Shown piece after piece: positions 1 to 64,000 of a DNA stretch of 64,000 bases; positions within the stretch are counted from its first letter, which is position 1; the number at the start of each line of letters is the position of its first letter. Source of the DNA: a virus (taxonomy: Duplodnaviria > Caudoviricetes). Below the pieces are notes generated by a model. It had not been told where the DNA came from, made no database searches, and worked only from the letters and a program-made list of their open reading frames with translations. Made by a program: the position numbers and the translations under genes. Location: IMG/VR virus record IMGVR_UViG_3300022752_000016; one strand, given 5' to 3'.

Positions 1-1
1 A

Positions 2-637
2 AAAGTAATAGATGAGGTTCAAAGAAAAAACATACTACCACAGCATATTTCCATACTTACTGAAGTATGGAAGAAAAAACAAGACGAGTTTACAACTTTG
101 CTTAAAGGTAAAGATGGCCAATTAAATGAAGGCTATAGACATTTAACTAAAGTACAAATTAAAAATATTATCAAGTTTATTGAACAAGTCATTAGTGACC
201 TTAACAGCTATGTTAGTGTAAAAAAGGCTGCTAAGACTCCTAGGGCACGTAAGGCAATTCCTGTAGAAAAGCAAGTTGCTAAATTAAAATTTTTAAAAGA
301 ATACAAAGACCCTGCAATAAAACTAGACTTATTAAGTTTACATCCAGTAAAATTGCATGGAGCAACTGAGGCTTGGGTGTATGATACAGCAAAACGTAAA
401 TTACATCATTATGTAGCAGATGAATATAGTAAAACATTTAGTGTAAAGGGCAATACATTATTGGGCTTTTGTTCCAAACAAAGTGAAGTTAAAACTTTAC
501 GTAAACCTGCTGAACAAATTAAAGAAATTGTAGGTAGCAAGCCTGCCGCTAGAAAGTATTTTAAAGAAATTAAAGCAGTTAGTATTACTCCAAATGGAAG
601 ATTTAATGAAGCAATGGTAATTCTTAAAGCTTTTTGA
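2..637 (+). CDS. 5'-truncated conserved phage hypothetical protein (basic)
   Basis: Frame 2 is open from base 2 (KVIDEVQRKN...) through the tracked 98..637 ORF, so the real start lies upstream of the window. Confidence 0.75.
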   Translation, partial: KVIDEVQRKNILPQHISILTEVWKKKQDEFTTLLKGKDGQLNEGYRHLTKVQIKNIIKFIEQVISDLNSYVSVKKAAKTPRARKAIPVEKQVAKLKFLKEYKDPAIKLDLLSLHPVKLHGATEAWVYDTAKRKLHHYVADEYSKTFSVKGNTLLGFCSKQSEVKTLRKPAEQIKEIVGSKPAARKYFKEIKAVSITPNGRFNEAMVILKAF

Positions 638-649
638 CTAATGCAGCCT

Positions 650-657
650 GATAAATA
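650..657 (+). promoter_or_regulatory. T4-type late promoter-like motif GATAAATA
   Basis: Resembles the T4 late consensus TATAAATA; 18 nt upstream of the neck gene; the same motif recurs before many structural genes. Confidence 0.6.
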
Positions 658-675
658 CTCTAAAAGAGGATTATC

Positions 676-1461
676 ATGGCTGCTGATCTATTATCTACCC
701 CAACTAATTTAAATTTACAAGAACTCAAACAAGCTATTTTTGAAAATTGTAGACTTCGTTTAGGTGGTGATATAATTGATTTAGAGTTAGATCCGCAACA
801 TTATGAAGCGGCTTACAATTATACTATTAAGGTCTATAGACAGAGAGCACAAAATGCCACAATAGAATCATATACTTTAATGACCGTAATAAAAAACATT
901 GACACCTATACATTACCTAGTGAGTTTATAAATGTTCGTTCACTATTTCGTAGAACAGTTGGATTAGAAACAGGACCAAGTTCTACTGCATTCGACCCCT
1001 TTAGTAGTGCTATATTAAACACTTATTTGCTAAACTACAATTATACTGGTGGTATGGCAACTTATGATTTTTATGCAGGATATGTCGAATTGGCTGCACG
1101 TATGTTTGGAGGTTACGTAACTTATACTTTTAACCCTGTTACCAAAGTGCTAAGAGTTGTTAGAGATTTTAAAGGTACAGGAGAACGTATTTTAATATGG
1201 GCTGATGTTCAACGACCTGAAATTGAACTTTTACAAGATCCAGGAGCTGGAGTATGGATCGGTGATTTCATTTTATCACAACTTAAAATGATTATTGGCG
1301 AAGCAAGAGAAAAATTTGGTACGATTGCAGGTCCAAGTGGTGGCACCTCATTAAATGGAGCTGCTATGAAAGCAGAAGCTAAAGAAGCACAAACAGCATT
1401 ATTAGATCAACTTAAGAATTATGTTGATTACAGTCAACCTTTAACTTGGATACAAGGGTAA
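676..1461 (+). CDS. Neck/head-tail connector protein (T4 gp13-like)
   Basis: 'RLRLGGDIIDLELDPQHY', 'GEAREKFGTIAGPSGGTSLNG' and 'YVDYSQPLTWIQG' resemble gp13-like neck proteins of large myophages; good RBS (AGAGGA). Confidence 0.75.
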   Translation: MAADLLSTPTNLNLQELKQAIFENCRLRLGGDIIDLELDPQHYEAAYNYTIKVYRQRAQNATIESYTLMTVIKNIDTYTLPSEFINVRSLFRRTVGLETGPSSTAFDPFSSAILNTYLLNYNYTGGMATYDFYAGYVELAARMFGGYVTYTFNPVTKVLRVVRDFKGTGERILIWADVQRPEIELLQDPGAGVWIGDFILSQLKMIIGEAREKFGTIAGPSGGTSLNGAAMKAEAKEAQTALLDQLKNYVDYSQPLTWIQG

Positions 1462-1469
1462 ACTAGTAC

Positions 1470-1497
1470 TTGACTTTTTTCTGTAATATATTACACT
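1470..1497 (+). promoter_or_regulatory. Sigma70-like early/middle promoter TTGACT-N16-TACACT
   Basis: Near-consensus -35/-10 boxes directly upstream of the dNMP kinase. Confidence 0.5.
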
Positions 1498-1518
1498 AAT
1501 ATAAAAGAGGGGTTACTA

Positions 1519-2151
1519 ATGATTATTGGTGTTACTGGTCTTATCGGTAGTGGCAAAGATACTGTAGCAGATTATCTTTGCACGTTTCATGGGTTCAAAC
1601 GATTGAGTTTCGCAGCAAGTTTAAAGGATGCTATTTGTAGCGTATTTGGTTGGGATCGTGAAATGATAGAAGGAACAACAAAAACAAGTCGTGAATGGCG
1701 TGAAAAAGTTGATACATGGTGGGCAGAAAGATTAAATATGCCTCAACTTACTCCAAGATGGGTAATGCAATATTGGGGCACTGAAGTATGCAGAGAAGGA
1801 TTTCATCCTGACATTTGGGTAGCAAGCGTAGAGAATAAGTTAAGAAGTACAAAAGATAATATTGTGATTACTGATTGTAGGTTTATAAATGAAGTTACTG
1901 CAATTAAGAATGCAGGCGGTATTACTTGTAGAATAGAAAGAGGTAAGCGTCCTGATTGGTATGAATATGCAGAACAATACAATCTTGGGCCTTCGAAAAT
2001 AGGTTGGGCACTTGGGAAAAGTGAGCTTGTTAAACGTGGCATACATGCCAGTGAATATAGCAGCGTGGGGTTACACTATGATTTTACTATTGACAACAAC
2101 GGCTCAATTGATGACTTACATGAAAAAATAAAGTCAATAATCAACCTGTAA
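1519..2151 (+). CDS. Deoxynucleoside monophosphate kinase (T4 gp1-like)
   Basis: N-terminal P-loop 'IIGVTGLIGSGKDT', 'FAASLKDA', 'PRWVMQYWGTEVCR', 'VITDCRFINE', 'HASE'. Confidence 0.9.
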   Translation: MIIGVTGLIGSGKDTVADYLCTFHGFKRLSFAASLKDAICSVFGWDREMIEGTTKTSREWREKVDTWWAERLNMPQLTPRWVMQYWGTEVCREGFHPDIWVASVENKLRSTKDNIVITDCRFINEVTAIKNAGGITCRIERGKRPDWYEYAEQYNLGPSKIGWALGKSELVKRGIHASEYSSVGLHYDFTIDNNGSIDDLHEKIKSIINL

Positions 2152-2481
2152 GTCTCCTTTTATCCATGTTACATTTCTTTTTTTAACTACCTCTACACAG
2201 TTTAAACAAATTGAACGCAAGTTTATAAATTCAACATTTTTTAAATTACCATCTATATGGTATACAATAATTTGTGTAGCATAGCTTGCTTTAAAACCAC
2301 ATAAATCACATGTGGTTTTCTTTTTATATCCAGCTTTATCCCAGTTATATAGTCTGGGTTTAAGCTTTAATTTTTTTCTACCACAAGAATCACAAATAGA
2401 CCGAAAATGCTTAATTTGATTTTTAATATAATTAATAGCACAATAATTTTTATTGCAAGTTTTACATATAGGTCTTTTCAT
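2134..2481 (-). CDS. HNH-like Zn-finger protein (degenerate HNH)
   Basis: Several CxxC pairs plus 'YHIDGNLKN...NLRSICLNC'; the last His of the usual CxNCH is replaced by Val. Confidence 0.7.
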   Translation of the reverse strand: MKRPICKTCNKNYCAINYIKNQIKHFRSICDSCGRKKLKLKPRLYNWDKAGYKKKTTCDLCGFKASYATQIIVYHIDGNLKNVEFINLRSICLNCVEVVKKRNVTWIKGDLQVDY

Positions 2482-2486
2482 TGTAT

Positions 2487-2494
2487 TATTTATA
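2487..2494 (-). promoter_or_regulatory. Late promoter TATAAATA (minus strand)
   Basis: Exact T4 late consensus on the minus strand, 5 nt upstream of the HNH-like gene start. Confidence 0.55.
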
Positions 2495-2601
2495 AAAAAA
2501 CCTTCGAAGGCATAATGTAAGTGCTTTTTTTAACCTTTTAGCTAAATAATATTATGCGGTTAAGGTCGTAAACCTCATAATTTTACATAAAGGAAAAAGC
2601 A

Positions 2602-5600
2602 ATGGCACTATTATCACCAGGTGTAGAAGTAACTATTATTGATGAATCTCAGTACGCTCCTGCTTCTGCAGGAACAATACCTTTCTTTTTAATTGCAACA
2701 GCGCAGAACAAAGCACAACCTAATGGTGTAACTGTAGCCTCTGCAACAACTTTAGCTAATGCTAACAAGTTATATGCTGTTACAAGTCAACGTGACCTTG
2801 TAACATTGTATGGAACACCATTTTTCTATACAACAGTAGCAGGAACTCCTATACAGGGTTATGAACTTAATGAATACGGATTATTAGCAGCCTATTCTGC
2901 TTTGGGACTATGTAATAGAATTTATGTTTTAAGAGCAGATGTTAATTTGGCAAGTTTGATAGGACAGGCAGGGAGACCATCAGGAGCTCCTACAGATGGA
3001 TCATATTGGTTAAATACTACCTCAACCACATGGGGAATTTATGAATGGAATGCTACGACAGGTAAATTTACGCAAAAAACTCCTATTGTCATAGTAGATA
3101 GTGATAATCTTATTGGTGGATACCCCTCACCAACTTTGGGAAGCGTAGGAAGTTATGCAGTAAATGCTATTCCATCTGTGCCAAATAATACACCCTCTTT
3201 AACGCCTGTTCAATGGTTTTATAAAAATTCTTCAAATATTTGGACAGCTATTGGAGCATCAGACTGGGCTAATAGTTGGCCAATCGTTCAAGGAACGGCT
3301 ACGTTACCTACATTTACGAATGGAGATTCAATTACTATAAATCTAAATAATAAGTTTAGTAAAACATTTACAGCAGGAGCTTCTCCTAATAACAATATTC
3401 AATGGCTTACAACACAAATTAATAATTTAGGACTATCAAGCTTGATTGCAAATAGTATTAATGGAAAATTTGTATTATATTCAGCCCAAATTGAAAGTAC
3501 TAACAAAAACAGTTTCGTAGGGATTACAGGCACAGGAACGTTTTTGGCAGATTTAGGAGTATCAACAGGAAATTATTTTGTTCCAACTATATTTGCAGGC
3601 CCAAGTTCAAAACAACCATTATGGGCATCCAGTCAGACCACACCAAGACCTACAGGATCTGTATGGTTAAAAACAAGTAGCTCAGGAAACGGCTTTACTC
3701 CAGAATTTTATAGATATAATGCAATAACAAGAAGTTGGGAACCTAAAATTGTAAATTCAGTAACAAGTTTTCAAAATGCGACAGAGACATTAGCTGCAGG
3801 TGGTTTAGCGAGTGGTATTCCACAAGGTACCATTGCTTCTATATATAATTTTGTTTCTGTCCCAAATAATTATCAAACTTATAACTCTCCGTACTTTTTT
3901 ATTGAAAGATCAACTACAGGAGCAACAATTGTAACAGGATCTGTCTCAAATCCAAGTTTTACTACAGGCCCGTACGAAATAACTGTTGTGCCAACAGATG
4001 AAAATAATCAATACAGTGCATCTTACACAATTAATTTAGCAGATAATACTTTTGCAGAAGATTTTGTTGATGCATGGGTAGCAGCCGCTATTCCATATAC
4101 AACTGCCTCGGTTGACACAACAGGAAATATTGTAATCACACACACATTAGGAGGTGATATATTACTTAATGATATATTTACCACTGGTCCAAGTGTAGGA
4201 AATTCTAGTGGGTTTTTGAGTATAGCAGGATTTATACCTCAATCTACAGAATATGTTAGTTTAGGTTCGCTATATCCACAAGAATTTGTAGTTACTCAAT
4301 CTACAACTTCTGGAGTAGGCATTGACCTCTCTCTAACTATTTCAACTATGAACGGTACATATCTTTTAGGACCACAGGGTGATAATCCTTATTTAATTTC
4401 TTCGGGTTCAGGATATGCAGTTAATGATACGATTACATTTAATGGTTCGAAATTTGGTGGTTCAGTAGGTAATAATTTAATACTAAAAGTTATTAGCGTA
4501 GGTATTGGAGGATCTGTTACTGGGCTTGGGATAGTATCAGGCACAGCTCCTGCTTCTTATAACACAATTTTAAGCAATTGGGTTTTTGCAACATATGAAG
4601 CAAATGAAGGAGCTCCTGTAGCTAATCCAAGTGATGGAACTAATTGGTATTACAGTGTAGAGGACCAAGTCGATATAATGGTAAATTACAACGGAGCTTG
4701 GAAAGGATATAAAAATCAAAATTATGATATAAATGGTTTTCCAACACCATCAGGGTCAAATAGTACAGACCCAAATGGTCCAATTATTTCAGCCAGTGAA
4801 CCAACTGTACAAACCGATGGTACTCCTTTAGTATATGGAGATATATGGATAGATACTAGTGATTTAGAAAATTATCCTATTATAAGTAGATATCAGTTAG
4901 TGGATAGTGAGGATAAATGGGTATTAATTGATAATACTGATCAAACAAGTGGATCAGGAGTTTTATTTGCAGATGCTAGATGGGCAACAAATGGAACAAC
5001 AAATCCAGTAAATGATCCATTACCCACTATTAAAAGTTTGTTAACTAGTAATTATTTGGATTTAGACGCTCCCAGTAGCGAATCTTATCCTGTTGGTATG
5101 TTGTTATTTAATACTAGACGTTCTGGTTTTAACGTAAAACAATTTAAAGTAAATTATTTTAATAATACACGCTTCCCAGATCAAATATTACCAACACAAA
5201 AAGATGCATGGGTTACTATAAGTGGAAATCAAACCAATGGTGCTGCTTATATGGGTAGAAAAGCACAACGTGCAGTAGTTGTTCAATCTTTAAGGAGCGC
5301 TATTGATACAAACTTTGATGTTAGAGATGAAAGTTTCCCATTTACTTTGATGGCCACTCCTAACTACCCAGAATTACAACAAAACATGATTGTACTAAAT
5401 GCCGATAGAGGAGATACAGCCTTTATAGTAGGTGATACTCCAATGAGATTAAGTGATAGTGCAACTGCAATTTCAAGTTGGGCAATCAACTTAGCAGGAG
5501 CATCATCAACAGGTGAAGACGGTTTGGTTAATAGAAGCACTTACATGGGCTTATTTTATCCAAGTGGTTTAGCACCTGACTTTGAAGGTAATTTAGTTGC

Positions 5601-6201
5601 TGTTCCCCCTTCACATATGATGATGAGAACAATTATACGGAGCGACCAACTATCTTATCCTTGGTTCGCTCCTGCAGGTACAAGAAGGGGATTAATTGAT
5701 AACGCTACAGCATTGGGATATGTAAGTCCTGAAACAGGCGAATTCGTAACTGTAAGAACAAGAGTTGGTATCAGAGATGTTTTGTATGAAAATTCAATTA
5801 ATCCTTTAGTATTCTTTTCAGGTCAAGGTTTACTAAATTTTGGAAATAAAGCAAGTTTTGCTTCACAAAGTGCACTTGATAGAGTTAATGTAGCACGTTT
5901 AATTAATTATGTTAGAAGACAACTGGTATTATTATGTAGACCCTTTATTTTTGAACCAAATGATGCATTTACAAGATCACAGGTTCAAAATACAATAAGC
6001 GGATTAATGAATGAATTAGTAAGTTTACGAGGTATATATGATTATAGCGTAATATGTGATGATTCAAATAATACTCCTACAAGAATTGATAGGAATGAAT
6101 TATGGGTAGATGTAGCTTTACAACCTGTAAAAGCTATAGAATTCATATATGTTCCTGTAAGGATTTTGAATACAGGAGAAACGGTAACAAGTAATGTTTA
6201 A
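2602..6201 (+). CDS. Contractile tail sheath protein (gp18-like), enlarged by inserted domains
   Basis: 'LLSPGVEVTIIDES' N-terminus; C-terminal 'YPWFAPAGTRRG', 'INPL...G', 'LDRVNVARL', 'FEPNDAFTR', 'VICDDSNNTPTRIDRNEL', 'PVKAIEFIYVP'; RBS AAGGAA. Confidence 0.95.
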   Translation: MALLSPGVEVTIIDESQYAPASAGTIPFFLIATAQNKAQPNGVTVASATTLANANKLYAVTSQRDLVTLYGTPFFYTTVAGTPIQGYELNEYGLLAAYSALGLCNRIYVLRADVNLASLIGQAGRPSGAPTDGSYWLNTTSTTWGIYEWNATTGKFTQKTPIVIVDSDNLIGGYPSPTLGSVGSYAVNAIPSVPNNTPSLTPVQWFYKNSSNIWTAIGASDWANSWPIVQGTATLPTFTNGDSITINLNNKFSKTFTAGASPNNNIQWLTTQINNLGLSSLIANSINGKFVLYSAQIESTNKNSFVGITGTGTFLADLGVSTGNYFVPTIFAGPSSKQPLWASSQTTPRPTGSVWLKTSSSGNGFTPEFYRYNAITRSWEPKIVNSVTSFQNATETLAAGGLASGIPQGTIASIYNFVSVPNNYQTYNSPYFFIERSTTGATIVTGSVSNPSFTTGPYEITVVPTDENNQYSASYTINLADNTFAEDFVDAWVAAAIPYTTASVDTTGNIVITHTLGGDILLNDIFTTGPSVGNSSGFLSIAGFIPQSTEYVSLGSLYPQEFVVTQSTTSGVGIDLSLTISTMNGTYLLGPQGDNPYLISSGSGYAVNDTITFNGSKFGGSVGNNLILKVISVGIGGSVTGLGIVSGTAPASYNTILSNWVFATYEANEGAPVANPSDGTNWYYSVEDQVDIMVNYNGAWKGYKNQNYDINGFPTPSGSNSTDPNGPIISASEPTVQTDGTPLVYGDIWIDTSDLENYPIISRYQLVDSEDKWVLIDNTDQTSGSGVLFADARWATNGTTNPVNDPLPTIKSLLTSNYLDLDAPSSESYPVGMLLFNTRRSGFNVKQFKVNYFNNTRFPDQILPTQKDAWVTISGNQTNGAAYMGRKAQRAVVVQSLRSAIDTNFDVRDESFPFTLMATPNYPELQQNMIVLNADRGDTAFIVGDTPMRLSDSATAISSWAINLAGASSTGEDGLVNRSTYMGLFYPSGLAPDFEGNLVAVPPSHMMMRTIIRSDQLSYPWFAPAGTRRGLIDNATALGYVSPETGEFVTVRTRVGIRDVLYENSINPLVFFSGQGLLNFGNKASFASQSALDRVNVARLINYVRRQLVLLCRPFIFEPNDAFTRSQVQNTISGLMNELVSLRGIYDYSVICDDSNNTPTRIDRNELWVDVALQPVKAIEFIYVPVRILNTGETVTSNV

Positions 6202-6230
6202 AAATATGGGCTTATGCCCATATTTTTAAA
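6197..6230 (+). terminator. Perfect 15-bp inverted repeat (TTTAAAAATATGGGC-TTAT-GCCCATATTTTTAAA); probable terminator or processing hairpin
   Basis: Perfect stem with a 4-nt loop read directly from the sequence, between the sheath and tube genes. Confidence 0.7.
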
Positions 6231-6233
6231 ATA

Positions 6234-6241
6234 TATAAATA
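6234..6241 (+). promoter_or_regulatory. Late promoter TATAAATA
   Basis: Exact T4 late consensus 20 nt upstream of the tail tube ATG at 6262. Confidence 0.7.
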
Positions 6242-6261
6242 TAAAATCAGGAGAATTTTTC

Positions 6262-6888
6262 ATGGCAATATCAACATTAAACAATCTGTCAGTATATGGG
6301 TCAGATGGAGGAACAGGAAATCAAACTTTATTGATGCCAAAACTTCAATACAGGTTTAGAGTAGAATTTTTAAATTTTGGATTTTTAACAGATAGTTCAG
6401 GTTCTTTGGCACTTACAAGACAGGTAATGGATGTTAGTAGACCACAAGTACAATTTGACGATATTACATTAAATGTATATAATTCAAGAATTTACTTGGC
6501 AGGTAAGCATACATGGCAACCATTAACTATTAATGTTAGAGACGATAATGCTGGGCAAGTTCAAAGAACTGTTGGTCAGCAATTGCAAAAGCAAATTGAT
6601 TTTAATAATCAAGCATCAGCAGCGGCAGGGGGAGATTATAAGTTTACTACAATAATAGATATTCTTGATGGTGGAAATGCACTTGCTGCCCCAGTAATTT
6701 TAGAATCATGGGAACTGTATGGTTGCTATATACAACAAGCAAACTATCAAACTTTGAATTATGCAACAAGTGATGCGGTTACAATCGCACTTACTTTAAG
6801 ATATGATAATGCTCTACAAGTACCAGAAAATTCAGGAGTTGGACAACCAGTAGCAAGAGCAAGAGGCGATTTAGCTACAAATGGCTAA
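6262..6888 (+). CDS. Tail tube protein (gp19-like)
   Basis: 'LMPKLQYRFRVEF', 'YLAGKHTWQPLTINVRDD', 'WELYGCY', 'LTLRYDNA'; follows the sheath; start moved to ATG 6262 behind RBS GGAG. Confidence 0.9.
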   Translation: MAISTLNNLSVYGSDGGTGNQTLLMPKLQYRFRVEFLNFGFLTDSSGSLALTRQVMDVSRPQVQFDDITLNVYNSRIYLAGKHTWQPLTINVRDDNAGQVQRTVGQQLQKQIDFNNQASAAAGGDYKFTTIIDILDGGNALAAPVILESWELYGCYIQQANYQTLNYATSDAVTIALTLRYDNALQVPENSGVGQPVARARGDLATNG

Positions 6889-7696
6889 TATTACTCTTAG
6901 AGATTATCAACACGCAGGTATTATATTTAGGAGTAATTTATATAAAAATGCTCCTAAATATAAATTTTTGTTTCATGTTTATTTTGAAATTAATTCTGAG
7001 GCATACAACAAAAATTTAAACACAGGAGATAACTACGGATTATTTGTAAAAAATATAAAACTTCCAAGTTATACATTTAAAACATCAGTTATGAACCAGT
7101 ATAATAGAAAAAGAATTATACAAACAAAAATTAATTATGAGCCTGTAACAATAACCTTTCATGATGATAATTTTAGTAGAGTAACTAAAATGTGGGAAGC
7201 TTACTACAAATACTATTATGCTGATGGCTTGCAACCTCAAGTTAAAATTGGAACAGGTGTAGCAAGTAATTCAAATTCTATTAATGGTGCAGGTGGTACT
7301 ACTACTACAAATGGAGTAGCTGACTATAATAAAAGAACTCAATATTTAGATTCTATAACAGGACAAGTTAACTGGGGATATTCAGGAGAGGCAAATTTAG
7401 GAATTAAAGTACCTTTTTTTAAGAATATTACAGTGTTTGGTTTTTTTATGGATAATTACACAGCTTACACTTTAATAAACCCTTTAATAACTAATTTTCA
7501 ACATGATCAGTACAATTATGATGAAGGAAACGGTACGATGACTAATACAATGACCTTAGATTATGAAACTGTAGTATATAACTATGGTAGTTTACAAGGA
7601 AAAACTGCTAGTGACATTATAACAGGATTTGGATTAACTGGATCCTATGATACTACAAAAAAACAAAATTACACTACAAGAACTGCTGCAAGATGA
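6881..7696 (+). CDS. Second tail-tube-fold protein (tube initiator/baseplate-tube junction, gp19/gp54-like)
   Basis: 'VKNIKLPSY', 'YEPVTITFHDD', 'MTLDYETVVY' mirror tube-fold motifs; adjacent to the tube gene. Confidence 0.65.
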   Translation: MANITLRDYQHAGIIFRSNLYKNAPKYKFLFHVYFEINSEAYNKNLNTGDNYGLFVKNIKLPSYTFKTSVMNQYNRKRIIQTKINYEPVTITFHDDNFSRVTKMWEAYYKYYYADGLQPQVKIGTGVASNSNSINGAGGTTTTNGVADYNKRTQYLDSITGQVNWGYSGEANLGIKVPFFKNITVFGFFMDNYTAYTLINPLITNFQHDQYNYDEGNGTMTNTMTLDYETVVYNYGSLQGKTASDIITGFGLTGSYDTTKKQNYTTRTAAR

Positions 7697-7962
7697 ATAT
7701 TGAAAATTCAACAAATTTAAATGCCTCAAATGCCATTAATAATCAAATTGCATTTTATGATCGTACTACTAATTTAGTAAACAGAAAATTTGAATTTCCA
7801 ACAGTAAATTTATTATTTGCAGAATCTATGTTAATAAGTAATAATGTATCAAGGGCAAATTTTTTTGAAATACCTGGTCCTTGGGGCAGTACTCCAAGTT
7901 TTTCAGGTATAGCAGGTTCGCCTACTGTAGGCGTAATTCAAAATCCTCAAAAAATTGGATAA
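7693..7962 (+). CDS. Hypothetical protein (possible -1 frame continuation of the upstream gene)
   Basis: ATGA overlap with the upstream gene; 89 aa. Confidence 0.55.
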   Translation: MNIENSTNLNASNAINNQIAFYDRTTNLVNRKFEFPTVNLLFAESMLISNNVSRANFFEIPGPWGSTPSFSGIAGSPTVGVIQNPQKIG

Positions 7963-7966
7963 ATAA

Positions 7967-8329
7967 ATGGCAACTATTATTGATAGAAGAAACATTGATA
8001 GAACGATTGCAATTTATGACAGTTTTTATGCTGTATCTTTCACAGTTGAGGCAAATAAATTTGATGTAGTTTTTAGTTTTTTTTATGAAACCAGTAAAAA
8101 TAAAGAAATAGCGGGTAATTTTACTGTAGTTTTATTAAGAATAGCAGAATTTACAAATATTGATGTATTAACTCTTTTAAACCAAATTAAGGGAGTAGCT
8201 TCGGAAAAGTTGGCTATTACTAAGCAATTAGCCTATTATTTAAATAGTTTTAAATCAAAGACATCTTTATATGGTGTTGGAAGAATAGTTTCCCCTAACA
8301 TCCCTGTTTCACGAAATATAGTTATTTAA
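7967..8329 (+). CDS. Hypothetical virion-associated protein
   Basis: 120-aa ORF preceded by GATAAATA (7958-7965) in the tail operon. Confidence 0.7.
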   Translation: MATIIDRRNIDRTIAIYDSFYAVSFTVEANKFDVVFSFFYETSKNKEIAGNFTVVLLRIAEFTNIDVLTLLNQIKGVASEKLAITKQLAYYLNSFKSKTSLYGVGRIVSPNIPVSRNIVI

Positions 8330-8331
8330 GT

Positions 8332-8766
8332 ATGGGCAAATGGGCACAAGGTACATATAAGCCTAAAAATCCTTCCAAATATATAGGTAAGCATGATCCA
8401 AAATATCGTAGCGGTTGGGAACTTACATTTATGACATTTTGCGATACAAATAAAAATGTTTTATATTGGGCAAGTGAGGCACTTATTATTCCTTATGTGA
8501 ATCCAGTGACTGGTAAAAAAACAAATTATATACCTGATTTTTTTGTTGTGTATGAAAATAAATATGGAAAAAAACTTGCAGAAGTTGTCGAAATAAAGCC
8601 AAAAAAGCAAAGTTTAATAGAAAGCAAGGTAAGTAGTGCTAAAGATAGGGCTGTTGTAGCTATTAATCATGCTAAATGGGCAGCAGCAATGGGATACTGT
8701 AAAAGTCAAGGGTATTCTTTTAGAGTAATTACTGAATACGATTTGTTCAGGAACGGAAAGGCATAA
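8332..8766 (+). CDS. Head completion nuclease (T4 gp4-like, TnsA-N/PD-(D/E)xK fold)
   Basis: 'GTYKPKNPSKYIG', 'YRSGWE', 'YIPDFFV', 'VEIKP', 'KWAAA', 'FRVITE'. Confidence 0.9.
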   Translation: MGKWAQGTYKPKNPSKYIGKHDPKYRSGWELTFMTFCDTNKNVLYWASEALIIPYVNPVTGKKTNYIPDFFVVYENKYGKKLAEVVEIKPKKQSLIESKVSSAKDRAVVAINHAKWAAAMGYCKSQGYSFRVITEYDLFRNGKA

Positions 8767-8836
8767 TTAAAAGTGGTGTGTCTTCGGAGAAAGTAAAATA
8801 CATATTGTATAATATAGACCGAATAAATAATTATAA

Positions 8837-9319
8837 ATGACAAAAAAATTAGAAGAATTATTTGAATTAGCCACTTCCGAAAAAAATGATTTGGTGGAAC
8901 CTTTGCCTCAACAGACGGCTGAAATAACACAGTCTGCGTTAGATAGTTTACAAAAAATAGAAACTGCTTTGCCTCAAGTTCGTGGTTTAGAAACTGCGGA
9001 TGTAGAAATGGATGAGTTAGTAGAATTAGCTAAAGATAGTTATAAAGACCTGATGGATCTCGGGATGCAAGTTGATAGCAGATTTAGTGCAGAAATCTTT
9101 GGGGTAGCTGGTACAATGTTAGGACATGCAATAACTGCTAAAACAGCTAAAGTAAATAAAAAACTTAAAATGATTGAATTGCAACTTAAAAAAGCAGCAC
9201 TTGACGCTAAATTAAACCCTGTTGAAAAAGATATTTCTAATGTTCCATTAGGTAATGGGCAAGCCTTAGACCGTAACGAATTGTTAAAAATTCTAAACGG
9301 AAAAAATAACCTTAATTGA
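8837..9319 (+). CDS. Probable terminase small subunit (gp16-like)
   Basis: Helical 160-aa protein; 'SRFSAEIFGVAGTML...KLKMIELQLKK' loosely parallels the gp16 'PRAYEV..L..L..LQ' pattern; position next to the head completion gene. Confidence 0.45.
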   Translation: MTKKLEELFELATSEKNDLVEPLPQQTAEITQSALDSLQKIETALPQVRGLETADVEMDELVELAKDSYKDLMDLGMQVDSRFSAEIFGVAGTMLGHAITAKTAKVNKKLKMIELQLKKAALDAKLNPVEKDISNVPLGNGQALDRNELLKILNGKNNLN

Positions 9320-9325
9320 TAAATA
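9318..9325 (+). promoter_or_regulatory. Late promoter-like GATAAATA
   Basis: 18 nt upstream of the 9344 ORF. Confidence 0.55.
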
Positions 9326-9343
9326 TAATATAGGGACCTGAAT

Positions 9344-9967
9344 ATGAAAAGTTTGAAACAATATATTGCGGAAAGTGTACATACTTACAACTATACTATA
9401 AAGATAGCTGGTGAGGTGGATAAGAACTTTTTAGATTTGTTCAAATATAACTTAGGAAAATTTGATCCAATAAAAATAAGTGATCCAGTAAGCACACCGA
9501 TACAAAAATCCCCATATGGCTTTCCTGGGGTGCAAAACCAACCTATCCATATTATGAGATGTGAGTTTCGTTATCCAGCAACAGAACCAATGATACAACA
9601 AATAGCACAATTATGTGGATATAATGTTGATTTGGTGCGTGTTGTAGGTACATCATATGATGATAGTATTAATAGTGAAGCAGATGCTTATGCAAATGAG
9701 ATGCGTGAAGATCCATTATTATTAACACCTGAAATGGGTTCAGCACCTGGAGCAAAAGAAGCTAGTAAGGCATATGGTGATAGTTATTTACAAAGTATGA
9801 AAGACCAAGCTAAAGGAAACAAGATTGATATTCCATATGCTGGGAAAAAAACACCTAATGCATTTGATCCGTTCAAACCATATTTAGCAGATGATCCAAG
9901 AGGCATTAATAGCCCAATGAGTAAAATTACAAGACCGCCTAAGCCAAAGACTGGCGCAATGGCTTAA
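9344..9967 (+). CDS. Putative head/internal protein with capsid-targeting-like N-terminus
   Basis: Starts MKSLKQYIAE, resembling the T4 internal-protein targeting sequence MKTYQEFIAE. Confidence 0.6.
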   Translation: MKSLKQYIAESVHTYNYTIKIAGEVDKNFLDLFKYNLGKFDPIKISDPVSTPIQKSPYGFPGVQNQPIHIMRCEFRYPATEPMIQQIAQLCGYNVDLVRVVGTSYDDSINSEADAYANEMREDPLLLTPEMGSAPGAKEASKAYGDSYLQSMKDQAKGNKIDIPYAGKKTPNAFDPFKPYLADDPRGINSPMSKITRPPKPKTGAMA

Positions 9968-9983
9968 TTACGAGGATTAAAAA

Positions 9984-12320
9984 ATGAATTTAAAAGATAT
10001 GTTAGACAAATTAACAGTGCTTAGTGAAGCTACAAAGGAAACACCAACAGGTCGTGTACATAAAGCTGAGCCAGGCGGCTATGGTCGTAAATATGACACC
10101 GATGAAGAAGGTGATGAAAAAGATGGCGAAAAGGATGCAAAGAAGCCTGCTGAAAAGCGTGGTCGTGGTCGACCAACAAAGACAGGAACTCATGTAAGTA
10201 AGCCTGAAGATAAAAAGAAACAAAAAGAAAAAGAAGAAGCTGGTAAAAATCTTCAAAGTTTTATAAGTGGAAAACCTAAGAAAAGCAAAGAACTTGAAAA
10301 ACTTCCAAAGAAAAAGCATAGTTTGAAAGAGTTTTTTGATCAAATAGATAATGAAAGACTGCTAAGAGAAGCAGAGCAAGTTACCATTGAGCCTGCAAAA
10401 CAAAGTACACAACTCATTAAGCAAGGACAAAAAACACTTGGTACCGTCAGTAATCCAGGATTAGCATCACAAATAAAATCAGCTATTGGTAAAGGTGAAA
10501 TGGCATTAGCCGGTGATGAATTAGGGGAAGAGGCAAGAAATCCATATGCTATTGGTATGGCAGCAGCTAAAAAGAAATTTGGATATGGGACAAAGCCTGC
10601 AACTAATTTACCAAAGAAAGTAATTAAGAAAGGTCATGAAATTGCCAAAAAGGTAGATGAAGTTGAACAACCAACAATAGATAATATGACTGCAATGGGT
10701 GCAGGATTAGGTGCTGGACGCAGTAATAATGCATTAGAGGAAGCAAAGAAAACTGCTAAACGTGATGACAAAGCAGAAAAAGCAGGCAAGAAAGTTGCAA
10801 AAAATATTGAATATGATGAAAAAGTAAAAGATAAGATTCACGGCAAGAAGCGTCATGCTGAAGATGAGAAAGCAGAAAAAGCAGGTAAGAAAGTTGCAAA
10901 AGATATTGAGTATGATGAAAAGAAAAAGAAACAGGTAAAAGAAGCAGCTAAACCTGATTTTCCTGATATTGATAATGATAAAAATACAGAAGAACCTATT
11001 TCAAAAGCAGCGAAAGATGCTAAGAAAAAGAAAATGAACGAAAGCGGGCATAGACATTCAGCAGCAAGATTGATGGGTAAAGCCCATGCACTTGCAAAAG
11101 AAGGGTACAATTGTAAGTACGAGGATATGGAAGAAGCTAAAATGTATCACGAAGGATACAAAGAAGGCTTAGATGAGTGTTATGGATTGATGCCAATGCG
11201 TGGTGTAGTAGTTGGGGAGACCCCGGCTGCAACAGTTCCAGGTATGGCAAGCCAAGCAATGCCAGCAATGGAAGATGACATGGAAGAAGGAAATGCATTT
11301 ACAAAAGCATTGAGAGACACTCCAAAAGGTGGTAAGTTTTCTGTAGGTGGCAAAACATTCACAGATACAAGTAATTATGAAGAATCAATGGCATTTGAAA
11401 GTTTGGATCAACAATTAAATGACTTATTAGTTGAAGGTGAAAAAGTTGAAGAAGGCATGAGTGTTTCTATCAGTAAGGGACAACAAGGAGCACCAGATAG
11501 TGTTACTGTGTCTGCACAAGATGCTGAAGCAGAAAAGCTATTAAGTTTTATAAAACAAGCAGGATTAGGATTGTTTGCTGATGATAAAGCTATGGATTAC
11601 ACATCAGCAGGAGACGGAGATCCAACACATGCACACGGTGATATTTCTGTTGTTGATGATCATGATGGCATGATGAGCATTATGAAGAAAATGGCAGGTA
11701 TGGATCAAGGTGGTGATGATTACCGTGATGAAGAACATAATAACCAAGAAGATTGTGAAGTATGCGGAGAATCAGCATGTCAATGCCATGAAGAATCGCA
11801 GATGGTAGATGAAGTTGAAACATATGACCAAGAGGAAGAAGAAGTAGCAGAAACAGATGAATTAGACGAGCTAAAAAGATTAGCAGGTCATAATACAGCA
11901 CAACCTGCTAGTGATAGTAAGCGTGGTATGCAAGAAGATAATCCACCTGACAGCGGTGAAGCTGAATCAACCGCAGATGAAGATGCTGAAGCTGCCGAAG
12001 ATAAAGCATTAGCATTAAAGAGTGTTAATGAAGGCGGTGACGGTGGTGAGGCTTCAGAGGAATATTCAGAGGAACCAGAAGATATGTCAGAGTCAGAGGA
12101 AGATGACAAAGAAAAATTAGATGAGTGGGCCAATGATGCAGGTAAACGTGGCACAGAAACAACGTTTGTTACAGATGAAGATTACATGATTAACACTATT
12201 AGTTCAGGGTTAAACAAGCGTAAATCAACTGGTCAAACAACTATTCCAGTTATTCCAGGACAAAAAGAAAGAATGGGCGTTGATAATTTAAGAGAATGGA
12301 AGAGGTTAGCAGGAATTTAG
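9984..12320 (+). CDS. Large charged low-complexity multi-module protein; probable prohead core/internal protein
   Basis: 778 aa, K/E/D-rich, many hydrophobic-x-E|A/G/S sites, internal duplication, C-terminal 'LREWKRLAGI'. Confidence 0.7.
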   Translation: MNLKDMLDKLTVLSEATKETPTGRVHKAEPGGYGRKYDTDEEGDEKDGEKDAKKPAEKRGRGRPTKTGTHVSKPEDKKKQKEKEEAGKNLQSFISGKPKKSKELEKLPKKKHSLKEFFDQIDNERLLREAEQVTIEPAKQSTQLIKQGQKTLGTVSNPGLASQIKSAIGKGEMALAGDELGEEARNPYAIGMAAAKKKFGYGTKPATNLPKKVIKKGHEIAKKVDEVEQPTIDNMTAMGAGLGAGRSNNALEEAKKTAKRDDKAEKAGKKVAKNIEYDEKVKDKIHGKKRHAEDEKAEKAGKKVAKDIEYDEKKKKQVKEAAKPDFPDIDNDKNTEEPISKAAKDAKKKKMNESGHRHSAARLMGKAHALAKEGYNCKYEDMEEAKMYHEGYKEGLDECYGLMPMRGVVVGETPAATVPGMASQAMPAMEDDMEEGNAFTKALRDTPKGGKFSVGGKTFTDTSNYEESMAFESLDQQLNDLLVEGEKVEEGMSVSISKGQQGAPDSVTVSAQDAEAEKLLSFIKQAGLGLFADDKAMDYTSAGDGDPTHAHGDISVVDDHDGMMSIMKKMAGMDQGGDDYRDEEHNNQEDCEVCGESACQCHEESQMVDEVETYDQEEEEVAETDELDELKRLAGHNTAQPASDSKRGMQEDNPPDSGEAESTADEDAEAAEDKALALKSVNEGGDGGEASEEYSEEPEDMSESEEDDKEKLDEWANDAGKRGTETTFVTDEDYMINTISSGLNKRKSTGQTTIPVIPGQKERMGVDNLREWKRLAGI
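10770..10921 (+). repeat. Two ~53-bp direct repeats (99-bp period) encoding KAEKAGKKVAK(N/D)IEYDEK
   Basis: Near-identical copies at 10770-10822 and 10869-10921. Confidence 0.85.
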
Positions 12321-12333
12321 AATTGATGATTTT

Positions 12334-12363
12334 AAATAGCCCGGTTCGCCGGGCTATTTTTTT
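12334..12363 (+). terminator. Rho-independent terminator AAATAGCCCGG-TTCG-CCGGGCTATTT(TTTT)
   Basis: 11-bp stem, UUCG loop, U-tract. Confidence 0.9.
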
Positions 12364-12386
12364 GGTAATTATGTAATTTGCAAAAC

Positions 12387-12394
12387 GATAAATA
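12387..12394 (+). promoter_or_regulatory. Late promoter-like GATAAATA
   Basis: Just after the terminator and 18 nt before the fibre gene. Confidence 0.6.
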
Positions 12395-12412
12395 CATAAT
12401 AAGGTACAAAAT

Positions 12413-15400
12413 ATGGCACAACGTAATATAGATTTTGGAACATTTCCTGATGATCCAAATGCAGACGCTATTAGAACTGCATTTCAAAAAGTACAGGAAA
12501 ACTTTAACGAGTTATTTTCTATTACCACAAGTCAGGCTGTAATATCAATTAATAGAACACCTGGTGCAGGTATTACAGTAAATTCTCCAATAGGTAATGT
12601 CGTTATTACTGCAAATATTTCGAATGTACAAATAAGCACAAGCACTTTAAGTATAGGTAGGAATTTCGTTAACAGAGGAGCTTCTGGTGGTAATGCAAAT
12701 ATTGTAAATTCAAGTCAAGTTTTAGTAATTGATTTACCAAATACTATTGATAATGTATCAAATGTAAACTTAAGTGCAAATTTAAGTGCAAATTTTGTAA
12801 AAGCCAACACATCAATAATTTCTAACACAATTTTTGCAAATTCAACAATAACAGCAAATAACATTAATGTAAATGTTTCAATAGATACATCAAACATTAA
12901 TTCAACAAACGCAAATATTTCTTCAAATTTATTAGCAGGAAATGCATCTATTTCAGGCAATCTGGTTACAAATGATTTAAGTGTCACTGGTAATGTTACA
13001 ACAAACTTATTACCAAATGCAAACATAGCATACAATTTAGGTTCAAATACTCAAAGATGGAAAGACTTATACCTATCAGGAAACACTTTATACATAGGTA
13101 ATGCGACTATTTCAGTCAGCGGTAATAATTTAGTATTAACCAATCCCATAGGAGGTAATTTTGTTATTACTGGCAATACAACGGTTGCACAGGGTATTCA
13201 AGGAATACAAGGAATATTTGGGTTACAAGGACAACAAGGACTAAGCGGTGAGTACGCAGCTCAAGGAATACAAGGAAGGCAAGGACTACAAGGTTTACAA
13301 GGACTACAAGGACTACAAGGACTACAAGGAATAAGTGGGGAGTACGCAGGACAGGGAGTACAGGGCCTACAAGGATTTTTCGGAATACAAGGTAGACAAG
13401 GTGTCCAAGGGTTACAGGGACTATTTGTTCAAGGATCAACTGGTTCCCAGGGTTTAGATGGCATGCAAGGATCCCAAGGACGACAAGGGATACAAGGTTT
13501 AACGGGTGCTTTTGCAGGTCAAGGTATTCAAGGAAACCAAGGTGTTCAGGGTAGGCAAGGATTACAAGGCTTGGATGGATTTGCAGTTGCTCAAGGTATG
13601 CAAGGAGCACAAGGTACACAAGGTAGACAAGGATTATTTGGAACACAAGGATTTCAAGGATTACAGGGACTGCAAGGATTACAGGGACTGCAAGGATTAC
13701 AGGGTTTACAAGGCGTACAAGGGACACAAGGCGTACAAGGATTACAGGGCACACAAGGTGTACAAGGATTACAGGGCACACAAGGTGTACAAGGACTACA
13801 AGGTTTACAAGGTGTACAAGGCACACAAGGCAGACAAGGAGTACAAGGCACACAAGGCAGACAAGGAGTACAAGGTTTACAAGGTGTACAAGGCACACAA
13901 GGTTTACAAGGTGTACAAGGTACACAAGGAAGACAAGGTGTTCAGGGTACACAAGGTACACAAGGACTACAAGGTGTACAAGGCACACAAGGTTTACAAG
14001 GTGTACAAGGCACACAAGGAAGACAAGGTGTTCAGGGTACACAAGGTACACAAGGACTACAAGGACTACAAGGTTTACAAGGTGTACAAGGCAGACAAGG
14101 AGTACAAGGTACACAAGGTACACAAGGTACACAAGGCCTACAAGGTTTACAAGGTGTACAAGGCACACAAGGAAGACAAGGTGTTCAGGGTACACAAGGT
14201 ACACAAGGACTACAAGGACTACAAGGACTACAAGGTGTACAAGGCACACAAGGCAGACAAGGAGTACAAGGTACACAAGGTACACAAGGTACACAAGGTT
14301 TACAAGGTTTACAAGGCACACAAGGAAGACAAGGTGTTCAGGGTACACAAGGTACACAAGGACTACAAGGACTACAAGGACTACAAGGTGTACAAGGCAC
14401 ACAAGGCAGACAAGGAGTACAAGGTACACAAGGTACACAAGGCCTACAAGGTTTACAAGGTGTACAAGGCACACAAGGAAGACAAGGTGTTCAGGGTACA
14501 CAAGGTACACAAGGACTACAAGGACTACAAGGACTACAAGGGGTACAAGGCAGACAAGGTGTTCAGGGGACACAAGGACTACAAGGAGTACAGGGAACAC
14601 AAGGACTACAAGGAGTACAGGGAACACAAGGCAGACAAGGAGTACAAGGAACACAAGGTACACAAGGTGTTCAAGGACTACAAGGCGTTCAAGGTACTCA
14701 AGGTAGACAAGGAACACAAGGAACACAAGGAGCACAAGGAACACAAGGGTTACAGGGAGTTCAAGGCACACAAGGCAGACAAGGAGTACAAGGTACACAA
14801 GGTACACAAGGTACACAAGGCCTACAAGGTGTACAAGGCCTACAAGGTTTACAAGGTGTACAAGGCACACAAGGAAGACAAGGACTACAAGGACTACAAG
14901 GTTTACAAGGTGTACAAGGCACACAAGGAAGACAAGGAGTACAAGGTACACAAGGACTACAAGGACTACAAGGACTACAAGGTGTACAAGGACCACAAAG
15001 TATACAAGGACCACAAGGTACACAAGGACTACAAGGACTACAAGGACTACAAGGTTTGCAAGGGGTACAAGGACCACAAAGTATACAAGGACCACAAGGT
15101 ACACAAGGACTACAAGGACTACAAGGACTACAAGGGGTACAAGGACCACAAAGTATACAAGGACCACAAGGTTTACAAGGACCACAAGGCGTTCAGGGTG
15201 TACAGGGTTTACAAGGACCACAAAGTATACAAGGACCACAAGGTTTACAAGGACCACAAGGTTTTCAAGGAATACAAGGAATACAAGGACCACAAAGTAT
15301 TCAAGGCGTACAAGGCACACAAGGAACACAGGGTGTTCAGGGTTTACAAGGTGTACAAGGCACACAAGGAAGACAAGGTGTTCAGGGTACACAAGGTACA

Positions 15401-18010
15401 CAAGGTACACAAGGCAGACAAGGAGTACAGGGTACACAAGGTGTACAAGGACTACAAGGACTACAAGGAGTACAAGGCACACAAGGCAGACAAGGTGTAC
15501 AAGGTACACAAGGTGTTCAAGGTTTACAGGGAATACAAGGTATTCAAGGTATTCAAGGTACTCAAGGAACTCAGGGAGTGCAGGGGCTTGATGGGTTCGC
15601 AGTAGCCCAAGGAATGCAAGGGACACAAGGCATACAAGGTGTTCAAGGATTACAAGGTAACCAAGGAGTAGCAGGAATACCACAATCTTGGACATTAATA
15701 ACTTCGAGTCAACTCGCAGGGAGTGATACCAGATATATAGCAAATACAAGTGGAGGACCGTTCACATTAACTTTACCAGCCAGTCCAGTTTTAGGACAGG
15801 TAGTTATTGTAACAGATGGAAATAATTGGGCAGCAAATAATTTAACAATTGCAGGTAACGGATCTACAATTCAAGGATCCTATACTGACCTTATTTTAAA
15901 TATACAAGATATTACAGTAGAACTTGTCTATGACGGTACTACATGGTTAGTAACAGCAACATTGGGTCAACGAGGAGTTCAAGGACAAAGTGGAATACAA
16001 GGACTAGATGGTTTTCAAGGTGCACAAGGAACGCAAGGCATACAAGGCAGACAAGGCTTACAAGGTCCTACTGCTGCACAAGGTGCACAAGGAACACAAG
16101 GAGTTCAAGGAACACAGGGCAGACAAGGCTTACAAGGTCCTACTGCTGCACAAGGTGCACAAGGAACACAAGGAGTTCAAGGTACACAAGGTGTACAAGG
16201 CAGGCAAGGCATACAAGGCAGACAAGGATTACAAGGGCCTACAGCATCACAAGGAACACAAGGAACACAAGGAACACAAGGAACACAAGGGTTACAAGGC
16301 AGGCAAGGATTACAAGGGCCTACAGCATCACAAGGAACACAAGGAACACAAGGAACACAAGGGTTACAAGGGCTACAAGGCAGGCAAGGATTACAAGGAC
16401 CTACAGCATCACAAGGAACACAAGGGTTATACGGCATTCAAGGAAATCAAGGTATTCAAGGTATTCCTGGCACAGTAGCAGCACAGGGTATGCAGGGTCT
16501 TCAAGGACTACAAGGAGTTCAGGGAACGCAAGGAACACAAGGATTACAAGGACCTACTGCTGCACAGGGCGCACAGGGAACACAGGGACTACAAGGTAAT
16601 CAGGGGGTACAGGGCAGGCAGGGATTACAAGGTCCAACTGCTGCACAGGGCGCACAGGGAACACAGGGACTACAAGGTAATCAGGGGGTACAGGGCAGAC
16701 AGGGATTACAAGGTCCAACTGCTGCACAAGGTGCACAAGGAACACAGGGATTACAAGGGTTACAAGGTTTGCAAGGATTACAAGGTCGGCAAGGTTTACA
16801 AGGCCCAACTGCTTCACAAGGAACACAAGGTATACAGGGACTTAATGGATTATTTTCAGCACAGGGTACACAAGGATTACAGGGATCAGCAGGAGCAGGT
16901 GGCGGTGGTAACATAAGTGGTCCAGCAAGTGCTAGTGGTAGGGAAATAGCATACTTTACAAGTTCTACAACAATTGACACAGTACCAACTTTAACTTATG
17001 ATCAACCTAATGGTTATATTCAGGTAAAATCGAAGGATTCATTTGATGGCGGTGTGATACAGTTTTACAGTACTGGCAATACAAATTATACAATTTTTGG
17101 GCGTAAAGATACTGGTAGCAATGTAAGTCTTTGGTTACCCAACACAGTAGGCACTACTGGACAAGTATTATCTATTACTTTAAATTCTGGTCCAAGTGAA
17201 GCTCAATTGGGTTGGTCAACTGCGGCAACATACTTTAACACAGGAAATTATAGAATTCCTATTTATGATCCTGATAATTCAAGTTTAAGATTTTATGGAC
17301 CTACCATAGATAGTGATAACGTTATTACAACACGTAATTTTTGGGCTTCAAATACTATAGGTGGGGCAGATAATCCTTACTTAAGAGTTTCTGCACCATC
17401 TGCAAGGACTTATACACAATTTCAAAGAGCCGCAGGTGGCGCAAATACTACACTGTATTTACCGACAGCCAGCGCAAATTCTAGTTACGGTAGCTATTTG
17501 GGTGCAATTGATAGTCAAAATCAACTACAATGGATGTATGGTTTATGGGGCGATGCTGTACGAAGCGATACTACAAGTGCTGACTTTTATTATCCAACTT
17601 GGGTTAGAGACTATTTTAACGGCGCAAATAATATTGTATATATTTCTTCAAGCACTAGTAAGTTTGGTTATAGGCCAAGCTCAGGTACATTACAAGTTAC
17701 TGTATTAACTCAAACTTCTACTATACAAGATAAAGAAAATCTAAGACCTATTACAAATGCACTCTCAACTTTAAATCAATTTAGTACATATTTATATGAC
17801 AGAAAAGATGGGTCAGCCTCAAACGTTCCTGGTGTAATTGCAGAAGAAGTAGCTAATATCTTTCCTGAACTAGTTACTTATACAAGTAATAACATACCAA
17901 CAGGGGTTAACTATACACAATTTATTCCGTTATTAATTGAAGGAATTAAAAATCTAACAGAAAAAGTTGAGTTATTGGAAACTGAAATTAATAATCTTAA
18001 AAATCAGTAA
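12413..18010 (+). CDS. Collagen-like long tail fibre with C-terminal peptidase S74 intramolecular chaperone
   Basis: Baseplate-anchor-like N-terminus '[18 protein letters not shown]'; ~1100 residues of Gly-X-Gln; C-terminal '[10 protein letters not shown]...GVIAEEV...PELV...VNY...LLIEGIKNL' with Ser and Lys five residues apart and a terminal coiled coil. Confidence 0.9.
13190..16885 (+). repeat. 9-bp-period coding tandem repeat (CAAGGnnnn) in two blocks, 13190-15670 and 15965-16885
   Basis: Visible CAAGGTACA/CAAGGACTA/CAAGGTGTA units with higher-order repeats, e.g. 81-bp units starting at 16550 and 16631 with a third, partial copy at 16712. Confidence 0.95.
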
Positions 18011-18019
18011 GGATAATAA

Positions 18020-18637
18020 ATGATAACATTAGAATTACTTCAATCAGTATGTACAAAAACAAAAGCAAGTGTATTAGAACCTTATGTTAACCCACTAATA
18101 AAAGTAACTGAACACTATGATATGATTGAGAACCCAAAACGAGTAGCTGCCTTTTTAGCTCAAGTAGCGCATGAAAGTGGTGGGTTCACTGCTGTTAAAG
18201 AAAATTTAAATTATGGTGCTAAAGGATTAATGACAACTTTTAAAAAATATTTTCCTAACGAAGAACTAGCCAAACAATATGAACGTAAACCTGAAAAAAT
18301 TGCAAATCGTGTGTATGCTAATCGTATGAAAAATGGCGACGAAGCAAGTGGTGATGGATTTAAATTTCGTGGTAGGGGTTTAATTCAACTCACAGGCCGT
18401 GATAATTATACTAGATTTGCAAAAAGTATAGGTAAGTCATTAGATGATACTGTTCTTTTTTTAGAAACACCTGAAGGCGCTGTTACAAGTGCTGGTTGGT
18501 TTTGGGATACAAATAAATTAAACATTTACTGTGATAAGGATGATTTTTTAGGACTAACCAAACGTATTAATGGTGGCACGATTGGATTAATTGATAGACA
18601 ACACCATTATGAAATAGCTTTAAAGGCACTTACATAA
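18020..18637 (+). CDS. Glycoside hydrolase family 19 lysozyme (endolysin or virion lysin)
   Basis: 'AAFLAQVAHESGGF', 'ENLNY', 'FRGRGLIQLTGRDNY', 'AGWFW', 'TKRINGG..GL..R'. Confidence 0.92.
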   Translation: MITLELLQSVCTKTKASVLEPYVNPLIKVTEHYDMIENPKRVAAFLAQVAHESGGFTAVKENLNYGAKGLMTTFKKYFPNEELAKQYERKPEKIANRVYANRMKNGDEASGDGFKFRGRGLIQLTGRDNYTRFAKSIGKSLDDTVLFLETPEGAVTSAGWFWDTNKLNIYCDKDDFLGLTKRINGGTIGLIDRQHHYEIALKALT

Positions 18638-18640
18638 TAT

Positions 18641-21232
18641 ATGGCTCAACCGATTTGGAATATTCAAAAAGGATCTATAGGAACATTTCCTGCAAATATA
18701 CCCTTTACTAAGTTAATTACTGCAAAACCTGTGCTTCCTGCAACTACAGTTACATATGTTAAAATAGCAGGTAGTTTACCTGATGGGGTACAATTTAATT
18801 CTGATGGGTTATTGTATGGTACACCAACCACAGTAGGACTTGATACTACTTTTACGTTTGTGATTCGTGCTGTTGATAATCAAAATAATTTATCTGATAG
18901 AACTTTTACAATTACAGTTTCTGGTAGTGCTATACCAAAAATATTAACACCTTCTGGAATTTTCCTGACTGTAAATGATAGTACATGGGTAGAAAATTTT
19001 ATAGAATATTCAAATCCACTTCCTTCAAATGTTGTAAGTTTTAAAATTATTCAAGGAACCTTACCTCCTGGATTACAAATGAATGAATATGGATTAATTA
19101 GAGGGTACGCAGAACCAGTATATTTAAATTTAAATTTAGAAGAGGCTAGTACTTCAGTAGTTAGGTGTGAAGAAAATATTTTTACAGCATTGACTACAGC
19201 TAATTTTGTTGAAAACAGGCCAATTGTGTTTTCAGGCAGTATAATAGGCGGAGTAGTTGCAGGAAGAATTTATTATGTAAAAAATATTTTAAATAATACT
19301 CAATTTACTGTATCTACCACTGTAGATGGTAATCAATTAGAATTATCTGATGAAACCGGGTATATGGATACAACATTACCTGCAACAGGTTTACAAAGAC
19401 CTACTATTAAAAGTTTTAGTTTTACAGTTTCTTTGGAAAGTAATTTGGGTAATGACATACAAACATTTGAAATTGTAGTAGTAAATCAAAATTTGCCTAT
19501 TAGTCAAGGAGGATCGGGTTTACCGCCTAATACTAGAGTACCTACAATTTACAATATAAGACCTCCTATTTTTGATTATAATTTATTACCATCTTCAGGT
19601 TTTTACATAGTTCCTAAGGATTTAAAGGGAATAACATACACAACAAAAGATTTTGCCTTTATTGGAGATTTTGCTAGTGGTAATTATTTTTCATTTGAAA
19701 TAATAGGTCACGATTTTGATGGAAACCAACTTCAATATAATTTTGTAAATTTACCATTAGGGTTAGTTGGCAATACACAAACTGGATGGATCACTGGGAC
19801 TCCTGTTTTAAATAACATAGGAGTTAATGAATTTAATTTTAGTGTGTTTGTAAGCAAATTACAGAATCCGCAAATTGTAAGTAAAGCATTTAATTTTTCT
19901 TTCAAATTATCAAATTCTATTACATCCAATATAACTTGGCTTACACCAAATAACTTAGGAATAATTTCAAATGGTTCAACTAGTGTATTTAAAGTAGAGG
20001 CTATTGCAGATGTTATTTTAAAATATAGACTTATTCAAGGGACATTACCTCCCAATTTAAAATTACTTGATAATGGAGAATTAACAGGACAAACTGCATG
20101 GCAACCAACTACTCAAGTAGTTGAACCAGGAACAAACACACTATTTACTTTTACTATCGAAGCTTTTTCTGAAGAATTCTATATAATTAAAAGTTCAAAA
20201 ACATTTTATATTAATGTTATTCAAGAATATGCGTATCCGTCAGAATCTTTATATATTAAGGCAACTCCTAGTTTAGAAAATAGAAATCTTTTACGAACTT
20301 TATTATTAAATGAAGAAATTATACCAACAAACTATTTGTATAGACCTAGTGATCCTAGATTTGGTAAGGCAACTGATGTAATTTATGCACATGCATTTGG
20401 AATTGATAGCAGTTCTTTTGACAAATACATAGAGGCTGTAACTAAAAATCATTATTGGAGAAACATAATTTTAGGAAGCATATCTACTGCTGTTGCTAAA
20501 AATAATGATGGAGAAATTATATACGAAGTTGTTTATAGTAATGTGATTGATAATTTAGTAAATATTAAAAATGAAAGTGTTCCTGAAGAAATTATTTGGC
20601 CTAGAAAAGTTAATTTATTTGAAGGCCCATGGTATACCAGCATTACAGACATTTATACAAGCTATATATTTCAAAACGAAAGTGAAAGTCAGTTTTTAGA
20701 AACTGAAAATAATTTATTACTTAGTACAGAAAATGCACAATTACTGTCTACTGAACTTGGTCAACCTACCTATTTCACTAGTTTAACACCTGGATATGCA
20801 AGAATATTTTACCCCAATAGTTTGCCCAATATGAGAAATCGTATTGCACAGGTTTTAGGACAACAAGCAAATTATAAATTATTGCCTAAATGGATGACAA
20901 GTCAACAACCTAATGGCAGCACTTTGGGATATGTTCCAGCTTGGGTAATTTGTTATACTAAACCAGGATTCAGTGAAATAATTAAAAATAATATTGAAAA
21001 CAATTGGAAAAACGAATTAGGGCAACATAATGTACTTAATCAAATCAATTTTAAAATTGATCGATTTATTGTTGATAAAAGCACTACTTTTAATTATAAT
21101 GATAGAACAAGCCCGCCTGCATGGTTGAGTTTACCTAGTGGGAATCCTGAACCTGTACCTATAGATAGTAAAGATTTTTATGTGTTGTTCCCACGTAAAA
21201 CTATTTTACCGAACACACCTCAATATAGCTAA
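18641..21232 (+). CDS. Baseplate wedge-like structural protein with repeated Ig-like (He_PIG-type) domains
   Basis: Repeated 'GSLPDGV...GLLYGTP', 'GTLPPGLQM...GLIRG', 'GTLPPNLKL...GELTG' units; tail cluster. Confidence 0.7.
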   Translation: MAQPIWNIQKGSIGTFPANIPFTKLITAKPVLPATTVTYVKIAGSLPDGVQFNSDGLLYGTPTTVGLDTTFTFVIRAVDNQNNLSDRTFTITVSGSAIPKILTPSGIFLTVNDSTWVENFIEYSNPLPSNVVSFKIIQGTLPPGLQMNEYGLIRGYAEPVYLNLNLEEASTSVVRCEENIFTALTTANFVENRPIVFSGSIIGGVVAGRIYYVKNILNNTQFTVSTTVDGNQLELSDETGYMDTTLPATGLQRPTIKSFSFTVSLESNLGNDIQTFEIVVVNQNLPISQGGSGLPPNTRVPTIYNIRPPIFDYNLLPSSGFYIVPKDLKGITYTTKDFAFIGDFASGNYFSFEIIGHDFDGNQLQYNFVNLPLGLVGNTQTGWITGTPVLNNIGVNEFNFSVFVSKLQNPQIVSKAFNFSFKLSNSITSNITWLTPNNLGIISNGSTSVFKVEAIADVILKYRLIQGTLPPNLKLLDNGELTGQTAWQPTTQVVEPGTNTLFTFTIEAFSEEFYIIKSSKTFYINVIQEYAYPSESLYIKATPSLENRNLLRTLLLNEEIIPTNYLYRPSDPRFGKATDVIYAHAFGIDSSSFDKYIEAVTKNHYWRNIILGSISTAVAKNNDGEIIYEVVYSNVIDNLVNIKNESVPEEIIWPRKVNLFEGPWYTSITDIYTSYIFQNESESQFLETENNLLLSTENAQLLSTELGQPTYFTSLTPGYARIFYPNSLPNMRNRIAQVLGQQANYKLLPKWMTSQQPNGSTLGYVPAWVICYTKPGFSEIIKNNIENNWKNELGQHNVLNQINFKIDRFIVDKSTTFNYNDRTSPPAWLSLPSGNPEPVPIDSKDFYVLFPRKTILPNTPQYS

Positions 21233-21253
21233 ATATATTAAGGAATAACAAAA

Positions 21254-23584
21254 ATGAGTTCAATAAACACAAATGCACTTGACGTAAATTATCCTGTACC
21301 AGGTGTCAATAACAATTCACAGGGATTTAGAAATAATTTTGCTGCAATTAAAACTAACTTAGATTTTGCAGGTAATGAAATTACGGAGTTACAAAATAAA
21401 AGTGTTCTTAAGTCTGCATTAGCTAATTCAATTGTAAACAATGATATGGCAAATACACTTATAAGTAATGCAAGTACACGTAGTTTTAGGTCTACTACTT
21501 ATAATTTAGGTAACGCACTATCAGGTACAGTTGTTGTAAATGCTTCACTTGGAGATGTACAATATGGAAATATTGCAGGAGACATAATCTTACAATTTGG
21601 ATATTGGGCTCCAGTTGGGACAATGCAAAAAATATCCTTACAGCTAGGTTTCGGTAATCGTGAAGCAAGTGTTGCTTTTCCTATAGAAGTTGTTGCAAAT
21701 GATACATTTGGATTGACTCTTGTAGAAAACTATGAATCTAATAATAGTATTTCTTATGTCACTGTCCCATCAGGGACAGATCAATTAAATTTTGATCTTT
21801 ACACGCTTGATTGCGGAAATACTATTTACATTACTCCTACCAATAGAAGTTTTAAATCTACTCAAATAAAAACTAAAATACCCCCAAGCACTGGAGTATT
21901 AGGAGATATGACAGGAGATGTGTCAATTACTCCAAATCTATCTCAATTAACTATTTCATCGACGGAACATACAGTAGCTAACATTTATCCTGCAGTAACT
22001 ATAATGCCAACAAGTTCTATTACAGGTAATTTATTAACTGTTGGTAGTATAGAATCAGTACAAATTTTAAACGGAGGTATTACAGGAAATACTTTACAAC
22101 TTGGAAATATTCAATCAGGCAACATAAAGGTTGGTATGCAATTATCAGGAAATGGTGTTACTGTAGGTACATATATTGTAAAAAATTTAGGTAATGGAGT
22201 AGGAAATGGAAGCACTTGGCAACTTAGTAACACAAGCACTGTAAGTAATGCTAATGCAGTTACTACAGGGTCTATAATAGATGCAGACGATGGTACACGT
22301 TGGGTTCAAACAGGAAGTATTTCAGGAACAACTTTGACACTAACAGGGTCACCTGGAACAGGTATCGTTGCAGCAAATCAAATAATTACAGGCACAGGTA
22401 TAACTACAGGCACAGGTATTGTAAGTGGTTCAGGTACGACTTGGACAATTTCCCCTAGTCAAACAGTTGCAAGCACCACAATAAGTGGTGGTAATATTGG
22501 TACAACATTAACAGTTGGTACTTTATCTTCAGGAACTATTAAAATAGGTATGTTACTTTCTGGAGGAAATATAAACGCAAATACTTTTATTTCAAATAAT
22601 ATAAGCGGATCAGGAAGTGGAAGTAAGTGGCAAGTATCAAATTCACAATTTCAATCTAGTGTTAATATTACAGGAAGACCTTATATAAGCGGGTCTGCCT
22701 CTATTGTACCTGGTATGATTCTTTCAGGTCATGCTAATTTAACAGCTAATACTTATTATATAACCCAAGAAGTTACTCCTAATAGTTTATATTATATAAA
22801 TAGTTCAGTTACTGTTCCAAGTTCAACAATTATAGGTACCACTGGTATAGCAAATACAACTTTAACAGTAGGAAGTTTTGAAGGTGAGGTAGTAGATGGA
22901 CAAGTTCTATCAGGAACTGGTGTAGCTTCTGGTACCTATATAAAAAATAACATTTCAGGACTTGGTCAATTTAGCACATGGGAAGTAAGTAAAAATCAAA
23001 TTGTGGCAACTTCACAAATTGATGCGGAGGTAAATGCCTTAACGTGCGAGGATACTTCACAATTATACACAGATTTGCCAATCATATTTACAGGTAATAC
23101 TTACGGTGGTGTAAATAAAGGAAACACTTATTATGTAAATCAGGTAGTAAATGAAACACAATTTACTTTAGTTTCAAATGTTGGTAATACAACGGATATT
23201 ACATTAAGTAATGTAAGTGCAACTATGTATGGAAATCCTGTCAGTTATCTTTATTTAGCGACTGATGATTATGATTCTGTTGCAGTAGAAAGTACAATTG
23301 TTGCAACTTTTGATAATGGAAATATAACTTGTAATAATACCTCAAGTTTATCCAATAATGCTCCAATTATTTTTTCGGGAAATGTTTTTGGAGGTATAGT
23401 TGCTAATGAAGTTTATTATATAAAATCTGTAAATACAGGCACAGGTAACATAAGTATTAGTAAAACTAGAACCGATGGTATAGCAGGTACAATGATTTCT
23501 TTGGAAGCAAATACAGGAAGTTTTACATCTAATACATACATTGGAAAGGATATTTGGCGTAGAATTTCTGTCACTCCATTTTAA
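21254..23584 (+). CDS. Tail/baseplate structural protein with tandem beta-rich modules
   Basis: N-terminal 'PVPGVNNNSQGFRNNF..IK'; about six G/S/T-rich repeats; preceded by CTAAATA and RBS AAGGA. Confidence 0.75.
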   Translation: MSSINTNALDVNYPVPGVNNNSQGFRNNFAAIKTNLDFAGNEITELQNKSVLKSALANSIVNNDMANTLISNASTRSFRSTTYNLGNALSGTVVVNASLGDVQYGNIAGDIILQFGYWAPVGTMQKISLQLGFGNREASVAFPIEVVANDTFGLTLVENYESNNSISYVTVPSGTDQLNFDLYTLDCGNTIYITPTNRSFKSTQIKTKIPPSTGVLGDMTGDVSITPNLSQLTISSTEHTVANIYPAVTIMPTSSITGNLLTVGSIESVQILNGGITGNTLQLGNIQSGNIKVGMQLSGNGVTVGTYIVKNLGNGVGNGSTWQLSNTSTVSNANAVTTGSIIDADDGTRWVQTGSISGTTLTLTGSPGTGIVAANQIITGTGITTGTGIVSGSGTTWTISPSQTVASTTISGGNIGTTLTVGTLSSGTIKIGMLLSGGNINANTFISNNISGSGSGSKWQVSNSQFQSSVNITGRPYISGSASIVPGMILSGHANLTANTYYITQEVTPNSLYYINSSVTVPSSTIIGTTGIANTTLTVGSFEGEVVDGQVLSGTGVASGTYIKNNISGLGQFSTWEVSKNQIVATSQIDAEVNALTCEDTSQLYTDLPIIFTGNTYGGVNKGNTYYVNQVVNETQFTLVSNVGNTTDITLSNVSATMYGNPVSYLYLATDDYDSVAVESTIVATFDNGNITCNNTSSLSNNAPIIFSGNVFGGIVANEVYYIKSVNTGTGNISISKTRTDGIAGTMISLEANTGSFTSNTYIGKDIWRRISVTPF

Positions 23585-23585
23585 T

Positions 23586-23819
23586 ATGCAACATCCTTTC
23601 ATAAACGATTTGTCAAACTTGACGATGGAAGAATTACAACAAAAAATTACTGAATTAAATAATAAACTTAATTTTGCTTATAGATCAGGAAAAGGTCCAT
23701 TAATACATCAATTACAAATGGTTATTGAAAGTTACAAAACAGAATATAATAAAAAAATTGCTGAAATGGTAAATAAACAAAATTTAAAATCGCAAATTAA
23801 TGTGGAAAAGACAAAATGA
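23586..23819 (+). CDS. Hypothetical coiled-coil protein
   Basis: ATG 2 nt after the upstream stop (shorter than the tracked 23541 start); 77 aa. Confidence 0.7.
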   Translation: MQHPFINDLSNLTMEELQQKITELNNKLNFAYRSGKGPLIHQLQMVIESYKTEYNKKIAEMVNKQNLKSQINVEKTK

Positions 23820-24376
23820 CTACTAGAATAGAAAAAAATTGGAATTTTAATGCAGGCGTACATTTTTCAGATAAATTGTTGTTAAATAATTATATCATAA
23901 CATTGTCTATGGTAGTTGAAACGGAACAGGTACGTGAACAAAATATTGCAATGGAAAGGTTACATTATTTTATAAATGAAGTCCTAGATAATAGTATTTT
24001 TTTTGATCTAAATGATAAAAAAATAGAAGCTTTTAAAAATCTAAATTTAAAAATATGTTCGCTTCCTGAAGAACCATTTGATCAAATAATTGGAATCATT
24101 TTACTAATGAAATTTAATTCTATTCTTGAAAACAAATTAGTAGTCACAGATTTGTTTATAGAATCAAAACTAGGAGATTATGTTAAGTTTCATATTGTTC
24201 AAGAAATAGCCGAAAGTTTTTTTACAGGAAATAATTGGTGGAATAATGCATCCGCAAATATTTCAAATAATGAAAAAAATTCGGGAAAAAAAACTAAAAT
24301 AGTTAAATTATTTGATGATGATTGGTTAGGTTTAGGTTTGTCTTGGAAAGATCCTAAAGTTTGCCAAAAAAGTTGA
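23816..24376 (+). CDS. Hypothetical protein
   Basis: ATGA-coupled 186-aa ORF. Confidence 0.75.
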   Translation: MTTRIEKNWNFNAGVHFSDKLLLNNYIITLSMVVETEQVREQNIAMERLHYFINEVLDNSIFFDLNDKKIEAFKNLNLKICSLPEEPFDQIIGIILLMKFNSILENKLVVTDLFIESKLGDYVKFHIVQEIAESFFTGNNWWNNASANISNNEKNSGKKTKIVKLFDDDWLGLGLSWKDPKVCQKS

Positions 24377-24400
24377 CTTATATATAAACTATGTTAAAAT
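24373..24400 (+). promoter_or_regulatory. Sigma70-like promoter TTGACT-N16-TAAAAT with extended -10 TG
   Basis: Near-consensus boxes immediately upstream of 24407. Confidence 0.6.
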
Positions 24401-24406
24401 TGTTCT

Positions 24407-24916
24407 ATGAAGGTAGATAAATATGGTCAAGTTATACTAAATGAAGAGGACTTGTGTGAAGTATTATATACAAATCCAAACCATACTTTTGTAAAAGTTT
24501 TTACAGAAACTTTAATAAAAATTCCTAATTTCGTACATACTGGTAGTTTTATACCTTCTATAAATAACGATAATACAATAGAAGAATTTGATTATAAATT
24601 ACAAAAAAATTATTATATACCAGAAAAATATAAAAATTTTGATATTAAAAACCATATCAAAAATTTATGTAACAACAATTTAGAATTACATAGGGTAGAA
24701 TTAGAATTAAAGTTGTTTGAAAAATATGATATGATTAATTTGTTAATTTATTTAAAATACTTAGTAGATATTACAAAACTTCACAATATTGTTTTGGGTG
24801 TAGGCAGAGGCAGTAGTGTTGCTAGTTTTGTATTATACTTGCTAGGAATTCATAAAATAAATTCATTAAAATATAATTTATCAATAAATGAATTTTTTAA
24901 AGGAGAAAATTTATGA
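24407..24916 (+). CDS. Short DnaE (Pol III alpha)-like fragment protein lacking the catalytic aspartates
   Basis: 'ELKLFEK...YLKYLVD...GVGRGSSVASFVLYLLGIHKINSLKYNL..EF' matches the DnaE GRGS region; ends before the PDIDxD motif. Confidence 0.75.
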   Translation: MKVDKYGQVILNEEDLCEVLYTNPNHTFVKVFTETLIKIPNFVHTGSFIPSINNDNTIEEFDYKLQKNYYIPEKYKNFDIKNHIKNLCNNNLELHRVELELKLFEKYDMINLLIYLKYLVDITKLHNIVLGVGRGSSVASFVLYLLGIHKINSLKYNLSINEFFKGENL

Positions 24917-25296
24917 AGGTTAAAACTGCACAAGGAAAAACTTTGGATATGGGTGCACTAATCGCTAAAAATGAAAAAGCCAGAGCCGTAGGAAACATGA
25001 AGGTTAATGCAAGAGGAGATACAATTGATTCACATAATAATATTATCAAATCTGTAAATGAAAAAACAGCTAGTGGATATGCAAAAACAGTTGGAAATAA
25101 ATCAGGCCAAATTGTTCGTCAAACTCCTTTAAGTAATAATCAAAGTACTATGCACACCATTAATCAACTGCCTGTAAAACCAATTAATGATGAAGAACAA
25201 AATTTATTACAAGATTTACAAGAATTTATAGAGGATGATAAAGACCTTAAAAAAGAAACAAATGAAAAGGAAAAAAATGATAGTAAGGAAATTTAA
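24913..25296 (+). CDS. Hypothetical protein
   Basis: 127-aa ORF with RBS AGGAG. Confidence 0.75.
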   Translation: MKVKTAQGKTLDMGALIAKNEKARAVGNMKVNARGDTIDSHNNIIKSVNEKTASGYAKTVGNKSGQIVRQTPLSNNQSTMHTINQLPVKPINDEEQNLLQDLQEFIEDDKDLKKETNEKEKNDSKEI

Positions 25297-25624
25297 AAAA
25301 ATCCTACCACTTTATGATTCAGTAATTGTAAGTGATATGATGTTTGAAGAAAGAGTCAGTCAAGGAGGTATAATAATTCCAAATGATGATATGAAAGATT
25401 CTGGAATAAGACCAAGATGGGCAAAAGTCTATGCTATAGGTCCTGATCAAAAAGACATAAAGGTCGGGCAATATATTTTAATAAGTCATGGTCGTTGGAC
25501 TAGAGGTATTAAAATTGATGATGGTGATAGTATAAAAACTATCCGTAAAGTGGATAACAATGATATATTAATGGTGAGTGATGAACCTGTACATGATCAA
25601 ACAATGAGTGACAAGGTAGTTTAA
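25277..25624 (+). CDS. groES: Co-chaperonin GroES (Cpn10)
   Basis: 'ILPLYDSVIV...ERVSQGGIIIP...AKVYAIGP...IKVGQYIL...DNNDILMV' follows the Cpn10 pattern including the mobile loop. Confidence 0.85.
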   Translation: MIVRKFKKILPLYDSVIVSDMMFEERVSQGGIIIPNDDMKDSGIRPRWAKVYAIGPDQKDIKVGQYILISHGRWTRGIKIDDGDSIKTIRKVDNNDILMVSDEPVHDQTMSDKVV

Positions 25625-26064
25625 TGGCTAAATGGCATGTAAGTACTGAGGATAAAAAGTCTGTTGAAGAACACGAATTTTGGGAAAAAGATGGAATGAC
25701 CATTATTCGTATTACAGGTTATCGTTGGGGTAGTTGGATTGTTACGACAACAAATGATGACGAACCTAATTTTTCTAGAATTAAAAATCCGTTAGGGGAT
25801 GAAAAAGAAGATAGTATTGACATGAACAATTGTTATGAAAATAACATTGAGGATGTTGAATTAGAATCACTAGATGATGGTTGGTTTAGTGATATTATGT
25901 ATCCTGATGATTTTTTGGATGAAGAACATATGAATGAAATTTGGGATGAAGATTCATATGAGGGATGGGAAAGAGAAGGTTGGATACAGACAGAAACAGA
26001 GTGTTGGATAAGTTGTAATTTAATTTGTGAAAAAATTGAGGACAAAAATGAAGTGGTTTTATAA
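25624..26064 (+). CDS. Acidic hypothetical protein
   Basis: 146 aa, D/E/W-rich; TAATG coupling. Confidence 0.75.
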   Translation: MAKWHVSTEDKKSVEEHEFWEKDGMTIIRITGYRWGSWIVTTTNDDEPNFSRIKNPLGDEKEDSIDMNNCYENNIEDVELESLDDGWFSDIMYPDDFLDEEHMNEIWDEDSYEGWEREGWIQTETECWISCNLICEKIEDKNEVVL

Positions 26065-26329
26065 TTGGTTAGGTAAAAAATGCCAAAAAGCAATAGAAGA
26101 AAATCAAAAAGAAGTAGTATTAGCATCAGACTCTACTAGAGGTATTGACATACGTAGTCGTGGGATGAATTTTACAGTATATCGTGCTAATGGAGGTCAT
26201 GTTATTGAAACTAAAAAATATGATAGAAAATGTGATCATATTGATCATGCGTTACATATTATAACAGATGATAAGGATTTGGGTGAAGAAATTGGAAGAA
26301 TTATTACTTTTGAACATTTAAGGAGCTAA
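26048..26329 (+). CDS. Hypothetical protein
   Basis: ATG at 26048 behind GAGGA; 93 aa. Confidence 0.7.
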   Translation: MKWFYNWLGKKCQKAIEENQKEVVLASDSTRGIDIRSRGMNFTVYRANGGHVIETKKYDRKCDHIDHALHIITDDKDLGEEIGRIITFEHLRS

Positions 26330-26333
26330 AATT

Positions 26334-27026
26334 ATGTTTACAATGAGTGAATCTTTTAACCCTGTTTATAGAACTGCTGAAGAAATAAACACAGCTATGG
26401 CAGGCGTTTATAAATGGATGTTTTTAGCAATTAGTGTAAGTATGGGTATTGCGTTTGGAGTTGGTAGTAATCCTGATTTACTAAATTTCTTTTTTACAGG
26501 TCTATTAAAATGGGTCGTAATTTTTGCCCCATTAGTTGCAGTATTCGCAATTTCAATGGCATTAAATGCTAATCCTCCTAAGGAACTAGCAGTGCTAATG
26601 TTAATAGGGTTTTCAGCATTAATGGGATTAAGCTTTTCTACAATTTTTGCAATTTATAAATTGGGAAGTATTTTTACTGCATTCATGGGTGCAGGTATTT
26701 TATTTGGAGTAATGAGTTTTTATGGATATTTTACAAAAAAGAGCTTGGATAGTGTCGGAAAGTTTATGTTTGTTGGCCTTATCGCTATTATTCTTGCCAG
26801 TATTGTCAACATTTTCATCGGTAGTAGTTTATTCAGCATGGTTATTAGCAGTATTGCTATCATTGTATTTTTGGGATTGACTGCATATGATACACAAAAA
26901 ATCCGTGAAATGATTAGTTATGAAACATCTGGAAACATGGAAGTTCAAGGAGCATTGACATTATACATGAATTTCATTAATATATTTCTATCTTTACTAC
27001 AATTATTCGGTGAAAAGAAAGAATGA
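26334..27026 (+). CDS. Bax inhibitor-1/YccA family multi-pass membrane protein
   Basis: About seven hydrophobic segments; 'AYDTQKI' and 'ALTLYMNFINIFLSLLQLFG' are BI-1 family hallmarks. Confidence 0.9.
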   Translation: MFTMSESFNPVYRTAEEINTAMAGVYKWMFLAISVSMGIAFGVGSNPDLLNFFFTGLLKWVVIFAPLVAVFAISMALNANPPKELAVLMLIGFSALMGLSFSTIFAIYKLGSIFTAFMGAGILFGVMSFYGYFTKKSLDSVGKFMFVGLIAIILASIVNIFIGSSLFSMVISSIAIIVFLGLTAYDTQKIREMISYETSGNMEVQGALTLYMNFINIFLSLLQLFGEKKE

Positions 27027-27949
27027 AAAATAAATTATGGGTTGAAAAATATCGTCCTGTTACAGTAGATGAGTATGTTTTTACTGATGAAAAAACTAAA
27101 CAACTAGTTACAGGTTGGATTAAAGAAGAAACTATTCCACATCTACTGTTATCAGGTGATCCTGGCACAGGTAAAACTACCTTGGCAAAAGTTCTTATAC
27201 ATGAACTTGGTATTGAAGAATATGATATTCTTGAAATTAATGCTAGTCGTGAAAATGGTATTGATACATTACGTGAAAAAATTAATGGTTTCGTACAAAC
27301 AATGCCATTTGGTAAATTTAAAGTAGTATTATTAGACGAGGCAGATTATTTAACACAACCAAGTCAGGCTGCTTTACGTAGTGATATGGAAACATATCAT
27401 ATGACTGTGCGTTATATTTTGACATGTAACTACGAGCATAAAATTATCCCTGCATTACGTGAAAGTCGTTGTCATAAAATACATATAGCTAAACCTGATA
27501 TGACAGAGTTTACTGCAAGAGCTGCAACTGTTCTGGTTACTGAAAATATTGATTTTGATTTAGATGTATTGGATACGTTTATAAGAGCAACATATCCTGA
27601 TTTGCGTAAATGTCTAAATCAATTACAAATTAATTCAAGTACAGGAAAATTAGTAAGTCCAAATAATGATGCTCCAACAGAAAACGAATTGTTACTAGCC
27701 GCTACAAATTTAATTAAGAGTGGTAAAATATTAGAGGGTAGACAGCAATTAATGCAATACATTGCTATGTATCCTACAAGAATAGAAGAAATTTATCGTT
27801 GGATGTACGATAATCTTGACTTATGGGGAAGCACAAATGAAAAACGGGACGCAAGTATAATAATTATAAGAAATGGTCTTGCAAATCTACCGTTAGTTGG
27901 TATACCTGAAATTAGTTTAGCGGCTACTCTTGTTGAGCTTACAACATAA
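27023..27949 (+). CDS. Sliding clamp loader AAA+ subunit (gp44/RFC small-like)
   Basis: 'LWVEKYRP', Walker A 'GDPGTGKT', 'EINASRENGID', Walker B 'VLLDEAD', 'SQAALR', 'PDLRK'. Confidence 0.93.
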   Translation: MKNKLWVEKYRPVTVDEYVFTDEKTKQLVTGWIKEETIPHLLLSGDPGTGKTTLAKVLIHELGIEEYDILEINASRENGIDTLREKINGFVQTMPFGKFKVVLLDEADYLTQPSQAALRSDMETYHMTVRYILTCNYEHKIIPALRESRCHKIHIAKPDMTEFTARAATVLVTENIDFDLDVLDTFIRATYPDLRKCLNQLQINSSTGKLVSPNNDAPTENELLLAATNLIKSGKILEGRQQLMQYIAMYPTRIEEIYRWMYDNLDLWGSTNEKRDASIIIIRNGLANLPLVGIPEISLAATLVELTT

Positions 27950-27970
27950 ATAGTTTATAGGAGTAAATTA

Positions 27971-28387
27971 ATGGCTTGGCAAGCAAAAATAATACTTAAA
28001 AATTTTATACTATATAATATGGATATTATCCATAATGGTAACAAAATTGCTACTGTTCCAGAAATGTCTGAGTATACTTTTTTTTCAGAAATACAAAATA
28101 ACGAAATGTTTCTGAAATTTTGGACTGAACCCAACGTTTATTTTTTAGAAACTATATTTAATTTTACTGAAGGTGGACCTGGCTATATAAATAGAGGAAT
28201 ATTACAAGGACAAACCGAGGATATTAAGTTAACATTAATATCAAATAGTGAAATTATTTTTGAGCAAACTAATGACACTGGAGGAATGAACTTTTTATCT
28301 GATCTTTTTGCTAATGGAAATGCAGTTACGTTAGAGTATACACGAGTAACTGTTGCATTAGAACAAAACTTAACATTGGATTCTTAG
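27971..28387 (+). CDS. Hypothetical beta-rich protein, paralog of 28672..29052
   Basis: Shared M.WQ....KN, KFW, YI.RG.L, TN and F.NG anchors with the downstream ORF. Confidence 0.7.
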   Translation: MAWQAKIILKNFILYNMDIIHNGNKIATVPEMSEYTFFSEIQNNEMFLKFWTEPNVYFLETIFNFTEGGPGYINRGILQGQTEDIKLTLISNSEIIFEQTNDTGGMNFLSDLFANGNAVTLEYTRVTVALEQNLTLDS

Positions 28388-28389
28388 TA

Positions 28390-28656
28390 ATGAGATATTT
28401 ACTTATAACATTTTTGCGAAAGAAAGATGGTCAAATTGATGAAATGGTAAGAATTTCAAAAAAAACAAAACAGGCTGATGTTCAAGTTTGTAATGTTATA
28501 TTAGATTATGCTGAAAAAAAGATTGACAAATGTGTAATAGAAGGTAAAAAACTGGATACAAATTGGGATAAATTAAATGAATATTATAAAAAAATTTATC
28601 CTCAGTTAATTGAGCAACTTGAAAAAGAGGCAAAAATTACAGCAATGGAAAAATAA
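28390..28656 (+). CDS. Hypothetical protein
   Basis: 88-aa ORF in operon. Confidence 0.75.
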   Translation: MRYLLITFLRKKDGQIDEMVRISKKTKQADVQVCNVILDYAEKKIDKCVIEGKKLDTNWDKLNEYYKKIYPQLIEQLEKEAKITAMEK

Positions 28657-28671
28657 AATATTGGAGATTAT

Positions 28672-29052
28672 ATGAGTTGGCAATCGTTATTAGTAATAAA
28701 AAACAAGACACAGCATAACATTACTTTGGCTAATGCCTTAGGCGATATTACAACGGTCTTACCTTCTAGTAATTATAAACATCTAATAAATGAACAAACT
28801 ACATTAATTATGTTTAAGTTTTGGGAACAAGAAAATAATTTTTTTATGTTAGGCACATTAAATATAAGTTCGGAATTAGGTGTATATATTGATAGAGGTG
28901 ATTTACCTTTAAATATGCAAAATATAATACTACGAGCAGATATTAATGGTATAGATTATATTCAAAAAACCAATCTTGGTAGTAAAGTAATGGAATATAA
29001 TCAGTTTCCTAATGGAGGGTCAATTATTTTAAGATTTGAAAACGGGGCTTAA
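28672..29052 (+). CDS. Hypothetical beta-rich protein, paralog of 27971..28387
   Basis: RBS GGAG; alignable by eye to 27971..28387. Confidence 0.7.
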   Translation: MSWQSLLVIKNKTQHNITLANALGDITTVLPSSNYKHLINEQTTLIMFKFWEQENNFFMLGTLNISSELGVYIDRGDLPLNMQNIILRADINGIDYIQKTNLGSKVMEYNQFPNGGSIILRFENGA

Positions 29053-29065
29053 GCCCCGTTTTTTT
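29041..29065 (+). terminator. Terminator AACGGGGCTTAAGCCCCGTT-TTTTT between convergent genes
   Basis: Perfect 20-bp palindrome plus T-tract, overlapping the stop codon at 29050-29052. Confidence 0.85.
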
Positions 29066-29846
29066 AACCATATAATTTTAAAATATGTTCAATAATACGG
29101 TGTCTACGAATATCTTCTACTTTAAATTCACAAGTTATAAGACCATCGACTTTACACAATTTAAGTTTGTTTTTTAAATCTAATAAACCATTTTCCGTAT
29201 TTTTTCTATCAGTTTGTTCAATATCTCCTGTAATAATTATTTTACTATTTTTTCCTATACGTGTCATAAGCATTTTTAGTTGACTTGGTGTAGCATTTTG
29301 GGCTTCATCTAAAATAATCCAGCTATAGTTGAAATTCCTACCACGGCAAAATGCCAATGGCGTAATTTCAATTATTTGTTCATCTAACATATGTTTTATA
29401 TCTTTAGCCGAATAATATTCACGTAAAATATCAATCAAAGGTCTTACCCATGGTTCCATTTTTTGATTTAAATCGCCTGGTAAAAATCCATGTTTTTCGT
29501 CATCAACAGTTACAGCTGGTCTAGTTAAAATTATTTTTTCACATTCTTTTTCTCTCAATGCTTTTATAGCAGTTAACATAGCTAAATAAGTTTTTCCTGT
29601 ACCAGCAGGTCCCGAAACAACAACGATATCTGTGGTTGGATCATTCAAGAAGTCCAAATAAATTTTTTGATTTTCGCTTTGAGCTTTTATAACAACAGAT
29701 TTCCTATTTTTAAAAGCGTAATTTGCTTGGTTAAAATCTATTGTTTTTGATTGATTCATATAAAATGTGTTTGATTCATCTAGACTGGTAATGTAGTTTT
29801 GTTTGCTATCTTGTTTTCTTAGGGCTCCAGTTTTTCTTTTAGCCAA
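29064..29846 (-). CDS. phoH: PhoH-family ATPase
   Basis: 'GPAGTGKT', 'ILTRP', 'GFLPGDL', 'PLAFCRGRNF', 'ILDEAQN', 'TRIG', 'GDIEQTD', 'RRHRI'. Confidence 0.93.
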   Translation of the reverse strand: MAKRKTGALRKQDSKQNYITSLDESNTFYMNQSKTIDFNQANYAFKNRKSVVIKAQSENQKIYLDFLNDPTTDIVVVSGPAGTGKTYLAMLTAIKALREKECEKIILTRPAVTVDDEKHGFLPGDLNQKMEPWVRPLIDILREYYSAKDIKHMLDEQIIEITPLAFCRGRNFNYSWIILDEAQNATPSQLKMLMTRIGKNSKIIITGDIEQTDRKNTENGLLDLKNKLKLCKVDGLITCEFKVEDIRRHRIIEHILKLYG

Positions 29847-29980
29847 ATTGAATTCTCCTGTAATTTTTGTGAACTAGTTCACAACAGTATTTACATTGTT
29901 AGATATGTAAAAGATTATACAGTTAAAACACTTTTATTTCAGATAAATAATAGGTTAAGGTTTAATCTTATTTATGATTT

Positions 29981-29988
29981 GATAAATA
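29981..29988 (+). promoter_or_regulatory. Late promoter-like GATAAATA
   Basis: A second copy lies at 29942-29949; both are upstream of 29993. Confidence 0.5.
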
Positions 29989-29992
29989 CTTT

Positions 29993-30610
29993 ATGGGAAT
30001 AAAAAGAGCAGATAATTTTTTTAATGATGTTGATTTTATCAGCATTGTAAACAATGTAAAGGGTATATTTACCAGTGATGGAATTATGTCCACGTTACTT
30101 GATTTTGAAAGAGTATTGGATGAAGCTGATTTATATGCATTTAGAAATTGGATTATAGGTGAATTAGTTGACGGGCCCAACGTAGGTCGTTATAATGTAA
30201 AATGTACATTTATGTGGCCTAAAAACTTAATGCCTGATCCAAGGGGGGCTAAAAGATTATTAGCTATTGGTTGCAAACTTACATTTGCTAAATCTAAAAT
30301 AAAAGTACCTATAGAAATTAAAGATTATGAAGATTTTGTACCTGGTACAAAGTACCCTAAAATGGTAGAAAAATTAGTTTGGTTCGTAGAAATTGAGATC
30401 CCATTAGAATTAATGGATGATATTAAAGAGGGTTCTATTGATATTGCAGACCAAACTATTGACTTAGATGAAATAGAAGATGCTTACAACAAAGATTTAG
30501 ATAAAGAAGGTGCCACTCAAGAAAATAAACAGGAAAATCCCCAAAATTTAAATCCTGAAGAACAAGATATGGCAAACCCAACCATGTCTATACCTACACA
30601 AGGAAAGTAA
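29993..30610 (+). CDS. Conserved phage hypothetical protein
   Basis: 205-aa ORF with acidic C-terminus. Confidence 0.75.
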   Translation: MGIKRADNFFNDVDFISIVNNVKGIFTSDGIMSTLLDFERVLDEADLYAFRNWIIGELVDGPNVGRYNVKCTFMWPKNLMPDPRGAKRLLAIGCKLTFAKSKIKVPIEIKDYEDFVPGTKYPKMVEKLVWFVEIEIPLELMDDIKEGSIDIADQTIDLDEIEDAYNKDLDKEGATQENKQENPQNLNPEEQDMANPTMSIPTQGK

Positions 30611-30611
30611 T

Positions 30612-31157
30612 ATGAAGGAAAAATTATTACTAGAAGGTCTTGATTACCATGATATGATGGGACAGATAGAACCAAAAATTACAGTGGATGAATATGCTGC
30701 AAAAATGGGTAAAGATAGTGATATTGTTACTATAACATTTACAGTAAATAGTAAATTAGCGGGAGATGATTTAGTTGGTTGGCTTGAGCGTGGATATGAT
30801 TATATACTAGATGCAAGTATTAGCGATGGTGAAATTGAACCTGGCAAATATTTAGTATTTGCAGAAATGAATCGTAGAACAACAGTTCCTGAGCGTATTA
30901 TAACTATACTTGACGATTTACAAACATTAACAGATTTAAAGTTAACTGATTGGATTGTAAGTGTAGAGGAAGAAGAACATGATGCTGACAGTGAATTATT
31001 AAAACAAGTAATAGTACTATCTCCACATGAATATAAAAAAGAAAAAGAAAAAGAAGAAGAATTAAATGAATATCGTGAATTGTCAGGACTAAATGTTAAA
31101 AAACTGTATGAAGATGATGAGTATATAAAAAGAATAAAATCAATGGCTGGAATGTAA
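30612..31157 (+). CDS. Hypothetical protein, possibly head-associated
   Basis: 181 aa; begins MKEKLLLE|G and ends 'IKSMAGM', like the C-terminal motif of the 9984 protein. Confidence 0.7.
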   Translation: MKEKLLLEGLDYHDMMGQIEPKITVDEYAAKMGKDSDIVTITFTVNSKLAGDDLVGWLERGYDYILDASISDGEIEPGKYLVFAEMNRRTTVPERIITILDDLQTLTDLKLTDWIVSVEEEEHDADSELLKQVIVLSPHEYKKEKEKEEELNEYRELSGLNVKKLYEDDEYIKRIKSMAGM

Positions 31158-31158
31158 A

Positions 31159-31668
31159 ATGTATTTACCAAAGCGTTACACTGAAGAAGAAATGCTAGTA
31201 ATTACACGTAATGATGAGCATTATGAGGCCATTTGCTCAGATAAGGAGTTTTACGATAAAATGCAACAATATAATCAAATGGCTAACCAGCAATTAAACT
31301 TAACACAATCTGGAAATAATGCAGCACAAAACGCAGAGGTTTTGGTAAAAAATAGTAAAGAAAGTGAAGATTGGATAAATAAAAAATGGCGTCCAAGTAT
31401 GGGTTGGATGTATATGGCAGTTTGTATTACTGATTTTATTTTATTTCCAATATTATGGTCATTGTTACAAGCATTAAGCAAAGGGCAGGTCACTAGCCAA
31501 TGGCAACCATTAACATTAATGGGAGCAGGTCTTTTTCATATAAGTATGGGGGCGATACTTGGAATAGCTGTATATGGCAGGACTAAAGAAAAAATTGAAA
31601 ATGCTACCAATATGTCTACTAACCTAAATTTTCCAAACAATAACCAAGGATCAAATTTATCTAAATAA
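31159..31668 (+). CDS. Holin-like membrane protein (3TM holin family)
   Basis: 'KWRPSMGWMYMAVCITDFILFP...QWQPLTL.GAGLFH..MGA.LG...YGRTKEK' pattern with hydrophobic segments. Confidence 0.7.
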   Translation: MYLPKRYTEEEMLVITRNDEHYEAICSDKEFYDKMQQYNQMANQQLNLTQSGNNAAQNAEVLVKNSKESEDWINKKWRPSMGWMYMAVCITDFILFPILWSLLQALSKGQVTSQWQPLTLMGAGLFHISMGAILGIAVYGRTKEKIENATNMSTNLNFPNNNQGSNLSK

Positions 31669-31683
31669 ATGTTATACTAGGTA

Positions 31684-32469
31684 ATGAATTATTATAATAT
31701 ATTAGGCATAGACAAAAAAGCTACGCCTGATGACATAAAAAAAGCATATAGAAGATTAGCTAGCCAGCATCATCCTGATAAAGGAGGAGATACTTCCAAA
31801 TTTCAAGAAATACAAACAGCATATGAAACTTTATGCGATCCTGTTAAAAAACAACAATATGATAATCCTGTGCATATAAGAGGACAAAATGGATTTGAAT
31901 TTAATTTTAATCCAGACAATATAAATGATATTTTGCATCAATTTGGTGGAATACATAATATTTTTAATCAAAATAGAGGGCTGCAAACTTTTAGAACTAT
32001 AGTACAACTATCTTTAATGGATGCTTATCAAGGGGTTAAAAAAGCTTTGCAAATACACACAAATACTGGATCAAGTATAATAAGTATTGATATACCAAAA
32101 GGCATCATGTCAGGACAGCAAATTAAATATGAACAATTGATTCCCAATGCCAATTTATTGGTTGAATTTGTAGTACAACCTGATTTACACTATGATAGGC
32201 AAATGCATGATTTGTATTCAAATGTTCCTATTTCTATATTTAAGTTAATAACTGGAACTACTTTGAATTTTACTACAATTTCGGGGAAAATGTTAGAGAT
32301 TGAAGTAAAGCCAATAACACAACCACACATGCAATTAAAATTAATTGGTCAAGGTATGCCTATTATAAATTCTTCTAAATTTGGTGACCAAATACTATTG
32401 CTTAAACCATTTATACCTGATACTATACACAGTGATATAGTAGATATTTTGAATAAACACAAAGAGTAA
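31684..32469 (+). CDS. dnaJ: DnaJ-class co-chaperone (J domain plus C-terminal domain, no Zn finger)
   Basis: 'NYYNILG...DIKKAYRRLASQHHPDKGGD..KFQEIQTAYETL' (HPD motif) and C-terminal 'GQGMP...GDQ'. Confidence 0.9.
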   Translation: MNYYNILGIDKKATPDDIKKAYRRLASQHHPDKGGDTSKFQEIQTAYETLCDPVKKQQYDNPVHIRGQNGFEFNFNPDNINDILHQFGGIHNIFNQNRGLQTFRTIVQLSLMDAYQGVKKALQIHTNTGSSIISIDIPKGIMSGQQIKYEQLIPNANLLVEFVVQPDLHYDRQMHDLYSNVPISIFKLITGTTLNFTTISGKMLEIEVKPITQPHMQLKLIGQGMPIINSSKFGDQILLLKPFIPDTIHSDIVDILNKHKE

Positions 32470-32477
32470 ATATAATT

Positions 32478-34736
32478 ATGAATTCACCTGAAATTGAAAC
32501 CATTATTGAGCAGGCTATAATAGTTGCCAAAGAAAAGCAACATGAATATGTTACTATTGAACATTTATTGTTGGCATTAATTAATTATTATCCATTTAAA
32601 AAATGTTTAAACACATTTAATGTTGATGTAGATGGCTTAGCTAGAGAAATAAACTCATATTTAGATTCTCTAAATGCGATAAAAGTAAATGAAGAGGTTC
32701 AACCTAAAAAAACAAATAGTTTAGAACGTGTAATGAATCGTAGTGTAACCCAAGTTTTGTTTACTGGTCGTAGACAGGTTACAACAATAGACTTATATCT
32801 AAGTATTGCACTTGAAGGTAATAGTCATGCACATTATTTTTTATTAAAATATGGTATTAATAAAACAGAATTTGTACAGCATTGGCAGCGTAATTACAAA
32901 CCTAATGAATATAGTTCAAACTTAACAGAAGTACAAGCTGATGAAATACTTAACGAATATACCACAAACCTAACAAAACTTGCCAAAGCAGATAAACTTG
33001 AGCCTGTAATTGGAAGAACCAAAGAAATTACTGACATTATTCATATATTAGCACGTAGGTTTAAATCCAACGTGCTAATGGTAGGAGATCCAGGTGTGGG
33101 GAAAACTGCTATAGCAGAAGGTATCGCTAATGCTATTGTAAAAAATGAAGTTCCAGATTTTCTAAAAAACTACGAATTATTTAGTTTAGAAATAGGTAGT
33201 TTATTGGCAGGAAGTCGTTATAGAGGTGACTTTGAAGAAAAAGTAAAACATGTTATTGATGCATTAAACACCAAAAAGAAAGCTATTTTATTTGTTGATG
33301 AAGCACACACGATGACGAATAGTGGATCGTCTTCACAAGGGTCCCTAGACTTTGCTAACTTGATTAAACCTGCACTTACTAAGGGAACAATTAAAATAAT
33401 TGCAAGTACAACATGGGAAGAATTTTACGAAAGTTTTGAAAAAGATAGGGCATTTATGCGTAGATTTTATAAAATTAATATAGATGAGCCTAATTATGAA
33501 TCTACAATTAGAATTTTGTCTGGATTAAGTGAAAGATTGAATGATTTTCATAATGTTAAAATTACAGATGATGCTATCCTAGCGGCTGTTGACTCATCAA
33601 CTAGATATATTAATGATAAAAAAAACCCAGATAAGTCAATTGATTTATTGGACGCAGCATGTGCGAAACAACGAGCACTTGGAAATAAGGATTGTGAAAT
33701 TACAAAACAATTAATTTTTGAACAAGTTGAAAAATACACAGGAGTTCCTGCCGATAAATTGAATGGGGATAACTTAGATAAAGTAAATAATCTAGAAGTA
33801 AACATAAAATCAAAGCTGTATGGACAAGATAAAACTGTAGAACAAGTTCTTGAACGAGTTTATATTAGCTTTGCTGGAATAGGTAACGAAACTAAACCAA
33901 TATCAAGTTTTTTATTTTTAGGTCCAACTGGTACAGGTAAAACAGAACTTGCAAAACTTTTAAGTAAGAATCTTGATATGCCCTTACTTAAATATGATAT
34001 GAGTGAATATAGCGAAAAACATAGTGTAAGTTCTCTAATAGGTCCTCCCCCAGGATATGTTGGATTTAATGATAGTCAAGTGCAAGGTGGTAGATTAATT
34101 AGTGATTTAAGTAAAAATCCACATTCTGTTATGTTATTTGATGAAGTGGAAAAAGCTCATCCTGATATTTTTAATATATTTTTACAAATGTTGGATGAAG
34201 GTACCATTACTGGAAGCAATGGAAAAATAGTTAGTTGTAAAAATGCTATTATAATTTTAACTAGTAATTTAGGTAGTGCGGATAGTGAAAAAAATAATAT
34301 TGGTTTTGGTGCACAGGAAAAAACTGGAGAAGATGATAGAGCACTACGTGAATTTTTTAAGCCTGAATTCAGAAATAGATTAGACATGGTTTGTAAATTT
34401 AATAAACTTGATACGTTAGCAATAAAAAAGATTGTGGTAAAATTTGTTAATGCACTTAAAACTACTTTAACAGACAAACATAATATAACTTTTAATTTAT
34501 CAGAACATGTAATTGAATTTTTAGCTAACCAAGGTTATGATAGTAAAATGGGTGCAAGACCATTATCAAGAAAAATTGATGAATTGATTCGTGTACCATT
34601 AAGTAAAAAAATTGTATTTGAAAAAATAAAAAATGCTAATGTAATGGCAGTTCTAATAGATGGTAATATTGTATTTGAAACAAATAAAAAAGTTAATGCT
34701 AAAATAGGAGACGATGGAGTCATCGAGGTATTTTAA
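32478..34736 (+). CDS. clpA: ClpA-like AAA+ unfoldase (Clp protease ATP-binding subunit)
   Basis: Clp N-domain; two NBDs ('GDPGVGKT'/'LFVDEAH' and 'GPTGTGKT'/'LFDEVEKAH'); 'GSRYRGDFEE'; ClpP-docking 'IGF' loop; 'PEFRNRLD'; 'MGARPL'. Confidence 0.92.
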   Translation: MNSPEIETIIEQAIIVAKEKQHEYVTIEHLLLALINYYPFKKCLNTFNVDVDGLAREINSYLDSLNAIKVNEEVQPKKTNSLERVMNRSVTQVLFTGRRQVTTIDLYLSIALEGNSHAHYFLLKYGINKTEFVQHWQRNYKPNEYSSNLTEVQADEILNEYTTNLTKLAKADKLEPVIGRTKEITDIIHILARRFKSNVLMVGDPGVGKTAIAEGIANAIVKNEVPDFLKNYELFSLEIGSLLAGSRYRGDFEEKVKHVIDALNTKKKAILFVDEAHTMTNSGSSSQGSLDFANLIKPALTKGTIKIIASTTWEEFYESFEKDRAFMRRFYKINIDEPNYESTIRILSGLSERLNDFHNVKITDDAILAAVDSSTRYINDKKNPDKSIDLLDAACAKQRALGNKDCEITKQLIFEQVEKYTGVPADKLNGDNLDKVNNLEVNIKSKLYGQDKTVEQVLERVYISFAGIGNETKPISSFLFLGPTGTGKTELAKLLSKNLDMPLLKYDMSEYSEKHSVSSLIGPPPGYVGFNDSQVQGGRLISDLSKNPHSVMLFDEVEKAHPDIFNIFLQMLDEGTITGSNGKIVSCKNAIIILTSNLGSADSEKNNIGFGAQEKTGEDDRALREFFKPEFRNRLDMVCKFNKLDTLAIKKIVVKFVNALKTTLTDKHNITFNLSEHVIEFLANQGYDSKMGARPLSRKIDELIRVPLSKKIVFEKIKNANVMAVLIDGNIVFETNKKVNAKIGDDGVIEVF

Positions 34737-35386
34737 TGTATAATCATGGTTTTCCTATAACTATTGTTGATAACTTTTTAGATGATCCCTATGAAACGGT
34801 AGAACTGGCTAACTCAGTAAATTATGAAATAGATACAGAAGGCCGATGGCCTGGAAAAAGGTCTGTACATGTAGGAGAATTTGCTCCTGTATTTTTTAAT
34901 CGTGTTATTAAAAAATTTATTTCACTATATTATGGATCGGAAAATAAGTATTCATTTTATGCCAGTATGTATTTTCAAAAAATTCCTTCAAATTTAAATG
35001 AAGGTTGGGTCCATGCGGATGTCCAAAGTTATGTAAATGGTATAATATATTTAAATCCCAAACCATCAATAAATGCAGGCACCTCTATTATTATGCCAAA
35101 TACTGTAAATTGGGATAATGCTATTAATATTGATGTAAAAAAGGAATGTTACAAAAACAGCAAAGATGATGAAATTGCAAGAGAAGAAAATAATTGTCAA
35201 TTTCATGAAAGTATTATTATAAAAAATAGATTTAATAGACTACTTGCATTTGATGGGCATATAAACCATAAAGCTAATTTTGAAAAGGATACAAAAAATA
35301 AAGAAAGACTTACTTTAGTGTTTTTCATAACACAATTTGTTTCTGAAAATCCTTTACCCTTACACAGATCAAGAATTTCATCATGA
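34736..35386 (+). CDS. Putative 2OG-Fe(II) oxygenase
   Basis: 'GWVHAD' (HxD), 'GIIYLNP', 'AGTSI', 'NRLLAFDG.INH', 'RLTLVFF'. Confidence 0.7.
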   Translation: MYNHGFPITIVDNFLDDPYETVELANSVNYEIDTEGRWPGKRSVHVGEFAPVFFNRVIKKFISLYYGSENKYSFYASMYFQKIPSNLNEGWVHADVQSYVNGIIYLNPKPSINAGTSIIMPNTVNWDNAINIDVKKECYKNSKDDEIAREENNCQFHESIIIKNRFNRLLAFDGHINHKANFEKDTKNKERLTLVFFITQFVSENPLPLHRSRISS

Positions 35387-36090
35387 ATATTGAAAATAGA
35401 AAAACATTATACTACAAAAAATATTTTTACAAAGCTAAGTTAGAAATACCATATGCAAGATACATGTCAATGTCAAAAACTTTTGGTGATTTTTGTGAAT
35501 TTGGATCTAGGTTTAGTATTAATTTTGAAAAAGTAGATAAAGTAATTACGCAAGAGTTTATTAACTTCATAAATTCATATGATAAAAAACAATTAATTAT
35601 TCGTATTGAAAATAAAAATGTAAGTATTTTTTGTAATGACCTAGATGTTCTTAAAACAACATCAAAACTATTTGGTAATCCTATATTTTATAAAGCAAAT
35701 GCGTATGATGAAAACGTTTTGGTATTTAAAAACTATCCAAAGCATAAATTTAGAACTTATGTAAAACAGGGTTATTTAAATAAAAGTCAAAAACATTTAT
35801 TATATGATTTTATTAATAATCATGTTAAGGATCGATTAGACAAAACAATATCTAAATCTTTTTATAGGAAAACATTTGATTTTATAAATCCATACAATGA
35901 ATATTGGCATGGATCACATTTTATTGATTATGATGATGAAAGTTTTAAAACATTGATTCACTTATTTATTGGAAACTTAGCTGGCAAAACCTATAAACTT
36001 GTTTGGGTTAATGATAAAGATAAATACTCTTATAAAACGGAGTGTTTAGATGGCGAAAATAGTAGAGGAAATGCTAGTCATAAAATTTAG
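35383..36090 (+). CDS. Hypothetical protein
   Basis: 235-aa ATGA-coupled ORF. Confidence 0.7.
   Translation: MNIENRKTLYYKKYFYKAKLEIPYARYMSMSKTFGDFCEFGSRFSINFEKVDKVITQEFINFINSYDKKQLIIRIENKNVSIFCNDLDVLKTTSKLFGNPIFYKANAYDENVLVFKNYPKHKFRTYVKQGYLNKSQKHLLYDFINNHVKDRLDKTISKSFYRKTFDFINPYNEYWHGSHFIDYDDESFKTLIHLFIGNLAGKTYKLVWVNDKDKYSYKTECLDGENSRGNASHKI
36019..36026 (+). promoter_or_regulatory. Late promoter-like GATAAATA
   Basis: Inside the end of the 35383 ORF, 23 nt before the small ORF at 36050. Confidence 0.55.
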
Positions 36091-36214
36091 TAAATTGGTA
36101 AAAGATTCAGAAAAGGTAGGATCACTTATAAACGATGAAACCTACCAAGCTTTAGAACAAGTTGTACAAGAATTAGTTGGCGACGGTATTGTAGTTGAGG
36201 TTATTAAAGAATAA
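36050..36214 (+). CDS. Small hypothetical protein (54 aa; not in the ORF track)
   Basis: MAKIVEEMLVIKFSKLVKD...ALEQVVQELVGDGIVVEVIKE*; RBS GGAG, late-promoter motif, TAATG coupling to the next gene. Confidence 0.75.
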   Translation: MAKIVEEMLVIKFSKLVKDSEKVGSLINDETYQALEQVVQELVGDGIVVEVIKE

Positions 36215-36600
36215 TGTCACAAGTAACTACATTAATTTTGTTACCACAAACTGCCTATGTAAATCCAGGTAATGGAGCTCCATATACAGTGACGGGAAAT
36301 AGTCAACCTGCTGCTGCTTATTTTTTAGGTAATCAAGATTTACAAACATTAAATTTGCGTGTTACAGAATGTACAGGCAATATTGTTTTAGAAGCAACAT
36401 TAGCAAGTAGTCCAACAAATACAGATTGGTTTAAGGTTTATGAACTTGAAGCCAATGCAAATGCACCTGCTAATAGTGCAAGTTATATAGCAAGTAATGC
36501 TAGTTTATATTCAAACATAGAGGGAAATTTTGTTTACGTAAGAGCCAAAATTGAAGATTTTCAAGGTGGAGCAGTTAATTACGTAAAAATTTCATATTAA
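36214..36600 (+). CDS. Hypothetical beta-rich protein (probably virion)
   Basis: 128 aa; late cluster. Confidence 0.7.
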   Translation: MSQVTTLILLPQTAYVNPGNGAPYTVTGNSQPAAAYFLGNQDLQTLNLRVTECTGNIVLEATLASSPTNTDWFKVYELEANANAPANSASYIASNASLYSNIEGNFVYVRAKIEDFQGGAVNYVKISY

Positions 36601-36621
36601 GTTTTTTTTAAAGAGGAAAGC

Positions 36622-36810
36622 ATGGAAACAGTAAATCAATTAAAAGAGCAGTTTGAAGCATTTATGAAAGAAAATGATAAATTTGTAGGTGGTAATAATG
36701 CTGCTGGAACAAGAGCAAGAAAAGCGTTAGCTGAAATGGCAAAACTTGTTAAAGCAAGACGTGGTGAAATCACAGAAGAAAAGAATGCACGTAAGGAAGC
36801 CAAAGCCTAA
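36622..36810 (+). CDS. Small basic histone-like (Hc1-like) DNA-binding protein
   Basis: 'ENDKFVGGNNAAGTRARKALAEM.KLVKARR.EI' pattern; RBS GAGGA. Confidence 0.7.
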   Translation: METVNQLKEQFEAFMKENDKFVGGNNAAGTRARKALAEMAKLVKARRGEITEEKNARKEAKA

Positions 36811-37617
36811 ATGAATGTTATAGCAGTTTATCCAGGTAGGTTTCATCCTTTCCATATAGGACATGCTGATAGTTATAAACAACTAGCAGATAAGTTTGGG
36901 AAAGATAATACTTATTTGGCATTAAGTGCTAAACAAGAACAACCTAAAAGCCCTTTTAGCACAATAGACCGTGCTAAAATGGCTATGGTGTTGGGTATTC
37001 CCAAAGAACAAATAATTAGTGTAACAAATCCATATTCCGCAAAAGAGTATATAGAAAGATTACAAAGCAAAGGTGGTGATCCTGAAAACACAGCAATTGT
37101 TTTTGGGGTAAGCAAAAAAGATATGGAAGGAGTTCCTGAACTTAATATTCCACCTGATCCTAGGTTTGAATTTAAGCCTAAAAAGGATGGTAGTCCAAGT
37201 TACTTACAGCCTTACACTGATAAACTTGAACCAATGACCAAACATGGATATGTATATAGTACTGATGTAAAAGAGTTTCCTATTGCAGGAGAAATGATGC
37301 GTGATGCCAGTACTATTCGCAAAGCATATCAAAACGCTGATGATAAAAAAGAATTAGAAATTTTACAAGATTTATATGGTAAAAACGCACATCTTGTTAA
37401 ATCAATTTTTGATACACATTTAAATTTAAACGAAAGTATTAAACGTTTTATCAATCGTATTACTCCATTGGTACATAGTGCATTACCTGAACAAAAAATT
37501 AAATTATTAAATCTTTTAAAAGAAGCTAAAGCTATGCAAAAAGCCAAAACTTTAGAACATGAATTGCATGAAACAAATACTATTATAGAAGATACGGATT
37601 ATTTAGAAGAAAAATAA
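36811..37617 (+). CDS. HxGH nucleotidyltransferase (cytidylyltransferase-like)
   Basis: 'YPGRFHPFHIGH' and the SAT/ST-type motif 'DASTIRK'. Confidence 0.8.
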   Translation: MNVIAVYPGRFHPFHIGHADSYKQLADKFGKDNTYLALSAKQEQPKSPFSTIDRAKMAMVLGIPKEQIISVTNPYSAKEYIERLQSKGGDPENTAIVFGVSKKDMEGVPELNIPPDPRFEFKPKKDGSPSYLQPYTDKLEPMTKHGYVYSTDVKEFPIAGEMMRDASTIRKAYQNADDKKELEILQDLYGKNAHLVKSIFDTHLNLNESIKRFINRITPLVHSALPEQKIKLLNLLKEAKAMQKAKTLEHELHETNTIIEDTDYLEEK

Positions 37618-37664
37618 TCAACGCTATTTTACACAGTAAATATGTCTATACTTATTGAGGACAT

Positions 37665-38546
37665 ATGTCAAACGAAGAAAACACAACAGAAAAAACAATT
37701 CCTGTAGAGGCAGTACAAGAATTAGTAGAGAACAAGCCTGCTGAAAATTCTGGTCCACAAGCTGGACAAGTACAAGTTAATGTAGACTTTTTAAAAACTA
37801 CAAAAGTGCATATTGCTATGCCCTGTTATGGTGGCATGTTAACAGAATCAACTTTTATGAGTTTTATTAAGTTTGCTAACATGGCAAGACAGTTGGGTAT
37901 TGATTGGACATTAGAAACAATGGTCAATGAATCATTAATTAGTCGTGCTAGAAATACATTAACTGCTAAATTTTTAGATATGCCAGAAGCCACGCATTTA
38001 TTCTTTGTAGATGCTGATATTGGGTGGGAGCCATGGCATTTGTTAGTATTATTAAATCGCAATGTTGACGTTATTGGAGGTTTATATCCAATGAAAACAA
38101 TGCCCATTAAATGGGTAGTAAATGGTTTTGAGGGTGCCGAAGAGGGTCCAGAAGGTTTACAAGAAGTAAGCAAAGCAGGCACAGGCTTTTTATTAATGAA
38201 AAAACATGTGTTTCACAAACTAAATAGTCACCCAGCAGTAAAACAATATAAGAATGATATTGGTTTAGATCCAAAATATGATCAACATTTAAAGACATAC
38301 TTTGATACTGCTGTAAGACAAAATCGCTATTATAGCGAAGATTGGACATTCTGTGAAAACTGGCGTGATTTAGGGGGAAAAGTTTATGTAGACAAACGTG
38401 TATTATTACGTCATAGCGGTAGTTATGTTTTTTGTATGGAAAATCAACAACATCTATTAAACACTGTTGGACCATTATATATGTCTGAAAAACGACAACA
38501 AGGAATGAAATTAATAGACAAAGACGGTAAAGAAATTACCGAATAA
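37665..38546 (+). CDS. GT-A fold glycosyltransferase-like protein
   Basis: 'VHIAMPCYGG', 'ESLISRARN', DxD 'FVDADIGW', 'GTGFLL', 'SEDWTFC', 'LRHSG'. Confidence 0.8.
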   Translation: MSNEENTTEKTIPVEAVQELVENKPAENSGPQAGQVQVNVDFLKTTKVHIAMPCYGGMLTESTFMSFIKFANMARQLGIDWTLETMVNESLISRARNTLTAKFLDMPEATHLFFVDADIGWEPWHLLVLLNRNVDVIGGLYPMKTMPIKWVVNGFEGAEEGPEGLQEVSKAGTGFLLMKKHVFHKLNSHPAVKQYKNDIGLDPKYDQHLKTYFDTAVRQNRYYSEDWTFCENWRDLGGKVYVDKRVLLRHSGSYVFCMENQQHLLNTVGPLYMSEKRQQGMKLIDKDGKEITE

Positions 38547-38549
38547 ATT

Positions 38550-38569
38550 AGCCCCGAAAGGGGCTTTTT
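38550..38569 (+). terminator. Rho-independent terminator AGCCCC-GAAA-GGGGCT-TTTT
   Basis: GC stem, GNRA loop, U-tract. Confidence 0.88.
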
Positions 38570-38587
38570 CTTGTTATAGCCAAATCT

Positions 38588-38595
38588 GATAAATA
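38588..38595 (+). promoter_or_regulatory. Late promoter-like GATAAATA
   Basis: After the terminator, upstream of the internal-protein operon. Confidence 0.6.
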
Positions 38596-38617
38596 CTCAT
38601 TATAACAGGATTTGGCT

Positions 38618-39265
38618 ATGAGAGCAACAGATTTAATGGAAATGGGTACTGTAGCAGGGGCATTTGCTACAGTAGCGAAGCCTATGGGCGAAACACAAAA
38701 ACGTGGTGTAAAAGTTGCTGGGTTACAACCAGCAGAAAAAGTTATGACTGGGAAGTCAAAGAAAAAAGGCCCATATCAAAATAGTATAAATGAAGGCAAA
38801 ATGAAAGATTTGTCATTAGACCTACGCAGTGATAAGGATGGTTTATCTGATATGGAATTTAAAAAGAAATATGGTAAAACCAAAGAAGAAATGCGTAAAT
38901 CTCTTAAAGCGAATAAAGAGAAAAAAGTTAATGAAGCTGAATTAAGTGAAGATGATATTATACTAGTGCCAGGGCAAGGTAGGAAATTTAAGACTGGTTT
39001 TGTCCCAAAAGGAGAAAGTAGAGTTGACCACGAAGTAGAAATGGCACGTAGTGATTTATTTCAAACAGCTAAAAATGCCCAACAAGTATATAAGTTAATA
39101 AAAAATTTAAGTGAAGATGATGGATTAGAAGGTTGGGTACAAGAGAAAATAATCAAAGCAAACGATTATTTAAATTCAGTACGTGAATATTTAGAACATA
39201 AAACTTATATGCAAGAAATGTCAGGTGGTGTTATTGCAGCAGGTGGCGTTGGCGAGTCAAAATGA
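38618..39265 (+). CDS. Putative capsid internal protein (modular)
   Basis: Starts MRATDLME|; INE|G, VNE|A and MQE|M sites separate basic modules. Confidence 0.65.
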   Translation: MRATDLMEMGTVAGAFATVAKPMGETQKRGVKVAGLQPAEKVMTGKSKKKGPYQNSINEGKMKDLSLDLRSDKDGLSDMEFKKKYGKTKEEMRKSLKANKEKKVNEAELSEDDIILVPGQGRKFKTGFVPKGESRVDHEVEMARSDLFQTAKNAQQVYKLIKNLSEDDGLEGWVQEKIIKANDYLNSVREYLEHKTYMQEMSGGVIAAGGVGESK

Positions 39266-42200
39266 GTTCTATAATAAAAGGCTTAGTCAACGAGGATGAA
39301 GCTGCTGGTATGAGGTGGGAAGAGGAACTTATGGATGCTTGGGCACCCTATGCTGCCAAGCATATGGCTAAAGTCGTAAAGCAAGCTTTCAACAATCTTT
39401 ATCCAAATGTAAAATTAAAAGTTTGGGCGGAAGCTGAAGGAGTCTCAGCAACCACTGATCCAGCCAGTGTTAATGTCAAAGCCGATGTGTTTGGACAATA
39501 TGGAAAAAAAGATTGGGAATGTAATTTCTTTTGTGGACCTTTATATAATGTAGAGGATGATCGTAAATATCTTGAACTAATGGTTGAAGATGCCGCTAGC
39601 GGAAGTTATCCTGGTGTATGGAGGATAATACTTAGTGAATGGAAAAAATGGGCTAGTAGCCAATTAAAAAAAACTGGTGCTGATGATGTTTGTTTCAGTG
39701 TAGATGAAGACATGAGCGGCGGTGCGTGGGGGAAAGTTGCTGGTGCTGTTGGTATTAAATTTATAGCACGTGACCTAGATGAAGGTGTGGCGGAAGGCTC
39801 AGGTCCAATAAGTAAAACCAAAGCACTTAACGCACTAAGAAAAGAACTAATGAATTCATATGAGTATATGAAATGTGGGAATTTGGAAGAATTTAAACAA
39901 AGATTACAATGGCTCAGTGAAGGAATGTTGAAGAATCACATGACTGGTGGAAAAACAACAGCAATTAACCAGAAAGAAATTGAACTATATAAGGAATATC
40001 GTAAAAAACGAGAACAGATTCAACAAGGATTTACATCGCAAGGTGTGGCGGAAGGCTTAACCCCGAGTATTATACACAAATTAGCAGACCGTAAAGGAAT
40101 CAAATGGGACAACGAGCCAAGTTTTCTTAAACTTACAAAAAGATTAACAGGCAAAGAACACCTAGACGATTTGGATCAAACAGAGTTACAAAAAGTCAAA
40201 CAACATTTAGAAAAGCAAGATGTGGCGGAAGCGTTAAATTATGATAGAGAACCTTTGTATCATGCTACATTAAAAGCATTTGAGCCTAGTATCATAAAAT
40301 CAGGACTACTACCAGGCGGTAATTTAAGAATGTTTGACTGGAGTGACAAAAAGTATGTATACCTTAGTAACTATCCTGACATAGCACGAGATTTTGTTGA
40401 TCCTGGAGTAATAGAACCAAGTCAAGAACACGAAGACCAAATATTTAAATTAATGAAACAGGGCGGTGTTATATTTAAAATAGATCAAAATAAATTAGAC
40501 AGAAAGTTATTAATGTCTGATCCACATTTTCAAAGTGACGCAGATGATGGTGCAGAAACTTATGTATATAGTGGTATAATTTCACCAAGTGCTATAATAG
40601 GAAAAAAGTATTTTAGAATAGATGAATCAGTTGGGGTAGAAATGGTATTGGACAAGGTGAATGGTATGGCTGAAAGTAATAGATTATATAAGTATCATCA
40701 AAAATTAAGAAAACAAGCTGGATTACCTGATCCACAAGAATACTTAAGAATGCAGAAACAAAAATTAATTGAACTAATATTACTTAATGATCCTAACCAA
40801 GAATTAAACGTATTAGAATTAGCAACAATACCTGAGTTAAAAGAAATATATCAAATGATTAAAAAAGTTGATGAAGATAATACATATCAATTTGCTGCTG
40901 AAAAGACTCCAGTAATTAGTCCATACGTAGGCGTTAAAGATAATCAATTTCGTGGTGCGATTGGTGAAGGTATAAGAAGTATGTTTGAAGAACCCAACCA
41001 TAGTCCAACTGATGCAGGGTACCAAGAAGGTGGTTGGAGAGTAATGTATAAAGATGAGATGAATGAAGATTTACGCAAATGGTTTAAAGAGAAATGGGTA
41101 AGATTTGGACCAGATGGTAAGATTCGTGGTGCATGTGCTAGGGGTGATGATAGTGAGGGCAAGCCAAAATGTTTGCCACAAAGTAAAGCACATAGCTTAG
41201 GCAAGAAGGGTCGTGCTAGTGCTGCTTCTAGAAAGCGTAGGGAAGATCCTAACCCAGAGCGTAGCGGCAAGGCAATAAATGTTGCTACAAAAAAGAAAAA
41301 ATCCAATGAGGGAAGTAATATGTATGAAGCAAGTGATATCTCAGGTTTATTGGCAGCTAGTCATTTAAATAAATCATTTATTATAACTGCTATTACAGCA
41401 GAAGGACAAAAAAAGAAATTTCGTGTAAAAGCACAGAATGAAAGAGTTGCTAAAGAAAAGTTTCTAAAGCACCATAGTATGGCAAAAATACTTGATATAA
41501 AAGAAGAAAATATGCAAGAAATGCAAGGTTCTTCAAACGTTACTGATTTAAATATTAAACAATTAGCTACTATTAGTGATGAAGCATTAGACAAAGCATA
41601 TGGTTATGGTCGTAGTACTCCAGGAAATTCATTTGGTTGGCAAGCTAATTTAATGTCAGCTGCCTATGCTAAAAAAATGATAGATGCTGGTATAACGGAT
41701 ATTGAAAAAATAGCGGACGCAATTCACAAAGGTTGGAATGTTACCGCACAAAAGTTTGTGCAAAATCCTGATCAGTTTGATGATACAGAAAAGTTACGTC
41801 AAGCAGGAAAGCTTGATGCCAAGTTACAACAACGTGCAAAATTAATGAAAATTAATTATTCCCAACTTGACAATGATGAACAAGAAAAAGACCGTGTAGT
41901 TGCTAGAGCATTATTAAAAGCTATAAAAGGTCAACAAAATGTGACTGAAGAAAAATGCCCACATTGTAGTGGTCCAATGTTTGAAATGAGTTTAATGAAT
42001 GAAAAGAAAGATGCATGTTATTACAAAGTTAAAAGTCGCTATAAAGTATGGCCATCAGCATATGCCAGTGGTGCTTTAGTTAAGTGTCGTAAAAAAGGTG
42101 CTAAGAATTGGGGCACTAAATCTGAAAGTTCAATTATGAAGGGTTTACAAAGTGAAGGTCAGATTTATAGCACTGGTGGGGGAGCAGGACAAGCGCAACG

Positions 42201-42321
42201 TTATTATACTCCAAAAGATAATTTAGGTGAAGAACAACTGGATGAATTAAAATGTTGGCCTGGTTACAAGCGTAAAAAAGGAGTTAAAGCAGGAGCCTCG
42301 GGTAGTTGTGAGAAGATATAA
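39262..42321 (+). CDS. Mosaic 1019-aa polyprotein; putative capsid-internal/injected effector array
   Basis: Unrelated modules joined at VAE|G, VAE|A, MAE|S, VDE|D, MNE|D and similar sites; contains ART-like and RyR-like modules and small Cys/basic modules. Confidence 0.75.
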   Translation: MSSIIKGLVNEDEAAGMRWEEELMDAWAPYAAKHMAKVVKQAFNNLYPNVKLKVWAEAEGVSATTDPASVNVKADVFGQYGKKDWECNFFCGPLYNVEDDRKYLELMVEDAASGSYPGVWRIILSEWKKWASSQLKKTGADDVCFSVDEDMSGGAWGKVAGAVGIKFIARDLDEGVAEGSGPISKTKALNALRKELMNSYEYMKCGNLEEFKQRLQWLSEGMLKNHMTGGKTTAINQKEIELYKEYRKKREQIQQGFTSQGVAEGLTPSIIHKLADRKGIKWDNEPSFLKLTKRLTGKEHLDDLDQTELQKVKQHLEKQDVAEALNYDREPLYHATLKAFEPSIIKSGLLPGGNLRMFDWSDKKYVYLSNYPDIARDFVDPGVIEPSQEHEDQIFKLMKQGGVIFKIDQNKLDRKLLMSDPHFQSDADDGAETYVYSGIISPSAIIGKKYFRIDESVGVEMVLDKVNGMAESNRLYKYHQKLRKQAGLPDPQEYLRMQKQKLIELILLNDPNQELNVLELATIPELKEIYQMIKKVDEDNTYQFAAEKTPVISPYVGVKDNQFRGAIGEGIRSMFEEPNHSPTDAGYQEGGWRVMYKDEMNEDLRKWFKEKWVRFGPDGKIRGACARGDDSEGKPKCLPQSKAHSLGKKGRASAASRKRREDPNPERSGKAINVATKKKKSNEGSNMYEASDISGLLAASHLNKSFIITAITAEGQKKKFRVKAQNERVAKEKFLKHHSMAKILDIKEENMQEMQGSSNVTDLNIKQLATISDEALDKAYGYGRSTPGNSFGWQANLMSAAYAKKMIDAGITDIEKIADAIHKGWNVTAQKFVQNPDQFDDTEKLRQAGKLDAKLQQRAKLMKINYSQLDNDEQEKDRVVARALLKAIKGQQNVTEEKCPHCSGPMFEMSLMNEKKDACYYKVKSRYKVWPSAYASGALVKCRKKGAKNWGTKSESSIMKGLQSEGQIYSTGGGAGQAQRYYTPKDNLGEEQLDELKCWPGYKRKKGVKAGASGSCEKI
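39782..40234 (+). repeat. 18-bp direct repeats AAGGTGTGGCGGAAGGCT at module junctions (39782-39799, 40040-40057; variant AAGATGTGGCGGAAGCGT at 40217-40234)
   Basis: Two exact copies and one 15/18 copy, GC-rich against an AT-rich background, all in the same frame (G/D-V-A-E-G/A). Confidence 0.9.
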
Positions 42322-42322
42322 T

Positions 42323-42733
42323 ATGAGAGCAAAAGAGTTTATTACCGAAACAATAGTAAAACCAGTAGATCCTATCACTAAAATTCAGCGTGATAAACCA
42401 CGTCAACCACCAACACATTTAAGTAAATTAAAAAAGCCAAGTGAACCTGCTGCTAAAATAAGTTTTGCACATGAATTAGAAAAATACAAACGATTACCTG
42501 AGGGCAATGATGAAGAATTTCACACAGGTGGTAGTCCAGGAATTCCTTTCCCTACAACATATGAACAAGAATATAAACCATTTACGCAAAAAGGACAAAG
42601 AAGAATTACAGCAATGACTAATGAAGAACAAGTTGATGAAAAATGGAGTAATAAGTATAAGCGTAGTATAAATTGTAATAATCCAAAAGGGTTTAGTCAA
42701 CGTGCTCACTGCCAAGGGAGGAAAAAGAAATGA
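42323..42733 (+). CDS. Putative capsid internal protein
   Basis: Starts MRAKEFITE|T; C-terminal basic Cys module 'EKWSNKYKRSINCNNPKGFSQRAHCQGRKKK'. Confidence 0.7.
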   Translation: MRAKEFITETIVKPVDPITKIQRDKPRQPPTHLSKLKKPSEPAAKISFAHELEKYKRLPEGNDEEFHTGGSPGIPFPTTYEQEYKPFTQKGQRRITAMTNEEQVDEKWSNKYKRSINCNNPKGFSQRAHCQGRKKK

Positions 42734-42780
42734 TTGATTATAGTTTTTATTGGAATAGAAAAGGATATCCGAGGTAAATT

Positions 42781-43224
42781 ATGTTAACAGATTCATTAAA
42801 AGTTTTATTGGCAACAAGTTATGCTTTTGTAATTAAAGCACAAAATTTTCATTGGAACGTAGAGGGTCCAAATTTTCCTGAGTACCATAAGTTCTTGGGA
42901 GATTTATATGAAGAAGTGTACGAAAATAGTATTGACCAAACGGCTGAGTACGTTCGTGTACTTGGAGCTTATACTCCTGGCTCTATTAGTCGTTTCGCTG
43001 AATTAAGCCAAATACCAGATCAAACAAAAATTCCACGTGCAGAGTTAATGTTTGTAGAATTACAGCAAGATAATCAAACAATTACTAATATGTGGAAAAA
43101 AGCATTTCATCTTGCAGAAGAAGCTGATGAACAAGGTATAGCAGATTTTATAGCAAGTAGAATTGATGCACATGGAAAACATGGTTGGATGTTAAAAAGT
43201 ATTTTGAAAAGGGAAAGAGCATGA
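42781..43224 (+). CDS. dps: Dps/ferritin-like DNA protection protein
   Basis: 'HWNVEGPNFPEYHKFLGDLYEE...DQTAEYVRVLG' ferroxidase motif; 'HGKHGWML'. Confidence 0.9.
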   Translation: MLTDSLKVLLATSYAFVIKAQNFHWNVEGPNFPEYHKFLGDLYEEVYENSIDQTAEYVRVLGAYTPGSISRFAELSQIPDQTKIPRAELMFVELQQDNQTITNMWKKAFHLAEEADEQGIADFIASRIDAHGKHGWMLKSILKRERA

Positions 43225-43640
43225 AATATTTTATGGATTATGTTAAGGCTAGTTACGAAGTCATATTAATGGGCGAATGTAGAACTGGAATTAACTTAGA
43301 CCATGAAATAGAAGCATATGTTGTACATACATATGCACGATATATGGAAAATCCTAATATACCTACTGATTCTATTGCTATACAATTTATGAATTCTTTA
43401 TCATGTAATAATATTGAAAAAATTAAACGTTTAGAAAAAGTAGCAGAAGAGTCAATGTTAATAGATGCTTTAAAATTAAATAAAAAACGTTGGCCAACCA
43501 ATACATATTTCTTAGAAATGGCACAACTTGCTTTAGAAACTAGAGCATTTACTACCAAACCATATGAATTATTTTATAATCAAGTTGCAAAACAATTACC
43601 AAATATAAGTAAAATATTAGGTAGTGTAAACAATATCTAA
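43221..43640 (+). CDS. Hypothetical protein
   Basis: ATGA-coupled start at 43221; 139 aa. Confidence 0.7.
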   Translation: MKYFMDYVKASYEVILMGECRTGINLDHEIEAYVVHTYARYMENPNIPTDSIAIQFMNSLSCNNIEKIKRLEKVAEESMLIDALKLNKKRWPTNTYFLEMAQLALETRAFTTKPYELFYNQVAKQLPNISKILGSVNNI

Positions 43641-43663
43641 TGCAACCTATCTATCCAAAAAAA

Positions 43664-43671
43664 GATAAATA
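43664..43671 (+). promoter_or_regulatory. Late promoter-like GATAAATA
   Basis: 5 nt upstream of 43677. Confidence 0.55.
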
Positions 43672-43676
43672 TTTAA

Positions 43677-44372
43677 ATGAGAGCAACAGAATTTATTTTT
43701 GAAAGAAAAAGATCAAAAAGAAAATCTTTAAGAAAATACTTTTTTCCAGGCTTTTCTTATTATGGTTTTTCAGGGTCAGGAGAAGACAGTGGAGGTGACG
43801 GAGGAGGTGAAAGCATTTATGAAACACCTGAATTAGAGTTAGCGAAACGTTTACCTAGTTTATCCAAACATGATTATAATACAATTGATAAATTAATGCG
43901 TGAAATTAGTAAAAAACATAGTATTACTGGAAAAGCTTTACATAACTTGTTTGTAAAGAAATATCATAAAACACCAGATGATTGGATAAAAAATAAATTA
44001 GATGAAACCAGTACCGATAATACTATCACTGATGATGTACAAAAATTTGGCCAATGGGCTAGTAAAATACTTAAATTACAGAATCCACCTGCAATTAAAT
44101 TAAGTCAGGACACTGGAGAGGCACAAACTCATCATCATACAGGAAGACATGTGGATGGTGAAGATAGTGTTTGGGTATATGTAAGAAATAGAAATTTAGT
44201 TGATATTCTTAGAACAGTATTTCATGAACTTGTACATGTAAGACAAGGTGAATTGGGTAAGATTAAACCTGGTTCTAGTTATCCAGGTAGTCCAATTGAA
44301 GCCGAGGCCGATGTTTTAGCAGGGAAGTATATTAAAATATACGGTAAAGAAAACCCACATATTTTCCAATAA
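43677..44372 (+). CDS. Putative capsid internal protein with C-terminal zincin-like (HExxH) domain
   Basis: Starts MRATEFIFE|; 'LRTVFHELVHVRQ...IEAEAD' (HExxH plus downstream E). Confidence 0.7.
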   Translation: MRATEFIFERKRSKRKSLRKYFFPGFSYYGFSGSGEDSGGDGGGESIYETPELELAKRLPSLSKHDYNTIDKLMREISKKHSITGKALHNLFVKKYHKTPDDWIKNKLDETSTDNTITDDVQKFGQWASKILKLQNPPAIKLSQDTGEAQTHHHTGRHVDGEDSVWVYVRNRNLVDILRTVFHELVHVRQGELGKIKPGSSYPGSPIEAEADVLAGKYIKIYGKENPHIFQ

Positions 44373-44672
44373 TTAATTACTTTTTATTTCATCAAATGAT
44401 TTAATAATTTCTAATTGAGAAGGATCATGTTTTTTATTATATGGAACAGGAAGTGATTGCCATTCTTGCTCACTAATATCACAAGCTATAACCACCTGAT
44501 ACTTATGTCCATCACTTGTATATAGTTCAATAGTATCCAGTCCAATTACTGATTTACTTGTTTTTATTAATGCTTCACCTAAGGCTCTGAGTGCCTGTTT
44601 TTCTCCAACAATATATGCTCTACCATTTGGTTCTGCATGATTATGCATATGTAATCTTGATTTAACTTGCAT
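44373..44672 (-). CDS. Hypothetical protein
   Basis: 99 aa; overlaps the DnaE-like stop on the same strand. Confidence 0.65.
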   Translation of the reverse strand: MQVKSRLHMHNHAEPNGRAYIVGEKQALRALGEALIKTSKSVIGLDTIELYTSDGHKYQVVIACDISEQEWQSLPVPYNKKHDPSQLEIIKSFDEIKSN

Positions 44673-46389
44673 TTAATAAATCTTTCAAACTTAGTCGTTT
44701 ATGTTTCTTAACTGTAACATATTCTGTGTTGTTTTTGTAGCCTAATTTACCCACACCCCATACTATTGGGTAATCATGTAAACTAACCGCTTTATCTAAT
44801 ATAACATCAATATAACGATTATTACCTGTTCCTAAGGTAACGAATGTAATATATTCTTTTGGTTTACTTTTAAATACACGATAATTGGCTACTAGTCCAC
44901 AAAACTCTACCTCACCTGGTTTCCTCAACTCAGTACAAAAAGGTAAAAACTTTTTACTATGCCAATGACCCTGTGTCATTAATTCATTGATTTCATTGCC
45001 TTCGTACACACTTGTTATTGCCCCTGCCAATTTGGCCTCATGATGGTATACCCAACGGCTATAACTACCTTGGCAATGTTTCAAAACAGCACGCCAAAAC
45101 TTTTCAGGATTATGTGCTTTTTGATACGCAATTGCCCATATCAAACGTCCTAAATTAATCGCATGTGCCCTACATAATCCAAAATTACTTAATTCTGTTA
45201 ATGCATAAAAAACTTCTTCTTTGTTTTCATGGTTACCTATCAAATCCATAAACTCAAATATTTTTTCTTCATTACGTTTAGCAAAGGCACGACGCCACAT
45301 ATCTGCTTCATATTGGTTACAATCTAATAGTTTACTAATTAACATGATTGCATCATCTTCAAACACAATAGTATTATCAAATGTGTCTTTGCTCCAATCA
45401 CGGAAAAAACTGGCTTTGCGACGACCTTGTGTGGCAACTGGTCTAATTAATGCTGTAGCTAATACACAATCTTCACGTTTGGTTGGTTTTATAGCCCTAA
45501 ATAATCTACGCATTGCAGGACTCTCTGCCTGTGTGACTCCCAAAACGTTACCGCTACGTAATAACTCAGCAGTTTTTTCATCATATTCAGGATAGTCCAA
45601 CAAGTTTTTTGTAGGGTCTATTTCATAGAGTTGAGATAGTCCTCGATTGGATAATATGTCAATTTTAAAATGTTCTAAATCTTCAATTTCATATTTGTCT
45701 AATAGTATTTGGTTTTCTGCATTGATTAAACTTTTCGGGACAGCACGATCAAATATTAATATACCACCACAATGTTTACTGATACAACGTTTTTTACCTA
45801 ATAATTTATTAACCAAGCGTTTTGCTTCATCAGCAAATTCTGGTACAACTTTGTCTAAATCTATATTTCTAGGTAATCTACCCTTCGCACCATATCGTTT
45901 TGCTGCCTCACGTATGGCACTTTTCTCTTTATATGTAACATAATTGCTTACCCGTGCTGATTGACCTTTCCAATGATTAAAGATACGATTCATCACTGTT
46001 TCTTGTTGATAATGCGGGAAGTCTAAATCAATGTCTGGTAAATCATCACGTTTTGGGTTCATAAAACGTGCTAATGGTATTTTTTCTTTAATTGGATCAA
46101 CATCACTAATACCAAGTAACCAACATAATAAACTACTTCCTGCACTACCACGAGTCATATGTGGTATATCTTTAGTTAATTCTAATATTTCTACTACACG
46201 TAAGAAGTGTTTTGCGAAACCTAATTTTGCTATGAGTTCTAGTTCTTCTTCTAACCTATTTTCGTATTCTATGTCGTTTGGTAAATTTCTTGTAAATTTC
46301 TTTATTAATATTTCTAGTTCTTTATATCTACTTTCCATATTTGTGCCTATTGTATGTGCCATAAGTTTTTTATTTATTTGGTAAAACAA
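44662..46389 (-). CDS. dnaE: Miniature family-C DNA polymerase (DnaE core plus OB fold, no PHP domain); true start may be 46362 or 46338
   Basis: 'TRGSAGSSLLCWLLGI..VDP', catalytic 'PDIDLDF', 'SKHCGGILI', 'KIDILSNRGL', 'GVTQAES', 'FGLCRAHA' and a C-terminal OB-like region. Confidence 0.85.
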   Translation of the reverse strand: MFYQINKKLMAHTIGTNMESRYKELEILIKKFTRNLPNDIEYENRLEEELELIAKLGFAKHFLRVVEILELTKDIPHMTRGSAGSSLLCWLLGISDVDPIKEKIPLARFMNPKRDDLPDIDLDFPHYQQETVMNRIFNHWKGQSARVSNYVTYKEKSAIREAAKRYGAKGRLPRNIDLDKVVPEFADEAKRLVNKLLGKKRCISKHCGGILIFDRAVPKSLINAENQILLDKYEIEDLEHFKIDILSNRGLSQLYEIDPTKNLLDYPEYDEKTAELLRSGNVLGVTQAESPAMRRLFRAIKPTKREDCVLATALIRPVATQGRRKASFFRDWSKDTFDNTIVFEDDAIMLISKLLDCNQYEADMWRRAFAKRNEEKIFEFMDLIGNHENKEEVFYALTELSNFGLCRAHAINLGRLIWAIAYQKAHNPEKFWRAVLKHCQGSYSRWVYHHEAKLAGAITSVYEGNEINELMTQGHWHSKKFLPFCTELRKPGEVEFCGLVANYRVFKSKPKEYITFVTLGTGNNRYIDVILDKAVSLHDYPIVWGVGKLGYKNNTEYVTVKKHKRLSLKDLLNAS

Positions 46390-46402
46390 CGAACCAAAAG
46401 AT

Positions 46403-46431
46403 TTGTAAAAACTACAGAAACAAAGTATAAT
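46403..46431 (+). promoter_or_regulatory. Sigma70-like promoter TTGTAA-N17-TATAAT
   Basis: Perfect -10 and near-consensus -35 upstream of the replication operon. Confidence 0.6.
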
Positions 46432-46455
46432 TACATAATACTATAAGGATATTTT

Positions 46456-46713
46456 ATGTCAAGAACTTTTACTGGTGAAGCAAAAAATAAATTAACCCAA
46501 CTTATTAATGAAGGTTGTGCAGTGATGCATGAAATTGAAACATTGCAAGGTGGGCTTAGTGATACCATTAAAGCTGTAGCAGAAGAATTAGAAGTAAAAC
46601 CAAGTGTGCTTAAAAAAGCTATTCGTATCGCTCATAAAGCTAATTTGGGTGCTGCAAATAAAGAACACGAAGAACTCAACGAAATTTTGGAAACGGTTGG
46701 AAAAACACTTTAA
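46456..46713 (+). CDS. Double-stranded DNA-binding protein (T4 DsbA-like)
   Basis: Small helical protein '...EIETLQGGLSDTIKAVAEELEVKPSVLKKAIRIAHK', DsbA-type pattern. Confidence 0.65.
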   Translation: MSRTFTGEAKNKLTQLINEGCAVMHEIETLQGGLSDTIKAVAEELEVKPSVLKKAIRIAHKANLGAANKEHEELNEILETVGKTL

Positions 46714-47366
46714 TGAATTTTGAGTTTAAATTATTTCCTAATATTGGTTACATGATAATCAAATTATCAGAACATGAATTACGTCCAATAAAAGAAGAAG
46801 TTAAAAAAATTAAAAACAATTTAAATAATTATCCAAAGTATAATAGTTCTTTAGCCGGTAATATAGAGTATGAATACCAATTAAAACAATCGTTTGATTA
46901 CTCTGAAAACTTATTCTTACCTTATGTGCAAAAATATATTGATTATTATAATATACTATACCACTATCGCCATTATGGATCAGATCAATATATTAGACTT
47001 TATGATATTTGGGTAAATTTTCAGAAAAAATATGAATTTAACCCTATGCATGAACATTTTGGTATATTATCGTTTGTTATTTGGATAAACGTGCCATATA
47101 CTTTGGAAGATGAAATATATAATGGAATTTCAAAAATATCAGCAGCACCTAGTGCAGGATCTTTTGAATTTGTGTATGTTGATACCTTAGGTAGAACACA
47201 AACTATTGTATTACCTGTGGGGAAAGACTCAGAAAATACCATGATTTTATTCCCAAGTAACTTTATTCATCAAGTATATCCATTTTATAATTCTAATGGA
47301 CTTAGAATAAGTGTGTCAGGTAATTTTGTTTTAGCTAAAGATCCATATGAAAAAGTTCGAAAATGA
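46713..47366 (+). CDS. Putative 2OG-Fe(II) oxygenase
   Basis: 'EFNPMHEH...LSFVIWINVP', 'ILFPSNFIHQVYPF', 'RISVSGN'. Confidence 0.8.
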   Translation: MNFEFKLFPNIGYMIIKLSEHELRPIKEEVKKIKNNLNNYPKYNSSLAGNIEYEYQLKQSFDYSENLFLPYVQKYIDYYNILYHYRHYGSDQYIRLYDIWVNFQKKYEFNPMHEHFGILSFVIWINVPYTLEDEIYNGISKISAAPSAGSFEFVYVDTLGRTQTIVLPVGKDSENTMILFPSNFIHQVYPFYNSNGLRISVSGNFVLAKDPYEKVRK

Positions 47367-47656
47367 ACAACGATATAATTTTAAACATATATTCTTGGGT
47401 AAAACAGGATTGGAAATCTAATCCTTTAAGATTTTTTATAGAATTATTGGCTTGGACTATAAGTATTGGTTGTGCCTTGATTATGGCACTAACTGTACCT
47501 AACCCTCCTCTTATGATATTATATCCATTGTGGATATTAGGATGTATACTGTATGCTTGGGCATCATACTCAAGAAAATCATTTGGTATGTTGGGAAATT
47601 ATTTGTTACTTACTTCAGTTGATATTATTGGATTAGCAAGGTTATTAATACAATGA
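47363..47656 (+). CDS. Small membrane protein (about 3 TM)
   Basis: Three hydrophobic stretches in 97 aa. Confidence 0.7.
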   Translation: MNNDIILNIYSWVKQDWKSNPLRFFIELLAWTISIGCALIMALTVPNPPLMILYPLWILGCILYAWASYSRKSFGMLGNYLLLTSVDIIGLARLLIQ

Positions 47657-50361
47657 GTTATATAGACGCCATACACGATAGAGATAGTGATAAAATTTAT
47701 GTAGTAGAACGTACTACAGATGGCAAACGTACCTATAAAGAGTTTCCAGCTAATTATACATTTTACTATAGTGATCCTAAAGGTAAATATCGCAGCATAT
47801 ACGGAGATACTGTAGCCAAATTTAGCACAAGAAAACGTAGTGAGTTTGAAAAAGAACGACGGATTCATGCAAATAAAAAATTATTTGAAAGTGATATTAA
47901 CGTAGTTTATCGATGCCTTTCGGAAAACTATCTTAAAGTAGAAGCTCCAAAATTACACACTGTGTTTTTTGATATTGAAGTAGACTTTGATCCTGAAAAA
48001 GGATTTAGCCCAACAACTGATCCATTTAATCCTGTCACTGCAATTAGTTTGTATTTGGATTGGTTAGATCAGTTAGTTACCCTATGTATTCCACCAAAAC
48101 ATATGAGCCAAGAAACGGCCAATGATTTGACTAAACACATGAACAATACTATGCTATTTGATAATGAAAAAGAAATGTTTGAAACATTCTTTCAACTTAT
48201 TGAAGATGCAGATGTATTGACAGGTTGGAATAGTGAAGGATACGATATACCATATATGGTTAATCGTGTAACACGTATAATGAGTAAGGATGATACCAGA
48301 AAATTCTGTTTACTTGGACAAACTCCTAAAATGCGTACATATGAACGATTTGGAAAAGATGAGCAAACTTATGATTTAGTTGGTCGTATTCATATGGATT
48401 ATTTGCAGTTATATAAGAAGTATAACTATGAATCACGCCATAGTTATGCACTAGATTTTATTGGCGAAATGGAAGTAGGAGAAAACAAAACAAAATATGA
48501 AGGTACATTAGATCAATTGTACAACAAAGATTTTGTCACGTTTTTAGAATATAATCGCCAAGATACAATGTTACTTGTTAAAATTCATAATAAACTTAAA
48601 TTCTTAGATTTAGCCAATGCACTAGCGCATGAAAATACTGTATTGATTCCCACAGTAATGGGTAGTGTGGCTATGATTGAAATGGCTATTATGAATGAAG
48701 CACATGAACGTGGTTTAGTAGTACCTGATAAAAAACGAAAGGAACATAGTGATGAACAACAAGCAGCAGGTGCCTTTGTTGCTACGCCCAAAAGGGGTAT
48801 ACACGAATACGTCGGAGCGGTCGATATCAACAGTCTATACCCGTCAGCAATCCGCGCTCTTAACATGGCGCCAGAAACCATTGTTGGACAAATCAGACAA
48901 ACTCTTACAGACCAATACATGAAAGAAAAGGGCAATAAACTTGCCCGTGAAAAAAAATATTATAAAGATGGTGATGATGATGTCACTGGAGCGATTCTAT
49001 GGGAAGGATTATTTGGTAGTTTAGAATATACTGCTATAATGAATCGTGAACGTGGAACTATGCTTACACTAGATTATGAAGATGGACGAAGTGTAGAAAT
49101 GAGTGCCTGTGAAATATGGAAACTTGTATTTGATAGTCATAAACCATATATTCTCAGCGCAAATGGTACTATCTTTAGACATGACCAAGAAGGTGTGATC
49201 CCAGGATTATTAACACGTTGGTACAGTGATCGTAAAGTTATGCAGAAAAAATTAAAAGAAAGCACAACTGATGAAGATAAAGAATACTGGGATAAAAGAC
49301 AACTTGTTCGTAAGATTTTACTAAACTCAGCATATGGTGCATTGTTAAATGAACATTGTCGTTTTTATGATAAACGTATTGGTCAAAGTGTTACATTAAC
49401 AGGTCGGCAAATCGTTAAGCATATGATGAGTACCATTAATGAAGTTATTACTGGTGAATACAATCACGAAGGTTCAGCAATTGTATATGGTGATACTGAC
49501 AGTTGCTATTTCAGTGCATACCCAATTCTAAAATCACAAATAGAAAATACGGAAGTAGACTGGAATAAAGACCTATGTATTCAATTATACGACAATATTG
49601 CTGAACAAGCGAATCAATCGTTTCCTAGTTTTATGGAACGTGCATTTCATTGTCCAAGAAAAAATGGAGAAATTATTGTAGCTGGTCGTGAATTGATTGG
49701 TGATCGTAGCATTTTTATTACTAAAAAACGTTATGCAATTAATATTTACGATAAAGAAGGTAAGCGTAAAGACGTAAATGGGAAACAAGGTGATATCAAA
49801 GCAATGGGACTTGACTTAAAACGTGCAGATACTCCGAAATTCATACAAGAATTTTTAATGCATATTTTAGAAATGGTACTAGCTGGTAAACAAAAAGAAG
49901 ATATCATAGAAAAAATTAAAACGTTTAAAAATATATTATCTGAGCGTGATAGTTGGTTGAAGGGTACACCTAAATCAGTAAACAAGCTTACATACTATGG
50001 TGAATTAGAAAAAAACAGTAAAACAGGCAAAGTAAACATGCCTGGACATGTTCGTGCTGCACTTAACTACAACTATCTACGTAAGGCTAATAGTGATAAC
50101 TACAGCATGAAAATCGTAGATGGGATGAAAGTTGTGGTATGCAAATTAAAAAGTAATCCATTAGGGTTTACAAGTATTGCATATCCCACAGATGAGTTAC
50201 GTTTGCCTAAATGGTTTTGTGAATTACCATTTGATGATATTGAGATGGAACGTGGTTTAGTAGATGAAAAGATTGATAACCTATTAGGTGTGTTAAATTG
50301 GGACTTAAGACGTAGTACAGATACTACAACAACATTTGATGAGTTGTTTACATTTGGTTAA
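47653..50361 (+). CDS. Family B DNA polymerase (gp43-like)
   Basis: Exonuclease 'FFDIEV', 'GWNSEGYDIPY', 'YNRQD'; polymerase 'VDINSLYPS', 'KILLNSAYG', 'YGDTDS', 'KKRYA'. Confidence 0.97.
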   Translation: MSYIDAIHDRDSDKIYVVERTTDGKRTYKEFPANYTFYYSDPKGKYRSIYGDTVAKFSTRKRSEFEKERRIHANKKLFESDINVVYRCLSENYLKVEAPKLHTVFFDIEVDFDPEKGFSPTTDPFNPVTAISLYLDWLDQLVTLCIPPKHMSQETANDLTKHMNNTMLFDNEKEMFETFFQLIEDADVLTGWNSEGYDIPYMVNRVTRIMSKDDTRKFCLLGQTPKMRTYERFGKDEQTYDLVGRIHMDYLQLYKKYNYESRHSYALDFIGEMEVGENKTKYEGTLDQLYNKDFVTFLEYNRQDTMLLVKIHNKLKFLDLANALAHENTVLIPTVMGSVAMIEMAIMNEAHERGLVVPDKKRKEHSDEQQAAGAFVATPKRGIHEYVGAVDINSLYPSAIRALNMAPETIVGQIRQTLTDQYMKEKGNKLAREKKYYKDGDDDVTGAILWEGLFGSLEYTAIMNRERGTMLTLDYEDGRSVEMSACEIWKLVFDSHKPYILSANGTIFRHDQEGVIPGLLTRWYSDRKVMQKKLKESTTDEDKEYWDKRQLVRKILLNSAYGALLNEHCRFYDKRIGQSVTLTGRQIVKHMMSTINEVITGEYNHEGSAIVYGDTDSCYFSAYPILKSQIENTEVDWNKDLCIQLYDNIAEQANQSFPSFMERAFHCPRKNGEIIVAGRELIGDRSIFITKKRYAINIYDKEGKRKDVNGKQGDIKAMGLDLKRADTPKFIQEFLMHILEMVLAGKQKEDIIEKIKTFKNILSERDSWLKGTPKSVNKLTYYGELEKNSKTGKVNMPGHVRAALNYNYLRKANSDNYSMKIVDGMKVVVCKLKSNPLGFTSIAYPTDELRLPKWFCELPFDDIEMERGLVDEKIDNLLGVLNWDLRRSTDTTTTFDELFTFG

Positions 50362-50369
50362 ATTGATAG

Positions 50370-50398
50370 TTGACTTGTGTAATAAAATCCATTATTAT
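50370..50398 (+). promoter_or_regulatory. Sigma70-like promoter TTGACT-N17-TATTAT
   Basis: Upstream of the clamp gene; a CTAAATA late-like motif also lies at 50414-50420. Confidence 0.55.
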
Positions 50399-50442
50399 AC
50401 ACACTATAAATGCCTAAATATAATTTTAAATAAAGGGAAAAA

Positions 50443-51174
50443 ATGAAAGATTATTTGTTAGATTTGATTCAACATACTTATGGGTTGGGTGTGATTGAGT
50501 TAGTAAAAATTACAGGAACGAAAAAGTCCACAGAACTAAATGCAATCGCTGAGGATAAATCAGTTATTATTTCTGGTACTTTTAATACTGCTCTACCAGA
50601 GTTTGTAGGCGTGTTTGGTATGCCTAACTTAGGTAAACTTAAAACTATTCTTAGTTTTGATGATTATGATGATAAAGCTGTTATTTCTGTAACTACAAAA
50701 AATGAAGATGGTGTTGATGTACCTGCGTCTATTCACTTTGAAACAGGAGTAGGCGATTTTGTTAATGATTACAGATTAATGAGTAAAGTGTTAGTTGAAG
50801 ATAAAGTAAAACACGTAACCTTTAAAGGAACTACATGGGATGTTGAATTCGACCCAACTATCGCAGGTATACAGCGCCTCAAGAAACAAGCGCAGGCGCA
50901 TAATGAGGAGCCTTATTTCACCACGAAAACAGACAAGGGTGATCTTAAAATTTACTTTGGTGACCATAGTACTCACAATGGCAATTTCGTATTTCATCCT
51001 AGTGTAAACGGAACATTAAGTAAAAGTTGGAAGTGGCCTGTTAAAGTGTTTATTGCTATAATGGATTTACCTGGTGATAAAACTGTTAGAATCAGTGATA
51101 AAGGTGCCACTGAAGTTACTGTTAATAGTGGAATGGCAAGTTATCGTTATCTTTTCCCTGCACAAACAAAATGA
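50443..51174 (+). CDS. DNA polymerase sliding clamp (gp45-like)
   Basis: 243 aa, two-fold beta/alpha pattern, directly after PolB; clamp loader present in the window. Confidence 0.65.
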   Translation: MKDYLLDLIQHTYGLGVIELVKITGTKKSTELNAIAEDKSVIISGTFNTALPEFVGVFGMPNLGKLKTILSFDDYDDKAVISVTTKNEDGVDVPASIHFETGVGDFVNDYRLMSKVLVEDKVKHVTFKGTTWDVEFDPTIAGIQRLKKQAQAHNEEPYFTTKTDKGDLKIYFGDHSTHNGNFVFHPSVNGTLSKSWKWPVKVFIAIMDLPGDKTVRISDKGATEVTVNSGMASYRYLFPAQTK

Positions 51175-51542
51175 TTAAGAATATTATAGGTGGTTCAGGA
51201 ATCACTGTAGCGGGAGGGAATAGTTCGTATCCACATGTAAATATGAGTAATCCTAGTGCAGGTATGGTTCGGTATAATGGCAATAATCAAACGTTTGAAG
51301 TTTATGATGGATCATCTTGGCTTAGCGTAACAGGTAATTATACCCAAATTGAACTAGATAATGATACAAAAACTTTGATTAATTGGGCTAAAGCTAAACG
51401 TGCTGAAGAAGAATATTTAAAGAAAGAAGCAGAAAATAATCCAACAATTAAAGACTTAATCAATCAACGCAATGATATTGACAAAAAAATAACAATGGTT
51501 AAAACATTAATAAAAAGTGAATGTAATGTTTGTGGGGTATAA
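51171..51542 (+). CDS. Hypothetical protein
   Basis: 123-aa ATGA-coupled ORF. Confidence 0.7.
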   Translation: MIKNIIGGSGITVAGGNSSYPHVNMSNPSAGMVRYNGNNQTFEVYDGSSWLSVTGNYTQIELDNDTKTLINWAKAKRAEEEYLKKEAENNPTIKDLINQRNDIDKKITMVKTLIKSECNVCGV

Positions 51543-51551
51543 TAAAGTCTA

Positions 51552-53087
51552 ATGCTTAAACAAGACAATCTTTCAAGTAAACATAATCCTGAATGGGCAT
51601 TGTTTTTACCTGCTATTAGTAGTTTTTATATTAGTGGATTGGGCAAACAACGTGAGGGTGAACAGTATTTTGACCCAGCACGTATACCAATTGGTTTTAA
51701 TAATGATGTTGAATGCTTAAATTTTCTTAACAGTAAACAAGGATTGTTTACATACAAATGGGGATTATATAGTGCTGGCCATGCCAATCTTGATACTAGT
51801 GTTATTGATAATGCTGAAAGCATTATAAGAAAACGTGAGAAGGGTACTTTCTTGTTAGGTGATAGTGGTGGCTTTCAGATTATGAAAGGCCAATGGCCTG
51901 CTGATTGGAAAGATATAAACTGTCCTAAAGCTATGAAACAACGACAAAAGGTGTTAAATTGGATGGACACATACATGGACTATGGAATGTGTTTAGATGT
52001 GCCAACACAAACACTACGTAACAAACACTTGTTAGATAAACATGGCATATCTACAATTGAAGAAGCAGTTAGGGCTACACATATCAATAATGAGTATTTT
52101 ATCCAACATCGTAATGGCGAATGTAAATTTCTCAACGTACTACAAGGATTGAATCATAAACAATCTGATGATTGGTACGATGAAATGAAGAAGTACTGTG
52201 ACCCAAAAGTTTATCCTAAAAACTATTTTAATGGTTGGGCTTTTGGTGGACAGACGAAAATTGACATACATCTTACATTAAAGCGTATGGTGAATATTAT
52301 TCACGATGGTCTGCTTGAAGAAGGCAAACACGACCTTATACATTGTTTGGGTACAAGCATTTTAGAATATGCTGTATTGTTTAGTGATATTCAAAGAGCA
52401 ATACGCAAATATCATAATCCAAAATTACAAATTACTTTTGATTGTGCTAGCCCATTTTTTAGTGCTGCTAAAGGTCTTGCTTATTTCTACACTAATATTC
52501 AACATAACAAGAAATGGGCATACAGCATGGAGAAAACTGCTGAAAAGAAAAGCTATGCTAATGATAGTCGCAAGTTTCGGGACGCTGTATTGCAAGATGG
52601 TATCCATAAGTTGTTTACAGATAGCCCTGTTACTGATAGAATGATGGTTCGTGATTTGTGTTACAGAGGGCAAGGGTTTATTGGAGCACATGGAAAAGAA
52701 ACTAAAACCAGTTGGGATACATTGAGTTATACGTTGTTACAGGCACATAATGTTTATCAACATATTGTAGCCGTACAAGAAGGCAATAGACAATATGATT
52801 CGGGTATTAAACCAAGTATGGTGTTAAGTCAATTTGATACAAAAGATTTCGGTAGTTTAGTTGATGACATTTTTAGTCTAAAAGATAGAAAGAAAAGTTT
52901 AGCATTACTTGATAAGTACGATAGTTTTTGGACACAAATGAAGTCAGGTAGTCAAGGGTTTAGTGGTAAGAAAACAGTAAATGCAAGTACAATGTTTGAT
53001 GAGTTATTTGAAGTAAGTGATGAACAATATGTTGATGAAGATAGTATTGACAGTGATGAATTAATATCTGAAATGTTAGGAGAATAA
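51552..53087 (+). CDS. tRNA-guanine transglycosylase-fold protein; probable DNA 7-deazaguanine insertase (DpdA-like)
   Basis: TGT motifs 'LGDSGGFQI', 'MCLDVP', 'NVLQG', 'GWAFGG', 'IHCLG', 'TFDCASP'; clustered with folE, queD and queE. Confidence 0.8.
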   Translation: MLKQDNLSSKHNPEWALFLPAISSFYISGLGKQREGEQYFDPARIPIGFNNDVECLNFLNSKQGLFTYKWGLYSAGHANLDTSVIDNAESIIRKREKGTFLLGDSGGFQIMKGQWPADWKDINCPKAMKQRQKVLNWMDTYMDYGMCLDVPTQTLRNKHLLDKHGISTIEEAVRATHINNEYFIQHRNGECKFLNVLQGLNHKQSDDWYDEMKKYCDPKVYPKNYFNGWAFGGQTKIDIHLTLKRMVNIIHDGLLEEGKHDLIHCLGTSILEYAVLFSDIQRAIRKYHNPKLQITFDCASPFFSAAKGLAYFYTNIQHNKKWAYSMEKTAEKKSYANDSRKFRDAVLQDGIHKLFTDSPVTDRMMVRDLCYRGQGFIGAHGKETKTSWDTLSYTLLQAHNVYQHIVAVQEGNRQYDSGIKPSMVLSQFDTKDFGSLVDDIFSLKDRKKSLALLDKYDSFWTQMKSGSQGFSGKKTVNASTMFDELFEVSDEQYVDEDSIDSDELISEMLGE

Positions 53088-53089
53088 TC

Positions 53090-53296
53090 ATGCCATATCG
53101 TGAACAAATACGTAGATTGACAGAAACCCATCGTGTGTTAGATGACCAAGTAAAACATTTAGAAATGATTGGCGCAGATAAAATGCGTATTAACGAACTC
53201 AAAAGGCGAAAACTTATGTTTAAAGACGAACTTTCAAGATTACATAGGTTGCAATGGGAAGAAGATCATGATAGAATCAACCTCGACGATAGATAA
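53090..53296 (+). CDS. Small coiled-coil protein (DUF465/YdcH-like)
   Basis: 'RLTETHRVLDDQV..LE...LKRRKL.FKDEL' pattern. Confidence 0.65.
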   Translation: MPYREQIRRLTETHRVLDDQVKHLEMIGADKMRINELKRRKLMFKDELSRLHRLQWEEDHDRINLDDR

Positions 53297-53462
53297 TTCA
53301 AATTTAAAATTTTTTGCTGAAGATACAGAAATGCTACGTATAACAAGAGATGGGTTTTACGTTCGAGGTGTTAAACTTGAGCAAGATGAAAAAGAAGCAG
53401 AAAATGTATATGAAGCCTTTCATCAATGGTTAACATGGGCTATACTTACCAGGAATTATTAA
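53268..53462 (+). CDS. Hypothetical protein
   Basis: ATG at 53268 preferred over the long overlapping 53169 start. Confidence 0.6.
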   Translation: MIESTSTIDNSNLKFFAEDTEMLRITRDGFYVRGVKLEQDEKEAENVYEAFHQWLTWAILTRNY

Positions 53463-53463
53463 A

Positions 53464-53922
53464 ATGGATCAAAGACAAATAATGTTACAAGATAAAATTA
53501 ATCGTATAAAACAAGAAGCCAAACGTATGATTTGGGTAACTTTTCGTAAAGAAGGTATTCATAAATACCCAGCAGCTAGTGAAGATCCTAAGCTGAAAAC
53601 AGGAGATGAGTATGACGTTTCGTTTTTGGGTTACCCTCATAGGCATATATTTCATTTTACCGTTGGTATTGAAGTATTTCACAACGATAGAGATATTGAA
53701 TTTATACAATTCAAACGTTGGCTTGAACGATTGTATTCTGGCAACCAAGGTGTATTGTCGTTAGATTATAAAAGCTGCGAAATGATTAGCGATGACTTAT
53801 ACGTTACAATTGCTAATCGTTATCCAGAACGTGATGTCCATATCACTGTTAGTGAAGATGGCGAGAATGGCGCCACAATTTGTTACAACACAACTAAACC
53901 TAGCCTATCAATTAAAATATAA
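53464..53922 (+). CDS. QueD-like T-fold paralog (candidate DpdL-type CDG decarboxylase)
   Basis: 'FLGYPHRHIFHF', 'DRDIEF', 'SCEMI' and 'VSEDGENG' align to the QueD HGH, DF, T.EN and E.. motifs; distinct from the canonical QueD at 59865. Confidence 0.65.
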   Translation: MDQRQIMLQDKINRIKQEAKRMIWVTFRKEGIHKYPAASEDPKLKTGDEYDVSFLGYPHRHIFHFTVGIEVFHNDRDIEFIQFKRWLERLYSGNQGVLSLDYKSCEMISDDLYVTIANRYPERDVHITVSEDGENGATICYNTTKPSLSIKI

Positions 53923-53931
53923 AGGAAAATA

Positions 53932-54135
53932 ATGGCAAAAGTAAACTTTAAAAATAGTTCAACATATAACAAAATCTTTGAAGATTTAGAGAAGTATTTA
54001 GAATTTTGTAGAGAGTATGGGTACACATTTAATGAATCAGACCTATATACTAATAGGAGCAATTCATATCGTAATTACCAAAAACATATTACAGGTAAAC
54101 CAGTAAAAAATATGTGGGAAACAGATGGAAAATAA
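53932..54135 (+). CDS. Hypothetical protein
   Basis: 67 aa with RBS AAGGA. Confidence 0.7.
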   Translation: MAKVNFKNSSTYNKIFEDLEKYLEFCREYGYTFNESDLYTNRSNSYRNYQKHITGKPVKNMWETDGK

Positions 54136-54913
54136 TCAATATACTGTTGTATTAGTTACAGGTGGGTTTGACCCTATCCATAGTGGTCATATCGCTTACT
54201 TTAAAGCAGCAAAAGAATTAGGGCATCAATTAGTTGTTGGCCTAAATAGTGATGAATGGTTAGCTAGGAAAAAAGGTAGACCATTTATGCCATTGGCAGA
54301 ACGTGCTGCTATTATTAGTGAATTACGTGTTGTAGATGGTTATATAACTTTTGATGATAGCGATAATTCTGCTAAAAATGCAATTAAATATTGTCTAGAA
54401 AATACATTTAATAATGAGCGTATTATATTCGCTAACGGTGGGGATAGAACACAAGAAAATATTCCTGAAATGGAGATTGTAGATCCCAGACTAGAATTTT
54501 GGTTTAATGTTGGTGGCGATAACAAAATGAATTCTAGTAGTTGGATATTACAAGAATGGAAGGCTCCCAAAACAAATAGACAATGGGGTTATTATCGTGT
54601 ATTACATGAAGATGGTCCTAATGTAAAACTTAAAGAACTAACAGTAGAACCAGGTAAAAGTTTAAGTATGCAGAAGCATAATAAACGTAGTGAGTTTTGG
54701 TTCGTTAGTAAAGGTGAGGCTACTGTTAATACATTAAACTCAAAAAGTGATGTAGAACAATTAGGTGTTTATAATAAACATGAACATTTATTTGTACCAA
54801 ACGAACGTTGGCATCAATTATGTAATAATGGATCAGAACCATTAAAACTTATTGAAATCCAATATGGTGAACAATGTATTGAAGATGATATTGAAAGAAA
54901 AACACAAACATGA
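54125..54913 (+). CDS. HxGH sugar-phosphate nucleotidyltransferase (RfaE/TagD-like) fused to a mannose-6-P-isomerase-type cupin
   Basis: 'TGGFDPIHSGH', 'VGLNSD.WL.RKKGRP', 'FANGGDR', 'SSSWIL'; then 'RQWGYYRVL...KELTVEPGKSLSMQKH..RSEFW...WHQL...IEIQYG'. Confidence 0.85.
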   Translation: MENNQYTVVLVTGGFDPIHSGHIAYFKAAKELGHQLVVGLNSDEWLARKKGRPFMPLAERAAIISELRVVDGYITFDDSDNSAKNAIKYCLENTFNNERIIFANGGDRTQENIPEMEIVDPRLEFWFNVGGDNKMNSSSWILQEWKAPKTNRQWGYYRVLHEDGPNVKLKELTVEPGKSLSMQKHNKRSEFWFVSKGEATVNTLNSKSDVEQLGVYNKHEHLFVPNERWHQLCNNGSEPLKLIEIQYGEQCIEDDIERKTQT

Positions 54914-55077
54914 TTGATAAAGTATTTTGGGGTTCTATCATAGTGTTTTTTTGTATTGCTATTGTTTTAGTAATACAAGGTATACACGATCTAGATGAGT
55001 ATATTAGTAACTGTAAAGGGCTAGTTGTTAAAACTCCAGATGGCTGGGTTTGTTCTAATGCACAAAAGGTTAATTAA
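54910..55077 (+). CDS. Small single-pass membrane protein (55 aa; not in the ORF track)
   Basis: MIDKVFWGSIIVFFCIAIVLVIQG...CKG...GWVC...; fills the gap exactly with ATGA and TAATG coupling. Confidence 0.7.
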   Translation: MIDKVFWGSIIVFFCIAIVLVIQGIHDLDEYISNCKGLVVKTPDGWVCSNAQKVN

Positions 55078-56252
55078 TGCGTAAACTATATTATATGGGA
55101 TTGGAGCCTTATAAAGCACGTTATACATTACAATTACAAGAATGGAATCGTAGTGTATTTGAACGCAGGCGTATAAACTATCATATGGTTGAAGGAAAAA
55201 CCTTAGGCAATGATAAAGCTATAGTAATAGGACAAGTCTTAGATGCACATGGTAGGACATACTTTGGAATGAGCCAACTTATGAACTTAGTTCATTTAAT
55301 GAAATTAGGACAGGTTACCTCTAATGATGTAATTTATTTTGAGGATATGTTTCAGCCAGGCATAGAAAGTTTACCCTATATTTTAAATCAAATAGAAAAA
55401 AGACATAAGCCTAAGATATTTGTACGTTGTTTGGCACAAAGTATTGATCCAGATGACTTTGTACATGTATGGGGCATGAGTAAATGGATGGGTCATTATG
55501 AAAAAATGGTAGATAGTTTTGTAGATGGTGTACTAGCAAGTAATGAAGAAATGGTAGCACATATGAAGATTGCTGGTTGGACTAGTCCTATCTATAATAT
55601 ATCTGGATTGGCATTCGGTAAAGTAGAAGTTCAAAATAGAGTAAATAGTATTAAGCCCTTTGATGAAAGGGCGATGCGTGTAGTTTTTTCAGCGAGATGG
55701 GATCAGGAAAAACAGCCTGACTTTTACATGGACCTGATTGAAGCTTGGCACAATATTGAAGGACTTCCAAAGGTTGAATTTGCAGTGTGTAGTGGAAGTA
55801 AGCTACGGTCAAATAATCAAAGTTATATGGAACGCACATACAAATTAGTTGATGAAGGTAAACTTAAGTTATATGAAGATTTAGAAAAAAACGATTATTA
55901 TAATATTCTTAATGATAGTCGTTGTGTGTTTAACTGTGCGTTACAAGATTGGGTCAGTAATACAGTAAGTGAGGCTGATGCATTAGGATGTAATGTTTTA
56001 TACCCTGCATATCGTAGTTTTCCTGAAACCTTCTCCAACGACGCCTCTAGACTATATGTTCCATGGTCTATCAAAGATGCTATACTTAAATTAATTCCAT
56101 TACTAGAAAATCCACATAAAGATATTGGAAAAATTAGTGATTATACTGATAAAACAATAGATAGAATTTGTGATATACTTGAAGGTAATGGTAAACAATA
56201 TTTACGTATGGAAGTAGATTATCGCAAACATAATAGGGAATATAAATTTTAA
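55077..56252 (+). CDS. GT-B fold glycosyltransferase
   Basis: C-terminal 'FSARWDQEKQPD', 'YYNILNDSRCVF', 'SNTVSEADALGC.VLYP...SFPE' GT4-like nucleotide-sugar-binding region. Confidence 0.8.
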   Translation: MRKLYYMGLEPYKARYTLQLQEWNRSVFERRRINYHMVEGKTLGNDKAIVIGQVLDAHGRTYFGMSQLMNLVHLMKLGQVTSNDVIYFEDMFQPGIESLPYILNQIEKRHKPKIFVRCLAQSIDPDDFVHVWGMSKWMGHYEKMVDSFVDGVLASNEEMVAHMKIAGWTSPIYNISGLAFGKVEVQNRVNSIKPFDERAMRVVFSARWDQEKQPDFYMDLIEAWHNIEGLPKVEFAVCSGSKLRSNNQSYMERTYKLVDEGKLKLYEDLEKNDYYNILNDSRCVFNCALQDWVSNTVSEADALGCNVLYPAYRSFPETFSNDASRLYVPWSIKDAILKLIPLLENPHKDIGKISDYTDKTIDRICDILEGNGKQYLRMEVDYRKHNREYKF

Positions 56253-56330
56253 ATAAATAATTTTAATGTAAATAATTGTGACTAAAACCTTTAGTCAAGT
56301 CTATATATCCGTGTAAGGAAGGATTAAAAA

Positions 56331-57011
56331 ATGAGTTATAATAAAACTAAAACAGACCCTGAATTGGGTAAAAGAGTAAATGAGTACTTAGTAAAAATGG
56401 GCGTACAAACTCCCGCAGCGAAATCAAGACACGATAGAAAAACTCAAATTGAATTAATAGAGCAAAATTTTACTGCTATTATGAACATCTTAGGATTGGA
56501 TCTACATGATGATAGTTTAGCTGAAACTCCAAAACGTGTAGCAAAAATGTATGTAAATGAAATATTTTGGGGTTTAGACTATGAAGCTTTTCCTAAATGT
56601 ACCACAGTAAATAATAAAATGAAGTATAATGAAATGGTGGTAGAAAGAAATGTATCAGTTCAGAGCAATTGTGAGCATCATTTTGTGGTTATTGACGGTC
56701 TTGCTACTGTGGCATATGTACCTAAGGATAGAGTATTGGGTCTTAGCAAAATCAACAGAATTGTGGAGTATTTTAGTAAACGCCCTCAAATTCAAGAACG
56801 TTTAACAGAACAAATTTTTCATACATTACAATATATTCTTGATACAGAAGATGTTGCTGTTATGATTGATGCACAACATTACTGTGTAAAAAGCAGAGGT
56901 GTTGAGGATACAGGTAGTAGTACTGTAACAAGTCGTTTGGGTGGTGGATTTAAAAATGATGTTGCTGTGCGTAATGAATTTTACAGTATTGCAAGGAGTT
57001 CATCTAAATGA
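56331..57011 (+). CDS. folE: GTP cyclohydrolase I
   Basis: 'TPKRVAKMY', 'SNCEHHF', 'GLSKINRIV.YFSKRPQIQERLT', 'HYCVKSRGV'. Confidence 0.95.
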   Translation: MSYNKTKTDPELGKRVNEYLVKMGVQTPAAKSRHDRKTQIELIEQNFTAIMNILGLDLHDDSLAETPKRVAKMYVNEIFWGLDYEAFPKCTTVNNKMKYNEMVVERNVSVQSNCEHHFVVIDGLATVAYVPKDRVLGLSKINRIVEYFSKRPQIQERLTEQIFHTLQYILDTEDVAVMIDAQHYCVKSRGVEDTGSSTVTSRLGGGFKNDVAVRNEFYSIARSSSK

Positions 57012-57175
57012 GTTGTAATATCTGTAAAAAAGAGTATAGTCCCAATTGTGATTATAATCAGGGTAGATGCCCACATCATAGGCCTTTAATAACAAATCCT
57101 TATCCATTATGGTTAATAATTTTATTTGTAGCAGTTGTACTATTTTATAGTACTGGGAATAATTATGGGTTTTAA
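57008..57175 (+). CDS. Small Zn-finger plus transmembrane protein (55 aa; not in the ORF track)
   Basis: MSCNICKKEYSPNCDYNQGRCPHH followed by 'LWLIILFVAVVLFY'; ATGA coupling to folE. Confidence 0.65.
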   Translation: MSCNICKKEYSPNCDYNQGRCPHHRPLITNPYPLWLIILFVAVVLFYSTGNNYGF

Positions 57176-57398
57176 AAAACCTGAATTGCAAACTGCAACA
57201 GACATTATTTTTCAAGCTATATATGAAACTCATAGTAAATACAACGATGGTTTTACCCAGTTTGAAATTAAAAAAGATTTATATAAGCTTAAGTGGATAA
57301 TGGATGATTATTTTAAAAAAGCAGATAAGTTTCAAGGGGAAGATGAATGGGTTGAAAAGATATTACAACAAAGAGTATGGGAGTTACTTAAAAAATGA
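57165..57398 (+). CDS. Hypothetical protein
   Basis: ATG at 57165 (MGFKKPEL...); 77 aa. Confidence 0.65.
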   Translation: MGFKKPELQTATDIIFQAIYETHSKYNDGFTQFEIKKDLYKLKWIMDDYFKKADKFQGEDEWVEKILQQRVWELLKK

Positions 57399-58234
57399 CA
57401 GAGAAAATATTAATAATGGGACTACCAGGTTCGGGTAAAACATATTTTGCAGAACGTTTAAAAAAATATTTAGAGATAAATGGAGAAAAGTCTTTATCCA
57501 AAATTGATTCGGATCGCCCTTATCCAATGCTTAATGTAAAAGTAGATTGGTTTAACGCAGATGATATACGTAAAAAATTTAATGATTGGGACTTTAGTAA
57601 AGAAGGTAGAATCCGTCAAAGTTTGCGTATGGCAGAATTTGCAATTCGTTGTAATGGGGAATATGTAATTTGTGATTTTGTTGCTCCTTTACCTGAAATG
57701 AGAAATAATTTTAAAGCTGATTGGACCATATGGATGGATACAATTGATAAAGGTCGGTATAAAGATACGAACAAAGCATTTGTGCCCCCTGACATTTATG
57801 ATTTTCGAATTAATGAACAAAATTGTGAACGTTGGGTACCTTATGTTGGTGAAATGATTATTAGGAAAAAGCGTAGACCAATCTTTGATTGGCGTAAAGA
57901 AACAGTGCAAATGTTAGGTCGTTGGCAACCATGGCATCTTGGGCATCGTGCTTTGTTTGAACGCTTGCTAAGTAAGACAGGACAAGTTATAATACAAATA
58001 CGTGATGTACAAGGATGGCAAAATAGTAACCCGTTTAGTGTTGAAGAAGTTAAAAATTATATAAAACGTGATTTAGATCCATTATATCAAGGTCAATATG
58101 AGATTATGTTAGTTCCAAATATTGTACACATTGGTTGGGGCCGGGGAGTAGGATATACAAGTGGAGAAGAACTTTTTGATGAAGAAATAACAAAAATAAG
58201 TGCAACAGAAATAAGGAAACAACTTGGTTTATAG
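57395..58234 (+). CDS. Adenylyl-sulfate kinase-like P-loop domain fused to an HxGH nucleotidyltransferase
   Basis: 'ILIMGLPGSGKT', 'NADDIR', 'DFSKEGRIRQ', 'ICDFVAP' (CysC-like); C-terminal 'LGRWQPWHLGH...SATEIR'. Confidence 0.8.
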   Translation: MTEKILIMGLPGSGKTYFAERLKKYLEINGEKSLSKIDSDRPYPMLNVKVDWFNADDIRKKFNDWDFSKEGRIRQSLRMAEFAIRCNGEYVICDFVAPLPEMRNNFKADWTIWMDTIDKGRYKDTNKAFVPPDIYDFRINEQNCERWVPYVGEMIIRKKRRPIFDWRKETVQMLGRWQPWHLGHRALFERLLSKTGQVIIQIRDVQGWQNSNPFSVEEVKNYIKRDLDPLYQGQYEIMLVPNIVHIGWGRGVGYTSGEELFDEEITKISATEIRKQLGL

Positions 58235-58235
58235 T

Positions 58236-58910
58236 ATGTGGGAAAATATAAAATTACCATTGGTAATACTTTCTAGTCCAAGATCTGGTTCTACTGTTTT
58301 ACTAGACACTATTCGTAATTATTTAAATGACAATAATGTAAATTTTACAGACATAGGCAGTGAACCAATTACACATGAAGATCGGTCTTTTGAACGTTAT
58401 GAAAAATTAAACCACAATTTAACAACAAATAATTTCATTTGTAAACTTCATGTTTTTCAACTTAAAACAATTTATCCAATGTTTTTTTTTGATAATATAC
58501 TTCAAGGAAAATACTTTTTAATAAGGATTAGGAGAAAAAATATTGCAGAACAATTAGTAAGTCTTTACATAAGTCATGTGTATGGAGAAAAAGAAATTTT
58601 CCAAAATTCAAAAGAATCAAATAAAAAATACATTGAAAATAAAAAAATTCCAATTGATAAATTTATTATGGAACAAGTAATAATACGTGGCATGCACCAT
58701 ATACATCTTTTAGAAAATTTTAATTGTAAATTTGATTTAGATTTATGGTACGAGGATATAATATTCAACTCAAAGAAGTATTACAAACCAAAACCTCCTA
58801 GTAATTATAAAGAATTAGTTGATAGAGTTAGTAACATTGTACAAGATAAAACTTTTGACTCGTTAATAAAAACTATAAAAGTTCATCCATTGACCCTTAA
58901 ATCGACATAA
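58236..58910 (+). CDS. Sulfotransferase-family protein (Stf0-like)
   Basis: 5'-PSB loop 'ILSSPRSGSTVL', 'CKLH', 3'-PB-like 'IRRKNIAEQLVSLY', 'WYEDI'. Confidence 0.7.
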   Translation: MWENIKLPLVILSSPRSGSTVLLDTIRNYLNDNNVNFTDIGSEPITHEDRSFERYEKLNHNLTTNNFICKLHVFQLKTIYPMFFFDNILQGKYFLIRIRRKNIAEQLVSLYISHVYGEKEIFQNSKESNKKYIENKKIPIDKFIMEQVIIRGMHHIHLLENFNCKFDLDLWYEDIIFNSKKYYKPKPPSNYKELVDRVSNIVQDKTFDSLIKTIKVHPLTLKST

Positions 58911-58913
58911 AAA

Positions 58914-59588
58914 ATGTTTACCAATTTAAAATTACCTATTGTTATACTTTCTAGTCCAAGATCTGGTTCTAATGTTCTTTATGATACTATTTGTAATTAT
59001 TTAAGTGATAATAAAATACACTATGTTGGTACAGGAGTTGAACCTTTATTATTTGATAATTATAATGATACAAAAAGTTTAAAAAAGTTTGATGAAATAA
59101 TAGCAACGAACAATTTTGTAACAAAAATTCATGCTATACATTTAAAAAAGTTATACCCTAATTATTTTGTACAAAATATTTTGCAAAAAAAATATACCAT
59201 TGTTAGGATAAGACGAAGAAATATAATTGAACAATTAATTAGTCTATACATTTGCACACTTATTGATATTATCAATAAAGGAGATGAACTTATTTGGTCA
59301 AACACTAAAAAAAGTAATAGATTGATTGAAGATAAAAAAATTCCCATTTATGAAGATGTTTTAAAAAAGGTTATAAATTATGGAATATTAGCAATAACAT
59401 ACTGTGAAAATTTTAATTACAATTTTGATTTAGACTTATATTATGAAGATTTATCGTTTAATTCAAAAAAACACTTTAAACCAACAAAAAAACCTAGTAA
59501 CTATGAAGAATTGCACACAATTTTTAGCGATCATTTAGCAAAAATTGATTTTAAACAGAACAACGATATATTAAATACCCTTTTATGA
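58914..59588 (+). CDS. Sulfotransferase-family protein, tandem paralog of 58236..58910
   Basis: 'ILSSPRSGSNVL', 'TKIH', 'IRRRNIIEQLISLY', 'YYEDL', 'KPSNYEEL'. Confidence 0.7.
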   Translation: MFTNLKLPIVILSSPRSGSNVLYDTICNYLSDNKIHYVGTGVEPLLFDNYNDTKSLKKFDEIIATNNFVTKIHAIHLKKLYPNYFVQNILQKKYTIVRIRRRNIIEQLISLYICTLIDIINKGDELIWSNTKKSNRLIEDKKIPIYEDVLKKVINYGILAITYCENFNYNFDLDLYYEDLSFNSKKHFKPTKKPSNYEELHTIFSDHLAKIDFKQNNDILNTLL

Positions 59589-59785
59589 TGAATTCAAAAG
59601 ATAATAGTATTATACTACGAATGTCGGAACTAATGAAACCTATTGATAAACAAATAATGATGACGAATGATGATAAAGAATTACTTATGCTGGCGTGTGC
59701 TATGTTACAACGTGTAACAGAAATATTTGATAACACATTAACAGTAACTGGAAGAAAAAAAATGTTTAGCGATTTGATTAAATAG
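59585..59785 (+). CDS. Hypothetical protein
   Basis: 66-aa ATGA-coupled ORF. Confidence 0.7.
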   Translation: MMNSKDNSIILRMSELMKPIDKQIMMTNDDKELLMLACAMLQRVTEIFDNTLTVTGRKKMFSDLIK

Positions 59786-59789
59786 TATT

Positions 59790-59858
59790 AGTGGTCTAAG
59801 GCATTCATCCCACTTTAAATATTCTGCATGTCATCAAACTTACTCAGCTTAAAGGAGG
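59790..59858 (+). promoter_or_regulatory. Candidate structured RNA leader (H-type pseudoknot, preQ1-I-like) upstream of queD
   Basis: P1 AGTGG(59790-94)/CCACT(59810-14); P2 GGCAT(59800-04)/ATGTC(59828-32); alternative CTTTAA(59813-18)/TTAAAG(59849-54) pairing covers the Shine-Dalgarno. Confidence 0.4.
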
Positions 59859-59864
59859 CAAGAG

Positions 59865-60335
59865 GTGGCAAAATTTATTTCAACAAAAACATATAACCAA
59901 ATCGGTCCAGTGGCATATCGTCAATGGCGTGCGGATAGTCATTGTAATTTGATACATGGATATGCATTGAGTTTTCATTTTGAATTTGAAAGTGAAACGC
60001 TTGATGCTAGAAACTGGGTAGTAGATTTTGGTAGTCTTAAACCTTTAAAAGGATTATTGGAAGAATGGTTCGATCATACGCTACTAGTAGCAGAAGATGA
60101 TCCTATGAAAAATGAATTATCTAGATTGGGAGAATTGGGACTAGCAAAAATTACAATGGTAGAACGAACAGGGTGTGAAGGTATTGCTGATTGGTTATAC
60201 GAATACATTAATACTTGTTGGTTAAAAGATTATGGGTATGATGAAAGAGTGTGGTGTTGTAAAGTGGAAGTAAGAGAGACTGATGCTAACATGGCAATGC
60301 GTGTTGGAAGTAGGTCAGATAATGAATTCGTTTAA
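59865..60335 (+). CDS. queD: 6-carboxy-5,6,7,8-tetrahydropterin synthase
   Basis: 'HCNLIHGY', 'WVVDFGSLK', 'FDHTLLV', 'GCEGIA', 'VEVRET..N.A'; GTG start with RBS AAGGAGG. Confidence 0.85.
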   Translation: MAKFISTKTYNQIGPVAYRQWRADSHCNLIHGYALSFHFEFESETLDARNWVVDFGSLKPLKGLLEEWFDHTLLVAEDDPMKNELSRLGELGLAKITMVERTGCEGIADWLYEYINTCWLKDYGYDERVWCCKVEVRETDANMAMRVGSRSDNEFV

Positions 60336-60346
60336 AAAGGAAACAA

Positions 60347-60718
60347 ATGAATAAAGTTTTATCAGACCAAAAGCAGTTTATGACAGCTTGTGGTCAAACA
60401 GTAGATACATATAATTTAGAGCAATTCAATTTGTATAAATCATTAATTGGAGAAGAAGTAGGTGAACTCATTCATGCTTGTCAACTAAATGACAGAGTAG
60501 AACAATTAGATGCACTTATTGATATTTTAGTTGTTACGGCAGGAGCAATACATAGTTTAGGGGTTGATGGTGAAGCTGCTTGGAACGAAGTTATGCGAAC
60601 AAATTTTGCAAAAGTTGACCCAGTTACTGGAAAAGTACGCCGTCGTGAAGATGGTAAAATTCTTAAACCTGATGGTTGGACACCACCACAACTACAATCA
60701 TTTGTAAAAAATATTTAA
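60347..60718 (+). CDS. MazG-like/HisE-like NTP pyrophosphohydrolase
   Basis: 'LIGEEVGEL...EQLDALIDILVV...WNEVMRTN..K...RREDGKILKPDGW'. Confidence 0.85.
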   Translation: MNKVLSDQKQFMTACGQTVDTYNLEQFNLYKSLIGEEVGELIHACQLNDRVEQLDALIDILVVTAGAIHSLGVDGEAAWNEVMRTNFAKVDPVTGKVRRREDGKILKPDGWTPPQLQSFVKNI

Positions 60719-60720
60719 TT

Positions 60721-61560
60721 ATGTCACAGTTAAAAGTAAGCGAACTATTCTATAGTATCCAAGGTGAGGGCCGATATATGGGTGTACCAAGTGTGTTCCT
60801 TCGTGTGTTTGGATGTAACTTTACATGTGGTGGATTTGGTATGCCACGAGGACAAACTAGTAATCAACGTAATGAAATTAAGGTAGAATTATTTAAAGAT
60901 TATAAAGAACTACCATTGGTATCTACTGGGTGTGATAGTTATGCAAGTTGGGATCCTAGGTTTAAACATCTTAGCCCAGTTCTTGATACAAATACAATCG
61001 TAACTAGTATACTAGATTTATTACCTACTGGGTATTGGCAAGGAGAACATTTAGTTATTACAGGTGGCGAACCATTGTTAGGTTGGCAACGTAATTATCC
61101 TGATTTACTAGGACATGATTTTATGGAACATTTAAGTGATATTACGTTTGAAACTAACGGTACGCAAAAATTAACAAATGTTTTTTATGATTATCTTAAG
61201 GATTGGTCAAAAAGTAAAAACGGTGAAGTAACATTTAGTGTAAGTGCAAAGTTACCAAACAGCGGTGAAAAGTGGGATGAAGCAATCAATCCAGATATAG
61301 TATGTCAATATCAAGAAGTTGGCTATACATATTTAAAATTTGTAGTAGCAACTGAAGATGATATTGAAGATGCCGAAAAAGCAGACAGCGAATTTAGAAA
61401 TGCAGGATTTGTTGGGCCCACTTATATTATGCCTGTTGGTGGTGTTGATAGTGTATATAATTTAAACGCAAAGAATGTAGCATTAGCAGCTATGAAACGA
61501 GGTTGGCGTTATAGTGATAGACTGCAAGTACTACTATTTAAAAACGAATGGGGAACATAA
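60721..61560 (+). CDS. queE: 7-carboxy-7-deazaguanine synthase (radical SAM)
   Basis: 'ELFYSIQGEG...GVPSVFLRVFGCNFTC...CDS', 'VITGGEPLL', 'FETNGT', 'SVSAKL', 'YLKFVV', 'IMPVG', 'SDRLQ'. Confidence 0.92.
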   Translation: MSQLKVSELFYSIQGEGRYMGVPSVFLRVFGCNFTCGGFGMPRGQTSNQRNEIKVELFKDYKELPLVSTGCDSYASWDPRFKHLSPVLDTNTIVTSILDLLPTGYWQGEHLVITGGEPLLGWQRNYPDLLGHDFMEHLSDITFETNGTQKLTNVFYDYLKDWSKSKNGEVTFSVSAKLPNSGEKWDEAINPDIVCQYQEVGYTYLKFVVATEDDIEDAEKADSEFRNAGFVGPTYIMPVGGVDSVYNLNAKNVALAAMKRGWRYSDRLQVLLFKNEWGT

Positions 61561-61742
61561 TGAAAACATATATAATTACTAGAAATCAATACGAAAAAAT
61601 TAAAGAGGTGTTTGAAATGTACGATACAATTGACTATGTAAAAATACATGAAGAAAGTACGTCTGGTATAGGACCAACAACAACATTAGAATTTAATCCA
61701 AGCTTTGTTAAAGTTGATATTACTGATGTTGAAAGTTGGTAA
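61560..61742 (+). CDS. Hypothetical protein
   Basis: TAATG-coupled start; 60 aa. Confidence 0.65.
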   Translation: MKTYIITRNQYEKIKEVFEMYDTIDYVKIHEESTSGIGPTTTLEFNPSFVKVDITDVESW

Positions 61743-61930
61743 TGTTAGTAGGAACTGACTATAAATTTTTATTATTTCCCAAACGCTGTAGTTTAACAAA
61801 CAAGTTATTATGGCTTTGTTATGCATATGAGCATATTCATTTATACACAGGACTTGGGGAACCTTTATTTGAATACAAATATTATGATAAGAAGCATTAT
61901 TTGGTAAATAAGTTAAAGGGTGTATTGTGA
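61742..61930 (+). CDS. Hypothetical protein
   Basis: TAATG-coupled start; 62 aa. Confidence 0.55.
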   Translation: MLVGTDYKFLLFPKRCSLTNKLLWLCYAYEHIHLYTGLGEPLFEYKYYDKKHYLVNKLKGVL

Positions 61931-63255
61931 GAACTTACGACAAACGGATTGGTTTCATTGTTAGTAGTCAAACACTAATCCCACATGGTGGTATAGGACA
62001 ATTTGCAAAAAGTTTTTGTGAGTTAATGAACGAACATAATATTAAAGTTGATATTATTACAGATAAAGAACCCAATGATAAAGACTTTGTAAAATCACTT
62101 AATACTAAAGTTATAACGCCGTCAGTGTCATTACCTTATACGAATCATAGTAATATTTTTATGTATGGAGATACATATTGCTATGAGCGTATGGCTAACT
62201 TTCGTAATGCTATTATACAGGCATTAGAAAATAATTTATATGACGCATTCATATGCAACACATATGAAAGTGTTCAAGTTGCAAGTACAATTGGTTTAGA
62301 GGATGTAATTAAAATTATAGCCTACACTCATTTGGAAAGTCAAATATTTAAGGATACTAAAAATCCCTTTTTAGCATCTACCAATCAAATGATGCGTATG
62401 CAACTTAAGTTGAATGGTATATACATAGGAACACAAAGTAAGTTCAATCAGTTAACCATTGGAGATAGTGCTTATCATTTACCTATTCCTATTACAGAAA
62501 AGAAATTACTTAATAAGTTTGATAATGCTAGGGAGGGTGTTTTGTTTATTGGACGCTGGGAAGAAGGCAAGAATCCTGAACTGTTTATTGAATTGATAGA
62601 GCAAACAAAACTCCCAGCAAAAGTAATGACAAGCCCAAATGGTGTTAAAAAGTTTGAAGATAGGTTAAAAAGGATTAATGCAAAGTATGAAATACGTGCT
62701 AGCATTATTGGACAGGAGAAAGTAGATTTTATTACAAGTGCTAGAATAGCTTTTAATCCTAGTATTGTTGAAAGTTATGGTATGGCTTTTTACGAACAAA
62801 TGATACAAATGCCTACTGTAGTATTAGAAAATCAAAGATGGACAAATAATTTTGATTCAAACTATTTCTATACGTGTAATAAAAAGAACATGGCAGAAAT
62901 AGTCATGGGGTTATACAAGAATGTGCCAACATCTGATGTTTGGTATAAAAATGGTATTATTGAAAAGTATCGTAGGATAGAAGATCAGGTGTTTCATAAA
63001 TGGAACAATTGCTTTAGTGATTTTAAATGTAGGGAATCAAACTCAACCACAGCTAAAATATGTAATGAAACTACAGTTAAACTATCAGATTATATTAGTA
63101 GCCTAAAAAGGAATTTAATTTGTATAGACGATATCCGTAGCGTATTAACTAATAAACATAAGTTTCGTATAATTTACACAGACAATGATACATATCTAAC
63201 GAAAGACCCTAGTTTTGAACCAACAGATACAGAGGATTTATTTGAAGGATTATGA
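61927..63255 (+). CDS. GT-B fold glycosyltransferase (GT4-like)
   Basis: 'PHGGIGQF', 'LFIGRWEEGKNPE', 'AFNPSIVESYGMAFYE'. Confidence 0.82.
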   Translation: MRTYDKRIGFIVSSQTLIPHGGIGQFAKSFCELMNEHNIKVDIITDKEPNDKDFVKSLNTKVITPSVSLPYTNHSNIFMYGDTYCYERMANFRNAIIQALENNLYDAFICNTYESVQVASTIGLEDVIKIIAYTHLESQIFKDTKNPFLASTNQMMRMQLKLNGIYIGTQSKFNQLTIGDSAYHLPIPITEKKLLNKFDNAREGVLFIGRWEEGKNPELFIELIEQTKLPAKVMTSPNGVKKFEDRLKRINAKYEIRASIIGQEKVDFITSARIAFNPSIVESYGMAFYEQMIQMPTVVLENQRWTNNFDSNYFYTCNKKNMAEIVMGLYKNVPTSDVWYKNGIIEKYRRIEDQVFHKWNNCFSDFKCRESNSTTAKICNETTVKLSDYISSLKRNLICIDDIRSVLTNKHKFRIIYTDNDTYLTKDPSFEPTDTEDLFEGL

Positions 63256-64000
63256 AGAAAATACTAATAACAGGAAATAGTGGTTATATTGGATCGCATC
63301 TTACCAAGCTACTAAGCAAAGATTATGAAGTACATGGATTAGATAAAAAAGATTTGATTGTACCAGTAAAAGAATTTTACAAATTAGATATTAACCGAAA
63401 ATTTGTATTGCCTATAGAATTTGATTGTGTAGTGCATTTAGCAGCATTGGTTAATGTGGGCGAAAGTGAAACCAATTCAATAAATTATTACATCACCAAT
63501 GTAAATGGTACAATGAATGTATTAGCAAACATTAAAACTAAAAACTTTATATTTTCTAGTACAGGAGCAGCGGAATTTTGTAAAAGTGCATATGGTGTAA
63601 CAAAACGATCAGCAGAATATATTATAAAAGAATATTGCACACTTCATTCACAAACTCCATATACTATTTTTAGATTTTATAATGTCATCGGTAATGATGG
63701 AATTAACCCAACAAATCCAGACGGATTATTTTATAATTTAATTAAAGCTAAAGATACAGGTACTTTTACTATATATGGCAAAGATTATGAAACACCTGAT
63801 GGCACTTGTTTACGTGACTATGTACATGTTAATGAAATTTGTCATGCAATTAAAACCGCAATAGAAAAACCAAGTAATAGTATTGAATGTCTTGGACATG
63901 GTGTAGGATACAGCGTTAAAGAAATTGTAAATAAATTTCAAATTGTAAATCAGTGTGATTTTGATATTAAATATGGACTAAGACGATTAGGTGATTTACC
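63252..64000 (+). CDS. NAD-dependent epimerase/dehydratase (GalE-like), 3'-truncated; not in the ORF track
   Basis: MKKILITGNSGYIGSHL (GxxGxxG), 'VVHLAALVNVGES', 'FSSTGA', YxxxK 'YGVTK', 'RFYNV', 'RDYVHV'; open to the window end. Confidence 0.88.
   Translation, partial: MKKILITGNSGYIGSHLTKLLSKDYEVHGLDKKDLIVPVKEFYKLDINRKFVLPIEFDCVVHLAALVNVGESETNSINYYITNVNGTMNVLANIKTKNFIFSSTGAAEFCKSAYGVTKRSAEYIIKEYCTLHSQTPYTIFRFYNVIGNDGINPTNPDGLFYNLIKAKDTGTFTIYGKDYETPDGTCLRDYVHVNEICHAIKTAIEKPSNSIECLGHGVGYSVKEIVNKFQIVNQCDFDIKYGLRRLGDL

Follow-up and report, generated by a model that had tools for sequence, protein, structure and literature searches.

A kinase-nucleotidyltransferase fusion as a candidate compact PAPS synthase beside two sulfotransferase paralogs in a T4-like phage

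Animal PAPS synthase (PAPSS1/2, PDB ID: 1x6v) carries an N-terminal APS-kinase-type domain and a C-terminal adenylyltransferase of the HxxH superfamily in one polypeptide of ~620 aa and feeds sulfotransferases. In rhizobia, the dedicated PAPS modules (NodPQ with NodH) duplicate both steps and not the kinase alone, and nodPQ-nodH is the classical private PAPS supply beside its transferase. Our literature search found no characterized phage PAPS synthase and no account of the type of fusion described below. Abundant lake and ocean phages carry sulfotransferases without a known role (PMC10580990). For SAR11 bacteria, published gene tables give cysC, cysQ, and aprA as present and sat and cysDN as absent (PMC5069961, PMC3448164), and these bacteria can form APS through AprBA (PMC5069961). 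Co-transcription of aprM and aprBA is on record (PMC2211403). Here, we report a 279-aa protein, KinNT, which has the domain order of animal PAPS synthase at less than half its length and which is followed by two sulfotransferase paralogs, ST1 and ST2. The arrangement mirrors nodPQ-nodH, with the difference that the supply would be one small putative enzyme and not a set of CysDN-type subunits.

The window analyzed is a 64,000-nucleotide stretch of phage DNA, and the carrier of the enzyme gene is a T4-like phage of lake type. The features of the locus are listed in Table 1. The genes are tightly packed: the 87-aa ORF shares its last 4 nt with the beginning of the fusion gene, one nucleotide separates the fusion from ST1, and three separate ST1 from ST2. 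The ORF table places the start of ST1 at TTG 58224; however, ATG 58236, two bases past the fusion stop, is most likely the true start judging from the sequence, since ST1 read from there aligns residue for residue with ST2 and P0123. PHROG and NCBIfam searches gave no match for the 87-aa ORF and no family match for the 66-aa ORF. No terminator-like site was found when the folE-to-queD interval was scanned, and promoter-like sites were no commoner than in shuffled sequence. Glycosyltransferase, sugar-nucleotidyltransferase, and epimerase genes lie around the sulfotransferase genes, and 7-deazaguanine genes are also present in the surroundings.

Table 1. Features of the KinNT-ST1-ST2 locus, in positions of the window
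Feature	Position	Strand	Basis
87-aa ORF, no assigned function	57135..57398	+	conserved in close relative L004
KinNT, kinase-nucleotidyltransferase fusion, 279 aa, candidate compact PAPS synthase	57395..58234	+	Pfam, PHROG, AlphaFold2 model
KinNT N-terminal APS-kinase-like P-loop domain, ~residues 1-158	57395..57868	+	Foldseek, Pfam APS_kinase, CysC alignment
KinNT C-terminal minimal HxGH nucleotidyltransferase domain, residues 160-279	57872..58234	+	PDB profile search, model, VIA-align
ST1, sulfotransferase paralog 1, 224 aa from ATG 58236	58236..58910	+	PAPS-binding motifs, ST2 similarity
ST2, sulfotransferase paralog 2, 224 aa	58914..59588	+	PAPS-binding motifs, annotated homologs
66-aa ORF, no assigned function	59585..59785	+	4-nt overlap with ST2 stop

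The original prediction described a fusion of a CysC-like N-terminal half with an HxGH C-terminal half (RWQPWHLGH), directly followed by two paralogous proteins with a PRSGS loop, and this description was borne out by the reading frame, its Pfam and PHROG matches (PHROG 10255 "kinase", E 9e-41), and the identity and spacing of the two paralogs. KinNT begins with MGLPGSGKT, in which the Walker A P-loop GLPGSGKT is complete, and GRWQPWHLGH occupies residues 175-184. Homologs of the fusion number >7,700, compared with 26 in the family of the sulfotransferase paralogs; the ST1-ST2 pair is thus rare in comparison, and this phage lineage conserves the fusion gene whether a sulfotransferase is nearby or not. 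Both halves score far below the NCBIfam equivalog cut-offs, and a search of the ESM Atlas by shape returned clusters of KinNT's own uncharacterized family and nothing else. Some representatives carry extra fused parts (P0189, P0194, P0197, P0198, P0212, P0249, P0255, and P0292), which are DUF4118, fragments of chorismate synthase/DHQS, or stretches without a Pfam match; read as Rosetta stones, these fusions gave no clue to function, and chimeric calls may account for some of them.

That the N-terminal half is a trimmed APS-kinase-type P-loop domain is well supported. Pfam APS_kinase matches residues 5-107 (E 7.4e-7, 29.8 bits, past the gathering cut-off of 21.1), and in a Foldseek search with the full AlphaFold2 model (mean pLDDT 92.6, pTM 0.80) the first 14 matches and most of the top 50 were APS kinases or PAPS synthase, with a TM by target of 0.6-0.69 and a probability of 1.0; the kinase half superposes on PAPSS1. 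Its motifs are the P-loop (G9-T16), D56-x-x-R59, F67-S68-x-x-x-R72, Q75, A97-P98, and K119-G-R121. In an alignment with canonical SAR11 CysC the P-loop is kept, and D56, R59, F67, R72, and P132 are invariant; fold, P-loop, D-x-x-R, F-S-x-x-x-R, and [FY]-x-x-P are all common to KinNT and CysC (PF01583/TIGR00455). The scores of 19.8 bits against apsK (TIGR00455, cut-off 138.7) and 27.6 against PRK05541 (cut-off 127) are low, the first Asp of the DGD motif is replaced by Asn54, and Q75 stands where the CysC motif F-S-x-x-D-R-x-E-N-x-R-R has its Asn. Compared with two canonical CysC sequences, there is a mid-domain gap of ~16 residues before the [FY]-x-x-P motif, a segment which we take to be a mobile lid in CysC, and only K119-G-R121 is left in this region; the kinase activity could therefore differ, and the PAPS-synthase activity is to be read as putative.

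The C-terminal half (~110 aa) is, by sequence, nearest to the NadM-type NMN adenylyltransferases. Pfam CTP_transf_like matches residues 175-218 of KinNT (E 3e-3), NCBIfam NMNAT models match at E ~1e-6, and in a profile search against the PDB the NadM-type chains (1f9a, 1ej2, 2qjt) were best, with E from 4e-13 to 1e-8 (1f9a, E 4.4e-13). The motifs of this half are G175-R-W-Q-P-W-H181-L-G-H184, R203, N212-P213, P241-N242, G249-R250-G-V-G253-Y254, and the I267-S-A-T-E-I-R274 region, where ISATEIR spans residues 268-274; H181, H184, R176, and R274, the catalytic residues of this half, are invariant in the family. The NadM motifs GRFQPFHxGH, NPF, and ISxTxIR are present here, as GR[FW]QP[FW]HxGH, NPF after strand 2, and ISxTxIR. 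Unlike NadM, the domain has invariants of its own, R203 and G249-R250 within GR(D/G)VGY, and the genes it is found with are sulfur rather than NAD genes. It is also shorter: where 1f9a has residues 75-110, the profile has only positions 88-98, leaving ~25 residues absent after strand 3, and KinNT stops at the ISATEIR helix while 1f9a runs on to residue 168, so that the C-terminal subdomain is absent. The scores against TIGR01527 (NadM; 27.8-29.9 bits, cut-off 181.2) and NF002243 (28.3-30.9 bits, cut-off 127) are low.

The C-domain was folded and searched separately, the Foldseek list of the whole model being filled by kinases, and the model of the domain alone reached a pLDDT of 94.3. In VIA-align, PPAT gave Z 10.2, NMNAT Z 9.9, and ATP sulfurylase 1v47 Z 8.6 (rmsd 3.4, 115 residues aligned, the longest alignment in the list); RibF had Z 6.5 and other Sat chains Z 5.5-6.3. 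Please note that a fold ranking from Z 10.2 to 8.6 cannot separate NMNAT, PPAT, and ATP sulfurylase, and we drew no functional conclusion from it; the structure prediction suggested for this domain did bring up ATP sulfurylase, though PPAT and NMNAT stood higher. On the sequence level, the PDB profile search, read as far as E=1, brought up no chain of Sat, and hhalign against 16 genome-derived Sat catalytic domains aligned only 22 columns around HxxH, with a probability of 19.5%. We therefore rejected the C-half as a Sat-type ATP sulfurylase (PF01747), as the two have nothing in common beyond the HxxH superfamily motif and fold. Where Sat has Q-x-R-N-P-x-H-x-x-H, the C-half reads G-R-W-Q-P-W-H-L-G-H; its invariant G249-R250-(D/G)-V-G-Y may be the counterpart of the Sat GRDHAG loop. 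The C-half is half as large as a Sat catalytic domain and, unlike the C-terminal part of animal PAPS synthase, it has neither the QxRNP motif nor a PUA-like domain.

ST1 and ST2 share 50% identity across 204 residues (E 5e-57), and both have LSSPRSGS near the start. Their assignment as divergent PAPS sulfotransferases of the Stf0/Sulfotransfer_3 type is well supported by motif and profile comparison, in agreement with the original prediction. The 5'-phosphosulfate loop SSPRSGS, which fits the pattern P-[KR]-[ST]-G-[ST], is invariant across the 26 family members and aligns in the profile search to the equivalent loop in Stf0 and the CurM sulfotransferase, and the 3'-phosphate motif IRIRRxN..Q..S (R101 and S110 invariant) aligns to Stf0 residues 152-183; both PAPS-binding motifs are therefore kept, as in Stf0, NodH, and Sulfotransfer_3 proteins. 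Further motifs are K-x-H, RIRRKN..Q..S, and YED. Against the PDB, the family profile matched Stf0 (1tex) at E 0.0032 only, and the CurM sulfotransferase was also matched. ST1 and ST2 themselves gave no Pfam family match, and their family membership rests on the matches of homologs, 12 of 26 to Sulfotransfer_3 (PF13469) and 7 of 26 to Stf0 (PF09037); the JGI name on the homologs is "LPS sulfotransferase NodH." A tblastn search of cultured phages with the sulfotransferase returned no match. As far as their gene tables go, the contigs with homologs of ST1 and ST2 have no APS_kinase or nucleotidyltransferase gene. One of these contigs has a 156-aa AAA_33 gene 3 kb off.

Across related phages, a sulfotransferase lies within 8 kb of the fusion in 40 of 81 loci; when only the 53 loci whose upstream flank exceeds 5 kb are counted, it does so in 33. 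This linkage spans two sulfotransferase groups and three architectures. Among cultured phages, the fusion turned up in the Sano/Salvo-like Casjensviridae and DLP_6, at no more than 34-37% identity; their fusion neighbors are NADAR and MazG genes with no clear sulfotransferase, and in Sano-like phages the NADAR-domain gene adjoins the fusion. A Sulfotransfer_3 search of these phage records gave one sub-threshold match (11 bits), an ORF two genes upstream of the kinase, for which hhalign against the sulfotransferase profile returned a probability of 5.9%. Kinase-only homologs occur in the Ralstonia phages phiRSL1 and RsoM2USA and also among the representatives.

The linkage extends to bacteria. 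At least eight bacterial loci (SAR116, a gammaproteobacterium, Bradyrhizobium, Sphingomicrobium, and Rhodospirillales) have TPR-Sulfotransfer_3 genes near KinNT-type genes, seven of them adjacent, and in Inquilinus an ASST-like gene adjoins the KinNT-type gene. In phages, SAR11, SAR86, and soil Alphaproteobacteria, the nucleotidyltransferase domain either forms one protein with the kinase or has its translation coupled to that of the kinase via an ATGA overlap. A count over 121 Pelagibacteraceae genomes gave 41 in which the domain and aprA occur together, 12 with the domain only, 6 with aprA only, and 62 with neither (Fisher p 5e-15, with counts inflated by shared ancestry and incomplete genomes). 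In 19 of the 41 SAR11 genomes with both, the domain precedes aprA by 1.8-5.8 kb on that gene's strand, and the cluster reads (kinase)-NTase-(TenA-like)-aprM-aprB-aprA. This is the place directly upstream of aprM-aprBA which sat takes in sulfur oxidizers such as Allochromatium. In five SAR11 genomes where the gene beside aprMBA encodes the NTase alone, an APS_kinase search found no match; such linkage to aprMBA without a detected kinase suggests that the domain is tied to APS itself. Sat was found in 5 of the 121 SAR11 genomes and CysD in 0 of 5; three genomes have the domain near aprA plus a Sat match. SAR11 genomes, mostly without Sat and CysD, carry several sulfotransferases.

Taken together, gene context points to APS as the substrate or product of the C-half, and we lean, by a little, towards KinNT being a two-step PAPS-making enzyme that supplies ST1 and ST2. 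The C-half would move AMP from ATP to sulfate to give APS and PPi, the N-half, from its motifs and fold, would phosphorylate the 3'-OH of APS to give PAPS, and ST1 and ST2 would spend the PAPS on sulfating one or two acceptors. For the acceptors, sugars or glycans of the surface or the virion are the probable candidates, a proposal made because of the glycosyltransferase, sugar-nucleotidyltransferase, and epimerase genes nearby. Sulfate activation by the C-half we infer from context only, i.e., the kinase fusion, the sulfotransferase linkage, and the position upstream of aprM-aprBA in SAR11 genomes without Sat and CysD. The PAPS-synthase reading of the original prediction hence keeps its APS-kinase-type N-half and its sulfation context, and gives up a Sat-type C-half: the sulfurylase half would be a separate, far smaller lineage of the superfamily, from NadM-like ancestors. 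The wider proposal, that the C-domain family is a third, unrecognized kind of ATP sulfurylase of ~110 residues derived from NadM, with its roles as "missing sat," in PAPS making, and in phages all included, we regard as evenly balanced. In SAR11, the C-domain could be the "missing sat" partner of AprMBA (APS + PPi -> ATP + sulfate), and together with the trimmed kinase it could be the source of PAPS; in phages, the fused form would be the smallest known complete PAPS synthase, making sulfation of the phage's own targets independent of the host.

A possible but doubtful alternative is that only the N-half takes part in sulfation, making PAPS out of the APS that CysDN, Sat, or AprBA of the host supplies, while the C-half acts on another phospho-compound, is regulatory, or handles APS in some other way, for example, APS + PPi -> ATP only. 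The Pfam, Foldseek, and CysC-motif evidence for the N-half applies equally here, Sat-specific similarity is absent from the C-half, and kinase-only homologs do exist in phiRSL1, RsoM2USA, and the representatives. AprBA can supply APS in SAR11 (PMC5069961), and a sulfurylase is therefore not strictly needed there. However, the C-half is kept with the kinase from phages to SAR11, SAR86, and soil Alphaproteobacteria, and it is linked to aprMBA even where a kinase was not found; the rhizobial NodPQ/NodH modules, moreover, double both steps.

The NadM likeness could also be taken at face value, with KinNT as a NadR-like enzyme of NAD+ salvage in swapped domain order, in which the kinase acts on nicotinamide riboside, the NadM-like domain converts NMN to NAD+, possibly countering NAD-depleting host defenses, and the sulfotransferases are unrelated. 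NMNATs are indeed the nearest solved relatives of the C-half (NCBIfam NMNAT, ~1e-6), a SAR11 ortholog has a weak match to a NadR model, in the kinase part of that model (E 1.9e-5), and a NADAR-domain gene sits beside the fusion in Sano-like phages. We consider this quite improbable, as the ~25 residues after strand 3 and the NadM C-terminal subdomain are lacking, 28 bits compare with cut-offs of 127-181, NadR is not among the 50 best Foldseek matches, which are mostly APS kinases, the kinase keeps the CysC motifs D-x-x-R and F-S-x-x-x-R, and the recurrent linkage to sulfotransferases and aprMBA would be left unexplained. In a further reading, the C-half works as an FMN adenylyltransferase (FAD synthase) or serves some other cofactor in this way, and is placed beside aprBA since AprA is a flavoprotein; neither the fusion to an APS-kinase-type domain nor the sulfotransferase neighborhoods would be explained by it. 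Here a SAR11 ortholog weakly matches a RibF-related model (E 3.9e-4) and the fold lists include RibF (Z 6.5), but NMNAT, PPAT, and ATP sulfurylase give stronger fold and profile matches than FAD synthases do, and we hold this idea to be the least probable, very unlikely indeed.

If the two-step PAPS-making reading of KinNT is true, a domain that belongs to another branch of the superfamily, and has half the length of any known ATP sulfurylase, would be able to activate sulfate, and a protein of 279 residues would be a complete PAPS synthase. It would explain the donor source for the sulfotransferases of abundant lake and ocean phages, and such a compact enzyme would be a practical tool for enzymatic sulfation. 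It would also account for APS handling and PAPS formation in SAR11, which has aprBA, cysQ, and several sulfotransferases and is without sat and cysDN; this gap in the sulfur metabolism of SAR11 has long been noted, and one small recombinant protein makes it directly testable.

The N-terminal half of the fusion carries a Pfam APS_kinase match over residues 5-107 that exceeds the gathering score, and in a Foldseek search with the confident AlphaFold2 model of the fusion (pLDDT 92.6, pTM 0.80), matches 1-14 and most of the top 50 were either APS kinases or the corresponding domain of human PAPS synthase. In an alignment with two canonical SAR11 CysC proteins, the P-loop, D56-x-x-R59, F67-S-x-x-x-R72, and [FY]-x-x-P132 are invariant, and the fusion kinase has a gap of ~16 residues in a region that we take to be the CysC lid; its NCBIfam scores are far under the apsK cut-off. 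Together these features suggest that the N-half is a divergent, trimmed APS kinase relative with substrate motifs retained, in agreement with the CysC-like kinase of the original prediction, and APS kinase activity is quite probable.

The C-terminal half is an intact HxGH nucleotidyltransferase (NTase), with G175, R176, Q178, H181, H184, G249, R250, G253, and R274 invariant. Its profile, searched against the PDB, matched NadM-type NMN adenylyltransferases at 4e-13 to 1e-8 and gave no match to ATP sulfurylase up to E=1; hhalign with 16 Sat catalytic domains was confined to the HxxH stretch. Compared with the NMNAT 1f9a, however, the C-half lacks the C-terminal helices and ~25 residues after strand 3, a segment presumably carrying the nicotinamide-binding residues in NMNAT. 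The structure comparison proposed for this domain returned PPAT (Z 10.2), NMNAT (Z 9.9), and Thermus ATP sulfurylase (Z 8.6, the longest alignment), values too close for the fold ranking to separate the functions. The C-half is thus a separate family inside the superfamily, belonging to neither Sat nor NadM; of the ATP sulfurylase originally proposed, the HxGH motif stands and the Sat-type relationship does not. In the 269-aa metagenomic homolog P0259, the order is reversed, i.e., a nucleotidyltransferase motif at residues 12-44 and an APS-kinase-like domain at 123-207.

The two paralogs directly downstream, ST1 and ST2, are 50% identical and form a small family with 24 metagenomic homologs. 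The SSPR[ST]GS 5'-phosphosulfate loop, the K-x-H pair, Y-E-D, and the 3'-phosphate motif R101 ... S110 are invariant in all 26 members, which upholds the predicted tandem of PRSGS-loop sulfotransferases. The family profile aligns both PAPS-binding motifs to Stf0 (1tex) and the CurM sulfotransferase, and Pfam finds Sulfotransfer_3 in 12 and Stf0 in seven members; judged by these features, ST1 and ST2 are distant yet real PAPS-type sulfotransferases. Such a pair is seldom found. In L004, the nearest relative of the window, whose fusion is 96% and whose flanking genes are 73-100% identical, that site holds a single, unrelated-looking Stf0-like gene with 26-32% identity to the pair; at this constant position, one sulfotransferase gene is being exchanged for another.

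The window comes from a T4-like phage of ~32% G+C, with a 205-kb contig on record in protein searches; it encodes DNA polymerases and a tail sheath, and neck, gp15, and terminase genes lie 3' of the same gene in relatives. The + strand block reads folE, three small ORFs, fusion, ST1, ST2, a small ORF, queD, a MazG-like gene, and queE, with sugar-nucleotidyltransferase, glycosyltransferase, and epimerase genes on both flanks. Fusion, ST1, and ST2 are separated by 1-nt and 3-nt gaps and overlap small neighboring ORFs by 4 nt; a window scan found no terminator-like site from folE through queD. A 262-aa protein joining a cytidylyltransferase-like domain to a mannose-6-phosphate-isomerase-type cupin is also encoded in the window, and 11 related phage loci have a homolog of it immediately beside the fusion gene. 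A 1865-aa ORF at some distance occupies a region with markedly elevated G+C (0.42-0.45, ~0.32 elsewhere) and strong AT skew, with an 860-aa frame open on the opposite strand.

Coordinates of the features discussed
Sequence	Position	Strand	Feature
Window	12413-18010		1865-aa ORF
Window	13167-15749	opposite to 1865-aa ORF	860-aa open frame
Window	54125-54913		Cytidylyltransferase-cupin protein
Window	56331	+	folE
Window	57395-58234	+	Fusion, 279 aa
Window	58236-58910	+	ST1
Window	58914-59588	+	ST2
L004	8868-9490		Stf0-like gene at the site of window 58236-59588
L001	4978-5553		Stenotrophomonas phage Bhz60 gene 00032
L122	8838-10250		Inquilinus limosus ASST-family gene
L188	2706-6316		SAR11 NTase-apr cluster
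L190	1894-6708		SAR11 NTase-apr cluster
L094	7998-13639		SAR11 NTase-apr cluster
G001:C1	801226-808806		Pelagibacter sp. HIMB1587, canonical CysC region

The fusion has >7,700 metagenomic homologs; among cultured phages, only Sano/Salvo-like Casjensviridae and DLP_6 carry it (34-37% identity). A sulfotransferase ORF lies within 8 kb in 40 of 81 phage loci (80 from IMG/VR plus the window), and in 33 of the 53 with >5 kb of upstream sequence, counts that are not independent events since the loci are mutually related. These enzymes are single- or double-domain Sulfotransfer_1/3, or Stf0-like, at varying distances, and such turnover around a constant fusion gene argues for a functional tie. Sano-like phages encode, two positions upstream of the fusion, a hypothetical protein (Bhz60 gene 00032) with LPRSRS near its N terminus and HRPAREVAHS further on; these resemble the two PAPS-binding motifs, at sub-threshold scores (Sulfotransfer_3, 11 bits; hhalign probability, 5.9%).

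Bacterial carriers include Pelagibacteraceae (46-50% identity), SAR86, SAR116, and many soil Alphaproteobacteria, either fused or as two genes coupled via an ATGA overlap. TPR-Sulfotransfer_3 genes are near the family in at least eight bacterial loci of different orders, adjacent in seven. Directly downstream of the fusion, Inquilinus limosus carries a gene of the arylsulfotransferase (ASST) family, an odd pairing because ASST enzymes are usually PAPS-independent.

All five family-bearing SAR11 genomes examined lack a detectable CysD; Sat is missing from four, and AprA and Sulfotransfer_3 genes are each present in four. In one complete chromosome, the family's gene is the sole APS_kinase-family match. 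Across 121 sampled Pelagibacteraceae genomes, Sat occurs in five; the C-domain and aprA are both present in 41, the C-domain alone in 12, aprA alone in six, and neither in 62 (odds ratio 35, Fisher p 5e-15, uncorrected for phylogeny and completeness). In 19 of the 41 genomes with both, the C-domain gene precedes aprA by 1.8-5.8 kb in the same orientation, in the order (kinase)-NTase-(TenA-like)-263-aa membrane gene-aprB-aprA, where the TenA/PqqC-family gene adjoins the NTase gene. No APS_kinase match was found in five genomes with an NTase-only gene upstream of aprMBA. The membrane gene fits aprM, which reportedly precedes aprBA and is co-transcribed with it in the SAR11 lineage (PMC2211403), and the NTase-aprM-aprB-aprA cluster is conserved and seems previously undescribed. 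Published gene tables likewise list cysC, cysQ, and aprA together in SAR11 strains, with sat and cysDN missing (PMC5069961; PMC3448164). Besides its split kinase/transferase pair, the isolate HIMB1587 encodes at another locus a second CysC of canonical type (110 bits), with a Sulfotransfer_3 gene ~7 kb away.

The C-domain therefore recurs with three mutually unrelated partners: an APS-kinase-type domain, which would consume APS; AprBA, which makes or consumes it; and sulfotransferases, which consume PAPS. As APS is common to all three, it would be the product or substrate of the C-domain; a nucleotidyltransferase that forms or uses APS is by definition an ATP sulfurylase, and this context makes that activity likely. 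That the whole fusion is a full PAPS synthase is favored by a narrower margin of belief. Of the compact phage enzyme first proposed, the APS-kinase-type half and the link to sulfotransferases stand, and Sat-type similarity of the C-half falls away. The main rival, in which the kinase acts likewise and the C-half has another role, is doubtful. A NadR-like NAD salvage enzyme accounts for only part of the context and is improbable, and a flavin or other cofactor adenylyltransferase, which also covers just a part of it, is more improbable still.

The role of phage sulfotransferases has been stated as unclear (PMC10580990), and our literature search found no description of the fusion or of a phage PAPS synthase. 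We class the fusion as a putative PAPS-synthase-like two-domain enzyme, similar to PAPS synthase in layout, whereas its adenylyltransferase would be of a different, minimal lineage.
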